Assembly (NCBI GenBank): GCA_964481525.1
Contig: CAYZTY010000004.1
Location: 1-45,617, forward strand
DNA length: 45,617 bases
Origin: an uncultured Pirellulales bacterium
Lineage (GTDB): Bacteria > Planctomycetota > Phycisphaerae > Sedimentisphaerales > CAYZTY01
Direction: 5' to 3'
A program made the position numbers and the translations under genes. How positions within the stretch are numbered: position 1 is the first letter of the stretch; each line of letters begins with the position of its first letter. This document shows positions 1 to 45,617 of the stretch, piece by piece. The notes under the pieces are model-generated. The model worked only from the letters and a program-made list of their open reading frames with translations. It searched no databases and was not told the origin of the DNA.

Positions 1-135
1 GCACTGCACAGGAGCCAAGAAACGGCTGCATTTTATATAAATCGCGCCAAGAAAAAATTAGGCAAACTTCCTAATTCTGATTACAAGGAAAGTCTCGGTC
101 GATTGGCTGATTACTTAATAGAGACGGGATATTAG
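1..135 (+). CDS. 3' end of a polyprenyl diphosphate synthase-like gene (partial; start lies outside the window)
   Basis: Frame 1 is open from the window edge to TAG at 133-135. It translates to ALHRSQETAAFYINRAKKKLGKLPNSDYKESLGRLADYLIETGY. This resembles the usual C-terminal helix pair of trans-isoprenyl diphosphate synthases (A..A...L..LP.S.....L..LA.Y.I.R). Only 44 aa are visible. Confidence 0.4.
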   Translation, partial: ALHRSQETAAFYINRAKKKLGKLPNSDYKESLGRLADYLIETGY

Positions 136-315
136 AATTATAGGGCTTTACTCTGTAAATGTGCTTATGTCGAGGCCCGCTACGACCCCGATTACAAAAT
201 CACCAAAAAGCAGTTGGAATATCTCGCCGAAAGAGTGAAGGTGTTACAGCGATTGACTAAAAAGATATGCACAGCGAAAATAGAAAGTTTTACATCGGAG
301 TACAAAGAAATTTAG
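136..315 (+). pseudogene. HEPN-like C-terminal remnant with no start codon
   Basis: The frame is open immediately after the upstream stop and ends at TAG 313-315. It reads ...CAYVEARYDPDYKITKKQLEYLAERVKVLQRLTKKI..., which resembles the C-terminal (ARY..dy.it.e.a...) segment of HEPN-domain proteins. There is no ATG/GTG start and no N-terminal half. Confidence 0.3.
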
Positions 316-882
316 ATGAAGCAATGCTTTCGATTGTACACATGGCAAAATCCTCATTGGGATATTACCAAGGAAAAACGTGATTCTTCCAAGGGACTCC
401 AAAGCTGGGGAACAGATACATGGAATAGGCTTCAACCACTCTATGCGAAATTAGAGAAAGAGATAGGCACTCTTAGTTTCGTTCATTGCTTTGCAGAATA
501 TACGTATTGGAAACAATCCGAGATAAGAAGATTGTGGGTGCTCGATGTGCCCAGTTCGAAGATATTCAGTTTCTTAAATTCTAGGATCTGGGAGGGAATA
601 GTTCAAGATGTTCTCAATAATATTCAACCTAAACACATCAGTTGGGATAAGTTGATAGTAGAAAGAAGTGAACGAATGAAAAGACTATCTGCTGGGAATA
701 ATGCTGATATTACACCACTTGTACCTGTACCACTTTCCCCTTTGATACGGGTTATAGACAACAGTAAATTTAACAAAGGCCCTAGTTGTTCCAATGCGAA
801 ATACGAAGATTTGCCTACTTCTAAGTGTGAGGCAAAGAGATGTCGAGATGAGGGATGTAAAAGAGGGGCTTGGCGACAATGA
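316..882 (+). CDS. hypothetical protein (188 aa) in a low-GC islet
   Basis: It is the longest ORF in the interval, starts with ATG, and has lower GC than the neighbouring core genes. I can name no confident motif. The Cys/Arg/Lys-rich C-terminal tail may be read-through. Confidence 0.4.
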   Translation: MKQCFRLYTWQNPHWDITKEKRDSSKGLQSWGTDTWNRLQPLYAKLEKEIGTLSFVHCFAEYTYWKQSEIRRLWVLDVPSSKIFSFLNSRIWEGIVQDVLNNIQPKHISWDKLIVERSERMKRLSAGNNADITPLVPVPLSPLIRVIDNSKFNKGPSCSNAKYEDLPTSKCEAKRCRDEGCKRGAWRQ

Positions 883-988
883 TAGAAAGGACGTAATCCG
901 CTGAAACGCAAGAAATTAGGTGAGTATTGAAGAAGCAACGGGAACTTATTAAGCAGAATGTATATTTATTGTTGGGCACAAAGGGTAA

Positions 989-1582
989 ATGTCATACGCA
1001 GTGATCCATAATGGTAATGCCTTTGATGATAGCGACAGACTCCTTGAATTTTATAATCGGAATATTGTCAAAGTAGCTGAATTACTTGAGACACCAACCG
1101 CAGATATTCCTAATAACACTACCATTATTCTACTAAAAAAAGGCAATACGACTAGTTATTGCAGAGAGAAGTCAAGGATCAAATACATAATTAAGAATGG
1201 AAGGATACTTGAGGATAAGGGGCGATTGATACACGAAGCAGCACATGTAGTTCAAGATTATCCGCACAAAATTCATCGTGGTCACCCTTGTTGGTGCTGG
1301 GCCGAAGGAATTGCTGATTATTGCAGAGCTGAGCTGGATGATACATTTTCTCTTGAGTATGGGGATCCACGAGAGGGTTATAGGTATGCCGCTTATTTTC
1401 TCGTTTGGCTTTCAAGAATATATCCCTCTGTCATCATTGAAATGAATAAATTATTTCGATTGGAAGCAGACCAACTAAAAACATGGGATCAGATTTTTCA
1501 AAAACTTGTCCAAAAAAATTACACTCAATTGTATCGAGACTACATCGATTGGAGAATCGAAGAGACCCGGCAAACTAACTAA
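989..1582 (+). CDS. HExxH zinc metallopeptidase-like protein, basic secretory protein (BSP)-like
   Basis: The protein is 197 aa. It has HEAAHVVQ (HExxH) followed by WAEGIADYCR, which matches the HE..H..Q ... EG.ADY.R signature I associate with the plant/bacterial BSP peptidase family. No signal peptide is evident. Confidence 0.5.
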   Translation: MSYAVIHNGNAFDDSDRLLEFYNRNIVKVAELLETPTADIPNNTTIILLKKGNTTSYCREKSRIKYIIKNGRILEDKGRLIHEAAHVVQDYPHKIHRGHPCWCWAEGIADYCRAELDDTFSLEYGDPREGYRYAAYFLVWLSRIYPSVIIEMNKLFRLEADQLKTWDQIFQKLVQKNYTQLYRDYIDWRIEETRQTN

Positions 1583-1749
1583 GATATGTCTTTGATATGC
1601 TTAGTATAATAACTTAAGAAAGCACGAATTCTGTGTCTAAAGCACAAATAAAACGATATCATTCGGCATACTTTCACCGGAGGAATTTATTGCTTTGACA
1701 CTGTATTCTAATTTGCAGCCGGGGAATTCGGTCCGGCAAACGGCACGAC

Positions 1750-2577
1750 TCAGGTTGCGTAGCTGTGAAGGCCGGCAAAGAGTCTCGAGAGATTGACCCA
1801 AAGTATAGTAATTACAATTATTGCCATACCCGCGATAGCCCAGAGACAGTTAATGCGAGCATACTTTCTTCCGAACATAGCGCGAAAATGGAGATAGCCT
1901 GCGTAAAGAAGCCAGCATGCAAGCGACCACGACTCCTTCGGGTCCCAGCCCCAGTAATCGCCCCAGGCAAGTTTGCCCCAATAGCTGCCGAGAACGAGGC
2001 CGAGAGTCAGTAACGGAAAGCCCACGCAAATCATTCGATGGGCGGCCTGTTCAGGTGATAGAAGGTTTTCATCAAGCGGTTGTGTCTTACTCGCAATCCC
2101 CTTAGAGGCAAGCTGAGCAAGGGCCTGGCAGGCGGCCTTTGCCATAAAGACGTAAGCTAAGACATAAACAGCAACGTGAGGCCCAAAAAGCCAGCTTTGC
2201 AGGGCGGGCGGCAGGTGTTGCGGCTGGGCGCTAAAGACAAAGCCTGCTGGGAAAAGCACGACGGCGCCTATGAGCATATCGGGCAGTCGGCCCGGCGTGC
2301 GCAAGACATATCTGCAGAACAATCCCAGCGGATAAACCGCCGTACCCAAGGCAAGAAATACCTCAAAAAGATTCTGCAAAGGTATATGACCGACATTATA
2401 CCAGCGATAAATAAAGGCAAACAGGGCCATTATAAAGCCAAGCAGTTGTAAGAACGGGCCTGCTTTTTTATCCGCCGCGGCGGATTTACCGCCGAGCAGG
2501 CTTACAAAGAATGCCAGCAGGTATCCGGCAATGGCGGCGTAGATTAACAGGCCTTGAATTGTATATTTAATTGTCAT
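1750..2577 (-). CDS. ccsA: cytochrome c biogenesis heme-handling protein CcsA/ResC
   Basis: The protein is a polytopic membrane protein of 275 aa. It carries the W-rich motif WGDYWGWDPKESWSL with a downstream His (YLH). It immediately follows ccsB, and start and stop share nt 2577. Confidence 0.85.
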   Translation of the reverse strand: MTIKYTIQGLLIYAAIAGYLLAFFVSLLGGKSAAADKKAGPFLQLLGFIMALFAFIYRWYNVGHIPLQNLFEVFLALGTAVYPLGLFCRYVLRTPGRLPDMLIGAVVLFPAGFVFSAQPQHLPPALQSWLFGPHVAVYVLAYVFMAKAACQALAQLASKGIASKTQPLDENLLSPEQAAHRMICVGFPLLTLGLVLGSYWGKLAWGDYWGWDPKESWSLACWLLYAGYLHFRAMFGRKYARINCLWAIAGMAIIVITILWVNLSRLFAGLHSYAT

Positions 2578-3632
2578 TAACTTGCCTTTTGTTTCTTTTT
2601 GAAAATGTCCTTTAGCCAGAAATGCTGGAACACACCGACCAAGAGCATTACGTATCCTGCATAAACGGGAAAAAGGCCGCTGTCCGATACGACCATAAGC
2701 ACAATGTACTGCTCGTTGTCGCTGTCATAAGAATGCTGGTAAAAATGGTATCCTCCGAAATGAAGAGGATGGTTTACCTCGACACTTTTCTCGGCAAGAA
2801 TTTTATCGTCCTTAGTAACCTGCAGGTCACTTATATAATCGCGCGGGGTTCTATAATAGCCAAGTACTAACTTGTCTTCCGGCCGGGCGTGCGCAGTAAA
2901 ACGCTCGAAGACATACCTTGTGGTTGTGTTGCCGTTGGGGTCTTTGAGCTGCACTTCCAGGGCCGGGTTGGAACCAGAGCCGTCGTTATCAGTAGCGACT
3001 CTTTTATCTCCGTCAATTTTGATTTTGAAATTCTCGAAGCTTCTCAGTACCGTTATCGAGCCTAAATCAGGGGCCAGGAAGACTTCACGGCCGATTTCAA
3101 CGGGCACCGTCCAGCTTCTGCCGCCGGAGCTCTGGATTTGCAGGTACTCCGATTTGTAATATTCTATTCGGAAATCCTTCAGTTTTATGGAGAAGGGCAG
3201 TTCAAAGGTTTTTTCGTTTTCGTATACAACGTGTTTTTCGGCCTGTTGCTCATAGACGACCATTTCGCCCGTCTGACATTTCCGGATTCCGAGAAGGCTG
3301 TCTCGCAGATTGTGAGCGCCGGCGGAGCCCCACATAGCGCCTGCGAGAACGGATATGAGACCCAGGTGTATCAGCAGCAGTCCCACATTGCGGAGTAGCC
3401 GGCGGGATACTGCGAGGGAAATTATAAGGCCCACCGTTAAGGTCAGCCAAATGACAATCAACGGCGGCGAATTGAAGAGAGTTTTCGCGCGGTACGAGCC
3501 GAGAAACGCCCCGTAGATAGACAAAAAGAATAAAGCCCCAATGAGCATCAGGGCGGCCCAGCAGGCCATCCGCTTATACCGGTTTTTATGAGTTCCGTTA
3601 GTGCTCATCGTCTTGCCATTATACCATAACAT
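2577..3632 (-). CDS. ccsB: cytochrome c biogenesis protein CcsB/ResB
   Basis: The protein is 351 aa, with N-terminal TM helices, a large soluble loop and a C-terminal VNHPLHFGGYHFYQHSYD plus TM, as in ResB. It is translationally coupled to ccsA. Confidence 0.75.
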   Translation of the reverse strand: MLWYNGKTMSTNGTHKNRYKRMACWAALMLIGALFFLSIYGAFLGSYRAKTLFNSPPLIVIWLTLTVGLIISLAVSRRLLRNVGLLLIHLGLISVLAGAMWGSAGAHNLRDSLLGIRKCQTGEMVVYEQQAEKHVVYENEKTFELPFSIKLKDFRIEYYKSEYLQIQSSGGRSWTVPVEIGREVFLAPDLGSITVLRSFENFKIKIDGDKRVATDNDGSGSNPALEVQLKDPNGNTTTRYVFERFTAHARPEDKLVLGYYRTPRDYISDLQVTKDDKILAEKSVEVNHPLHFGGYHFYQHSYDSDNEQYIVLMVVSDSGLFPVYAGYVMLLVGVFQHFWLKDIFKKKQKAS

Positions 3633-3673
3633 CTATTGCTGAGTCTGAGCTTGTGAAGCAGCACGCAAGGTTG

Positions 3674-4648
3674 TCAGCAGACCAGGGCACCAAGAATCAG
3701 AGCAATTATAAAAGCGACGCTGAATGCCAGGTGCAGTTGTGCGGTCTGAACATCTATCGAGATAATAGACTCGTGATTTTCGGGCCTGCTTTCTTTCACA
3801 GCCCGTATGTTTTGAATCGCAATCGGCACCGTAACAAAGACGAGCAAAAACCAGAGCGAAGCTATTTTTATCAGAAGCATAAGCGCAACACTCAGATAAG
3901 CACCAATTACCAGCGCTAAATATTCCGTCTTTGCACCCTGATGGCCAAGAATGCCCGCCAGCGTTTTGATACCGGCCGCGCGGTCGTGGTCGATATCCCG
4001 AAGATTGTTCGATGCCATAATCGCGGCGGCCAATAGTCCGAAGGGTAGAGAAGTATAGATTACTATGCTGTCGCAACTTCCGGTCAGCGCGAAATAAGAG
4101 CCGGTTACCATCACAGGACCCAGCAGGATAAGTACTATAATATCGCCGAGGGCAAAATACTTATAGGAGATGGGCCAGCCCGTGTAAAAGTAGCCTCCCG
4201 CCAGACCAATTAAACCAATGACCAGCATAGGCCAGCCGCGAACCCAGACAAGACCCAGGCCCAACAGCGCGCCCAGGCCGAAAAGAAACAGTCCGGCAAC
4301 AAGTAGTTGGCCGGGCTTAAGAAGTCCTTCGGGCAGCACGCCGCTTGAGCCGAAAGTATTTATTTTATCGATTCCCTTTTTGAAATCAAAATAGTCGTTG
4401 ATTAGATTAGTTGCTGTCTGGAAAAGCAGTGTGCAAACCAATACCAGCGGGAACAGTTCCCACATTACATCTCCGTGATAGGAAATTGCAAGGGCCGCAC
4501 CGACAAAGATTGGTACCAGTGTAGCTGGGAATGCGAAAAGCCGTATAGCCCGAATCCATATAAGAACTTTATTAGTTTGTGGCTGCGTTGTGGTATTTAG
4601 CATATTAAGTAGTGATGATAATCGAGGGCGATGGTTTCGGCAAATCAC
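3674..4648 (-). CDS. menA: UbiA-family prenyltransferase, MenA-like (1,4-dihydroxy-2-naphthoate polyprenyltransferase-like)
   Basis: The protein has about 8-9 TM helices. Its first Asp-rich motif NLINDYFDFKKGIDK matches the MenA-type N..NDY.D..KG.D pattern. The start overlaps the upstream stop (ATGA at 4645-4648). An internal Met (MLNTTT) is an alternative start. Confidence 0.7.
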   Translation of the reverse strand: MICRNHRPRLSSLLNMLNTTTQPQTNKVLIWIRAIRLFAFPATLVPIFVGAALAISYHGDVMWELFPLVLVCTLLFQTATNLINDYFDFKKGIDKINTFGSSGVLPEGLLKPGQLLVAGLFLFGLGALLGLGLVWVRGWPMLVIGLIGLAGGYFYTGWPISYKYFALGDIIVLILLGPVMVTGSYFALTGSCDSIVIYTSLPFGLLAAAIMASNNLRDIDHDRAAGIKTLAGILGHQGAKTEYLALVIGAYLSVALMLLIKIASLWFLLVFVTVPIAIQNIRAVKESRPENHESIISIDVQTAQLHLAFSVAFIIALILGALVC

Positions 4649-5328
4649 TTTTCAGCTTGTCGAGAGGTCTTTTTCGTTTGCATATCCAGCTTCCAGATAT
4701 ATTTCTGTGTGCGATACACAACAATACACAAGACCACAATGGAGACCGGAAGCAAGTAGATTAAAATTTTCGCAAGCCATCCTGTGCCGAAGATCATTAT
4801 AAGGAAGTTGAGTATGATAAAGTAGATTCTGATTTCAGTCGGGCCGGCCGCTAAATATGTTATTTTGAATTCACCTGTCGCGCCGAAGGACAGAAATGAA
4901 CTTACCATAAAACAGCCGAAGACCGGAATCAATAGATAAACAAGCTGTTTGTTGATGCCTTCAAATAAGAATGAATATCCGATGAGAATCGAACTCATAA
5001 ACACGAAGTCGAGTAAATGGTCCATAAAAAAGCCCCACTTAGGGATGCCTGTGTCTCTCAGTCTGCCCAGAGCGCCGTCAAAGGAGTCTGTAAACCATTG
5101 CAAAAATATCATAATTGATGAGGCCCACAACCAGGCGTAATTGCGGCCGGCAAGCCAGCCGAATGTGATTAGGCCTGCCGAAATCGGGATGGTCATTAGC
5201 GTTAAATGATAGCCCTGTATCCAAGCGGGGAACCTGGGGGCATTTTCGTCGATGAGTTTTCTTTCGTATTTAGCAAGCAATGTTTTCATCGGTGTTTTTT
5301 TGTCGCCCCGAAAATTGTCATCACTCAT
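4645..5328 (-). CDS. CDP-alcohol phosphatidyltransferase family protein
   Basis: The protein is a membrane protein of 227 aa. It carries DSFDGALGRLRDTGIPKWGFFMDHLLD, which fits D-x2-D-G-x2-(A/G)-R-x8-12-G-x3-D-x3-D. Confidence 0.7.
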   Translation of the reverse strand: MSDDNFRGDKKTPMKTLLAKYERKLIDENAPRFPAWIQGYHLTLMTIPISAGLITFGWLAGRNYAWLWASSIMIFLQWFTDSFDGALGRLRDTGIPKWGFFMDHLLDFVFMSSILIGYSFLFEGINKQLVYLLIPVFGCFMVSSFLSFGATGEFKITYLAAGPTEIRIYFIILNFLIMIFGTGWLAKILIYLLPVSIVVLCIVVYRTQKYIWKLDMQTKKTSRQAEK

Positions 5329-5497
5329 ATTTTTGCCCCTTTCTCATTGACCTAAGGCGAATCGGCCGGGCGGGCCTGGCTCACACCGGTTCTTGATAGC
5401 TGTTCATCTCCGCAATATTCTACAGGAACTTCTTTTTGTCAAATCCTAATTTCAATAGAAAGAATTCCGATTTGCCGTGTTGCCTCAAGACTTAGTA

Positions 5498-5522
5498 CAA
5501 AAGAAATCCGCCGCGGCGGAGG
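5498..5522 (-). terminator. candidate intrinsic terminator downstream of the recombinase gene
   Basis: On the minus strand a GC hairpin UCCGC-CGCG-GCGGA (plus-strand coordinates 5507-5520) is followed by UUUCUUUU. It lies about 60 nt after the stop. The stem is short. Confidence 0.4.
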
Positions 5523-5579
5523 GTATGTCTTCCCGGCTGTGGAGAGGTTGTGGAAATTCTTGTTCGAAGTTTTTGTTTT

Positions 5580-6446
5580 TTATAAGGCTTCTGTATAAAC
5601 CAGTGTAGAGGCGAGGGCCTGGTGTCCGAGCATTTCTTTTACCGTGTACAAGTCGCAGCCGGTATGGAGCTTGCGCGCTGCAAAACTATGCCGGAGACTT
5701 CGAGGGCTAAACGAGCGGTCAAGACCGGCCGTTGCAAGACACATATCCATTTTTCTTCGCACATCTCGTTTGCTCAGACGCCGTCCGAACTTGTTCAGGA
5801 AAAGGGCCCGCCCACCGTTATTATATTCGGCAACTTTTTCTCGCTGTCTAATGTAGGCGGCAAGGGCGCAGACAGCCGGTTCTTCGAGGCTGATTGCCCT
5901 TTCTCTTTTTCCTTTTGTCCTGACGTAAAGAATTCTGTTGGCAAGGTCAATATCATCAACATTCAGCGCCACCAGTTCGCTGACCCTGACTCCCGTGCTG
6001 TATAGCGTGTGCAGCAGGGCCTTGTTTCTTGCTCCCAGCCAGTTGTGTGTAAACGGTGCCTCGAGCAGTTTTCTCGCTTCCCGGTCTTCCAGCAGTTTCA
6101 GGGGGGGGCGTTCGGGCTGCGGAATGTGAACCGCCTTGGCCGGGTTTGAGTTCACACCGTTTTGCTTTTCCAGAAACTTGTAAAAAGTACGGAGTGAAGC
6201 CAGCTTCCTGGCAGTCGAGGACTGAGAGTAGTTTTTCTTTTTGAGGGACTTTATATATGCCTTGATTGTTTCAGCATCGACGGCTTCGAGTGTGTGTTCG
6301 CTATGGGTTTTAGTGTTTCTGTTGGTCTGCAGAAAACATATGAACTGCTTCAAATCCAGCTCATAGCATCTTGCCGTTTGTTGCGAAAGGTGCCGCTGTA
6401 ACCTTAAATAATTAACGAAATCTTCACTTTTGCAAGAAGGTTTCAT
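5580..6446 (-). CDS. tyrosine site-specific recombinase, XerC/XerD-like
   Basis: The protein is 288 aa. It has an N-terminal SAM-like core-binding domain (YLRLQRHLSQQTARCYELDLKQF), Arg-I in GVRVSELVAL, GKGKRER, box II SPRSLRHSFA and LGHQALASTLVYTE (Tyr nucleophile). The position normally His in HxLRH is Arg here. There is no IntI-type extra domain. Confidence 0.85.
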   Translation of the reverse strand: MKPSCKSEDFVNYLRLQRHLSQQTARCYELDLKQFICFLQTNRNTKTHSEHTLEAVDAETIKAYIKSLKKKNYSQSSTARKLASLRTFYKFLEKQNGVNSNPAKAVHIPQPERPPLKLLEDREARKLLEAPFTHNWLGARNKALLHTLYSTGVRVSELVALNVDDIDLANRILYVRTKGKRERAISLEEPAVCALAAYIRQREKVAEYNNGGRALFLNKFGRRLSKRDVRRKMDMCLATAGLDRSFSPRSLRHSFAARKLHTGCDLYTVKEMLGHQALASTLVYTEAL

Positions 6447-6516
6447 AACTCACCTGCCTCTCCGGTCCCGATTCTATCGGGATTTCGCGCGGCCGAGTTT
6501 CTACTGCAAAATTTGT

Positions 6517-6557
6517 GGGGCCGACCTAAGACCGAACAGTGATCTTTGGCCGGCCCC
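6517..6557 (+). repeat. GC-rich hairpin carrying an inverted copy of the array core motif in its loop
   Basis: GGGGCCGACC (6517-6526) pairs 9/10 with GGCCGGCCCC (6548-6557). The 21-nt loop contains GACCGAACAGTGAT (6530-6543). That is the exact reverse complement of ATCACTGTTCGGTC at 6761-6774. Confidence 0.7.
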
Positions 6558-6642
6558 TAAAGCACGAGTGGTATTTCATCATTGCTACCGCCGGTTTGAC
6601 CGGCCCACCCCCTACCGCCAGACCCGCGGCAAAATATGGCAT

Positions 6643-6665
6643 CACTGTTCGGCCGCCAACCCAGC
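6643..6665 (-). repeat. core copy 1 (degenerate)
   Basis: CACTGTTCGGCCGCCAACCCAGC. The 5' half is conserved, the 3' half has diverged, and it is one nt shorter. Confidence 0.7.
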
Positions 6666-6762
6666 TTTTGGATGGGTTTCATAGTATTCACTCGTAAGCT
6701 TCTTTATGTTTATCACAGCATTTTCAGCCGTGCTGTTTTCCGCCGGGCCTGCCAACCAACAT

Positions 6763-6786
6763 CACTGTTCGGTCATCAAGCCCAGC
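6763..6786 (-). repeat. core copy 2 (consensus)
   Basis: Exact CACTGTTCGGTCATCAAGCCCAGC. Confidence 0.9.
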
Positions 6787-6878
6787 TCATAAGGAGGAGA
6801 GAGGTTCGTCACCTTATCACTTCTCACGGCCTCCTTGGCCGTGCTCGGTTTCTGCCGGGCCTGCTAACCTGGCGTGTT

Positions 6879-6902
6879 CACTGTTCGGTCATCAAGCCCA
6901 GC
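6879..6902 (-). repeat. core copy 3 (consensus)
   Basis: Exact CACTGTTCGGTCATCAAGCCCAGC. Confidence 0.9.
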
Positions 6903-7006
6903 GTGGGGGAGAAAACTCTTCTTTCTTGAGCCGGCGTATTGCCATCACGACGCAGGGTCGTGCTTGCTCTCTGCCGGGTCTGGCTAACCGATATAAATGC
7001 TTTTTG

Positions 7007-7030
7007 CACTGTTCGGTCATCAAACCCAGC
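7007..7030 (-). repeat. core copy 4 (one substitution)
   Basis: CACTGTTCGGTCATCAAACCCAGC. The G-to-A change at 7024 is matched by a C-to-T change at 6979 in its partner block. Confidence 0.9.
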
Positions 7031-7061
7031 GTAGAGGAAAGAGAACTGCCGCGCTTTATTT

Positions 7062-7484
7062 TTAAGTTTTCTCGCGTTCAGTTGTCTCTTTGATTGCTTT
7101 TATGCCTCGTATCGAGGCAACATCCTTAAGACCAAGGACCTGTCGAACCGCTTCCCGGAAATGCTCATCACTGCTGTGGTCGGTCAGGACAGCCGAGACG
7201 CCAAGGCTTCTTGCCGAGACCTCCTGTGCGTAGTTGCCCGCCTTGACCACTGCTATTGTCGGGATGTCCGGCCTTATACTGCGTAGCCGTTTCAGGAAGG
7301 TCCCGTCCGGCATGTCAGTCAGGTCCCAGTTACTGATTACGCTGTCAATCGATTCATTTTTAAAAGAGCTTGCAGCCTCAACACCGGACTGCACACTTAT
7401 CAGTCGAATCGGCAGTTCCTGCAAAACCTCGTGTTTGCCGTCAATGCCGACGGTTAATATCGTTGCCTGTACAAGGAGAATCAT
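7062..7484 (-). CDS. stand-alone receiver (REC)-like protein, probably degenerate
   Basis: The protein is 140 aa with CheY-like alternation. The candidate phospho-acceptor region is SVISNWDLTDMPDGTFLKRLR. The N-terminal acidic pair and the conserved Lys position are not obvious. There is no output domain. Confidence 0.5.
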   Translation of the reverse strand: MILLVQATILTVGIDGKHEVLQELPIRLISVQSGVEAASSFKNESIDSVISNWDLTDMPDGTFLKRLRSIRPDIPTIAVVKAGNYAQEVSARSLGVSAVLTDHSSDEHFREAVRQVLGLKDVASIRGIKAIKETTEREKT

Positions 7485-7910
7485 TTCGTTTCCAATCGCT
7501 TATTTACTTTTTCGCCGACCTGCTTGGGCAGGCCTGTGTTCTTAATTAATGTAGAGTAACAAACGCTGTGCCAGCCTTTAGTTTTGCGAATAAATTTTCA
7601 TAAGTGCTTTTAGATAAGCCGGTTATGATGTGTCCGTCTGGTGCCCCCGGTCCCCGGCAAATTTTTATTTAGTGGCCGCTTTGGCTGCTGCCGCCGGTCC
7701 TATGCCGCCCAAGTTTATTTTGGTGATGGCTTTAACGAAGCGTGTCCACTTTGGCCGGGCGCGGCCAAATCGGCTGCATAAATCTGCTTGTGACTTTATT
7801 AGCGGATTGCACTTAACAGTTCGATTCTGGAAAAAAGGTGTTGAAGTGGATAAATATTCAAGCCCGTTATTGCTGGGGTGTGTGTTCGTAGTACTTTGGT
7901 TTGCAAGTTG

Positions 7911-10900
7911 TTATGTTTTTGCGCCGCAGCATTTTTTGTATTTTTTTCCGCTGCCACAGGGGCAAGGCTCGTTTCGTCCAACCTTGGGCTTCTCAAGCTT
8001 TATTTGCTTAACTTTCGTTTCACCCTGTGGTGCAGCCGCCGCGGCACGCTGCCTTTCGGCCATCGCGAACTGGTTGACTTCGTCGTGGCGGGCGCTGCTG
8101 ACCTGCCAGACGCTTCTTGCCCTGGCGCCGGCCTCGAGGCGAACCTTGAAAATAATGTCCGTTACCCGCTCCTCAATAGTCTCCAGCATCTCGGTAAACA
8201 TCCGATAGCCTTCGTGCTTGTATTCGACCTTGGGGTCCTTCTCGGCCCAGGCCCGCAGGAAGACGCCTTCCTTCAGGTGGTCCATCCCGTACAGATGCTC
8301 TTTCCAGGACACGTCATAGATTTGCACAAGCACGTACTTCTCCAGCTCGCTTAGCTCTCGTCGCAGAAACTCTGCTCCGGCTTCGGCCAGTTTGGTCCGG
8401 GCCTGGTCGGGCCCAGCCAGCTCGTCTTCTTTCAGGGTTGTCTCGAATCTTTCACTTGCCCAGCCGGCCAGCTTGCCAGGCTCCAGTTCGCTGACTTTCT
8501 CAGCTATCTCCTCGAGCAATTGACCATTGTTGAAACTCTCGCTTAACTCCAGCAATTGCTTATGCACCGCCCGAGGTGAAGAATGTTGAATTTGCTCGGC
8601 CGAGAGGCCGGCGTTGAATTTTCTGTTCGCCCATTTAGCCAGTGCTTCAAACCCGTAGACGTTGGGACCCTCCGGTCCATAGGCCATATTCATCGCAAAC
8701 TCAACAGGATACTCAATCTCCCGCTGGCGGTACTCTGTCTTGATACTCTCGCTGAGCTGCTGGTAAATCTGCTCAGGCCTTTGGCCTTTCAAATCCTCCG
8801 GTCTCAGGGCAATACCGAATTTTGCCCTGGCCCACTCGGCGAAGCTCCGCAGGCCAAAATCGGGTTTGAGAAACTCAGCCAGTTGAGAACAATCCTTTTT
8901 ATCGATTTGTTCCTCGGCAGCCGAGATGAGCTGCTGTTCAATCTCCTCGGGTTCTGCGTGCTTTAGCTTGCCCGGACTCAGGCTCACTTTGTATGAGCTC
9001 ATAGCCCACTTGCAAAGGCCCTGAATGTCCCAGGTACTTCTATCCTGATAGTCTTCAAGATATTCGCCGAGCGAGAGTGATATATTATTGGCGGCGTTTT
9101 TTTTCGCTTCGGATTTTGCAAGCTCTTCAATCTCGTCCGCGGTGGCGTCGAGTATATTCGCGGTATTCAATTCGAGACTGAAGTTGCTTCGAAGCCACTC
9201 GGCCGCACACGAGTAAGGATAATCTTCGCGAAGTATTGTCCGGCAGTTTCTGTCAAGGACCGATTCAATCATTTGCTCGATAACGGCTTTGAGTCCTTTA
9301 CCTTCCAGGATTTTTCGCCGGCGGGAGTAAAAGATTTTTCTCTGATAGTCCATTACCTCGTCGTATTCCAGCAGACTCTTGCGGGCCTCAAAGTTTCGCT
9401 GCTCGACCTTTTTCTGGGCCTTTTCGATGCCTTTGCTTATTCTCGGATGATATATGGATTGACCTTCCTCCCAACCAATCCAGGAAAGTGCCTTTACAGT
9501 CCATTCGGGAGCGAAGACACGCATCAAGTCGTCGTCAAAGCTCAGGAAGAAGCGGTTGGAGCCTGCATCACCTTGTCTTCCGGCACGGCCTCGGAGCTGA
9601 TTATCAATTCGTCTTGCTTCGTGCCTTTCGGTTCCGACGATGTGCAGCCCGCCGATATCAGCCACGCCGGGGCCTAATTTGATGTCGGTGCCGCGTCCTG
9701 CCATATTTGTGGCAATGGTGACGTTTCCTCGCGGCTTGCCGTCTCTGCCGCGGTGCTGCTGGCCTGCCTTGGCGATAATTGCCGCTTCCCTTGCATGTTG
9801 TTTGGCGTTAAGCACCTCGTGCTCAATGCCGTATCTTTTCGAAAGCGCTTCTGAAAGCTCTTCATTTTTCTCGATGCTTGTTGTTCCCACCAGGACGGGC
9901 CGACCTGCGGCGCTGACCTGGTTTATCTCTTTGAGTGTTGCATCAAATTTTTCGGCCATACTTTTATAAATAACATCGTCCATATTTTCTCTGATGCACG
10001 GCTCGTTGGTCGGTATGACGACAACTTCGAGCTTATAGATATCCATAAACTCCTGCGCTTCAGTTACTGCGGTACCGGTCATACCTGCTATCTGTCCGTA
10101 AAGCTTGAAGAAGTTCTGCAGGGTAATCGTCGCAAGCGTCTGCGTTTCCTCCTTTATCGCCACCTCTTCTTTTGCCTCTACCGCCTGGTGCAAGCCGTCG
10201 GACCATTGCCGGCCGTGCATTAGCCGGCCTGTGAACTCGTCAACGATGATGACCTTGCCGTCCATAACCACGTAGTCTTTTTCTTTCTCAAAGACGGTGT
10301 GTGCTCGCAGGCTCTGCTCTAACATATGGGGCCATTCCATATTGGAGCCGGTGAAAAATGAACCCACGCCCGCGGCCTCCTGTGCGGCGGTTATTCCTTC
10401 GTGCGTCAGATGGACGGCCTTGCGGTCCGTCTCGATTTCGAAATACTCGGTCGCACCGGCTAATTTTGCCTCCTCTGCTTCAAGCTCGGCCTGTTTGCTT
10501 TCTATTGCCCTTTGTGCTTTTTCGACTCGCTGTTTGTCTTTCTGTTTTTTTGCGTCGGCTAATTCCCCCTCGGCACTTGCCAACTGTCGCTGGGCGGAGT
10601 CTATTTGTTTCTTGATGCGGCTGTAATGACTATGCAGATTTAATAACTGGCGGGCAACGGCATCGGCCTTTTTGTACCGGCCGGCCTCATCAAAGGCAGG
10701 ACCGGAAATTATCAACGGCGTTCGCGCTTCATCAATCAGAATCGAATCAACCTCGTCAATTATCGCATAGTCCAGAGGGCCCTGAACCATCTGCTCCAGT
10801 GACAGTTTCATATTGTCGCGAAGATAGTCGAAGCCGAATTCGTTGTTTGTTCCGTAGGTAATATCACACTGGTATTGGGCTTTCCGCTCCGGGCCGGAGG

Positions 10901-11585
10901 TATCCATATCTGCTTGTATGGCCCCGACCGTAAGGCCCAGCGCCCTGTAAACCGGCCCCATCCACTCAGCGTCGCGCTTGGCCAGGTAATCATTGACGGT
11001 AACAATATGGACCTTTCTGCCGGTAAGATGGACCAGATATGCCGCCAGAGTGGCGACGAGCGTTTTTCCCTCGCCGGTTACCATCTCGGCAATCTTGCTT
11101 TCGAAGAGCACCTGCCCGCCAATCAATTGGACATCGAAATGTCGGAATCGGAAGGGCGGCTTGGACTGTGGAAAAAGCCCCCGAATCTCGGCGTTAAACT
11201 GCACCGGCACATCAAGCTCATGTATGTCAATGCCATCGGCAAGCTGACGTTTGAGGTTCTCAAATATTGCCCGGCCATCGTCGCTGAGCTGAGACGTGTC
11301 GAATTTATGTTCCTCGAGAAGGACGTTACGGATTCCGAGGTGCCTGTCCGAGGTCTCCCGCACCGCGGCGAAGGCGTCCGGCAGAATCTCTTGCGCCGTT
11401 TGGCCATCGGCAAGACGCTGTTTAAGCCGGGCCGTTGTTGCCCTCAACTCGGCATCACTTGCCTGCTGGCAGGTGGGCTCCAGGGCGTTTATCCGGTCCA
11501 CCACCCGCGAATAGTTCTTTATCAATCGCTCGTTGCGGGAGCCGAAAATTTTTACCAGAGTTTTGCCGATTTTATCCAGTGGCAT
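7911..11585 (-). CDS. secA: preprotein translocase ATPase SecA (unusually long, 1224 aa)
   Basis: Walker A is [11 protein letters not shown] and the DEAD-like motif is [21 protein letters not shown]. Also present are [13 protein letters not shown] and [15 protein letters not shown], plus the C-terminal zinc finger [14 protein letters not shown]. Confidence 0.95.
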
Positions 11586-11606
11586 TTTTCTATTTTGCCT
11601 GATTAC

Positions 11607-12161
11607 TTAGGCTCGCGTTAGATATTCGCCGCTGCGTGTATCGACCCGGATTATATCGCCGTTTTTGACAAACGACGGCACCATCACGATCAGGCCGGTC
11701 TCCAGCGTGGCTGATTTATACTGGTTTGTAGCGGTGGCGCCTTTAATCTCCGGCGGCGTATCCGTTACCAGCAAATCTACGGTGTTAGGCAGTGTAACGA
11801 CGACCGGTTTGCCGTTATACATACTGACCTGAAGTCGCGTGTTGGGCTTCAGGTATTTCGGGCCGTCGCCGAAGGCATCATCATCGAGGCTTATCTGGTC
11901 GTAAGTTTCGATGTTCATCAATACGTGCTCACTGCCCGATGAGTAAAGGTATTCGTACGTGCGCTTGTCCAGGTAGGCTTCTTCAATATTCTCCTCGGCC
12001 CGGAACCTTATGGTTTGAGTTGTTCCTTCAATGATGCCTTTAAGTTTCGTTTGATAGACAGCACCGCCTTTACCCAGTTTGACGTGTTGAAAATCCACAA
12101 CTACATAAAGATTGCCGTCGACAATGATGGTCTGTCCCTTTTTCATCTCCGCCGCTCTCAT
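11607..12161 (-). CDS. efp: translation elongation factor P
   Basis: The protein is 184 aa. It has the KOW-like N-terminal domain with the loop HVKLGKGGAVYQTKLK and the typical OB domains II/III (…GDIIRVDTRSGEYLTRA). The start may be the internal Met (MKKGQ). Confidence 0.9.
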   Translation of the reverse strand: MRAAEMKKGQTIIVDGNLYVVVDFQHVKLGKGGAVYQTKLKGIIEGTTQTIRFRAEENIEEAYLDKRTYEYLYSSGSEHVLMNIETYDQISLDDDAFGDGPKYLKPNTRLQVSMYNGKPVVVTLPNTVDLLVTDTPPEIKGATATNQYKSATLETGLIVMVPSFVKNGDIIRVDTRSGEYLTRA

Positions 12162-12367
12162 TATTTACTCCAAATAAGACATAATTGTTTGAATTGCAAC
12201 TGCTCCTTATGTTTAATATCGCAAAATTTCCAGCGAAAGTCAAGAAAGGTCGGCCGGCATAATATACAGCTATATATCCATTCAGCCTTGTTGGGTTCAG
12301 TTTTTGTGAAGCTTTGTTTTAAGGCGGTTCAATCAGTATTTTTGGCCGGATGCCAAAAAAATATTCT

Positions 12368-14590
12368 TTAGCGCCGCTTAGTTGCTGCTCCGGCTCTGCG
12401 GGCAGGATTTTTTCTTCTGCGCCTGTAAACGGTTTTTTTACTTAGCTGCTCACGGCTGTGGACCAGCGGCTCAGTGGGCGCAAGGTTCAACTGCCGGGCC
12501 GGAATATTTACCGAAACTATACGCACCCGCATCGGCTGGCCAAGGGATATGCCTTTGCCGGAATGACGGCCGAGGACCCGCTGGCTTTTTTCATCATATC
12601 TCCATTCATCGACGCCAAGGTCATTAGGCTGTATCAATCCTTCGATGCCGAACCGAAGGCACTGCACAAAGACGCCAAAATTTGTAAGGCCCGTAACGAC
12701 GGTGTTCATCTCCTCGCCGATTCGCGTGCTCAGCATTTGTAGAATCAGAACGGTCTTGAGCTCTTTTTCCGCCTCCTCGGCCCGTTGCTCAGTGAAGGTG
12801 ATGTGTTTGCCAATCTCGGCCAATTCAAATTCCGGCAGGACCTCTTCAAGGCCTATCATATTCAACTGATGTTCGAGATAGCAGCCCAGAAGTCTGTGCA
12901 CCGTCAAATCCGCATACCGCCGAATAGGACTGGTGAAGTGGCAGTAATTACTCGATGCCAGGGCGAAGTGGCCGATGTGAAGCGGCGAATATTCTGCGCG
13001 GGCCAGACTCCGCAGGATGGCGAGGTTTATTGCAAAGCTGTTAGGTGCGCCTTTTACCGTTTTTAGTAAATCCTGTATCGCGGCCCTGTCGAGCCGGCGA
13101 GGGATTTTGATGCCACAGACTCTGATAAAACGCGACAGATTTTTGGTGCTCAGGGAGTCCGGGTCAGGGTGAATTCGCCGCATAAACGGAATGCCGAATC
13201 TGTCGAACAATGCCGCCACGGCCTCGTTGGCCTCGACCATAAACATCTCGATTATTGTATGCGGATAGCTATCGTCGGCCGGTCGCGCGTCAATTACCCG
13301 GCCCTGTTCGTCCATAATCAATTCCGTTTCAGGCAAGTCTAATTGTATCATTCCATTTTTTATTCGCCGCTGCTCTATGATTTTGGCCAAATGCTCCATA
13401 TCCTTTAGCAGGCCGACTACTTCGCCGGGAAAGCCTTCGGCCTTGCCTCTCAGGATGCCGTCGGCTTGTTGATATGTTAGTCGGGCCTTGGAACAAATAA
13501 CGCTGTTTGCGAAGTTTCGGTCAAGGATATTGCCCTGTTCGTCATAAGTTACATACACGCTTTTAGCGAATCGTTTCTGGCCCGGCTGAAGGCTGCAGAT
13601 ACCGTTACTCAAAGTCTCAGGGAGCATCGGCAGAACCCTGCCCGGCAGATATACGCTGTTGCCGCGCTTTTTCGCCTCAATATCCATAGGTGAATCCATC
13701 GACACAAAGGTGCTAACATCGGCGATGTGCACTCCTAAGACCCAGTTGCCATCGCGGTTTCTACTGAGGCTTATCGCGTCGTCAAAATCCTTGGCGTCGG
13801 GAGGGTCAATGGTGATAATAGTCTGGTCGGTAACATCGTCCCTTTTACCGGCGTCGGCCGGGTCGAATCCGGCAGCTATCCTGCTTGCCTGCTGCCGGCA
13901 CTCGGCATCAAACTCGCCCGGCAACTGGAACTGATGGATAATTGAGTTAATCTCCGCTTTGTACTGGCCGGCCTTACCCAGCACTTCGATTATCACTCCG
14001 CGAGCCAGGTATCTGTCTGTAGGGTAGGCTATTATTTCCACCACAACCTTGTCATTTTCGGTGGCATTCTTTGCCGTGACATCGTCAACACTTATTGATT
14101 CAAAGAACTCTGTGCCATCGGGTCTGACAATCCATCCATCAGCCTGTTTCAGAAGGGTTCCGACTAATTTATTCTGCCCCCGTTCGAGGACCTCGATTAT
14201 CTGGCCGTTATATCGCATCTGCCCGGCGCGCCTGCCCTTCTTGACCACGCGGGCTACAACCGTATCGCCGGTCATCGCATCATCGGTGGCGTGGGGGGGC
14301 ACGAATAAGTCGCCGTGAGAGGTGCTGTGTAACGGCCTGACAAATCCGAAACCTTTCGGATTGGCCCGGAAAGTCCCGATTACTTTACCGGGCAGCGGCG
14401 GCAGACCAACCAGGTTCTTGGTCCCTATCACAGCTCGCCCGGCTCTTCTCAGCTCTTCGAAAGAGGCCTTGAATTCGCTGTAATCCTCGTCCGGGACCTC
14501 TAATGCCCGCGCTAAAGAACGCAGCTTCACCGGTGTGTAATCCGGGTGTGTAAGGAACTTCATTATCTTTTTTTTGAATAAATCGGTCAT
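12368..14590 (-). CDS. rnr: ribonuclease R (RNB-family 3'-5' exoribonuclease)
   Basis: The protein is 740 aa. It has N-terminal HTH/cold-shock-like domains and an RNB catalytic core (ITIDPPDAKDFDDAISL; HFTSPIRRYADLTVHR). A C-terminal S1 domain and a basic tail follow. Confidence 0.9.
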   Translation of the reverse strand: MTDLFKKKIMKFLTHPDYTPVKLRSLARALEVPDEDYSEFKASFEELRRAGRAVIGTKNLVGLPPLPGKVIGTFRANPKGFGFVRPLHSTSHGDLFVPPHATDDAMTGDTVVARVVKKGRRAGQMRYNGQIIEVLERGQNKLVGTLLKQADGWIVRPDGTEFFESISVDDVTAKNATENDKVVVEIIAYPTDRYLARGVIIEVLGKAGQYKAEINSIIHQFQLPGEFDAECRQQASRIAAGFDPADAGKRDDVTDQTIITIDPPDAKDFDDAISLSRNRDGNWVLGVHIADVSTFVSMDSPMDIEAKKRGNSVYLPGRVLPMLPETLSNGICSLQPGQKRFAKSVYVTYDEQGNILDRNFANSVICSKARLTYQQADGILRGKAEGFPGEVVGLLKDMEHLAKIIEQRRIKNGMIQLDLPETELIMDEQGRVIDARPADDSYPHTIIEMFMVEANEAVAALFDRFGIPFMRRIHPDPDSLSTKNLSRFIRVCGIKIPRRLDRAAIQDLLKTVKGAPNSFAINLAILRSLARAEYSPLHIGHFALASSNYCHFTSPIRRYADLTVHRLLGCYLEHQLNMIGLEEVLPEFELAEIGKHITFTEQRAEEAEKELKTVLILQMLSTRIGEEMNTVVTGLTNFGVFVQCLRFGIEGLIQPNDLGVDEWRYDEKSQRVLGRHSGKGISLGQPMRVRIVSVNIPARQLNLAPTEPLVHSREQLSKKTVYRRRRKNPARRAGAATKRR

Positions 14591-14612
14591 TTTATCGGTC
14601 TTTTGCAGGCGC

Positions 14613-14656
14613 TAAAAAACGTCCGGATGATTTGTTATATCGACCGGACGTTTTGT
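14613..14656 (-). terminator. candidate intrinsic terminator after rpsT
   Basis: AAAAACGTCCGG (14615-14626) pairs with CCGGACGTTTT (14644-14654) around a 17-nt loop. T-runs follow the stem on both strands. It lies about 35 nt downstream of the rpsT stop. Confidence 0.5.
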
Positions 14657-14689
14657 TTGCATAAAGATTAAATCAAGCGTTACAAGGTC

Positions 14690-14971
14690 TTAGCCTGAGG
14701 CTTTTTTTGCGATGAGCGCATTTAGCCGTTTGGCTAATTGTGATTTCCTCCGGGCTGCGGTGTTCTTATGCATTGTGCTCTTTGAAGCGGTCTTGTCCAG
14801 TTTCCTGGTGGCAAGTCTGAGAGTCTCCCGTGTCTTCTCAACGTCGCCGCTTTTAAGTGCATTTTCGAAATTCCTGACCTCGGCCTTGATGGAACTTTTA
14901 CGGGCTCTGTTAATCGCCCTTTTTTTGGTGTTTTGCCTTATTCTTTTCTTAGCCGATAACGAATGCGCCAC
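14690..14971 (-). CDS. rpsT: 30S ribosomal protein S20
   Basis: The protein is 93 aa and very basic. It starts MAHSLSAKKRIRQNTKKRAINRARKS, the typical S20 N-terminus. Confidence 0.9.
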   Translation of the reverse strand: MAHSLSAKKRIRQNTKKRAINRARKSSIKAEVRNFENALKSGDVEKTRETLRLATRKLDKTASKSTMHKNTAARRKSQLAKRLNALIAKKASG

Positions 14972-15017
14972 TTTTACCTCCTGAAATCAATGTTAACTTC
15001 TTTTCACCTTTCTTTTT

Positions 15018-16445
15018 TTACTTTTCTGTAGGGCCGTCTTGTGTGCCTGTTTTTCTCAGCCTGTCTACTCGCTCACGGACGTCCTTAAAGCCATAATCAA
15101 CCTGGGCAAGTTTGCGATAGAGTTCCAGCGCCTCAGTTGTCTGGCCCTGCTGCTCGTACGCCCGAGCCAGATTATACCTCAAATCTTTGCCGACTTCATC
15201 ATCTTTTATTTCATACGAATCGATCGCCTGTTTGAAAACGTCTATGGCGTCGGTGAACCACTCTTTCATATAAAAGCATACGCCCATATTGTTCATCGCC
15301 TCGACCTTATTATGCGGGTCCTTGTGGGCCTCCTGAAACATAGGTATCGCCTCGTCATATTGCTTGTTTTTCATAAGACACAGCCCGAGCTGGTATTTCA
15401 TTCGCATGTCGGTGGGGTAGTTTTCGACGCAAAGTCTGTAATGTTCAAGCTCCGTCGTATTGAACAGTGCCTCTAAGGCCGAGAACTCGTTCCGGGCCTG
15501 GTCGTTATTAGGCTCGGCATTAAGACGGGCCTTTGCCTGGCGTATCTTTCGTCTCAGTTGTCGCAGCCGTATCTTACCTGAATGTTGCTTGAAGCTGAAA
15601 TCTTTTCGCTCGGCATAGGTCTTTTCAAGAAGCTCTATGGCCTCGTTTTCGTACTGTTCTTCAGCCATATCCGCCAATGCGTCGACCAGCCTGAATATAT
15701 TAACCACGACGTCCGGCTTTTCCGCCAATACCTCCCTAGCTTCCTGGACCGCCCGGATGCGGTAGTCCAGGCTTTTAACTGCTTTCTCCTGGTCCAGCAG
15801 CATTTCCTGCTTTTCGCGGTCCTTGATTGCTTTTCTAAAGTCGCCTTCCTCTCCGTATTTACCCTTCTGGACCGTCAGTTGAGCATAAAGGTCTCTAAGC
15901 TCGCTGTGCAGCAGGACGTCGTCCGGCTTGAGTTTTATCGCATACTGACAGGCTTTGACGGCCTTGTCGAATTGTTCCAGTTGACTGTAACTATCCTTCA
16001 GCAGCAGGTATGTTTCCAGTGCTCCTTTGTTTGTTACTTCTTCGGTTTGGAAAAGCAGGTCCGCAATCCAGCCGGCTACCTTCCTGTAGCCACCGTCTAC
16101 GGCCGCCCTTAGGGTCATCGCTGCGTGTGGTAGATGCTCAGGGTCCTTGGCCAGTAAATACTCGGCTTTGAGCATCCGCTCGAGCGGGTCCTTAGCCCGG
16201 CTGTGCCTAAGCTTTTCGACCATAGAAGGCTTTTTGCCGCCCCGGCTCTGCCGAGTCAAGGCCATCTGGTGCAAGGGCTTGTGCCCATCTTCGACCGCCT
16301 CAGGAGCGCGTCTTAATCCTTCGAGGTACATATCGATGGCGTAGTCGTAGTTATTCGTTGCCGCGGCCTCTTCGGCGCGCTCAAAGAATGCCTTTGCCTC
16401 TCGTAATGTTACATCCATATTTTGGCTTTGTCCCGAGGTAGTCAA
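15018..16445 (-). CDS. tetratricopeptide-repeat (TPR) protein
   Basis: The protein is 475 aa and largely helical, with repeated A..Y..AL...P motifs (for example YDYAIDMYLEGLRRAP, FDKAVKACQYAIKLKPDD, YDEAIPMFQEAHKDP, TEALELYRKLAQVD). Confidence 0.6.
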   Translation of the reverse strand: MTTSGQSQNMDVTLREAKAFFERAEEAAATNNYDYAIDMYLEGLRRAPEAVEDGHKPLHQMALTRQSRGGKKPSMVEKLRHSRAKDPLERMLKAEYLLAKDPEHLPHAAMTLRAAVDGGYRKVAGWIADLLFQTEEVTNKGALETYLLLKDSYSQLEQFDKAVKACQYAIKLKPDDVLLHSELRDLYAQLTVQKGKYGEEGDFRKAIKDREKQEMLLDQEKAVKSLDYRIRAVQEAREVLAEKPDVVVNIFRLVDALADMAEEQYENEAIELLEKTYAERKDFSFKQHSGKIRLRQLRRKIRQAKARLNAEPNNDQARNEFSALEALFNTTELEHYRLCVENYPTDMRMKYQLGLCLMKNKQYDEAIPMFQEAHKDPHNKVEAMNNMGVCFYMKEWFTDAIDVFKQAIDSYEIKDDEVGKDLRYNLARAYEQQGQTTEALELYRKLAQVDYGFKDVRERVDRLRKTGTQDGPTEK

Positions 16446-16601
16446 AAAGCCGACTCCTTTTTTCCGCCCTTCCAGAGCCGGCTATCCTAATCGATGGGTC
16501 TATATTGTCAACAAATAAATGTATTATCCGCCGCCGGCGCGGCCCGATGGCAAAACCGCCGATATACAACTTTCGAAAATTGACCAAGGAGGTGAAAATA
16601 C

Positions 16602-16630
16602 TTGTACAAGGTTATGTCCTGTGTTATATA
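16602..16630 (+). promoter_or_regulatory. candidate sigma70-type promoter for glyA
   Basis: TTGTAC (16602-16607), a 17-nt spacer, then TATATA (16625-16630). It lies about 45 nt upstream of the ATG at 16675. Confidence 0.35.
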
Positions 16631-16674
16631 GTCTCCGTCAGTGTAAGGAGGTTATTCTAAAGGAGGTCTACCCT

Positions 16675-17979
16675 ATGGAAAAGGCCGGTCCAACTTCGCC
16701 ACTTCAGCAGTACGACCCGCAAATATATGAACTATTGAAGCAGGAAGAGACTCGACAAAGCGGCCGTCTTCGCCTGATACCCTCGGAAAATTACGTATCG
16801 AAGGCGGTGATGATTGCAAGTGGAAGCTGCCTGACCAATAAGTATTCGGAAGGATACCCCGGCAGGCGATATTATGAAGGCCAGCAGGTTACCGACCTTA
16901 TCGAAATCTTAGCGGTCCAGAGAGCAAAGAAGATTTTCAAGGCTGAGCACGCAAACGTCCAGCCGTATTCAGGCTCTGTGGCCAACTGGGCGGCATATCT
17001 GGCGCTTGCCGAGCCGGGCGATACCATTATGGGCCTGTCGTTGCCGCACGGCGGACACCTGACACATGGCTGGAAGGTAAGTGTTACAAGCAGGATATTT
17101 AATTCCATCCAGTATACAGTTAGCTCAGAGACCGGCAGATTAGACTATAACCAGATTGAAGAGCTCGCTAAGAAACACAAGCCGAAAATCATTATTTCCG
17201 GCGCTACCGCCTATCCGCGTGAGATTGACTTCGAGATATTCGGCCAGATAGCGAAAAGCGTTGGTGCCTATCACGTCAGTGATATAGCCCATATTGCAGG
17301 TCTTGTAGTTGCCGGCATCCACAACAGCCCCGTCCCGTACGCCGATATCGTTTCAACCACCACCCACAAGACGCTGCGAGGTCCGCGGGGCGGAATGCTG
17401 CTTTGCAAAAAACAGCACGCAGACAATGTTGATAAGTCTGTTTTCCCCGGCCTGCAGGGCGGCCCACATATGCACACATTGACTGCTGTAGCCGTGGCGA
17501 TGGCCGAGGCCGATACTCCTGAGTTTGTTGCATACGCAAAACAAATCGTAAAAAATGCGAAGGTTCTTGCCGAAGGATTGCTCGAGCACGGCTTTGACCT
17601 GTCGTCCGGCGGAACGGATAATCACTTAATCTTAATTGATTTGCGAGGTAAAAAGGTAGCCGGTAAAAAACTTGCAAAAGCGCTCGACAGGGCAAGAATC
17701 GTTACCAACTACAACACGACCCCATTAGACCCTGCTCACCCGGCCAATCCGAGCGGTCTGCGAATGGGTACGCCGGCCGTTACGACCCGGGGAATGAAAG
17801 AAGACGAGATGCGGCAGATAGCGGAGTTTATCAGTAAGGTCGCTGAGAACGTAGATAGTGAAACCGTCATTGAGCAAGTCGGCAAAGAAGCTCTGCTCTT
17901 ATGCTCACAATTCCCCGTGCCGGACCATTTCATCCTGCCGAACAAAAACAGCCGACTTTCGCACCTGTTCGGAGGATAG
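16675..17979 (+). CDS. glyA: serine hydroxymethyltransferase
   Basis: The N-terminus (MEKAGP…LQQYDPQIYELLKQEETRQ…LIPSENY) and the PLP-Lys region TTTHKTLRGPRGG are typical. AAGGAGGT at 16660-16667 precedes the ATG at 16675. The longer ORF starting at 16519 adds a non-homologous 52-aa extension. Confidence 0.9.
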   Translation: MEKAGPTSPLQQYDPQIYELLKQEETRQSGRLRLIPSENYVSKAVMIASGSCLTNKYSEGYPGRRYYEGQQVTDLIEILAVQRAKKIFKAEHANVQPYSGSVANWAAYLALAEPGDTIMGLSLPHGGHLTHGWKVSVTSRIFNSIQYTVSSETGRLDYNQIEELAKKHKPKIIISGATAYPREIDFEIFGQIAKSVGAYHVSDIAHIAGLVVAGIHNSPVPYADIVSTTTHKTLRGPRGGMLLCKKQHADNVDKSVFPGLQGGPHMHTLTAVAVAMAEADTPEFVAYAKQIVKNAKVLAEGLLEHGFDLSSGGTDNHLILIDLRGKKVAGKKLAKALDRARIVTNYNTTPLDPAHPANPSGLRMGTPAVTTRGMKEDEMRQIAEFISKVAENVDSETVIEQVGKEALLLCSQFPVPDHFILPNKNSRLSHLFGG

Positions 17980-18028
17980 AGATAAGGGGATTATCTCAAA
18001 AATCGGAATACTGAAAAAGGAGTGCCGC

Positions 18029-18679
18029 GTGGCCCGGGAAGAGCAGGTGCTGGTTATAGAGCGAAAGGTCCTTGAGGAGGTCGGGATGTTTACCGGCCTG
18101 GCATTTGACGTGGACCGCTACCTTGGTAAAATTTTCGTTCCTGGCGTTCCCCGGTTCATACCCAGGTCAAAAGCGGAAAAAGACCCCTCTTATAAACAGC
18201 TTATTCCTTATGTAGTAATAGCACACGACGGCAAATACCTCAGCTATGTCAGGGGAAAACGGGCGGGCGAAACGCGCCTGCTCGGCTTGAGGTCCATCGG
18301 TATAGGGGGTCATATAAATCCGATTGACGCTGATAATAGTACTTTATTTGCCTATCTGTATGAAAATTATCTTGCCGCCGTCGAGCGCGAGGTAGCGGAA
18401 GAGATATCCGTAGAAACCAATCACACCGACAGAGTTGTCGCACTTCTAAACGATGAATCCAACGAAGTTGGAAGCGTTCACCTTGGAATAGTCCACTGCT
18501 GGGACCTGGACTCTCCGGAAGTCAGCAAAAAAGAGCAGATGATTACGCAGATGGCCTTTATGACTCCTGCCGAGCTGCGGGATGTCCGGGACACGATGGA
18601 GACGTGGTCACAGTTGTGCCTGGAAGGCCTTGACGAAATAGCGGGCAAGGCCGAGGACTATAATAAAAACATAAAATAG
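18029..18679 (+). CDS. Nudix-like hydrolase family protein
   Basis: A variant Nudix box is present: E-x7-REVAEEISV, after SIGIGGHINP. The GTG at 18029 is preceded by AAGGAG (18015-18020). The ORF-track start at 17858 would overlap glyA by 120 nt. Confidence 0.5.
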   Translation: MAREEQVLVIERKVLEEVGMFTGLAFDVDRYLGKIFVPGVPRFIPRSKAEKDPSYKQLIPYVVIAHDGKYLSYVRGKRAGETRLLGLRSIGIGGHINPIDADNSTLFAYLYENYLAAVEREVAEEISVETNHTDRVVALLNDESNEVGSVHLGIVHCWDLDSPEVSKKEQMITQMAFMTPAELRDVRDTMETWSQLCLEGLDEIAGKAEDYNKNIK

Positions 18680-18687
18680 CAGGTAGC

Positions 18688-19101
18688 ATGAACATTAAAT
18701 GTTTCTTTGGCTTGTTCGTCAGGATTATCATCTCTGTTATTTTCGCAGGTGTTTTTTATATCGGCTGGTTGGCCGTTGCTATTCCGGTACTTAAGTCAGG
18801 CCCCTTGTTTGCAAAGGCTCTTTGCTGGCTATCGGCACCTTTTGTTACCGGCGCGGGCTTTGCCGTCGGGACCGCGTTGTTTGAGCTGCTGCCCGGCACG
18901 AGGAAAAGCAAGCTTCGTGATATCGTGCTGTGGCCGATGGCCGGCTGCGCGATCGGGGCCGCCGTTGTTTTCTTTTTCGGCCCGATGCTAATTGTTTTTG
19001 CGATGTTTGGCCTGGGCACGACGAGTGTCCTGGCAAAAGAAATTGTCAGTATGAAAAAGCGTAAAATGGAAATTGAAAGTGCCTCGTCGGAAAATGTTTA
19101 A
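18688..19101 (+). CDS. small integral membrane protein (about 4 TM)
   Basis: The protein is 137 aa with four hydrophobic segments and a charged C-terminal tail. I recognise no named motif. Confidence 0.5.
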   Translation: MNIKCFFGLFVRIIISVIFAGVFYIGWLAVAIPVLKSGPLFAKALCWLSAPFVTGAGFAVGTALFELLPGTRKSKLRDIVLWPMAGCAIGAAVVFFFGPMLIVFAMFGLGTTSVLAKEIVSMKKRKMEIESASSENV

Positions 19102-19105
19102 TTAA

Positions 19106-19396
19106 ATGGAGGTGTTTGATATGACTAATGATGAGCTTAATAATTTATTGGATGTGGTAGCGAGCGTTTTGCTTCGATGTTTATTGCTTGCTTTCTGTTT
19201 ATTATTGTTCTGGTTTTTCTTTTATTTAGCTGCAAGTGATTGGATGTACGGCATGCATTCGAGATTGTTCACGATAGACAGGCACAATTTTGACATGATG
19301 ATGTATTATGGGATTGGAATTACTAAAATAATTACCTTTATGTTCTTCTTATTCCCATACGTTTCCATCAAGTTAATTTTGAAAGAGAGAAAATAG
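19106..19396 (+). CDS. small membrane protein (2-3 TM)
   Basis: The protein is 96 aa and AT-rich, with hydrophobic segments LLRCLLLAFCLLLFWFFFYLA and ITKIITFMFFLFPYVSI. The start could be the ATG at 19121. Confidence 0.4.
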   Translation: MEVFDMTNDELNNLLDVVASVLLRCLLLAFCLLLFWFFFYLAASDWMYGMHSRLFTIDRHNFDMMMYYGIGITKIITFMFFLFPYVSIKLILKERK

Positions 19397-19475
19397 TCGA
19401 CAAGACAGAAGGCGGGAAGGCGACAGTTGTTAGTGAGCGGTATTTGGATGGTAGTTTTATTTGGAGGGAAAAATT

Positions 19476-19685
19476 ATGAGTAGAAATGCAGCGCTTAAGA
19501 TTTTGAATCCGATTCTGGCAGTATTTTTTGTCAATCAGGCGGTTACAGTATTATTCCGCGAGCATCTCTCATACAAGGCATTCGAGATTTTTCACAAAGG
19601 AGGCGGGGTAATCTTAATCGGCCTTATTGTTGTACACTTCATATTGAACTTTAACTGGGTGAAGGCAAATTACTTTCCTAAATAG
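19476..19685 (+). CDS. small membrane protein (2 TM)
   Basis: The ATG at 19476 is preceded by GGAGGG (19463-19468). The 69-aa product has two hydrophobic helices and His residues (FHKGGG…VVHFILNFNW). Confidence 0.45.
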   Translation: MSRNAALKILNPILAVFFVNQAVTVLFREHLSYKAFEIFHKGGGVILIGLIVVHFILNFNWVKANYFPK

Positions 19686-19845
19686 TGGGATTGGAGAATG
19701 GTAACTGGTAAATGGTTAAATGGTAATTCCGCCGTCCAGCCTCCGGCGGACAAGCGGTGATTTAGGGAATCAGGTTATCAGTAGAACAGGAAATCAAGAG
19801 GGAATTTATTTTCTCTGTGTTTCTGTGGTTAATCTTTGAAATGTC

Positions 19846-19888
19846 AAAATGAGACGGGCTCCGCCTTCAGCGGAGCCCGTTGGTTTTC
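19846..19888. terminator. bidirectional intrinsic terminator between convergent genes
   Basis: A perfect 11-bp stem, ACGGGCTCCGC (19854-19864) with GCGGAGCCCGT (19870-19880), closes a 5-nt loop. TGGTTTT follows on the plus strand and CTCATTTTG follows on the minus strand. Confidence 0.7.
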
Positions 19889-19906
19889 GTGGTGTTGTGC
19901 TCTGGA

Positions 19907-20110
19907 TCAGGCAGGAATTACGTTTGTCGCACAGGGCCCCTTTTTGCCCTGTCCAACCTCGAATTCCACGCTTTGGCCGTCCTGGAGACTGGCGTAACCG
20001 GTCGTCTTGATTTCTGAGTGATGAACGAACAAATCATCACCGCCGTCATTGGGTGTAATGAATCCAAAACCTTTTTTCCCATCGAACCATTTTACTGTAC
20101 CTTTGCTCAC
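19907..20110 (-). CDS. cspA: cold-shock protein (CspA family)
   Basis: The protein is 67 aa. It has [20 protein letters not shown] (RNP1) and DLFVHHSEI (RNP2). Confidence 0.9.
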
Positions 20111-20217
20111 TCGTGTGCTCCTTTGGCCTACTAAATGGCCGTAAATTTGCCTCTCGGGTTTTTGAAGAGAATATTCTTGAGAGACGTGAGAATATACCCC
20201 TATCCATGTTTTTATCT

Positions 20218-20245
20218 ATTATATCGGGAGAATTAACCGTGTCAA
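20218..20245 (-). promoter_or_regulatory. near-consensus sigma70 promoter for csp
   Basis: The minus strand reads TTGACA (20240-20245), a 16-nt spacer, then TATAAT (20218-20223), with an A/T-rich upstream tract. This predicts a 5' UTR of about 100 nt, typical for cspA-type genes. Confidence 0.6.
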
Positions 20246-20387
20246 TAAAAATTATTATAACAGGTAATGGTTAATTAGTTAAATAGCAGAACCCGCCTGC
20301 GGCGGGTAAAAGGCGGAATCAACTCCTGATTTCCCCCAGGAAATAAATGTTTCTTTTTGGCCAAAGAGGAGTAAAATTACGGCGGTA

Positions 20388-21440
20388 ATGAGCGAAAATA
20401 AATTAAAAACTGCAGTGCTGGGGTTGAGCGAGAAGGGCCGGGGCCTGCTCGAAGCGGCCTGGCAAAGTGAGTATTATCAGGTACAGGCCGTGGCCGATGC
20501 GGATGCTGAACTTGCCCAGAAACTGGCCGGCAGATACGACTGCGAATACTACAGCGACTACCGGCAGTTGATTATCCAGAACCAGTTTGATGTCCTTTTA
20601 GTGGCTGCGCCGAGTCATACCTGTGCCGAACACATCCAGGCGGCGATGAGGAAGAAGTTCAATGTGCTGAAGCTTGCCCCGGCAGGGCCGAACTTCGAGA
20701 AGGCAGTGCAGCTCGTAAAGCTCGCGGAAAGTGAAGGAGTAAAATTCGGTGTGGTGAATCTGCGGCGCTTTGCCGAGAGCTTTCGCGCAGCACAGGATTA
20801 TATAAAGCAAAATAGTCTGGAGCAGATTTACCTTGTGACGGCCTTTTGCGGGTTTTCGGAGCGCAGCGGCGAGAAGTGGCGGAGCGATCCTGAGCTTGCC
20901 GGCGGCGGGGTGCTGCTGTATCCCTGTTACGAAATGGTTGACCGGATTATTGCCAATTTCTCCATTCCTCAACAGGTTTATTCGTTGAGTCTTAATCAGG
21001 CTCCGGACAAGCTACAGCGGTCCTTACTGACCGAGGAATTGGCGGTTGTGACAATGAAATTCAGCGACCGGCTGATAGGTAATCTCATTGCAAGTGAGGT
21101 TTTCGGACCTGTTCGGCAGGAATTGAGGATTTACGGCAAGAACGGCAGCTTGGCCGTCACTAATGAAAGGCTGACTGTATATGACCGACTCGGGGAGGTG
21201 CTCGAAGAGTTCCGCTACGAGTACAATGAGCAGCAACTTATAATTCAATTGCTTGAGAATTTTGCCGGGAGCATACTTTCGCCTGACAGTGTTGGGCTTT
21301 GTTGCGGGGCCGCTGAGAACCTGCCAACGATGGCCCTTATCGAGGCGGCTTATCTTTCGGCCAGGACGGCAATGCCCGAAGAGCCCGAAAGAGTACTGCG
21401 GAGGGGATATCCGGCGCCGGTTGGTATTTGGCCGACATAA
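20388..21440 (+). CDS. Gfo/Idh/MocA-family oxidoreductase
   Basis: The protein is 350 aa with an N-terminal Rossmann segment KTAVLGLSEKGRG. DVLLVAAPSHTCAEH … VLKLAP corresponds to the EKP-motif region. A C-terminal alpha/beta domain follows. Confidence 0.65.
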   Translation: MSENKLKTAVLGLSEKGRGLLEAAWQSEYYQVQAVADADAELAQKLAGRYDCEYYSDYRQLIIQNQFDVLLVAAPSHTCAEHIQAAMRKKFNVLKLAPAGPNFEKAVQLVKLAESEGVKFGVVNLRRFAESFRAAQDYIKQNSLEQIYLVTAFCGFSERSGEKWRSDPELAGGGVLLYPCYEMVDRIIANFSIPQQVYSLSLNQAPDKLQRSLLTEELAVVTMKFSDRLIGNLIASEVFGPVRQELRIYGKNGSLAVTNERLTVYDRLGEVLEEFRYEYNEQQLIIQLLENFAGSILSPDSVGLCCGAAENLPTMALIEAAYLSARTAMPEEPERVLRRGYPAPVGIWPT

Positions 21441-21528
21441 AAAAAAATAGGTTCTTGACAAAAACCGGAGCGGCCAATAGTTTGTTATTTGTGTTGTGAA
21501 CAGTGCTGTTTTGTCTGGAGGCTAAATT

Positions 21529-21957
21529 ATGCAGGAACAGCAGCTTAAAATCGCTTTATTCGTCAGTCTGGCATTGACGGTGCTTCTCGTTGCTGGGTTT
21601 GTAATCGAGTCATTAAGTAGTATGGGCGGCAGCGAAATTGCCGAGGCAGCTCAGGCCGGGGGTATTTGGATGCTGTGCGAGAACCCGGACTGCGAAGCCG
21701 CTTACGAGGTGACCGAGGAAGAGTTCTTGGAGCTGATGAGGTCAAAGGGCAGACCTGGCCTGAGAATGATTAGCCAATTGGCTTTTCGTTGTAAAAAGTG
21801 CGGCCAGGAGACGGCTTACCGTGGTATGAAATGCCCGAAATGCGGTGCGCTGTTTATTAAAGAAGATGTAATGGGGGACTATGCGGATAGATGCCCCGAA
21901 TGTGGCTATAGCGCCATCGAAGAAATGTTGAAAAGCAAAAGAGCAAAAAAGCGTTAG
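21529..21957 (+). CDS. membrane-anchored multi-zinc-ribbon protein
   Basis: The protein is 142 aa with one N-terminal TM helix. It has four CxxC pairs (CENPDC, CKKCG, CPKCG, CPECG). Confidence 0.45.
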   Translation: MQEQQLKIALFVSLALTVLLVAGFVIESLSSMGGSEIAEAAQAGGIWMLCENPDCEAAYEVTEEEFLELMRSKGRPGLRMISQLAFRCKKCGQETAYRGMKCPKCGALFIKEDVMGDYADRCPECGYSAIEEMLKSKRAKKR

Positions 21958-22115
21958 CTGTATAAGGTGTTCAGCGTAACGTTTTTGAAAAAGGGATTTT
22001 TTATTTCCAGGTCATAATCTGAAGTTCTGGAGGGATGGATTCAATTCAGCTTTGCCAGGATGTACCTGCGATAATCTTCGAAGCCGATTTTCCCGCCTGA
22101 GATATTGGAATTTCT

Positions 22116-22144
22116 TTGCAAGCCCAACAAATATATATTATAGT
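22116..22144 (+). promoter_or_regulatory. candidate sigma70-type promoter for the rnf operon
   Basis: TTGCAA (22116-22121), a 17-nt spacer, then TATAGT (22139-22144). It lies about 30 nt upstream of the first ATG of the cluster. Confidence 0.4.
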
Positions 22145-22173
22145 CTGCGTTTTTCCTGGTGCGGCAAGAAATT

Positions 22174-22455
22174 ATGGCAGAAGAGCAATTATGTCAAAGC
22201 TGTGGTCAGCGGCATGACTGCGAACAAATCTACCGGCAGATGGGCAATGTGAAGGGGCCCTGCATCGCTGTAAGCGTACTTTTGGTCTTTTTGCTGCCGA
22301 TTGCCGTTTTCATTGGCGGTTTGGTAATCTCACAAAGTGCCATTGCCCGTCTGATACAGAAGCAGTCGGTTGCTATTTTAACTTCTTTTATTTTTGCCGC
22401 AGCTATGAGTTTTCTCGTTATCCTGGTTGTTCGAAGTGTGTTGAAAAAAAGGTAA
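22174..22455 (+). CDS. RseC/MucC-like small membrane protein (Rnf-associated)
   Basis: The protein is 93 aa. An N-terminal Cys cluster (CQSCGQRHDC) is followed by two TM helices. It sits immediately upstream of rnfC, as RseC-family genes often do. Confidence 0.45.
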   Translation: MAEEQLCQSCGQRHDCEQIYRQMGNVKGPCIAVSVLLVFLLPIAVFIGGLVISQSAIARLIQKQSVAILTSFIFAAAMSFLVILVVRSVLKKR

Positions 22456-22477
22456 TGCAAAGGGATTATTAGAGACG

Positions 22478-23848
22478 GTGATAGCTGCTGCTAAAACGGG
22501 GCGTACTTTTCCAGGTGGGGTCCATCCGCCCGGGCGTAAGGGGCTGACCGAAGATAGTGCAATTCAATCGGTCCCGGTTCCCAAACAGCTTGCCGTGTTG
22601 CTCAGTCAACATATAGGAGCTGTTTGCAGGCCCTTAGTGGCAAAGAAGGATACTGTCAAAGCGGGCCAGAAAATCGGCGAGGCTGATGCCTTCGTTTCTG
22701 CCCCGGTGCATTCACCTCTAAACGGTACCATAAAAGAGATAGCGCTGCAGCCTCATCCGGTTCTTGGGCGAACTATGGGCATACTTATCGAGGTCGATAC
22801 GGACAACGCAGCGGTCAAGGAACCCCGTGCCGAGCAGTTTGACGCTGAGTTTGATGAAAAAAAATTCTCGGACGAACAGATACTCCAGGCAGTTCGGGAG
22901 GCCGGCATTGTTGGCATGGGCGGGGCGGGATTTCCGACGCGGGTGAAGCTCGAGCCCAATAAAGCAAATCCCATAAAAACTATGGTCGTCAACGGCTGCG
23001 AATGCGAGCCTTTCATAACCTGTGATTATAGAGTAATGCTCGAATGGACCGAGCAGGTCATTGCCGGGATCAAACTTGTAAGAAAAGTTCTAAAGCCCGA
23101 GAGTCTATTCATCGGCATTGAAGATAACAAACCGCAGGCAATAGAAGTGATGAAGGGGGCGGTGAGCAAGTCTGACGGTATCCAGGTTGTCCCGCTGAGG
23201 ACGAAATATCCGCAGGGTGGTGAACGGCAGCTAATAAAATCGATTCTCAACCAGGATGTACCAACGCTGGGTATTCCGCCTATGATAAATGTGCTGGTGT
23301 TGAATATTGCCACGGCCGCGGCGATTGCTGAGGCGGTGGTTTTCGACGAGCCGTTGACTCACCGTGTTGTTACAGTGACCGGCCCAGGAGTAGAGCGGCC
23401 GGGGAATTTCTATGTCCCCATAGGTATGACTGTCGGTGAGCTGATAGAGGCCTGTGGTGGCCTGAAGCCGGATGTCGTGAAGGTGATACTCGGCGGGCCG
23501 ATGATGGGTATCTCCATCGCTGACTTATCGTGCCCAATAACCAAAACCACCGGAGCAATTACCGTCCTGACTGCAAAGGAAATCGGCAGGGCCAAACTCG
23601 ATGTACGAGAAACCGCCTGCATCCGCTGCGGAAGATGTATCCAGGTCTGTCCGATTAATTTGAATCCGACGAAGATTGCCCATGCGGTTAAACACGGCCT
23701 TTTTGATGTTGCGCAGGCTTATTACCAGGCAGCGTGCATCGAGTGCGGCTGCTGTAGCTATGTTTGTCCGGCTAACATAGAGTTGACCGGATATATAAAG
23801 ACCGGAAAGGTAGTGGTCGCCAGAATGAAAAAACAGGTTTCGAAATGA
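22478..23848 (+). CDS. rnfC: Rnf electron-transport complex subunit C
   Basis: The protein is 456 aa with a GTG start. The N-terminus is FPGGVHPP and the NADH/FMN-binding region is GIVGMGGAGFPT. Two 4Fe-4S motifs are present (CIRCGRCIQVCP and CIECGCCSYVCP). Confidence 0.9.
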   Translation: MIAAAKTGRTFPGGVHPPGRKGLTEDSAIQSVPVPKQLAVLLSQHIGAVCRPLVAKKDTVKAGQKIGEADAFVSAPVHSPLNGTIKEIALQPHPVLGRTMGILIEVDTDNAAVKEPRAEQFDAEFDEKKFSDEQILQAVREAGIVGMGGAGFPTRVKLEPNKANPIKTMVVNGCECEPFITCDYRVMLEWTEQVIAGIKLVRKVLKPESLFIGIEDNKPQAIEVMKGAVSKSDGIQVVPLRTKYPQGGERQLIKSILNQDVPTLGIPPMINVLVLNIATAAAIAEAVVFDEPLTHRVVTVTGPGVERPGNFYVPIGMTVGELIEACGGLKPDVVKVILGGPMMGISIADLSCPITKTTGAITVLTAKEIGRAKLDVRETACIRCGRCIQVCPINLNPTKIAHAVKHGLFDVAQAYYQAACIECGCCSYVCPANIELTGYIKTGKVVVARMKKQVSK

Positions 23849-24900
23849 GTGTGAACGGGAAAGAGCCAATGCCTAAGAAAATAAGAATTTCACCTGCTCC
23901 CCATATATCACACCATTTTTCAACGCGCAGTGTGATGATTGACGTGATAATCGCCCTTGTTCCGGCGATGGCTGCCGCCGGTTACTATTTTAGATTTTAT
24001 GCTCTTTTGTTAATTGCCACTTGTATTCTATCTGCCGTAACCACCGAGTGGATTTGTAATCTCATTCGCAGGAAGCCCAGCTCGCTTGACGACTTTAGTG
24101 CGGTAGTAACCGGATTAATCCTTGCTTTGTCATTGCCGCCGGCTATTCCGGTCTGGGCGGCGGTAATCGGCAGCTCATTTTCAATCGCCATTGGAAAGAT
24201 GGTTTTTGGCGGCCTGGGCTCGAATATATTTAATCCTGCTATGGTAGGCAGGACCTTTTTAACCGCCTGCTTCGGTATGCTGATGACAACGTGGACCGTC
24301 CCGGCAAATATTGATTCCCGTATGCCGACAATTTCGGCTGCTATGCCCGATACAGTAACTCAGGCCACACCCCTGGCCTGGAGTAAGCAGGCCATAAAAA
24401 CAAGAAACCTCGAAGATAAAGCAAAGCTGGTTCCTGCAAGTAGTGCAAACAGTCTGATGGCTGATATGTTCTGGGGCCGAGTTGGTGGGTGTCTTGGTGA
24501 GACAAGCGCTTTTGCTCTTTTAATCGGCGGAGCGTATCTACTTATCCGGCGAACTATACAGCCCCACATTCCATTGGCCGTGTTGGGTTCGGCCTTTCTC
24601 ATCGCAACTATTGGTTATCTTGCCAACCCCGATGCCTTTATCAATCCGCTGGCACATCTGGCGAGCGGCGGGATGCTGCTTTGCGCCTTTTTCATTGCCA
24701 CCGACCCCGTTACCGCTCCGCTGACCGCGAAGGGTATGTGGATATTCGGGATTGGCGTCGGCGGTATTACTATGTTGATTCGTCTGCTCGGCGAGTATCC
24801 AGAAGGTGTTATGTACGCGGTGCTTTTGATGAATGCAGTTACACCTTTGATTGACAGGTACTGCAAGCTAATCCCGGCTGGAGGTGTTCCCGATGCTTAA
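23845..24900 (+). CDS. rnfD: Rnf complex subunit D
   Basis: The protein is a polytopic membrane protein of 351 aa in the NqrB/RnfD family. It carries the FMN-attachment region FIATDPVTAP. Its start overlaps the rnfC stop. Confidence 0.9.
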   Translation: MSVNGKEPMPKKIRISPAPHISHHFSTRSVMIDVIIALVPAMAAAGYYFRFYALLLIATCILSAVTTEWICNLIRRKPSSLDDFSAVVTGLILALSLPPAIPVWAAVIGSSFSIAIGKMVFGGLGSNIFNPAMVGRTFLTACFGMLMTTWTVPANIDSRMPTISAAMPDTVTQATPLAWSKQAIKTRNLEDKAKLVPASSANSLMADMFWGRVGGCLGETSAFALLIGGAYLLIRRTIQPHIPLAVLGSAFLIATIGYLANPDAFINPLAHLASGGMLLCAFFIATDPVTAPLTAKGMWIFGIGVGGITMLIRLLGEYPEGVMYAVLLMNAVTPLIDRYCKLIPAGGVPDA

Positions 24901-25516
24901 GAACATAAAACATTTTATCGAGCAAAGCTGGCTGCTGATTGTTAGCTCTTTTGTCTTTGGGCTGCTGCTGGCCGCTGCGAACGCCGCCTGGATGCCCAGA
25001 ATCCAGCAGAATAAAATTGACAAGCTCAATCGGCTGATGAGCGGACTGCTTACCGGAGCGGAGAAGTTCGACCTTGTTGTTGCACAAATCGACGTCAGTC
25101 TGCCGAAGGGCAGGAAGACAAGAAGCGATATTTACAAAGCGCTATCGGACGACGGTGGATGCCTTGGCTGGGCCTTCGGCGCCGAGGGCAGCGGCTTTGC
25201 GGACAAAATCGAGCTGGTCATAGCGGTTGATGAAAATTTTGAAAGACTGGCCGGCTTTGATGTGCTGGCAAGCAATGAGACGCCCGGCTTTGGGGACCAG
25301 ATAAAATTAGATTACTACCGCAACCAATTCAAGAATGCACCTGCAGCGAAGCTTGAGCTTCTAAAGACCGGCGATGCTCAAAAAATCGATTCAGAAATTG
25401 TGGCTATTACCGGCGCGACTGTGAGCAGTGAAGCGGTTGTTGCCATACTCAATAATTATATGGAGCAAGTAAAGAAGCAATTGTTGGAGAAGGGATTAAT
25501 CGGAAATGGCGAGTGA
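24884..25516 (+). CDS. rnfG: Rnf complex subunit G
   Basis: The protein is 210 aa with one N-terminal TM helix and the FMN-binding motif ITGATVSSEAV. Confidence 0.85.
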   Translation: MFPMLKNIKHFIEQSWLLIVSSFVFGLLLAAANAAWMPRIQQNKIDKLNRLMSGLLTGAEKFDLVVAQIDVSLPKGRKTRSDIYKALSDDGGCLGWAFGAEGSGFADKIELVIAVDENFERLAGFDVLASNETPGFGDQIKLDYYRNQFKNAPAAKLELLKTGDAQKIDSEIVAITGATVSSEAVVAILNNYMEQVKKQLLEKGLIGNGE

Positions 25517-26126
25517 CGGTACAGTAGCAGTTGGTAAATATGGCGAGACCTTCCTGGCCGGTCTGTGGCGTGAGAACCCGGTTTTTCGGCTGCTTCTTGG
25601 AATGTGCCCGACCCTGGCTGTAACGGCGGCGGTGAAACCGGCGCTGACGATGGGTCTTAGCGTGATTTTCGTGCTGCTGTGCAGCAATATCGTCGTCAGT
25701 CTGATGCGTAAGGCGCTGAAACCGCATCTTAGAATCCTTATGTTTACTTTGACCATCTCGACGTTTGTTACTATTGCCGATTTGTTTCTGAAGGCTTTCA
25801 CGCCGGAGATGAGCGCGACGCTGGGGCCTTATGTGCCTTTGATTATCGTCAACTGCATAATAATTTGTCGGGCCGAGGCGTGTGCCAGTAAGAACCCACT
25901 AATGGTAAGCGTTCTCGATGCTATTGGAATGGGAGTTGGCTTTACCGGCGCTTTATGCGTGCTTGCGGGTGTTAGAGAAATTCTTTCCACCGGCTGTATA
26001 TGGGAAATAAAGATTATGCCCGATGCTTTTGTGCCCTGGACGGCAATGAGGATGCCCGTTGGTGCATTCCTGAGCCTGGGACTTTTGCTTGGATTGATAA
26101 ATTTCATAACTAAAAAACGCGGCTGA
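25506..26126 (+). CDS. rnfE: Rnf complex subunit E
   Basis: The protein is 206 aa with 6 TM helices in the NqrD/RnfE family (NPVFRLLLGMCPTLAVT; IVNCIIICRAEA). Confidence 0.85.
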   Translation: MASDGTVAVGKYGETFLAGLWRENPVFRLLLGMCPTLAVTAAVKPALTMGLSVIFVLLCSNIVVSLMRKALKPHLRILMFTLTISTFVTIADLFLKAFTPEMSATLGPYVPLIIVNCIIICRAEACASKNPLMVSVLDAIGMGVGFTGALCVLAGVREILSTGCIWEIKIMPDAFVPWTAMRMPVGAFLSLGLLLGLINFITKKRG

Positions 26127-26143
26127 TTCAGAAAGCAGGTGAT

Positions 26144-26734
26144 ATGGATACTCTGAATGTTTTATTGATGGGTTTTATATCGATTGTTCTGATTAACAAT
26201 CTGGTCTTCACCAAGTTTTTGGGGATATGCCCTTATCTTGGTGTCAGCGGCAGAATCGATATGGCCTTCGGTATGGGCTGTGCGGTAACCTTTGTTGTAA
26301 CGCTTAGCGGCACTCTGACTTGGCTTATCGACCATTTGATTTTAATGCCGGCTAACCTTGAGGTAACACGTTACGTATGTTTCATATTGGTTATTGCCGG
26401 GGCGGTACAGCTTGTGGAGATGTATCTGAGGAAGTTCTTCCCGTCCCTGTACGAGAGCTTTGGTATATTCCTGCCTCTGATTACAACCAACTGCGCCATA
26501 CTGGGTCTGTGTTTGTTTATCAACCTCTGGGGTATTGATAATCTGCTTGAAGCAGTTGTGCTTAGCTTCGGGGCGGGAATAGGTTTTACAATGGCGATAT
26601 GTATTATGGCCGGTATACGTGAGAGTCTTAACCTGGCGGATGTGCCGGAGTGCCTGAAGGGAGCGCCAATTACGCTGATTACAGCGGGCATTCTCACTCT
26701 TGCGTTTATGGGTTTTGCGGGAATGATAAAATGA
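26144..26734 (+). CDS. rnfA: Rnf complex subunit A
   Basis: The protein is 196 aa with 6 TM helices in the NqrE/RnfA family (NNLVFTKFLGICPYLGVS; LITTNCAILG). Confidence 0.85.
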   Translation: MDTLNVLLMGFISIVLINNLVFTKFLGICPYLGVSGRIDMAFGMGCAVTFVVTLSGTLTWLIDHLILMPANLEVTRYVCFILVIAGAVQLVEMYLRKFFPSLYESFGIFLPLITTNCAILGLCLFINLWGIDNLLEAVVLSFGAGIGFTMAICIMAGIRESLNLADVPECLKGAPITLITAGILTLAFMGFAGMIK

Positions 26735-26742
26735 TGTTTGCG

Positions 26743-26812
26743 TATCTCATATCTCGTATCTCTTATCTCGTGTTGTGCTTCACGCTTCACGCTTCACAGG
26801 TTACGCTTCACG
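26743..26812 (+). repeat. ten phased heptads (4x TATCTCN, spacer heptad, 5x CTTCACG-like) in the rnfA-rnfB spacer
   Basis: The run reads TATCTCA TATCTCG TATCTCT TATCTCG TGTTGTG CTTCACG CTTCACG CTTCACA GGTTACG CTTCACG. A 9-bp inverted repeat is also present: TATCTCGTG (26764-26772) and CACGAGATA (26809-26817). Confidence 0.85.
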
Positions 26813-26835
26813 AGATATGGCCGGCGGGTGCCACT

Positions 26836-27651
26836 ATGGTTGTGGTTAGCTCGGGCTTTGCTTTGGTTTTGCTTATTGCGAGCAAGAAACTGAAGGTCGA
26901 GATTGACCCGAAGATACAGATGATACACGAGGCACTACCGGGGATTGATTGCGGAGCGTGCGGCTTTGCGGGTTGCGGCTCATACGCCAAGGCGGTAGCT
27001 GAAAAGCCGGAGCTTATAGGTAAATGTGCTCCCGGCGGAGCAGAGACCGCCGCAAAAATAGCCGGGATACTTAACCTGCAAATTAGCGACTCCGGTGCGG
27101 CCCGAAGGCCGATTGTACACTGCCGAGCCCACAGCGAGGATAAAACTTATTACGCCGAATATACGGGTATCCAAACCTGCACGGCCGCGGATGTCCAGCC
27201 GCCAGTGCAGGCCTGCAGATTCGGCTGTCTCGGTTTCAGTGATTGTGTGAGCGCCTGCAAATTCGATGCTATTAGTGTAGTCGATGGCCTGGCTACGGTT
27301 GATTATGAAAAATGTACCGGCTGCGGTGCCTGCTCGAAGGCCTGTCCACGAAATCTGATTGAAATGGTTCCGTTCAGTTATGAGAATATGTTGACCGTTG
27401 CGTGCAGCAGCAGGGAGAACGGCAAGACTACCCGCACGATGTGCAAAGTCGGATGTATCGCCTGCGGGCTGTGCGCGAAGCAAACCGATTTATTCACCGT
27501 TACCGATAATCTTGCCAGACTTGAGTACGAAAAATACCAGCCATCCGAACAAACCGAAACCGCTCTGAACAAATGTCCCACCGGCGTCATTATCTATTGT
27601 GGTAAAGAAGCGCCGCCTCCACGTCAGTCAGTGTCGAAAAAGCAGGAATAG
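26836..27651 (+). CDS. rnfB: Rnf complex subunit B (polyferredoxin type)
   Basis: Starting at ATG 26836 gives MVVVSSGFALVLLIASKKLKVEIDPKIQMIHEALPGIDCGACGFAGC, which is the canonical RnfB TM helix plus N-terminal Fe-S motif. Several more CxxCxxCxxxCP clusters follow. In-frame ATGs at 26650 and 26731 would add non-homologous sequence through the heptad repeats. Confidence 0.8.
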   Translation: MVVVSSGFALVLLIASKKLKVEIDPKIQMIHEALPGIDCGACGFAGCGSYAKAVAEKPELIGKCAPGGAETAAKIAGILNLQISDSGAARRPIVHCRAHSEDKTYYAEYTGIQTCTAADVQPPVQACRFGCLGFSDCVSACKFDAISVVDGLATVDYEKCTGCGACSKACPRNLIEMVPFSYENMLTVACSSRENGKTTRTMCKVGCIACGLCAKQTDLFTVTDNLARLEYEKYQPSEQTETALNKCPTGVIIYCGKEAPPPRQSVSKKQE

Positions 27652-27714
27652 CTAAGTGTGAATAAGCAGAATTGCGAGGCTGACGACGGCTAAACGTTTA
27701 TTTTTGAGTCGCTT

Positions 27715-28785
27715 TTACTTTTTTATATATTGTTCTGCCCCGGTGGTTTTGGTTTGTTTGAACTCAGGTCCGGAAGAAATCAAAATAGCCTCTGTGTCAG
27801 CAAGCCTTTCAATCAGTGCCAGACCTTTTTCTGCTCCCATTACGCTGACGGCCGTTGCCAGGGCGTCGGCGTCGGTCGCTTTCTCGGCGATAATCGTTAC
27901 GCTTGATAAGCCCTCGGCGCTGCTGCTTGTGGAGGGATTAATAATGTGGCTGTATTTTTGGCCGTCAATTAACGTAAATCGCCGGTAGTCGCCGCTTGTC
28001 GCCACCGCCTTATTAACCAGCTCCAGGACCAATTCAAGCTGCCGGCTGACAAGGCCCTTCGCATCTGTCTTTGGTTCCTGCAGTCCTATGGACCATTTTT
28101 GTTTTCCTCTCTGCGGCGCGCCAAAGCAGCGAATATCGCCCCCGACGTCAATCATTCCTCCAATCGCTCCTGCCTGCTGCATTGCGCGGGCAGCCGAATC
28201 TATCCCGTAACCCTTGGCGATACCGCCCAAATCCAGTTGCATACCATCGACTGCGAAACGGACGGTTCTCTTTTCGGTATCAAAAACGAGTTTTTCATAG
28301 CCGACTTTGGCTTTGGCCGATGCAATTTCATCCTCGGTCGGCTTTATATTCTTATTGCCCGCTTGTTGCCATAAATCCACCAATGGGCCGACCGTGATAT
28401 CGAATGCGCCATCGGTCAGCTTGCTGTATTCCACGCTTCGCTGCAAAACTTCAAATACTGGTTCGGTTACCTTGACTGCTTGACTGTATGCTTCTCGATT
28501 TATCCTGCTTATTTGTGATTCAGCGTTGTGGACACTCATCAGGTTATCGACAAGCTTAAGCTGCTTAATACCTTCTTCAACGCAGGCCAGAGCTGTTTGC
28601 TTGTCCGTCGCCACCGCCATAACCCGCACAAAGGTTCCCATAATTTCGCGGTATCCACTTTCGGCTGTAAATCTTTTCTTCGGCCAGCTCTGCTGCCGCT
28701 CGACAGTGAGTATAAAATAAAGAACAGTAACCAGAATTGCGCCGATGATAATTGCCGGTTTTATGCACTTAGCCTTTTTATTCAT
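27715..28785 (-). CDS. apbE: FAD:protein FMN transferase (ApbE family)
   Basis: The protein is 356 aa with an N-terminal TM/signal segment. It carries LGGIAKGYGID and TSGDYRRF…HIINP, typical ApbE motifs. It is convergent with the rnf operon. Confidence 0.85.
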   Translation of the reverse strand: MNKKAKCIKPAIIIGAILVTVLYFILTVERQQSWPKKRFTAESGYREIMGTFVRVMAVATDKQTALACVEEGIKQLKLVDNLMSVHNAESQISRINREAYSQAVKVTEPVFEVLQRSVEYSKLTDGAFDITVGPLVDLWQQAGNKNIKPTEDEIASAKAKVGYEKLVFDTEKRTVRFAVDGMQLDLGGIAKGYGIDSAARAMQQAGAIGGMIDVGGDIRCFGAPQRGKQKWSIGLQEPKTDAKGLVSRQLELVLELVNKAVATSGDYRRFTLIDGQKYSHIINPSTSSSAEGLSSVTIIAEKATDADALATAVSVMGAEKGLALIERLADTEAILISSGPEFKQTKTTGAEQYIKK

Positions 28786-28877
28786 AAACGGACCTTTGGG
28801 TGAATGCTTTGTTGATTTATTCTAATTTGCACTCGTTCTATGTTCAACAAATCTCTTGTTGCTGCTATAATGCGGTT

Positions 28878-30686
28878 ATGAACGGCAAACAGATAGTAAT
28901 GCTGGAAGAGCGGGTCAACAGGGAGTTTCTGCCCTTTGTACGAAGACCAAGCCGGTATATCGGAGGCGAGGTCAATCAGATAAGGAGGAACCTTGCCGAA
29001 TGCGAGCTGACCGTTGCGCTGTGTTTCCCCGACCTTTACGAGGTTGGCTCAAGCCATACGGGCTTTGCGATTATTTATCACATACTTAACCAGATGGACT
29101 CTGTGGCCTGCGAGCGGGTTTTTTCGCCCTGGCTCGATGCAGAGAAAGTTCTAAGAGAAAAAAAGATTCCACTGTTTAGTCTTGAGTCGAAGGCATCATT
29201 GAAAAGTTTTGACGTTATAGGCTTTAGTCTGACAAATGAGCTGTGCTATACGAATATGCTTAATGTTCTCGATATAGCCGGCCTTGAGGTTAGAAGCAAC
29301 AGCCGAGATGAAAATGACCCGCTGATAGTTGCCGGCGGCGGGATGGCAAATTGTTGTGAGCCTGTTGCTGAATTCGTGGACCTGCTCCTGCTTGGCGAGG
29401 GTGAAGAGGCGGTTGTGGAACTGGCTGAACTTATAAAAGCTGAGAAGCAGGCTGGGAACTCAAAAAAGAATTTACTGATAAAAGCTGCTAAAAAATTCGA
29501 GTGGGTCTATGTGCCCAGTCTTTACAGCTTCGAATATGAAGACAACAGGACAAGAGCACTTAAGCCTGTCTCGGTCGATTTGCCGAGGAGGTTTGAGAAC
29601 GCCGTCGTAGGGGATTTTGAAAATGCTCCTGCCGCCCTTGAGCCGATTGTCCCTTTTGCCCAAGCCGTGCACGAACGCGTTACTGTGGAGATTATGCGCG
29701 GCTGTCCGGGCCGATGCCGATTCTGCCAGGCCAGCTTCTGCCGAAGGCCGGTCCGCTACCGAAGTGTGGGGAAAATCGTCGAAATAGCCAAGGCCATTTA
29801 TCACGCGACGGGTTTCGAGACGGTGGGCTTGTTGAGTCTATCAACGGCAGATTATCCGGAGCTTGAAGAATTGATAGCCAAGCTGAACGAGAATTTTTCC
29901 GGCAGGCATGTTGGGCTTTCTGTGCCGAGCCTTCGGGTCGGCCGGCAGTTGAAGCTGCTTCCGGGACTGGTAACTTCGGTAAGGAAAGGCGGTCTAACGA
30001 TTGCTGTTGAAGCGGCCAGTGAAAGATTAAGAGAAATTATTAATAAACCATTGAAAGATGAGGATTTGTTTGCCGCTGCGGAGTCGGCTTGGCGAGCAGG
30101 ATGGCAGCGGCTGAAGTTATACTTTATGGTGGGCCTGCCGGGCGAGACCGAAGAGGACGTAAAGAACATCGTAGAGTTATCATTTCAATTGGCCAAACTT
30201 CGTAAACAAATCGATGGGAAAACAGGTCAAATTAATATCACCGTAAGCTGGCTTGTGCCAAAACCGCATACGCCGTTCGGGTGGCTGGCCCAAAAACCAA
30301 AATCTTACTTCGAGCAAGCAAGAAAAATGATTCTTGATGAAAAGAGAGACCGACGTGCAAAATTTTTGCACTTCAAGTTCCACGATACAGACCGCAGCAT
30401 ACTGGAATCGGCGATAGGCAGAGGTGATAGAAGATTGTGCGACGTCATTGAAGAGGCGTGGAGAAACGGAGCAAAATTTGATTTGTGGGGCGAATGTTTC
30501 CAGTATGAGCTGTGGGAAAAAGCCTTTGAAAAATTCGGAATGAATCTTCAACAAGCTGCCCAGAGAAGTTTCGAGCCTGACGAGATTCTGCCGTGGGAGC
30601 ATTTAGGCGGACCGGAGAAAAAATACCTGCTTGGACATTTGGAGAAAGCGATGAAAACGATATTGAATACAGAACTTAGAATGTAG
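28878..30686 (+). CDS. B12-binding-domain radical SAM protein (TIGR03960-like)
   Basis: The N-terminus is FVRRPSRYIGGEVNQI. The radical SAM cluster is CPGRCRFCQ (CxxxCxxC), and there is a long C-terminal DUF-like extension. The ATG at 28878 is preferred over the 28800 start. Confidence 0.8.
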   Translation: MNGKQIVMLEERVNREFLPFVRRPSRYIGGEVNQIRRNLAECELTVALCFPDLYEVGSSHTGFAIIYHILNQMDSVACERVFSPWLDAEKVLREKKIPLFSLESKASLKSFDVIGFSLTNELCYTNMLNVLDIAGLEVRSNSRDENDPLIVAGGGMANCCEPVAEFVDLLLLGEGEEAVVELAELIKAEKQAGNSKKNLLIKAAKKFEWVYVPSLYSFEYEDNRTRALKPVSVDLPRRFENAVVGDFENAPAALEPIVPFAQAVHERVTVEIMRGCPGRCRFCQASFCRRPVRYRSVGKIVEIAKAIYHATGFETVGLLSLSTADYPELEELIAKLNENFSGRHVGLSVPSLRVGRQLKLLPGLVTSVRKGGLTIAVEAASERLREIINKPLKDEDLFAAAESAWRAGWQRLKLYFMVGLPGETEEDVKNIVELSFQLAKLRKQIDGKTGQINITVSWLVPKPHTPFGWLAQKPKSYFEQARKMILDEKRDRRAKFLHFKFHDTDRSILESAIGRGDRRLCDVIEEAWRNGAKFDLWGECFQYELWEKAFEKFGMNLQQAAQRSFEPDEILPWEHLGGPEKKYLLGHLEKAMKTILNTELRM

Positions 30687-30730
30687 AATTAAAAGAAAAA
30701 GCACGAAATCCGAAATACGAAGAACGAAAC

Positions 30731-30779
30731 AATGTTCAAAATTCGAAAATTCCAATGAGCGGAAACAGTTTTGAACATT
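30731..30779. repeat. perfect 11-bp inverted repeat (AT-rich hairpin) at the junction with a low-GC islet
   Basis: AATGTTCAAAA (30731-30741) pairs with TTTTGAACATT (30769-30779). It is nested inside imperfect CGAAAT/ATTTCG inverted arrays (about 30701-30730 and 30808-30832). It could act as a terminator for the radical SAM gene. Confidence 0.6.
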
Positions 30780-30910
30780 TGGCCATTTGGTAATTCGAAT
30801 TTGTTTAGGATTTCGAATTTCGATATTCGAGTTTGATAAGATAATGGCCAATCTGGAACATCTGAAAATCCTGAAACAAGGCGTTGAAGCCTACCATTTG
30901 GAGATAAGAG

Positions 30911-31732
30911 ATGTATACGAAACAGCAAATAATCGAGGAAATCAGAAAAATCGCAAACAAACTAAATGTGAAATCGCTTAAACAAAAAGATTTTAAAAAA
31001 CATTCAAAAATTTCCCTGAGTACGGTTAGATATAATTTTAGCACATGGAATGATGCAGTTAAAGAGGCGGGATTAATACCCATCGATTCTACAGAGGTGA
31101 TTAGCAAGAGAGAACTGATTGATAATGACAAATTGTTGTCGGATTTAATTCGTATTTATAAAGAATATGGGAGAGAGCCTACCTATTCATTAGTTGATGC
31201 CAAAGGAAAGTATAGTACAACGCCTTATAGAAATCGTTGGAATAATATTCAGGAAGCATTTTTAATTGCAAAGCAAAAATTTCCAAAAGAGATTTCTACT
31301 GATATTCAGAAACCAGATTTTGAGCAACAGAAAACCGAAAATATAAAAGTTATACCTAAAACAGTAAAACCAAAAATTGCTAAGAAAAGGCGCATCATTT
31401 TTGGGGAGCCTATTGATTTTCGCGGTCTGCGGTTTGCACCAGTTAATGAGCAAGGTGTGGTTTACTTATTTGGTATGATAAGTCACGAGTTAGGATTTTT
31501 AATTGAATCCATAAGGACAGAATGTCCGGATTGTGAAGGCAAGAGGTGCTTCGACAAAGAAAATAATCGGTGGGAACATGTAAGAATTGAATTTGAGTAT
31601 AGAAGCTCCAATTTCAAAGAGCACGGTCATGATGAAACTAAATGTGATATTATTGTGTGTTGGATCCATGACTGGGATGATTGTCCTATCGAGGTTTTAG
31701 AACTTAAATCAACAATACAGTACTTAAGCTGA
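30911..31732 (+). CDS. homing-endonuclease-associated-repeat protein with a C-terminal restriction-endonuclease-like domain
   Basis: The protein is 273 aa and low in GC. It has two N-terminal repeats of the type …I.EIRKIANKL…S..TV.YNFSTWNDAVKEAGL and …LIRIYKEYGREPT……YRNRWNNIQEAFL. The C-terminus is FAPVNEQGVVYLFGMISHELGF…CPDCEGK…IEFEYRSSNFKEHGHD…CDIIVCWIHDW, resembling a PD-(D/E)xK-type fold. Confidence 0.5.
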   Translation: MYTKQQIIEEIRKIANKLNVKSLKQKDFKKHSKISLSTVRYNFSTWNDAVKEAGLIPIDSTEVISKRELIDNDKLLSDLIRIYKEYGREPTYSLVDAKGKYSTTPYRNRWNNIQEAFLIAKQKFPKEISTDIQKPDFEQQKTENIKVIPKTVKPKIAKKRRIIFGEPIDFRGLRFAPVNEQGVVYLFGMISHELGFLIESIRTECPDCEGKRCFDKENNRWEHVRIEFEYRSSNFKEHGHDETKCDIIVCWIHDWDDCPIEVLELKSTIQYLS

Positions 31733-31968
31733 TGTGTTGGAAAACGGTAATATTTTTCGGAAATGGCAAAGAAAACGGCGCTGGATATTATTGGCGATGC
31801 GATAAAAGATATTGCAAAGGGGCAGCAAAACTAATTATCGAACTTGGTAAGGATTTAGGACCGATTATTGTAAAAACGGCCGCATACGGCTTTTTCAGAA
31901 ATATTTGTGGATGAGCGTTACCTTGTCGAGGTGGGGCGGCCTTAGAATTTTTTTTGTTACGAGTAAAT

Positions 31969-32652
31969 TTACTTTCTTAGACCCGGAGGTTCGGCCAGTC
32001 CGCTGGGGCCTTTCGACTTTTGATAGTCCGTGATTATTTTTACCGCCCTCTCAGGCTCGTCAACCACCGTGAAAATGTTCAGGTCTTCTGGCGAAATATT
32101 TTTGTGCTTAGTCAGCATTGTCTGGCGCATCCATTTAATCAGGCCGTCCCAGTATTCACTGCCCATCAAAATCACGGGAAAGTAAACCTGCTTTAAGGTC
32201 TGGATGAGCATCAGAGACTCAACAAATTCGTCCAGTGTGCCAAAGCCGCCCGGAAAAACTACAAATCCGTGAGCGTACTTTAAAAACATAACCTTACGGC
32301 AGAAAAAATAGCGGAAATCCAGTGATATATTTTGATATTTGTTCGGAGGCTGCTCTATGGGCAGCTCGATATTCAAACCAACGCTTTTACCTCCCGCTTC
32401 GTTGGCGCCTTTATTGGCCGCTTCCATAATTCCACCGCCTCCCCCGGTTATCACCGCGAAGCCGGCCTTTGCTATCTCTGCCGCGGTTATTTCCGCGAGC
32501 TTGTAATAAGGCTGATTGGGTTTGGTCCTCGATGAGCCGAAGATTGATACGGCAGGGCCCACCGAGGCGAGCTCTTCAAAGCCCTCGACAAACTCCGCCA
32601 TTATCCGGAATATCCGCCACGGCTCTTCTACCGGCATATGGTTTTTACCCAT
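31969..32652 (-). CDS. LOG-family protein (TIGR00730; cytokinin riboside 5'-monophosphate phosphoribohydrolase-like)
   Basis: The protein is 227 aa and carries GGGGGIMEAANKGA and PGGFGTLDE motifs. Confidence 0.85.
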   Translation of the reverse strand: MGKNHMPVEEPWRIFRIMAEFVEGFEELASVGPAVSIFGSSRTKPNQPYYKLAEITAAEIAKAGFAVITGGGGGIMEAANKGANEAGGKSVGLNIELPIEQPPNKYQNISLDFRYFFCRKVMFLKYAHGFVVFPGGFGTLDEFVESLMLIQTLKQVYFPVILMGSEYWDGLIKWMRQTMLTKHKNISPEDLNIFTVVDEPERAVKIITDYQKSKGPSGLAEPPGLRK

Positions 32653-32736
32653 TAAAATGCTCCTTGTAGTAATTTTTAATGCACTACATCATATAAATCG
32701 AATTATTCAGTCCTTAACTTTACTCGATTATGGCCG

Positions 32737-33411
32737 TTACCATAAATCAGGCTTGTTAGCTGCAGGGCAGTATTTGGCTATCGGACAGTCTTCACATTGT
32801 GGTCGACGGGCCTTGCAGATGTTTCTGCCGTGCCAGATGAGCAAATCACTGAAAAGCAACCAATTCTTTTTCGGCACGATTGCCATCAAATCGAACTCCA
32901 GTTTGACCGGGTCGCGGTTTTCGCTTAACTGCAACCGCCTGGACAATCTAATCACGTGCGTGTCGCAAACGACGCCTGGCACGCCGAAGGCGTTGCCAAG
33001 AATTACGTTTGCCGTTTTTCTGCCTACTCCCGGCAGCTCTAACAGCTTTTCCATCGTGTCAGGTACTTTGCCGCCGAGATTTTCTGTTATCATTTTGCAG
33101 GCGTTTTTGATACTTAGCGCCTTATTGTGGTAGAAACCTGTCGGCCTTATGTCTGCTTCGATTTGTTTCAGCTCTGCGTTTGCCCATTGCCGTGCACCGC
33201 GATACTTCCTGAATACATCCTTCGTAACTATATTTACTCGAGTGTCGGTGCATTGGGCGGAGAGAATCGTGGCTATCAAAAGCTCCAGTGGGTTGCCGAA
33301 TTTAAGCGCGATACGAGCCTCGGGATAGGTCTTGTTAAGTATCGGCCAAATCTTTTTTACGCGCTCGGCAGCTTGTGCTTTGCTGACTGTTATAGTCTTT
33401 CTTTTACCCAT
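32737..33411 (-). CDS. nth: endonuclease III (DNA glycosylase/AP lyase)
   Basis: The HhH-GPD element is LPGVGRKTANVILG and the catalytic Asp region is VCDTHV. The 4Fe-4S cluster loop is CKARRPQCEDCPIAKYC. Confidence 0.9.
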   Translation of the reverse strand: MGKRKTITVSKAQAAERVKKIWPILNKTYPEARIALKFGNPLELLIATILSAQCTDTRVNIVTKDVFRKYRGARQWANAELKQIEADIRPTGFYHNKALSIKNACKMITENLGGKVPDTMEKLLELPGVGRKTANVILGNAFGVPGVVCDTHVIRLSRRLQLSENRDPVKLEFDLMAIVPKKNWLLFSDLLIWHGRNICKARRPQCEDCPIAKYCPAANKPDLW

Positions 33412-33435
33412 TCCTTATTGCCTGAGCTTACACTT

Positions 33436-35304
33436 TCAGTCCACTTTACTACTCGTTTCTTTATCCGGTAATGTCTCCAGGAGTTCCTTCAGTTTTGCTC
33501 CTATCAAGATGCCGTGTAATTTTACCGGCTCGGTTCGGTCCGGAATGAGTAATAGGCTCACCGGTACGCCCGGCTCGTTGTAGATGTTTTTCAAGTCCTG
33601 TGTCGCAACGCTTTCAGCGAGTGTTGTATCTGCTTTAACGGTCAGAAGACCTTTTCGCTTCACGAGTTCGGCAATTTCCCTGCGAGAGTAAACAGTTTTT
33701 TCCACCACCACGCAGCTCGTACACCAATCGGCGGTAAACTTTATTAGAACCGGCCGACCCTGGGAAACAGAAGTCTCGATATTGGTCGGATTGTATTCCT
33801 GCCATGCAATAAGCTCTGCTCTCGGTGCGGGCAAAAACAAAAATGCGCTTCCCACCGCAATAATGACTGCCAGACAGCGGACGGACCATTTCTTCGCCGC
33901 CTTCGTGGCGAAACTTACCCATCCGCCCCACATCCAGACGCAAAAGCCCAGTATCACCGCGTAGTAAAGAACGTTTATATTTCGTTCTGTCGGGACCGAA
34001 CTGAAAAGTTTTACCGCTATGATTAGCAATATAAATCCCATCCCCTGCTTGAACAGCTCCATCCATCTGCCCGGTTTCGGCAGACGGCTCAGGAGCTTCG
34101 GCATAGAGGTTAGTATCGCATAGGGCGCCGCCATCCCAACTCCGATAAGCATTATTGCTATTGTACTCAGGCCCAGAGGTTGCCCCTGTGCCCAGGCGAA
34201 GGCCGCCGCCAGGATTGCAAAGCTACACGGCGTACTCAGAAGCGCCGCCAAAAAGCCCATTCCTACAGAGCCTGAATAGCCCCGGCCGCCACCTGCCTTC
34301 TCGGTTAGTCCGGCCGGTACGCCAATGCTAAAAACTCCGAACAAAAACAGACTCAGAACAACCAGCAAAACTACCGTACCTATAATGAAGGTTGGATTGC
34401 GGAAATGGTCTCCCCATTGAAATACCGTTCCGTAACCCAGGCGCAGGATAATATTTAACGCGGCAAGCGCCGCAAAAAAGAGCAATATCCCAAGGCAAAA
34501 CGACAGGCCCAGTCCGATTGCCCTTTTTTTATTTTCTTTGGCCTGGTTGAGAATGCGTATGATTATGATTGGCAGTATCGGCCAGACACAGGGCATAATA
34601 TTCAGCGCCAACCCCGCCACAAATGCCAGCGGCAATGCTATTGGCGCCGAATACGAGGCTTTGGCTTTTACTGCCTTCTTTGCTTCGCTTACTTTCTGCT
34701 CTTTACGCTCCGGCAGGACAAAACGTGCTTCGCCCATTGGCGCGGCCGGGTCAATCTTGACTTTGGTCCCTAAGCTGAAATTCTCAAGCCGACACATTAT
34801 GTCTGAGCAGACCGCTCCTTCGATATCAATCGCAATATCGTTCTGTAGTTTTTGCTGTTCGGCGGTGGGGGTCTTAAACGGCATATATACTGTGAAAGCG
34901 CCGCTAAAAACTTCAAGATTTTTTTTCGTTGCCTTATCGTAGTACTCTTCGCTGGCGGGGAATACCGGCTCCTGAAAATTAAGTCCCTCAGCTTTGGTTT
35001 TAATTTTCAGATTCATTTGGCCAGGGGCGGTTTCGGCCGAGGCGTAAAAATGCCAGTTTTCTTTGAGTGCGAAACGGATTGCCACTGCGGAGTTTTGGCC
35101 CGGCCTTAGAGTTTCATACTGCTGCTGCAAGGAGATAGAAACAATGTCGCTTTTAATGCTGTCCGGTCGTGGTTGCGACTGCTGGTCTGTTGCATTTACA
35201 ATTGTGAAGAGAATGACAGCTAATAACAGAGCTGCAAATACCGGAGTAATTGTTGGTTTGTTCACAACTTTTTCCTGTCTGCTTGATGGTCCAGCCGGCG
35301 CCAT
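33436..35304 (-). CDS. dsbD: thiol:disulfide interchange protein DsbD-like (N-terminal domain, CcdA-type TM core, C-terminal thioredoxin)
   Basis: The TM core carries MPCVWPILP and a second Cys in STPCSF. The C-terminal thioredoxin fold carries WCTSC. The ATG at 35304 is preferred; the ORF-track start at 35343 is a TTG. Confidence 0.75.
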   Translation of the reverse strand: MAPAGPSSRQEKVVNKPTITPVFAALLLAVILFTIVNATDQQSQPRPDSIKSDIVSISLQQQYETLRPGQNSAVAIRFALKENWHFYASAETAPGQMNLKIKTKAEGLNFQEPVFPASEEYYDKATKKNLEVFSGAFTVYMPFKTPTAEQQKLQNDIAIDIEGAVCSDIMCRLENFSLGTKVKIDPAAPMGEARFVLPERKEQKVSEAKKAVKAKASYSAPIALPLAFVAGLALNIMPCVWPILPIIIIRILNQAKENKKRAIGLGLSFCLGILLFFAALAALNIILRLGYGTVFQWGDHFRNPTFIIGTVVLLVVLSLFLFGVFSIGVPAGLTEKAGGGRGYSGSVGMGFLAALLSTPCSFAILAAAFAWAQGQPLGLSTIAIMLIGVGMAAPYAILTSMPKLLSRLPKPGRWMELFKQGMGFILLIIAVKLFSSVPTERNINVLYYAVILGFCVWMWGGWVSFATKAAKKWSVRCLAVIIAVGSAFLFLPAPRAELIAWQEYNPTNIETSVSQGRPVLIKFTADWCTSCVVVEKTVYSRREIAELVKRKGLLTVKADTTLAESVATQDLKNIYNEPGVPVSLLLIPDRTEPVKLHGILIGAKLKELLETLPDKETSSKVD

Positions 35305-35426
35305 CGGTTCAACTTCGCAACCCGGCTCGTAATAAATTAACAAACTCCCTCTTTTTAACTATTTCTTACGGGGGGGTAACCTTCAGCCCACCCAGATGGG
35401 CATAGGGCCAAAAGGCATTTTACTTT

Positions 35427-37430
35427 TTACTCGTTTTTTTCGGGTTTCTTTTCCGCCGGGGCTTTTTCCGACTGCTCGGACCGGGCCTGTTCAACAGCTA
35501 ACAGCTCGGAGACGGTGGGTTTGTCCAGTTTGTGGCCCTCAAGCAGTCGTTTTACATCCTCGGCATCGAGAGTTTCGTATTTCAGAAGGGCCTGTGCAAT
35601 TGCATCAAGCTTGTCTTTGTTTGCCTCTATCAGTTCCCTGCTTTTTTGGTATGCTTCTTCGGTCGTCTTTCTTACTTCGTTATCGATTGTTTCCGCGGTC
35701 CGCTCGGAATATTCTTTTTCCAGGCCAAAGCCATAACCCGAATTTTTGTATACCGGGTCTGTTTCGTAGCTGACTCTGCCCAGCTCGTCACTCATTCCCC
35801 ACGTCAAAAACATCTTGCGTGCAATCTCCGTGGCCTGCTGGATGTCGTTCTGGGCGCCGCTGGATATATCATCGCAGAACAACTCTTCGGCTATTCGTCC
35901 GGCAAAACATACCTGAAGAATAGCCATACAGTATTTTTTAGTAAAAAGGGTTCTATCCTTTTCCGGCAGTGAGAACGTTGCTCCCCCCATCGGTCCGCGG
36001 GGGATTATACTAACCTTATGCAGGGGGTCGGCATCTTCGAGCAGAGACTGTACCAGGCTGTGGCCTGCCTCGTGATAAGCCGTGATTTCTTTTTCTTTTT
36101 GGTCGACCATTCGGCTTCGTTTAACCCGGCCCCAGCGAATTTTGTCCCTGGCTTCTTCCAAATCCGCCGTTTCGACGAAATCTTTATTTGCCATAGTAGC
36201 CGCAATCGCCGCCTCATTGATTATGGCCGCCAAGTCCGCTCCGCTGAACATCGGCGTTCCGCGCGCCACCCGCTGCAGGTCAATAGCCGGGGCGAGCTTA
36301 ACCTTGGCAGCGTGGACCTTCAGTATCTCGGCCCTTCCTCTTAAATCAGGAAGCGGTACGTAAACCTGACGGTCAAACCGGCCGGGCCGCGTTAAGGCAT
36401 GGTCCAGTATGTCCGCCCGGTTCGTTGCTGCAATTACTATGACCTGGTCGTTGGTGTCAAAACCATCCATCTCGACCAGAATAGCATTAAGCGTCTGCTC
36501 TCGTTCGTCGTGTCCGCCACTGACAAAGCCCGGCCCGCGCCTGCGGCCGATGGCATCAATCTCGTCCAGAAAGATAATGCAGGGCGAGTTGTCTTTTGCC
36601 TGCTTGAACAGGTCACGTACCCTCGAGGCGCCCACGCCGACAAACATCTCCACAAAGTCGCTGCCGGAGATGCTGAAGAAAGGAACGTCTGCTTCGCCCG
36701 CAATTGCTTTAGCTAAAAGTGTCTTGCCGCATCCGGGCGGACCCACCAGCAAAACTCCTCGCGGTATTCGGCCCCCAAGTCGCTGAAACTTCTTTGGATT
36801 TTTTAAAAACTCTATTGTCTCAGCCACTTCCTCCTTGGCCTCATCTATCCCCGCTACGTCCTTGTACGTGACCTTTACCTGTTCTTTGCTTCGAAGGCGG
36901 TGCCTGCTTCGGCCGAAGTTCATTAGCATTCCGCCGGCGCCGCCGCGAATGTTCCGCAGGAAAAGAAAGTAGAACAGCCCGACAATCAAGGCCAGCGGTA
37001 AAAACCAGTTCATAAGGAAGGGCAGCCATATCTGCTCATCGGCCCATGAGTATTCGATGTCGCTTTCCTGCAGCCTTTTCATCAGGTCCTGGCCGACCAC
37101 TTCGGAGTCAAAGTTGGCACGAAATGACGCCGGTGCCTTTTCTTCTCGTGCCGCTACACCTTCGGCGTTGAACCTGCCGAAAATTTCGCTCCCTCTTATC
37201 TCTACCTTCTCAACGTGTCCAGATTCGAGATAGCTGATAAATTCTTTATAACTTATTCTCTCGGCGCTTCTCCACTTACTCACCAGTGCCATCACCGTCA
37301 TTACCGCAAGTGCAATCAGCAGCCAGTTGAAGGGGCTCCTTTTGTACGTGGGCAGCGGGGGCTTTCTGCCTCCGCCTTGGCGACCGTCCACCAATCTTTT
37401 ACCTTCTTTTTTTCTCTCAGGACTAATCAT
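35427..37430 (-). CDS. ftsH: ATP-dependent zinc metalloprotease FtsH
   Basis: Walker A is [13 protein letters not shown], Walker B is IIFLDEIDA, and the SRH region is [19 protein letters not shown]. The zinc site is HEAGHSL. There are two N-terminal TM helices. Confidence 0.95.
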
Positions 37431-37473
37431 AAATAATCACTCTTGTCACTCAGGTCGGCGAATACAAGAAAGG

Positions 37474-38022
37474 CTACCAGTTTGTCTGCATCATTTCTAC
37501 GATGCGCTCCGCCAGACGGTTTGCCGCCAACCTTAAAGCATACTCGTTTCCCTGGTTCTGGAACGTCGAGAAACTTGCCGATGCACTTGCCGATTCGCTG
37601 TCTATAAGTAACTCGCCTGTCTTCTGATTCTTCCAGCTTATCACTGCACTCATCTCAAACTGTTTCTCCAACGGCTGTCCTGTCTGCTGCTCACTTGCAA
37701 GAACCGCTTCCCCTGCTGTGCTGATTTGTCCACTTAGAACTGTGTCGGCGCGGTTCCGGTTCGATACTATCTTGTAAGGTGTCTGGGCCTCGATACGCTT
37801 GGCTACCGCATCGGTCAGAATGTATTCGTGACCCCTACGAAGGCTGGCAGAGTCGAACATTTCGACGTAAACGCTGGATAGCTGCTTGGGATAAAGCGAT
37901 TCATCGCTATAACTACTCAGGTCAAACCCGCTGCAGCCTGTCACCCATAAACTGACAACCACTCCGCAGCCAATCGTCACTACAAGGACGAGGTAATAAT
38001 CAATGTGCTTGAGTTTTTTCAT
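37474..38022 (-). CDS. lipoprotein, LptE-like
   Basis: The protein is 182 aa with a signal peptide and lipobox (WVTGC). The layout (VYVEMFDSAS…ILTDAVAKRIE…ADTVLSGQIS…) resembles LPS-assembly lipoprotein LptE. Its start overlaps the upstream stop (ATGA). Confidence 0.4.
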   Translation of the reverse strand: MKKLKHIDYYLVLVVTIGCGVVVSLWVTGCSGFDLSSYSDESLYPKQLSSVYVEMFDSASLRRGHEYILTDAVAKRIEAQTPYKIVSNRNRADTVLSGQISTAGEAVLASEQQTGQPLEKQFEMSAVISWKNQKTGELLIDSESASASASFSTFQNQGNEYALRLAANRLAERIVEMMQTNW

Positions 38023-39020
38023 TTTTCCTTGTCCTGTGTAGATTCCTTTTTAGTAGTTTTCTCAACAAACCTCGCAGCAGAGCTGTCCGGCCAATTTTCT
38101 GTGACGTGCTGATAGTATAAATTGGCGGCCAGCTTGCTGTTTGTCTTTTCATAGTACTCACCGATGGCATATTGTTTATAAGCTATCTGCTCTTCAATAT
38201 GGGCGAGTATTTGTTCAACACCGATTTCCTCGGCATATTGTGGGTAACGCGACTGTAAATCCTGGAAATAACTCCTGGCGCTAATCAGGCTTGTGGCGTC
38301 ATATGTAGGTCCTCTATAGGCCGCGTGCATATTGCGTGCCATACCGAGCAATGCCTCCCTGCCCATATCGCCGTCCGGCCAGCGTGACGAAATTTGCGAC
38401 CAGGTTTCATACGCCTCGATAAATTTTTCTCTTTTCTCGTAGCTCATAGCGATTGATTTCATTGCCCGCTGTGCGATTGGTGCATCTCCCGCCCGTGCCG
38501 CTATTTTCTCCATTATTCTGACGCCCTCGCTATAACCCCTGATGCTGAAGAGCTTCAAAATTCGTCTCTTGTGTCCGGCAAGAAAGGCCGTCGCCACTTG
38601 GAACTGTCTGTCCATCGCCGTTTCGTAAAGTTCGCTCCTCGGATATTCGTCGAGGAATTTCTCATAGCTTCTAACTGCTTTATCGAATTGTCCCTTTGCC
38701 AGGAGCAGCTCAGCCTTAACAAACGCCTCAAACTCCCGCTCAATGACCTCTGGGAACGCCTCTTTGAGCTTTGCCAGTTTCTCTTTTGCTGCTTCAGGCT
38801 CCCCGCTGCTTACCATTTTTTTAATCTCAGCAACGGCCATAAGGTATTGGCCCTGATTATCTTCAGATACCTCTTGCCACTGCTCGTTTTCGTCCAGGCG
38901 CCAAGTCTTCGCCAGCACCGTGCTGCTCAGCATTATTACTGCTGTAAAGAACAGAATCCGGCTTACTTGCTTTAACATTCTTGTTCCCTTTCGCCTCCAA
39001 GCTTCCGAGAACCTTCTCAT
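38019..39020 (-). CDS. TPR-like protein, BamD/YfiO-like
   Basis: The protein is 333 aa. A signal-like N-terminus appears if translation starts at the Met at 38978 (MLKQVSRILFFTAVIMLSSTVLA). Helical repeats include GQFDKAVRSYEKFLDEYPRSELYETA. No lipobox Cys is present. Confidence 0.4.
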   Translation of the reverse strand: MRRFSEAWRRKGTRMLKQVSRILFFTAVIMLSSTVLAKTWRLDENEQWQEVSEDNQGQYLMAVAEIKKMVSSGEPEAAKEKLAKLKEAFPEVIEREFEAFVKAELLLAKGQFDKAVRSYEKFLDEYPRSELYETAMDRQFQVATAFLAGHKRRILKLFSIRGYSEGVRIMEKIAARAGDAPIAQRAMKSIAMSYEKREKFIEAYETWSQISSRWPDGDMGREALLGMARNMHAAYRGPTYDATSLISARSYFQDLQSRYPQYAEEIGVEQILAHIEEQIAYKQYAIGEYYEKTNSKLAANLYYQHVTENWPDSSAARFVEKTTKKESTQDKEK

Positions 39021-39289
39021 TATCTTTCTGGGGATAGTTAAGCACTCAGTTGTCTATCCTTCCCTTTTTATTATACTCCCTGTTGCCCGCCGTTGCAAAC
39101 ACCGTTATTCCACGTATTTTCCAGCCGAATTAGCTTCTTGAGAGCAGTGCTGAATACTATATCTGCGTCCATAAAAGAGTTCACCCGGTCAGGATGCCTA
39201 ATAGGGCCGATGTCTATGGGATTTTCCGCCCCGGGCGGACAATTTATCCTTGTTATGAGAGGCTCGCAGACACGGATTCGCTACAATAC

Positions 39290-39317
39290 TTGACTTTTGC
39301 TGTATAAGACTTAAAAT
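39290..39317 (+). promoter_or_regulatory. candidate sigma70-type promoter flanked by a 7-bp inverted repeat
   Basis: TTGACT (39290-39295), a 16-nt spacer, then TAAAAT (39312-39317). CTTGACT (39289-39295) and AGTCAAG (39318-39324) bracket it, so it may be an operator. Confidence 0.4.
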
Positions 39318-39368
39318 AGTCAAGCCTAAATTTCAGTAAAATTACTCACTTTCCTTGGTGGAGGAATT

Positions 39369-39446
39369 ATGACCGCCTTCTTGTTCTGGCTGAATATCGT
39401 GAAAATCAGCATCGGCTGGGCATTAATGGATGAGAAGGAGGGGTAA
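39369..39446 (+). CDS. candidate 25-aa leader or small hydrophobic peptide
   Basis: The ATG at 39369 lies 5 nt after GGAGG. It encodes MTAFLFWLNIVKISIGWALMDEKEG and sits about 50 nt downstream of the candidate promoter. It is too short to be called with confidence. Confidence 0.25.
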   Translation: MTAFLFWLNIVKISIGWALMDEKEG

Positions 39447-39944
39447 ATCATTTAGTCTTAGAGGCTGGGTTTTTCCCTGACAGGGATAAGGGGCGAACGT
39501 ATCGAGAGGAGGAAAGCAGTTTCATATATAGAACCGGAGCGATAGAGGGTTTGTCGGGCCATCAAGACGCTGTCCGGAGATGAGGTTTTGCCGATGGGGA
39601 AGGTTTGGTAGATATCTTAGTTGTAATAGCTGCAAAAAACCTTGTTTTCTGACCGCGGGATTGGTATTATTTTGGTGAGGTTTTCGGAGCGTAGGACGTT
39701 CAGGAAGAAGGCTGATTGCGCGGTTTTCGGCTTCGGTAATCCGTGGGGTTTTTCATAATTTCCTCAGGAGATTGAGGCTATGGAAGGTTCGAAAAATCAT
39801 GCTTTAGATAACCAATCGGTGTCAACAAATAGACAGAGGAAATCCGTTTTGAAGAGGTAATAAACCTGATTAGCGATTTGTGAAATCTCTGGAAATGCAA
39901 GTATTTAATTTTGCTTGTTGGCCTGGTTCTTTTTGATTGGAACG

Positions 39945-41249
39945 ATGGAACACAAGGACGAACTCATAAAACATGGAAGCTTAATGTTCCTGGCTGTTGC
40001 TGTGTTTAATATTTTCAACCTCTTATACCAGCTATATATGGTCAGGAATCTCAGCCCCGTAAATTACGGGGTCTTAAATTCTCTCTTTTCTATCTTGATG
40101 ATAGTATCCATTCCCAGCGGGACCCTGCAGACAGTGGTTACCAAGTTTATCTCGACCTTCTGTGCAATTAATCACCATGAGAGAATAAATCTTTTACTTT
40201 ACTCTTTTGCGAAGAAAACAATAGTGTTTAGTTTGGTTGCTCTCTTAGTGCTAATTTTTGGCAGTAGGAGTATTGCTTCGTTTCTTCAAATTACCTCTTC
40301 GCGATTGATAATGGTATTGGGTGTTGTAACATTTTTCTCAATACTTTTACCTCTTAGCCAAGGCGGGCTGCAAGGACTACAAAAGTTCGGATATTTAGGT
40401 TTAACTATGATTATTAATGGCGGCTTAAAATTACTTTTCGGTATTATATTTGTTAGTGTCGGCTTTGGAGTGATGGGGGCAATGAGTGCCCTGGGTATAG
40501 CGACATTTATCGCCCTTTTGCTATCCCTTGTCATGCTCGCTTCTGTGTTACCAAGACCTTTGGCTTCGATTCCGGGATTTTTGCGGTTTAAATCGAACAA
40601 TCCTGAACCTGAAACGAATTTTTCGGAGGTCTATAAATATTTTTATCCGGTGGCTACGGTCTTTTTTTGTTTTATGATTCTAACTAGTATGGATGTAGTC
40701 GTCGTTAAGCATTTCTTCAAACCTTTAGAGGCCGGGTATTACTCAATAGCACAAATGGCAGGAAAGATAATTCTTTTTTTACCGATTGCCATTACCTTAG
40801 TAATGTTCCCTAAGACATCTAACCTTCATGCACAAGCCAAGGCCACCTTACATCTTCTGGAGAAAAGTCTTTTGTATGTAGGAGTACTATGTGGGATAGC
40901 TGCTCTCGTCTGCCTTCTTTTTCCAGGTTTGGTGATAAGGTTGCTGTCAGGCGAGGAACATTTACATTGTATCCGGCTGGTCAGGATTTTTTCTGTTACC
41001 ATGGTCTTTTTTGCTCTGGTGTATGTCCTTCTGTTCTATCAGCTTTCCGTCCATCGCCTGAATTTCATTTATTCTCTGGTATTGCTTACGGTACTTCAGA
41101 TTCTTGCGATTACCTTATTCCATCAAAGTCTATCACAAGTTCTCTATATTATCTGTGGTAATGCTATGTTGCTTTTTTTAATCAATATGTTTCTTGTTTT
41201 GAAACGGAAGGAATTCCATGTTGCCTCTGGTATCGGTAGTAATTCCTAA
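39945..41249 (+). CDS. polysaccharide flippase (Wzx-like, MOP superfamily)
   Basis: The protein is about 434 aa with roughly 12-14 TM helices. It is the first gene of a sugar-modification cluster. The ATG at 39945 is preferred over the TTG at 39915. Confidence 0.65.
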   Translation: MEHKDELIKHGSLMFLAVAVFNIFNLLYQLYMVRNLSPVNYGVLNSLFSILMIVSIPSGTLQTVVTKFISTFCAINHHERINLLLYSFAKKTIVFSLVALLVLIFGSRSIASFLQITSSRLIMVLGVVTFFSILLPLSQGGLQGLQKFGYLGLTMIINGGLKLLFGIIFVSVGFGVMGAMSALGIATFIALLLSLVMLASVLPRPLASIPGFLRFKSNNPEPETNFSEVYKYFYPVATVFFCFMILTSMDVVVVKHFFKPLEAGYYSIAQMAGKIILFLPIAITLVMFPKTSNLHAQAKATLHLLEKSLLYVGVLCGIAALVCLLFPGLVIRLLSGEEHLHCIRLVRIFSVTMVFFALVYVLLFYQLSVHRLNFIYSLVLLTVLQILAITLFHQSLSQVLYIICGNAMLLFLINMFLVLKRKEFHVASGIGSNS

Positions 41250-42246
41250 TTGGAACGGGGAAAAGTATCTGAATGATTGCATAGCTTCTCTTAGAGAGCA
41301 GACCCATAATAATTTGGAGATAATTGTGGTGGATAATGCATCCAAGGATGATTCCGTGGAGTATTTACAAAAAAACTTCCCAAAGGTCAAAGTTGTAAGA
41401 CACAGCGAGAACCTCGGATTCGGGGCAGCGAATAACACAGGTATAAAGGCAGCCCAAGGCGAATATATTATGATGTTGAACAATGATACGAGATTAGAGC
41501 CGAGATGTATCGAGGAACTTAGGAAAAGTATTGATAAAGACGAGAAATTTGGCGCATGTGCTTCCAAGATACTATTAGAATATGAAAGTAATTTACTCGA
41601 TGTTGCAGGTATTGCAGTATGTTTGGATGGATTGTCCATAGGAAGAGGACGTCTTGAGAGTGGTGATAAATTCAATAAAGAAGAGGAGGTTTTTTTCGCA
41701 AGCGATTGCGCTTGTCTGTATAAAAAAGAAATGTTGGAAGATATTAGATTAACCAACGAAATTTACGATGAGGATTTTTTTGCCTATGCCGATGAAACGG
41801 ATATGGGCTGGAGGGCACAACTGGCTGGTTGGAAATGTGTATATAATCCTGAAGCAGTCGTGTATCATCTTCATTCTGCCAGCTCCAGTAGTTATTCACC
41901 TCTTAAGGCATTTTTAGTTGAGCGAAATAGAATCTGGGTCGCAGTTAAAAGTTTCCCTATTTCTTTTTTGATTCTGGGGATATTTTACACGGTTTTAAGA
42001 TATTTCTATCAAACTTTAGGTGCTTTAACCGGTAAGGGGGCTGCGGGAAGATTTACGAAAGAAGCGAGTAAATTTAAACTCGTGAGCATATTAATAAAAG
42101 CAAATATCTCGGCATTTTTAGGTTTGCCTAAAATGCTTAAAAAGAGAAGAGAGATTATGAAGAAAAAAAGGATATCCAACAAAGAAGTTTACACATTGTT
42201 AAAGAGATTTGGTATCAGTGCAAGAAAGATAGCTCTGAAAGAATAA
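41218..42246 (+). CDS. family 2 glycosyltransferase
   Basis: The N-terminus is VSVVIPNWNGEKYLNDCIASL. VDNASKDDS and MLNNDT (DxD-like) motifs are present, with a C-terminal TM segment. Confidence 0.85.
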   Translation: MLPLVSVVIPNWNGEKYLNDCIASLREQTHNNLEIIVVDNASKDDSVEYLQKNFPKVKVVRHSENLGFGAANNTGIKAAQGEYIMMLNNDTRLEPRCIEELRKSIDKDEKFGACASKILLEYESNLLDVAGIAVCLDGLSIGRGRLESGDKFNKEEEVFFASDCACLYKKEMLEDIRLTNEIYDEDFFAYADETDMGWRAQLAGWKCVYNPEAVVYHLHSASSSSYSPLKAFLVERNRIWVAVKSFPISFLILGIFYTVLRYFYQTLGALTGKGAAGRFTKEASKFKLVSILIKANISAFLGLPKMLKKRREIMKKKRISNKEVYTLLKRFGISARKIALKE

Positions 42247-42257
42247 GGAGGATATAA

Positions 42258-43367
42258 ATGATACCTGTTTTTAAACCATCTTACGGCAAAGAAGAGTTAG
42301 AAGCCTTAAAAGAGCCTTTTAAAACAGGCTGGATAGGTTTGGGGCCAAAGACGAAAGAGTTTGAGAAGCAATTTGCTGAGTATATTGGAGTCAAATACTC
42401 GGTTGCTACAAATTCTTGCACGGCGGCACTACATCTTGCTATGAAAGTGATGGGCGTGGGAGGTTGTGAGGTAATTACAACACCACTAACTTTCGTATCT
42501 ACTAATCATGCCATCATTTATAATAATGGATTCCCCGTCTTTGCTGATATATATCCGGACACATTAAATATTAATCCTGATGAGATAAAGAAATTGATTA
42601 CTGATAAGACGAGGGCAATTGTTGCCGTCCATTACGGTGGTCATCCTTGCGATATGGACCTTATCAATGAGATAGCCAAGGAACATAATTTGGCTGTAAT
42701 TGAGGATGCAGCCCATGGTTGTGGTGGTGAATATAAAGGCCGAAAGATAGGTTCTTTGGGTGATGTCGCCTGTTTCAGCTTTCATGCCGTCAAGAATTTG
42801 GCAACGGCGGATGGGGGTATGATTACCACAGATGACCCCGAAATTAATAGCAGATTATTGAAACTGAGATGGATGGGTATAACAAAGGACACTTGGGCGA
42901 GAGAAGATAAAGATAAAAAATATTCGTGGTATTATAATGTAGAGGAGGTTGGCTATAAATGTCATATGAATGATATAACCGCTGCTCTCGGGTTGGTACA
43001 ACTTAAAAAACTCGATAGGATGAACGATAGGAGAAGGGAGATAACCGAGAAGTATAATAAAGGTTTTGCTAATTTAGGTTGGTTAGAAACGCCAGTGCTT
43101 AAGAGCTATGCCAAAAGCGCTTGTCATAATTATGTTATTAAGGCAAAGGACAGAGACAGGTTGAATGCCTACCTTCAGGAAAATGGGATTTCTACCGGTG
43201 TCCATTATATACCTAATAATCATTACCAGATGTATAAGAATTGCCGAGGTGAGACGCCCGTTTGCGAAAATGTATGGACGAAATTGCTAACATTGCCTTT
43301 ATTTCCCGACTTAAAAGATTCTGAGGTAGATATGATTATAGAAAAGGTGAGGAGGTTTAAAGAATAG
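42258..43367 (+). CDS. DegT/DnrJ/EryC1/StrS-family sugar aminotransferase
   Basis: The protein is 369 aa. The PLP-Lys motif is SFHAVKNLATADGGMI, and VIEDAAHG is present. An SD (AGGAGG) lies upstream. Confidence 0.85.
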   Translation: MIPVFKPSYGKEELEALKEPFKTGWIGLGPKTKEFEKQFAEYIGVKYSVATNSCTAALHLAMKVMGVGGCEVITTPLTFVSTNHAIIYNNGFPVFADIYPDTLNINPDEIKKLITDKTRAIVAVHYGGHPCDMDLINEIAKEHNLAVIEDAAHGCGGEYKGRKIGSLGDVACFSFHAVKNLATADGGMITTDDPEINSRLLKLRWMGITKDTWAREDKDKKYSWYYNVEEVGYKCHMNDITAALGLVQLKKLDRMNDRRREITEKYNKGFANLGWLETPVLKSYAKSACHNYVIKAKDRDRLNAYLQENGISTGVHYIPNNHYQMYKNCRGETPVCENVWTKLLTLPLFPDLKDSEVDMIIEKVRRFKE

Positions 43368-43371
43368 AGGT

Positions 43372-44328
43372 ATGGAATATGTAAAATGTAATTTTTGCAA
43401 TAACGACGATACGCAGCCATTGTTTTCCAAGAAGGAAAAATTCGGCTTATCTGACTGTGATTTTAGAGTTGTTCAATGCCAAAAGTGTGGATTGATTTAT
43501 ATTAATCCCAGACCTTTAGGAAGTGAAATCGTCAAATTTTATCCTGATACATATTCCTGGAAAGAAACTCTGACGGCAGAATCTGCAGTTACTAAATTAA
43601 TAAGAAAATTAGAGAAGACATACAGACATCATTTACTAAATTATGAAACTTCAAAGGTTATTAAAGTAACTAATAAAAAGACAGGGAAGTTGCTTGATGT
43701 TGGCTGTGGTTCAGGTGACAGGCTGGATATTTTTAGACGAAAGGGCTTTGAGACCTATGGTGTAGAGATATCTTCGTCAGGAGAATATGCGAGAGAGCAT
43801 CTCGGATTAAATGTGAAACAGGGAGATTTGTTTGAGGCGAGTTATCCTGATTCTTATTTCGATATCATCACACTTTTCAATGTGTTAGAACACACTCACG
43901 ATCCACAAAAGGTTATTGGTGAAGCGCGCAGAATTTTGAAAAAAGACGGGATTATTACTATTCAAGTTCCCAATACAGAGTGTATCCAATTTAGACTTTT
44001 TAAGGAAAGATGGGCGGCAGTGGATGCTCCCAGGGATTTATATTATTTTAATCCTGATATCATATCCAGTCTTTTAGAAAAGCATGGTCTTCAAGTAATA
44101 AAAACTGACCACTTTACGAATTGGTGGCATCCGCCGACAATTGTTATAAGTCTATTTCCAAATCTCGACCCTCAAAAAGCATGGCAAGAAGAGAAAAAAA
44201 AGAATAATCCTATTTTTGAGAGATTATCATGGATATTTTGGACGTTGGTACTACCCCCCTTCGCATTTTTTGAAAGTATTATGAAAAAGGCGGCAATAGT
44301 TACGGTTTATGCTAAGAGGGTCGGTTAA
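43372..44328 (+). CDS. class I SAM-dependent methyltransferase with an N-terminal zinc ribbon
   Basis: CNFCNN…CQKCG forms the ribbon, followed by SAM motif I LLDVGCGSGDRL and an acidic post-I residue. Confidence 0.8.
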   Translation: MEYVKCNFCNNDDTQPLFSKKEKFGLSDCDFRVVQCQKCGLIYINPRPLGSEIVKFYPDTYSWKETLTAESAVTKLIRKLEKTYRHHLLNYETSKVIKVTNKKTGKLLDVGCGSGDRLDIFRRKGFETYGVEISSSGEYAREHLGLNVKQGDLFEASYPDSYFDIITLFNVLEHTHDPQKVIGEARRILKKDGIITIQVPNTECIQFRLFKERWAAVDAPRDLYYFNPDIISSLLEKHGLQVIKTDHFTNWWHPPTIVISLFPNLDPQKAWQEEKKKNNPIFERLSWIFWTLVLPPFAFFESIMKKAAIVTVYAKRVG

Positions 44329-44901
44329 ATGTCAGGGAAGCTATTAAAGTTTTTATATTTTGGAATTGGCTTTAGGTTAAGGTATTTCTTCTGGAAGTTC
44401 GTTGTTGTTTCCTCGGGAGGGATGATTGGTAAAAATGTAAAGATTTACGAAGGTGTAAGAATACTTTGCAATCATCCCGGCGCAATAAGCATTGGAGACA
44501 ATGCCCGTATATTGCGTAATGTTACTATAAGCACTTCTGAATCAGGAAATATCTCGATAGGAAATAATATCCATATTGGCGAGAGTTCAATAATTTTCAG
44601 TTATCAAGAAGTTACGATAAAAAATGACGTAACTATCGGCCCACAAAATATCATTGTTGATGTTGACCACGTCTATCGAGATATAGATGTCCCAATAAAT
44701 AAACAAGGATATAATGCGAAAAGAGTCTTAATTGAGGATGATGTTTGGATTTCCTCAAATTGTTGCATAATAAAAGGAGTTGTTATAGGCAAAGGTTCCG
44801 TAATAGGCGCAGGTTCAGTTGTTAATAAGAGTGTACCTCCTTATAGCGTGGCCTGTGGTGTGCCTGCAAAGGTAATTAGAAAAAGGGGGGAAAGTGATTA
44901 A
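44329..44901 (+). CDS. hexapeptide-repeat (left-handed beta-helix) acyl/acetyltransferase
   Basis: The protein is 190 aa with repeated [LIV]-G-x4 hexapeptides (ISIGDNARI, ISIGNNIHIGESSII, VTIGPQNII, VVIGKGSVIGAGSVV). Confidence 0.75.
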   Translation: MSGKLLKFLYFGIGFRLRYFFWKFVVVSSGGMIGKNVKIYEGVRILCNHPGAISIGDNARILRNVTISTSESGNISIGNNIHIGESSIIFSYQEVTIKNDVTIGPQNIIVDVDHVYRDIDVPINKQGYNAKRVLIEDDVWISSNCCIIKGVVIGKGSVIGAGSVVNKSVPPYSVACGVPAKVIRKRGESD

Positions 44902-45617
44902 TAAAAAATTATTTTTACTTGTTCTATGCTGTTCTTTTTTAGTATTAATTGCGGGTCTGACTTCTGTGCTCTGCCTGGGTGATGAGGTGTCGCACTTTCG
45001 TTTTGCAAAAGCTATCTGCAATACCGGCAACCGTGTAGCTTTTGACCCTTTATATGACAATAGAAGTCCGTTGGGTTATTTTTATAAAAGCGCCCCTCTC
45101 TGGCATGTACTATTGGCATTGCTTTGGAGATTATTTGGTACTATATCTTTTTCTATTGCGCAAGTTTATCATACTGTTTACTATATACTGTTGATATTAT
45201 TTACATATTTCTTAGGAAAAGAACTCTATGGAGAAAGCCAAGGGTTGTATTCTGCTTTAATCGTTGCAACTATTCCCAGCATCGCTGCTTTTAGTGTGTT
45301 ATTTTACTTGGATATTCCCGCCACCAGTTTAAGCATATTATGTTTGTTGTTAATTGTTAAAAGAAAATTTCTATGGTCGGGAGTAGTACTGGGATTAATG
45401 TATCTTACAAAAAGGAATACATGCTTTTTTGTCCCTTCTTTTTTCTTTTTGATACTTTATCAATCTGAAGCTGGCGTCAGGGAAAAGCTTAAGAATCTCT
45501 TCTACTTTTCTGTTCCTGCTTTTTTATTCATATTGCTCGATTTTTTGTGGCGAGAAAATAATCTTAAGTCATTTGCTGTAGTAGATGGTGGCGTTGTGCT
45601 GCGAAGCGGCGGCACTT
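44894..45617 (+). CDS. polytopic membrane protein, GT-C (ArnT/PMT-like) glycosyltransferase-like, 3' truncated by the window edge
   Basis: The frame is open from GTG 44894 to the window end (241 codons, not in the ORF track). It has multiple TM helices and an early GDEVSHF (DE-type loop motif of GT-C enzymes). The start overlaps the upstream stop. Confidence 0.45.
   Translation, partial: MINKKLFLLVLCCSFLVLIAGLTSVLCLGDEVSHFRFAKAICNTGNRVAFDPLYDNRSPLGYFYKSAPLWHVLLALLWRLFGTISFSIAQVYHTVYYILLILFTYFLGKELYGESQGLYSALIVATIPSIAAFSVLFYLDIPATSLSILCLLLIVKRKFLWSGVVLGLMYLTKRNTCFFVPSFFFLILYQSEAGVREKLKNLFYFSVPAFLFILLDFLWRENNLKSFAVVDGGVVLRSGGT

Follow-up and report, generated by a model that had tools for sequence, protein, structure and literature searches.

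Tandem structured RNA modules beside a pseudo-receiver gene in Planctomycetota: probably a sigma-54-controlled multi-copy regulatory RNA

Does the repeat array that separates a recombinase gene from a receiver-like gene in an uncultured planctomycete provide sites for the recombinase, or does it specify an RNA? The window analysed here, a stretch of 45,617 nucleotides (assembly GCA_964481525.1, contig CAYZTY010000004.1), carries both genes on its minus strand, and an earlier note made from the sequence alone had described tandem, structured repeats in the gap between them. As candidate roles, this note proposed a multi-copy small RNA, a cis-regulatory leader, or folded-DNA sites used by the adjacent recombinase.

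The surrounding genes of the window are ordinary chromosomal ones (SecA, EF-P, RNase R, cytochrome c maturation, Rnf, FtsH and SHMT). The predicted SecA (7911-11585, minus strand) is 1224 aa long, and the 290-position SecA_DEAD profile is spread over its residues 12-513, which implies a large insertion. The GC content of positions 39000-45617 is 0.37-0.40, compared to approximately 0.50 elsewhere in the window, and this part may be a compositionally distinct island.

A tandem array of structured modules in the window

The core of the repeat, CACTGTTCGGTC on the plus strand, was found exactly at 6763, 6879 and 7007 and with one mismatch at 6643, giving core-to-core spacings of 120, 116 and 128 nt. 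Five core matches were observed, against a mean of 0.12 in shuffled window sequence, and the block GCCGGGYCTG…CACTGTTCGG upstream of the core occurred three times against zero expected. The direct copies, their periods and the conserved block before each good copy, all described in the earlier note, are therefore borne out. A fifth copy of the core (12-17 nt), overlooked in the earlier note, lies inverted at 6530-6546, inside a terminator-like hairpin. In total, the window contains three good modules of approximately 105-112 nt each and a degenerate fourth copy (Table 1), and the modules start 15 nt past the stop codon of the pseudo-receiver ORF. Tandem Repeats Finder did not report the array when run on the window, as the units are too divergent outside the core. 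The gap had been called ORF-free. This is not strictly so, given that two mechanical ORFs on the plus strand (84 and 97 aa) overlap with it; the argument that the periods are not multiples of 3 stands, and the evidence for an RNA comes from the opposite strand. Tiny ORFs such as AUGAGCUGGGCUUGA showed no conservation between modules and were rejected. Two further assemblies carried an identical sequence and were hence uninformative.

Table 1. Features of the array and its flanks in the window (module numbers follow the minus strand; copy numbers are those of the earlier note).
Feature	Position	Strand	Details
Tyrosine recombinase gene	5580-6446	-	288 aa
Gap with tandem array	6447-7061		between two minus-strand genes, recombinase and receiver-like
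Terminator-like hairpin with tail	6507-6557	-	hairpin 6517-6557, tail ACAAAUUUUG; carries inverted core; U run on minus strand
Degenerate terminal unit (copy 1)	6558-6703	-	H1-like hairpin 6617-6665; core 6643-6665; kept within window clade
Module 3 (copy 2)	6704-6806	-	CU tract CCUCUCUCCUCCUUAUGA, H1, H2 CACGGC/GCUGUG; CM R1 37.8 bits, E = 1.4e-6
Module 2 (copy 3)	6814-6917	-	type A leader GAGUUUUCUCCCCC, H1, H2 CACGGCC/GGCCGUG; CM R1 26.8 bits, E = 4e-4
Module 1 (copy 4)	6936-7047	-	CU tract, H1 GCUGGGUUUG…CAGACCCGGC, H2 CACGAC/GUCGUG; CM R1 37.8 bits, E = 1.4e-6
Pseudo-receiver ORF	7062-7484	-	140 aa; anchor gene of module arrays
Sigma-54-type -24/-12 promoter-like element	7559-7573	-	TGGCACagcgtTTGT; 89 nt upstream of receiver-like ORF
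Candidate sigma-54 activator enhancer sites	7672-7773	-	GCCAAAGyGGmC-like repeats, resembling CGACCAAnnnGGTCG of distant loci

Read on the strand of the receiver gene, each module consists of a CU tract, a first hairpin (H1), an A-rich linker, a second hairpin (H2) and an AU-rich spacer. Alignment of the modules from approximately 60 loci gave the consensus yUCUCUCUCCyCUUCUUC for the CU tract, GCUGGGUUUG-loop-CAAACCCAGC for H1, ACGAAA… for the linker and GAUAAnnAUAA for the spacer. The 10-bp stem of H1, GCUGGGYUUG…CARRCCCRGC, is almost invariant in sequence, while the 6-bp H2 is conserved in structure only and varies freely (CACGGC/GCCGUG, CACCCC/GGGGUG, CGUGGC/GCCACG and CGCGGU/ACCGCG, for example). 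The first module of each array is of a variant that we termed type A. Its leader, GAGGAGUUUUCUCCCCCC, is able to self-pair, its H1 is extended by a second inner helix (UAACC/GGUUR) with conserved junctions, and the 3' arm of this H1 ends in CCGGC, resulting in U·G pairs. Within the window clade, every module carries a type-A-like H1. The core as originally defined corresponds to the complement of the H1 5' arm, one strand of the inner helix and the junction (GCUGGGCUUG-AUGACC-GAACAGUG). A pseudoknot or triplex formed by the CU tract with either the linker or H1 was also considered and rejected, given that the complementarity was inconsistent.

Covariation supports the proposed structure, and folding and the types of base pair identify the window's minus strand as the RNA sense strand. 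Compared with shuffled sequences, the gap folded with z = -9.45 on the minus strand and z = -3.85 on the plus strand. In a MAFFT alignment built without reference to the structure, 95.5% of the cells were paired, compared to 32-43% when the partners were slid; double-change cells numbered 49 against 10.7 in shuffles, and compensatory changes were present in five of the six H2 pairs. The model-fitted alignment (146 distinct sequences) gave the same picture of pairing. On the gene-sense strand, G·U pairs outnumbered A·C combinations by approximately nine to one (129 versus 14; 38 versus 4 in the MAFFT alignment), and this excess indicates that the folded molecule is an RNA of the receiver strand and not a set of double-stranded DNA sites. 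The proposal of covarying helices in a minus-strand RNA co-oriented with the flanking genes is consequently upheld, down to its details: the H1 arms with C/A positions that turn into G·U on the minus strand, the compensatory double change (T at 6979, A at 7024), and the H2 hairpins at 6825-6843 and 6946-6962 could all be recovered.

Distribution and novelty of the module family

The covariance model CM R1 rests on 42 modules, all of which come from distant genomes and none from the window clade. With this model, each of the three good modules of the window was recovered from the minus strand, at 26.8-37.8 bits (E = 4e-4 to 1.4e-6), and no other match in the 45-kb window was significant, even with filters off; the degenerate copy 1 likewise gave no match, even in this mode. 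The search of related genomes with such a model, which the earlier note had suggested, returned 239 matches at E <= 0.01 in 64 loci (893 kb). All of these lie on the strand of the receiver gene, except for three antisense matches that overlap sense matches. Among the best 150 matches, 148 fall within 750 nt of the ORF, with 29 upstream and 121 downstream. The sole off-anchor matches among these 150 are a pair in locus L023 (13251-13358 and 14124-14231), two good modules that lie downstream of the receiver gene, at distances of 2.9 and 3.7 kb.

The modules accompany the receiver-like gene in approximately 60 loci, at one to eight copies per locus. They lie on either side of the pseudo-receiver ORF, in its 5' UTR as well as in its 3' UTR, in arrays that are often longer than the 420-nt ORF itself. 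In the close relatives L004, L005/L012 and L006, the order is receiver gene, array, inverted copy and recombinase gene, with four to six direct core copies (the modules of L005 and L012 are identical). In distant relatives, whose receivers are 55-69% identical, 0.4-1 kb of repeat-filled, ORF-free sequence lies behind the receiver gene and, in some cases, also in front of it. The genes further downstream vary in these distant loci and often encode PEP-CTERM proteins. In several distant loci, the array is immediately followed by a tRNA gene in convergent orientation (L041 11340-11414, L059 11811-11884 and L052 8191-8264, all on the minus strand).

That the repeats match no described RNA family, as the earlier note had surmised, is borne out by scans against Rfam 15, a comparison that took in STAXI, Qrr, CrcZ, CsrB and Acido-Lenti-1. 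At the gathering score, nothing besides tRNAs was found in the window and seven distant loci; at E <= 10, only chance-level matches were obtained over positions 6350-7150, and locus L059 gave none at E <= 1. When metagenome contigs were scanned for exact 24-mers, only the two contigs known beforehand came up, and a 17-mer scan of viral contigs gave eight chance-level matches and no module. Our full-text searches of the literature revealed no prior description of the module. The module is thus a previously undescribed structured RNA family, present in many Phycisphaerae-type Planctomycetota.

A putative sigma-54-type transcription unit and its boundaries

The anchor gene encodes a protein that scores 28.2 bits against the Pfam Response_reg profile, below the cutoff of 30.2. 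Its 404 homologues are highly conserved and come from MAGs of Planctomycetota, Phycisphaerae and Sedimentisphaerales. The N-terminal acidic pair of receivers is replaced by 'VQA', and the phospho-acceptor Asp by K or N within an invariant DSVIS(K/N)W motif, hence our designation as pseudo-receiver.

In 53 of 59 loci, the region upstream of this gene contains a single sigma-54-type element, TGGCAC-N5-TCGCT, which is located at -58 to -106 where no modules precede the ORF and at -186 to -962 where modules occupy the 5' UTR. Only about seven other matches to this element were present in 858 kb, counting both strands. In the window clade, the element reads TGGCAC-N5-TTGT(T/A) and is located at -88 or -89, with a -12 element that deviates (GT for GC); the earlier note had overlooked the copy in the window. 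The modules are anchored to a sigma-54-type operon with a conserved -24/-12 promoter and the pseudo-receiver ORF. Further upstream, the repeats at 7672-7773 are candidate enhancer sites, recognised by inspection. A gene for a sigma-54 activator lies just upstream in approximately 40 independent loci (tblastn; 45 rows, some of which duplicate the same contig), and no such gene is present in the 45-kb window. The activator (L007 2392-3498 and its homologues) has approximately 45 residues before its AAA+ core and carries neither a sensory nor a receiver domain, and is in this respect PspF-like.

Between the modules, we detected neither a sigma-70-like or sigma-54-like promoter nor a hairpin followed by a U run, a weak negative result given that the consensus used for the scan may not be that of the phylum. 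A sigma-54 promoter inside the modules (CGGCAG-N-GCA, overlapping the H1 3' arm) was dismissed, as its spacing is inconsistent between modules. A simple promoter and terminator scan of the gap returned nothing and missed the long hairpin at 6517-6557, which was seen by direct folding. This terminator-like hairpin lies between the array and the recombinase gene in the window clade, where its folding energy is -28 to -30 kcal/mol (-30 kcal/mol in the window), and it separates the two, contrary to the idea that the array is the leader of the recombinase gene. It is kept in L004, L005 and L006 with runs of five to eight U, and the window's run of four U is the weakest of the four. A C-to-U change in the hairpin preserves pairing as G·U on the minus strand only. 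The 7-nt hairpin loop, ACUGUUC (6534-6540), is exactly complementary to GAACAGU, which is present in the loop of every window-clade module (in the H1 loops of the window at approximately 6764-6770, 6880-6886 and 7008-7014). Judging from this complementarity, a kissing-loop interaction of the terminator with the modules could influence whether transcription stops ahead of the xer gene.

Proposed function and alternatives

The earlier note had pointed to a CU-rich, anti-Shine-Dalgarno-like stretch next to each core, and indeed every module carries an 18-nt pyrimidine tract. Across 118 distinct modules, the tract is 96% pyrimidine with a mean of 0.2 G; CCUC or CUCC is present in 103 of these 118 tracts, and a second CU run occurs in the H1 loop of 40 modules. 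Predicted accessibility was 0.61 for the tract and 0.47 for the rest of the RNA, which is a modest gain. Beside some CU tracts there are GA-rich segments (GAGGAG in type A modules, and also in some terminal modules), which fits pairing of the CU tract with GGAG-like sequences. The likeness to an anti-Shine-Dalgarno sequence and these potentially masking segments together suggest pairing with purine-rich ribosome-binding sites. When long purine tracts at the gene starts of the window were inspected as candidate targets, they were unremarkable and no specific target emerged. Within the array of L007, an 18-nt GGA-rich tandem repeat, GGAGAAAACUUUAGGGUC, is present in approximately seven copies (4852-5020); it is partly complementary to the CU tract, and an internal anti-seed and a CsrA-type site are its candidate roles.

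Of the roles proposed at the outset, a multi-copy regulatory RNA is the best reading, and it is probably sigma-54-controlled. The unit would comprise the promoter, the pseudo-receiver ORF, the tandem modules and the terminator, and the array would be co-transcribed with the ORF when the PspF-like activator fires. The modules would then act as multi-copy base-pairing regulators by means of their pyrimidine tracts, either as parts of the long RNA or once RNases have cut at the AU-rich spacers, and the CU tracts and CU-rich H1 loops would occlude purine-rich ribosome-binding sites on target mRNAs. We see about an even chance that the gap specifies a modular non-coding RNA of this kind, transcribed from the minus strand within a sigma-54 unit, whose modules base-pair with ribosome-binding sites. 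Counting against it are the deviating -12 element of the window and the lack of an activator gene in its 45 kb, the modest accessibility gain of the CU tract and the failure to find a specific target.

The main rival is a long protein-sequestering RNA resembling CsrB/RsmZ or CrcZ, in which the repeated CU tracts and H1 platforms would titrate an RNA-binding protein once the activator fires. Several modules lie in one apparent transcript with no terminator between them, at copy numbers of one to eight, and CrcZ is likewise sigma-54-dependent and contains repeated motifs. The near-invariant H1 stem, set against an H2 that is free to vary, would be explained by protein recognition at least as well as by a role in structure alone, and keeps this explanation alive. 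However, the only candidate partner protein linked to the locus is the pseudo-receiver, which has no known RNA-binding domain. The modules also lack GGA or CA-type motifs, the repeated unit is a whole two-hairpin module of 90-125 nt and not a short loop motif, and the GA-rich masking segments point to RNA-RNA pairing. We therefore consider protein sequestration unlikely, though it deserves to be taken seriously. A purely cis-acting role in the pseudo-receiver mRNA, with the modules serving as stabilising hairpins or as entry sites for Rho or RNases and having no function in trans, is less likely still and in our view rather improbable. It would agree with the presence of modules in the 5' UTR and 3' UTR of one ORF, with the stable hairpins and with the resemblance of YC-rich tracts to Rho-binding sequence; nonetheless, up to eight copies and an 18-nt tract conserved across a bacterial class exceed what mRNA stabilisation needs, and the arrays often outlength the ORF they would serve.

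Two DNA-level explanations are effectively excluded. Folded-DNA or duplex recombination sites, whether attC-like, dif-like or part of an invertible switch, were suggested by the Xer-type gene that starts 61 nt beyond the terminator hairpin, by the one core copy inverted relative to the other four, and by copy numbers that differ between related assemblies. Yet the modules follow the receiver gene everywhere, while the recombinase is confined to the window subclade: by tblastn it adjoins the array in only five fetched records (the window, L004, L005, L006 and L012), and it is absent from about 55 other module-carrying loci, so that the co-occurrence with this recombinase family, which the earlier note had proposed to test, does not hold. 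The best NCBIfam matches of the recombinase are XerC (253 bits) and XerD (235 bits), whereas it reaches 94.8 bits against integron integrase (cutoff 265) and 55 bits against invertase (cutoff 221). Integron attC arrays are similar in that imperfect palindromes, repeated in tandem beside a tyrosine recombinase, fold in a strand-specific manner, but the enzyme here is not IntI, GTTCGGT does not fit the attC core GTTRRRY, there are no cassettes, and the array is anchored to another gene. An invertible switch or shufflon would show a segment in both orientations and a dedicated invertase, in contrast to the single inverted copy of the window and the one arrangement, with no inverted variant, in all four distinct assemblies. 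STAXI, an Rfam family of tandemly repeated pseudoknots found close to genes for XerDC integrase, Ssb and topoisomerase, with a proposed role involving single-stranded nucleic acid, is comparable in that the modules also adjoin an Xer-type gene. Unlike STAXI, the modules consist of two hairpins and a CU tract with no pseudoknot, they have no covariance-model match to it at E <= 10, and their recombinase link is not conserved. Considering also the ratio of G·U over A·C pairs, a recombination function is very improbable. The same holds for a generic REP/BIME-like or MITE-like dispersed repeat that accumulated by chance: the units are short, palindromic, tandemly variable and intergenic, but no extra copies were found in the 45-kb window or in approximately 0.85 Mb of flanks of the 64 loci, except the two in L023, their orientation to the anchor gene and promoter is fixed, and viral contigs gave no real matches.

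For base-pairing regulation by the modules, the closest precedents are the C/U-rich small RNAs of Firmicutes. LhrC was shown experimentally to bind the Shine-Dalgarno sequence through redundant CU-rich sites that lie in a loop and in an unpaired stretch (PMC4132741). Like the modules, LhrC1-5 of Listeria monocytogenes (PMC4132741), RsaE and the csRNAs (PMC4507080) exist in several homologous copies, some of them in tandem, and LhrC-type RNAs display CU-rich motifs in single-stranded and loop positions, as the modules do. These motifs pair with Shine-Dalgarno regions, a property that we infer for the modules, and the expression of LhrC-type RNAs is under a signal-transduction regulator, comparable to the presumed activator of the modules. 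There are also clear differences. Every LhrC or csRNA copy comes with a promoter and a terminator of its own, while the modules have neither and apparently share one sigma-54 promoter with the ORF, which counts against a reading as sibling small RNAs. Moreover, the pyrimidine tract of the modules (approximately 18 nt) is much longer than LhrC-type motifs, no sequence or covariance-model similarity exists, and the host phylum is a different one.

The putative mode of transcription is reminiscent of other systems. A -24/-12 promoter and a nearby gene for an enhancer-binding protein are features that the modules share with Qrr and CrcZ. The Qrr small RNAs depend on LuxO and sigma-54, and CrcZ/CrcY on CbrB and sigma-54. 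The multiple copies of Qrr and the motifs repeated within one CrcZ RNA are comparable to the repetition of the modules. However, Qrr RNAs are encoded by separate genes, the repeats of CrcZ are short A-rich Hfq/Crc-binding motifs in place of 100-nt modules with two hairpins, a co-transcribed pseudo-receiver ORF accompanies neither of them, and no Rfam match to either was obtained. CsrB/RsmZ sponges carry many GGA loop motifs, whereas the modules are pyrimidine-rich and a GGA-rich repeat was seen in a single distant locus (L007). The module is hence likened to both C/U-rich multicopy small RNAs and sigma-54-dependent regulatory RNAs and is a member of neither group; what is new about it is that the tandem units lack promoters and terminators of their own, that a pseudo-receiver ORF is embedded in the unit, and that it occurs in this phylum.

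A further parallel concerns the protein encoded in the unit. PspF consists of an AAA+ core and an HTH with no sensory domain, and the first product of its operon could regulate it in trans. The activator described here has the same architecture, but its putative partner is a CheY-like pseudo-receiver and not PspA, and the Psp operon contains no RNA array. By analogy with PspA and PspF, the pseudo-receiver may feed back on the activator. Taken to its full extent, the model would be that of a novel class of regulatory RNA in bacteria, a sigma-54-induced polycistronic precursor, cut or uncut, in which up to eight anti-Shine-Dalgarno mimics flank the pseudo-receiver ORF. These would mask the Shine-Dalgarno sites of a regulon or compete with ribosomes generally, with PspA/PspF-like feedback by the pseudo-receiver and, in the window clade, a loop-loop contact that tunes read-through into xer. 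We put this complete scheme forward as a speculation and doubt that it will hold in all its parts.

To our knowledge, almost nothing is known about RNA-based regulation in Planctomycetota. If our interpretation is correct, the modules represent an RNA family that spans a bacterial class, is strongly supported by covariation and receives a clear transcriptional input from sigma-54 and a dedicated activator, in an unusual layout where a small ORF shares one unit with many sRNA-like modules. The tempting link to the neighbouring recombinase is corrected by this analysis, and the covariance model is ready to be used for annotating sediment and peat metagenomes. The family would also offer a concrete, testable case of multi-copy, anti-Shine-Dalgarno-like regulation outside the Firmicutes.
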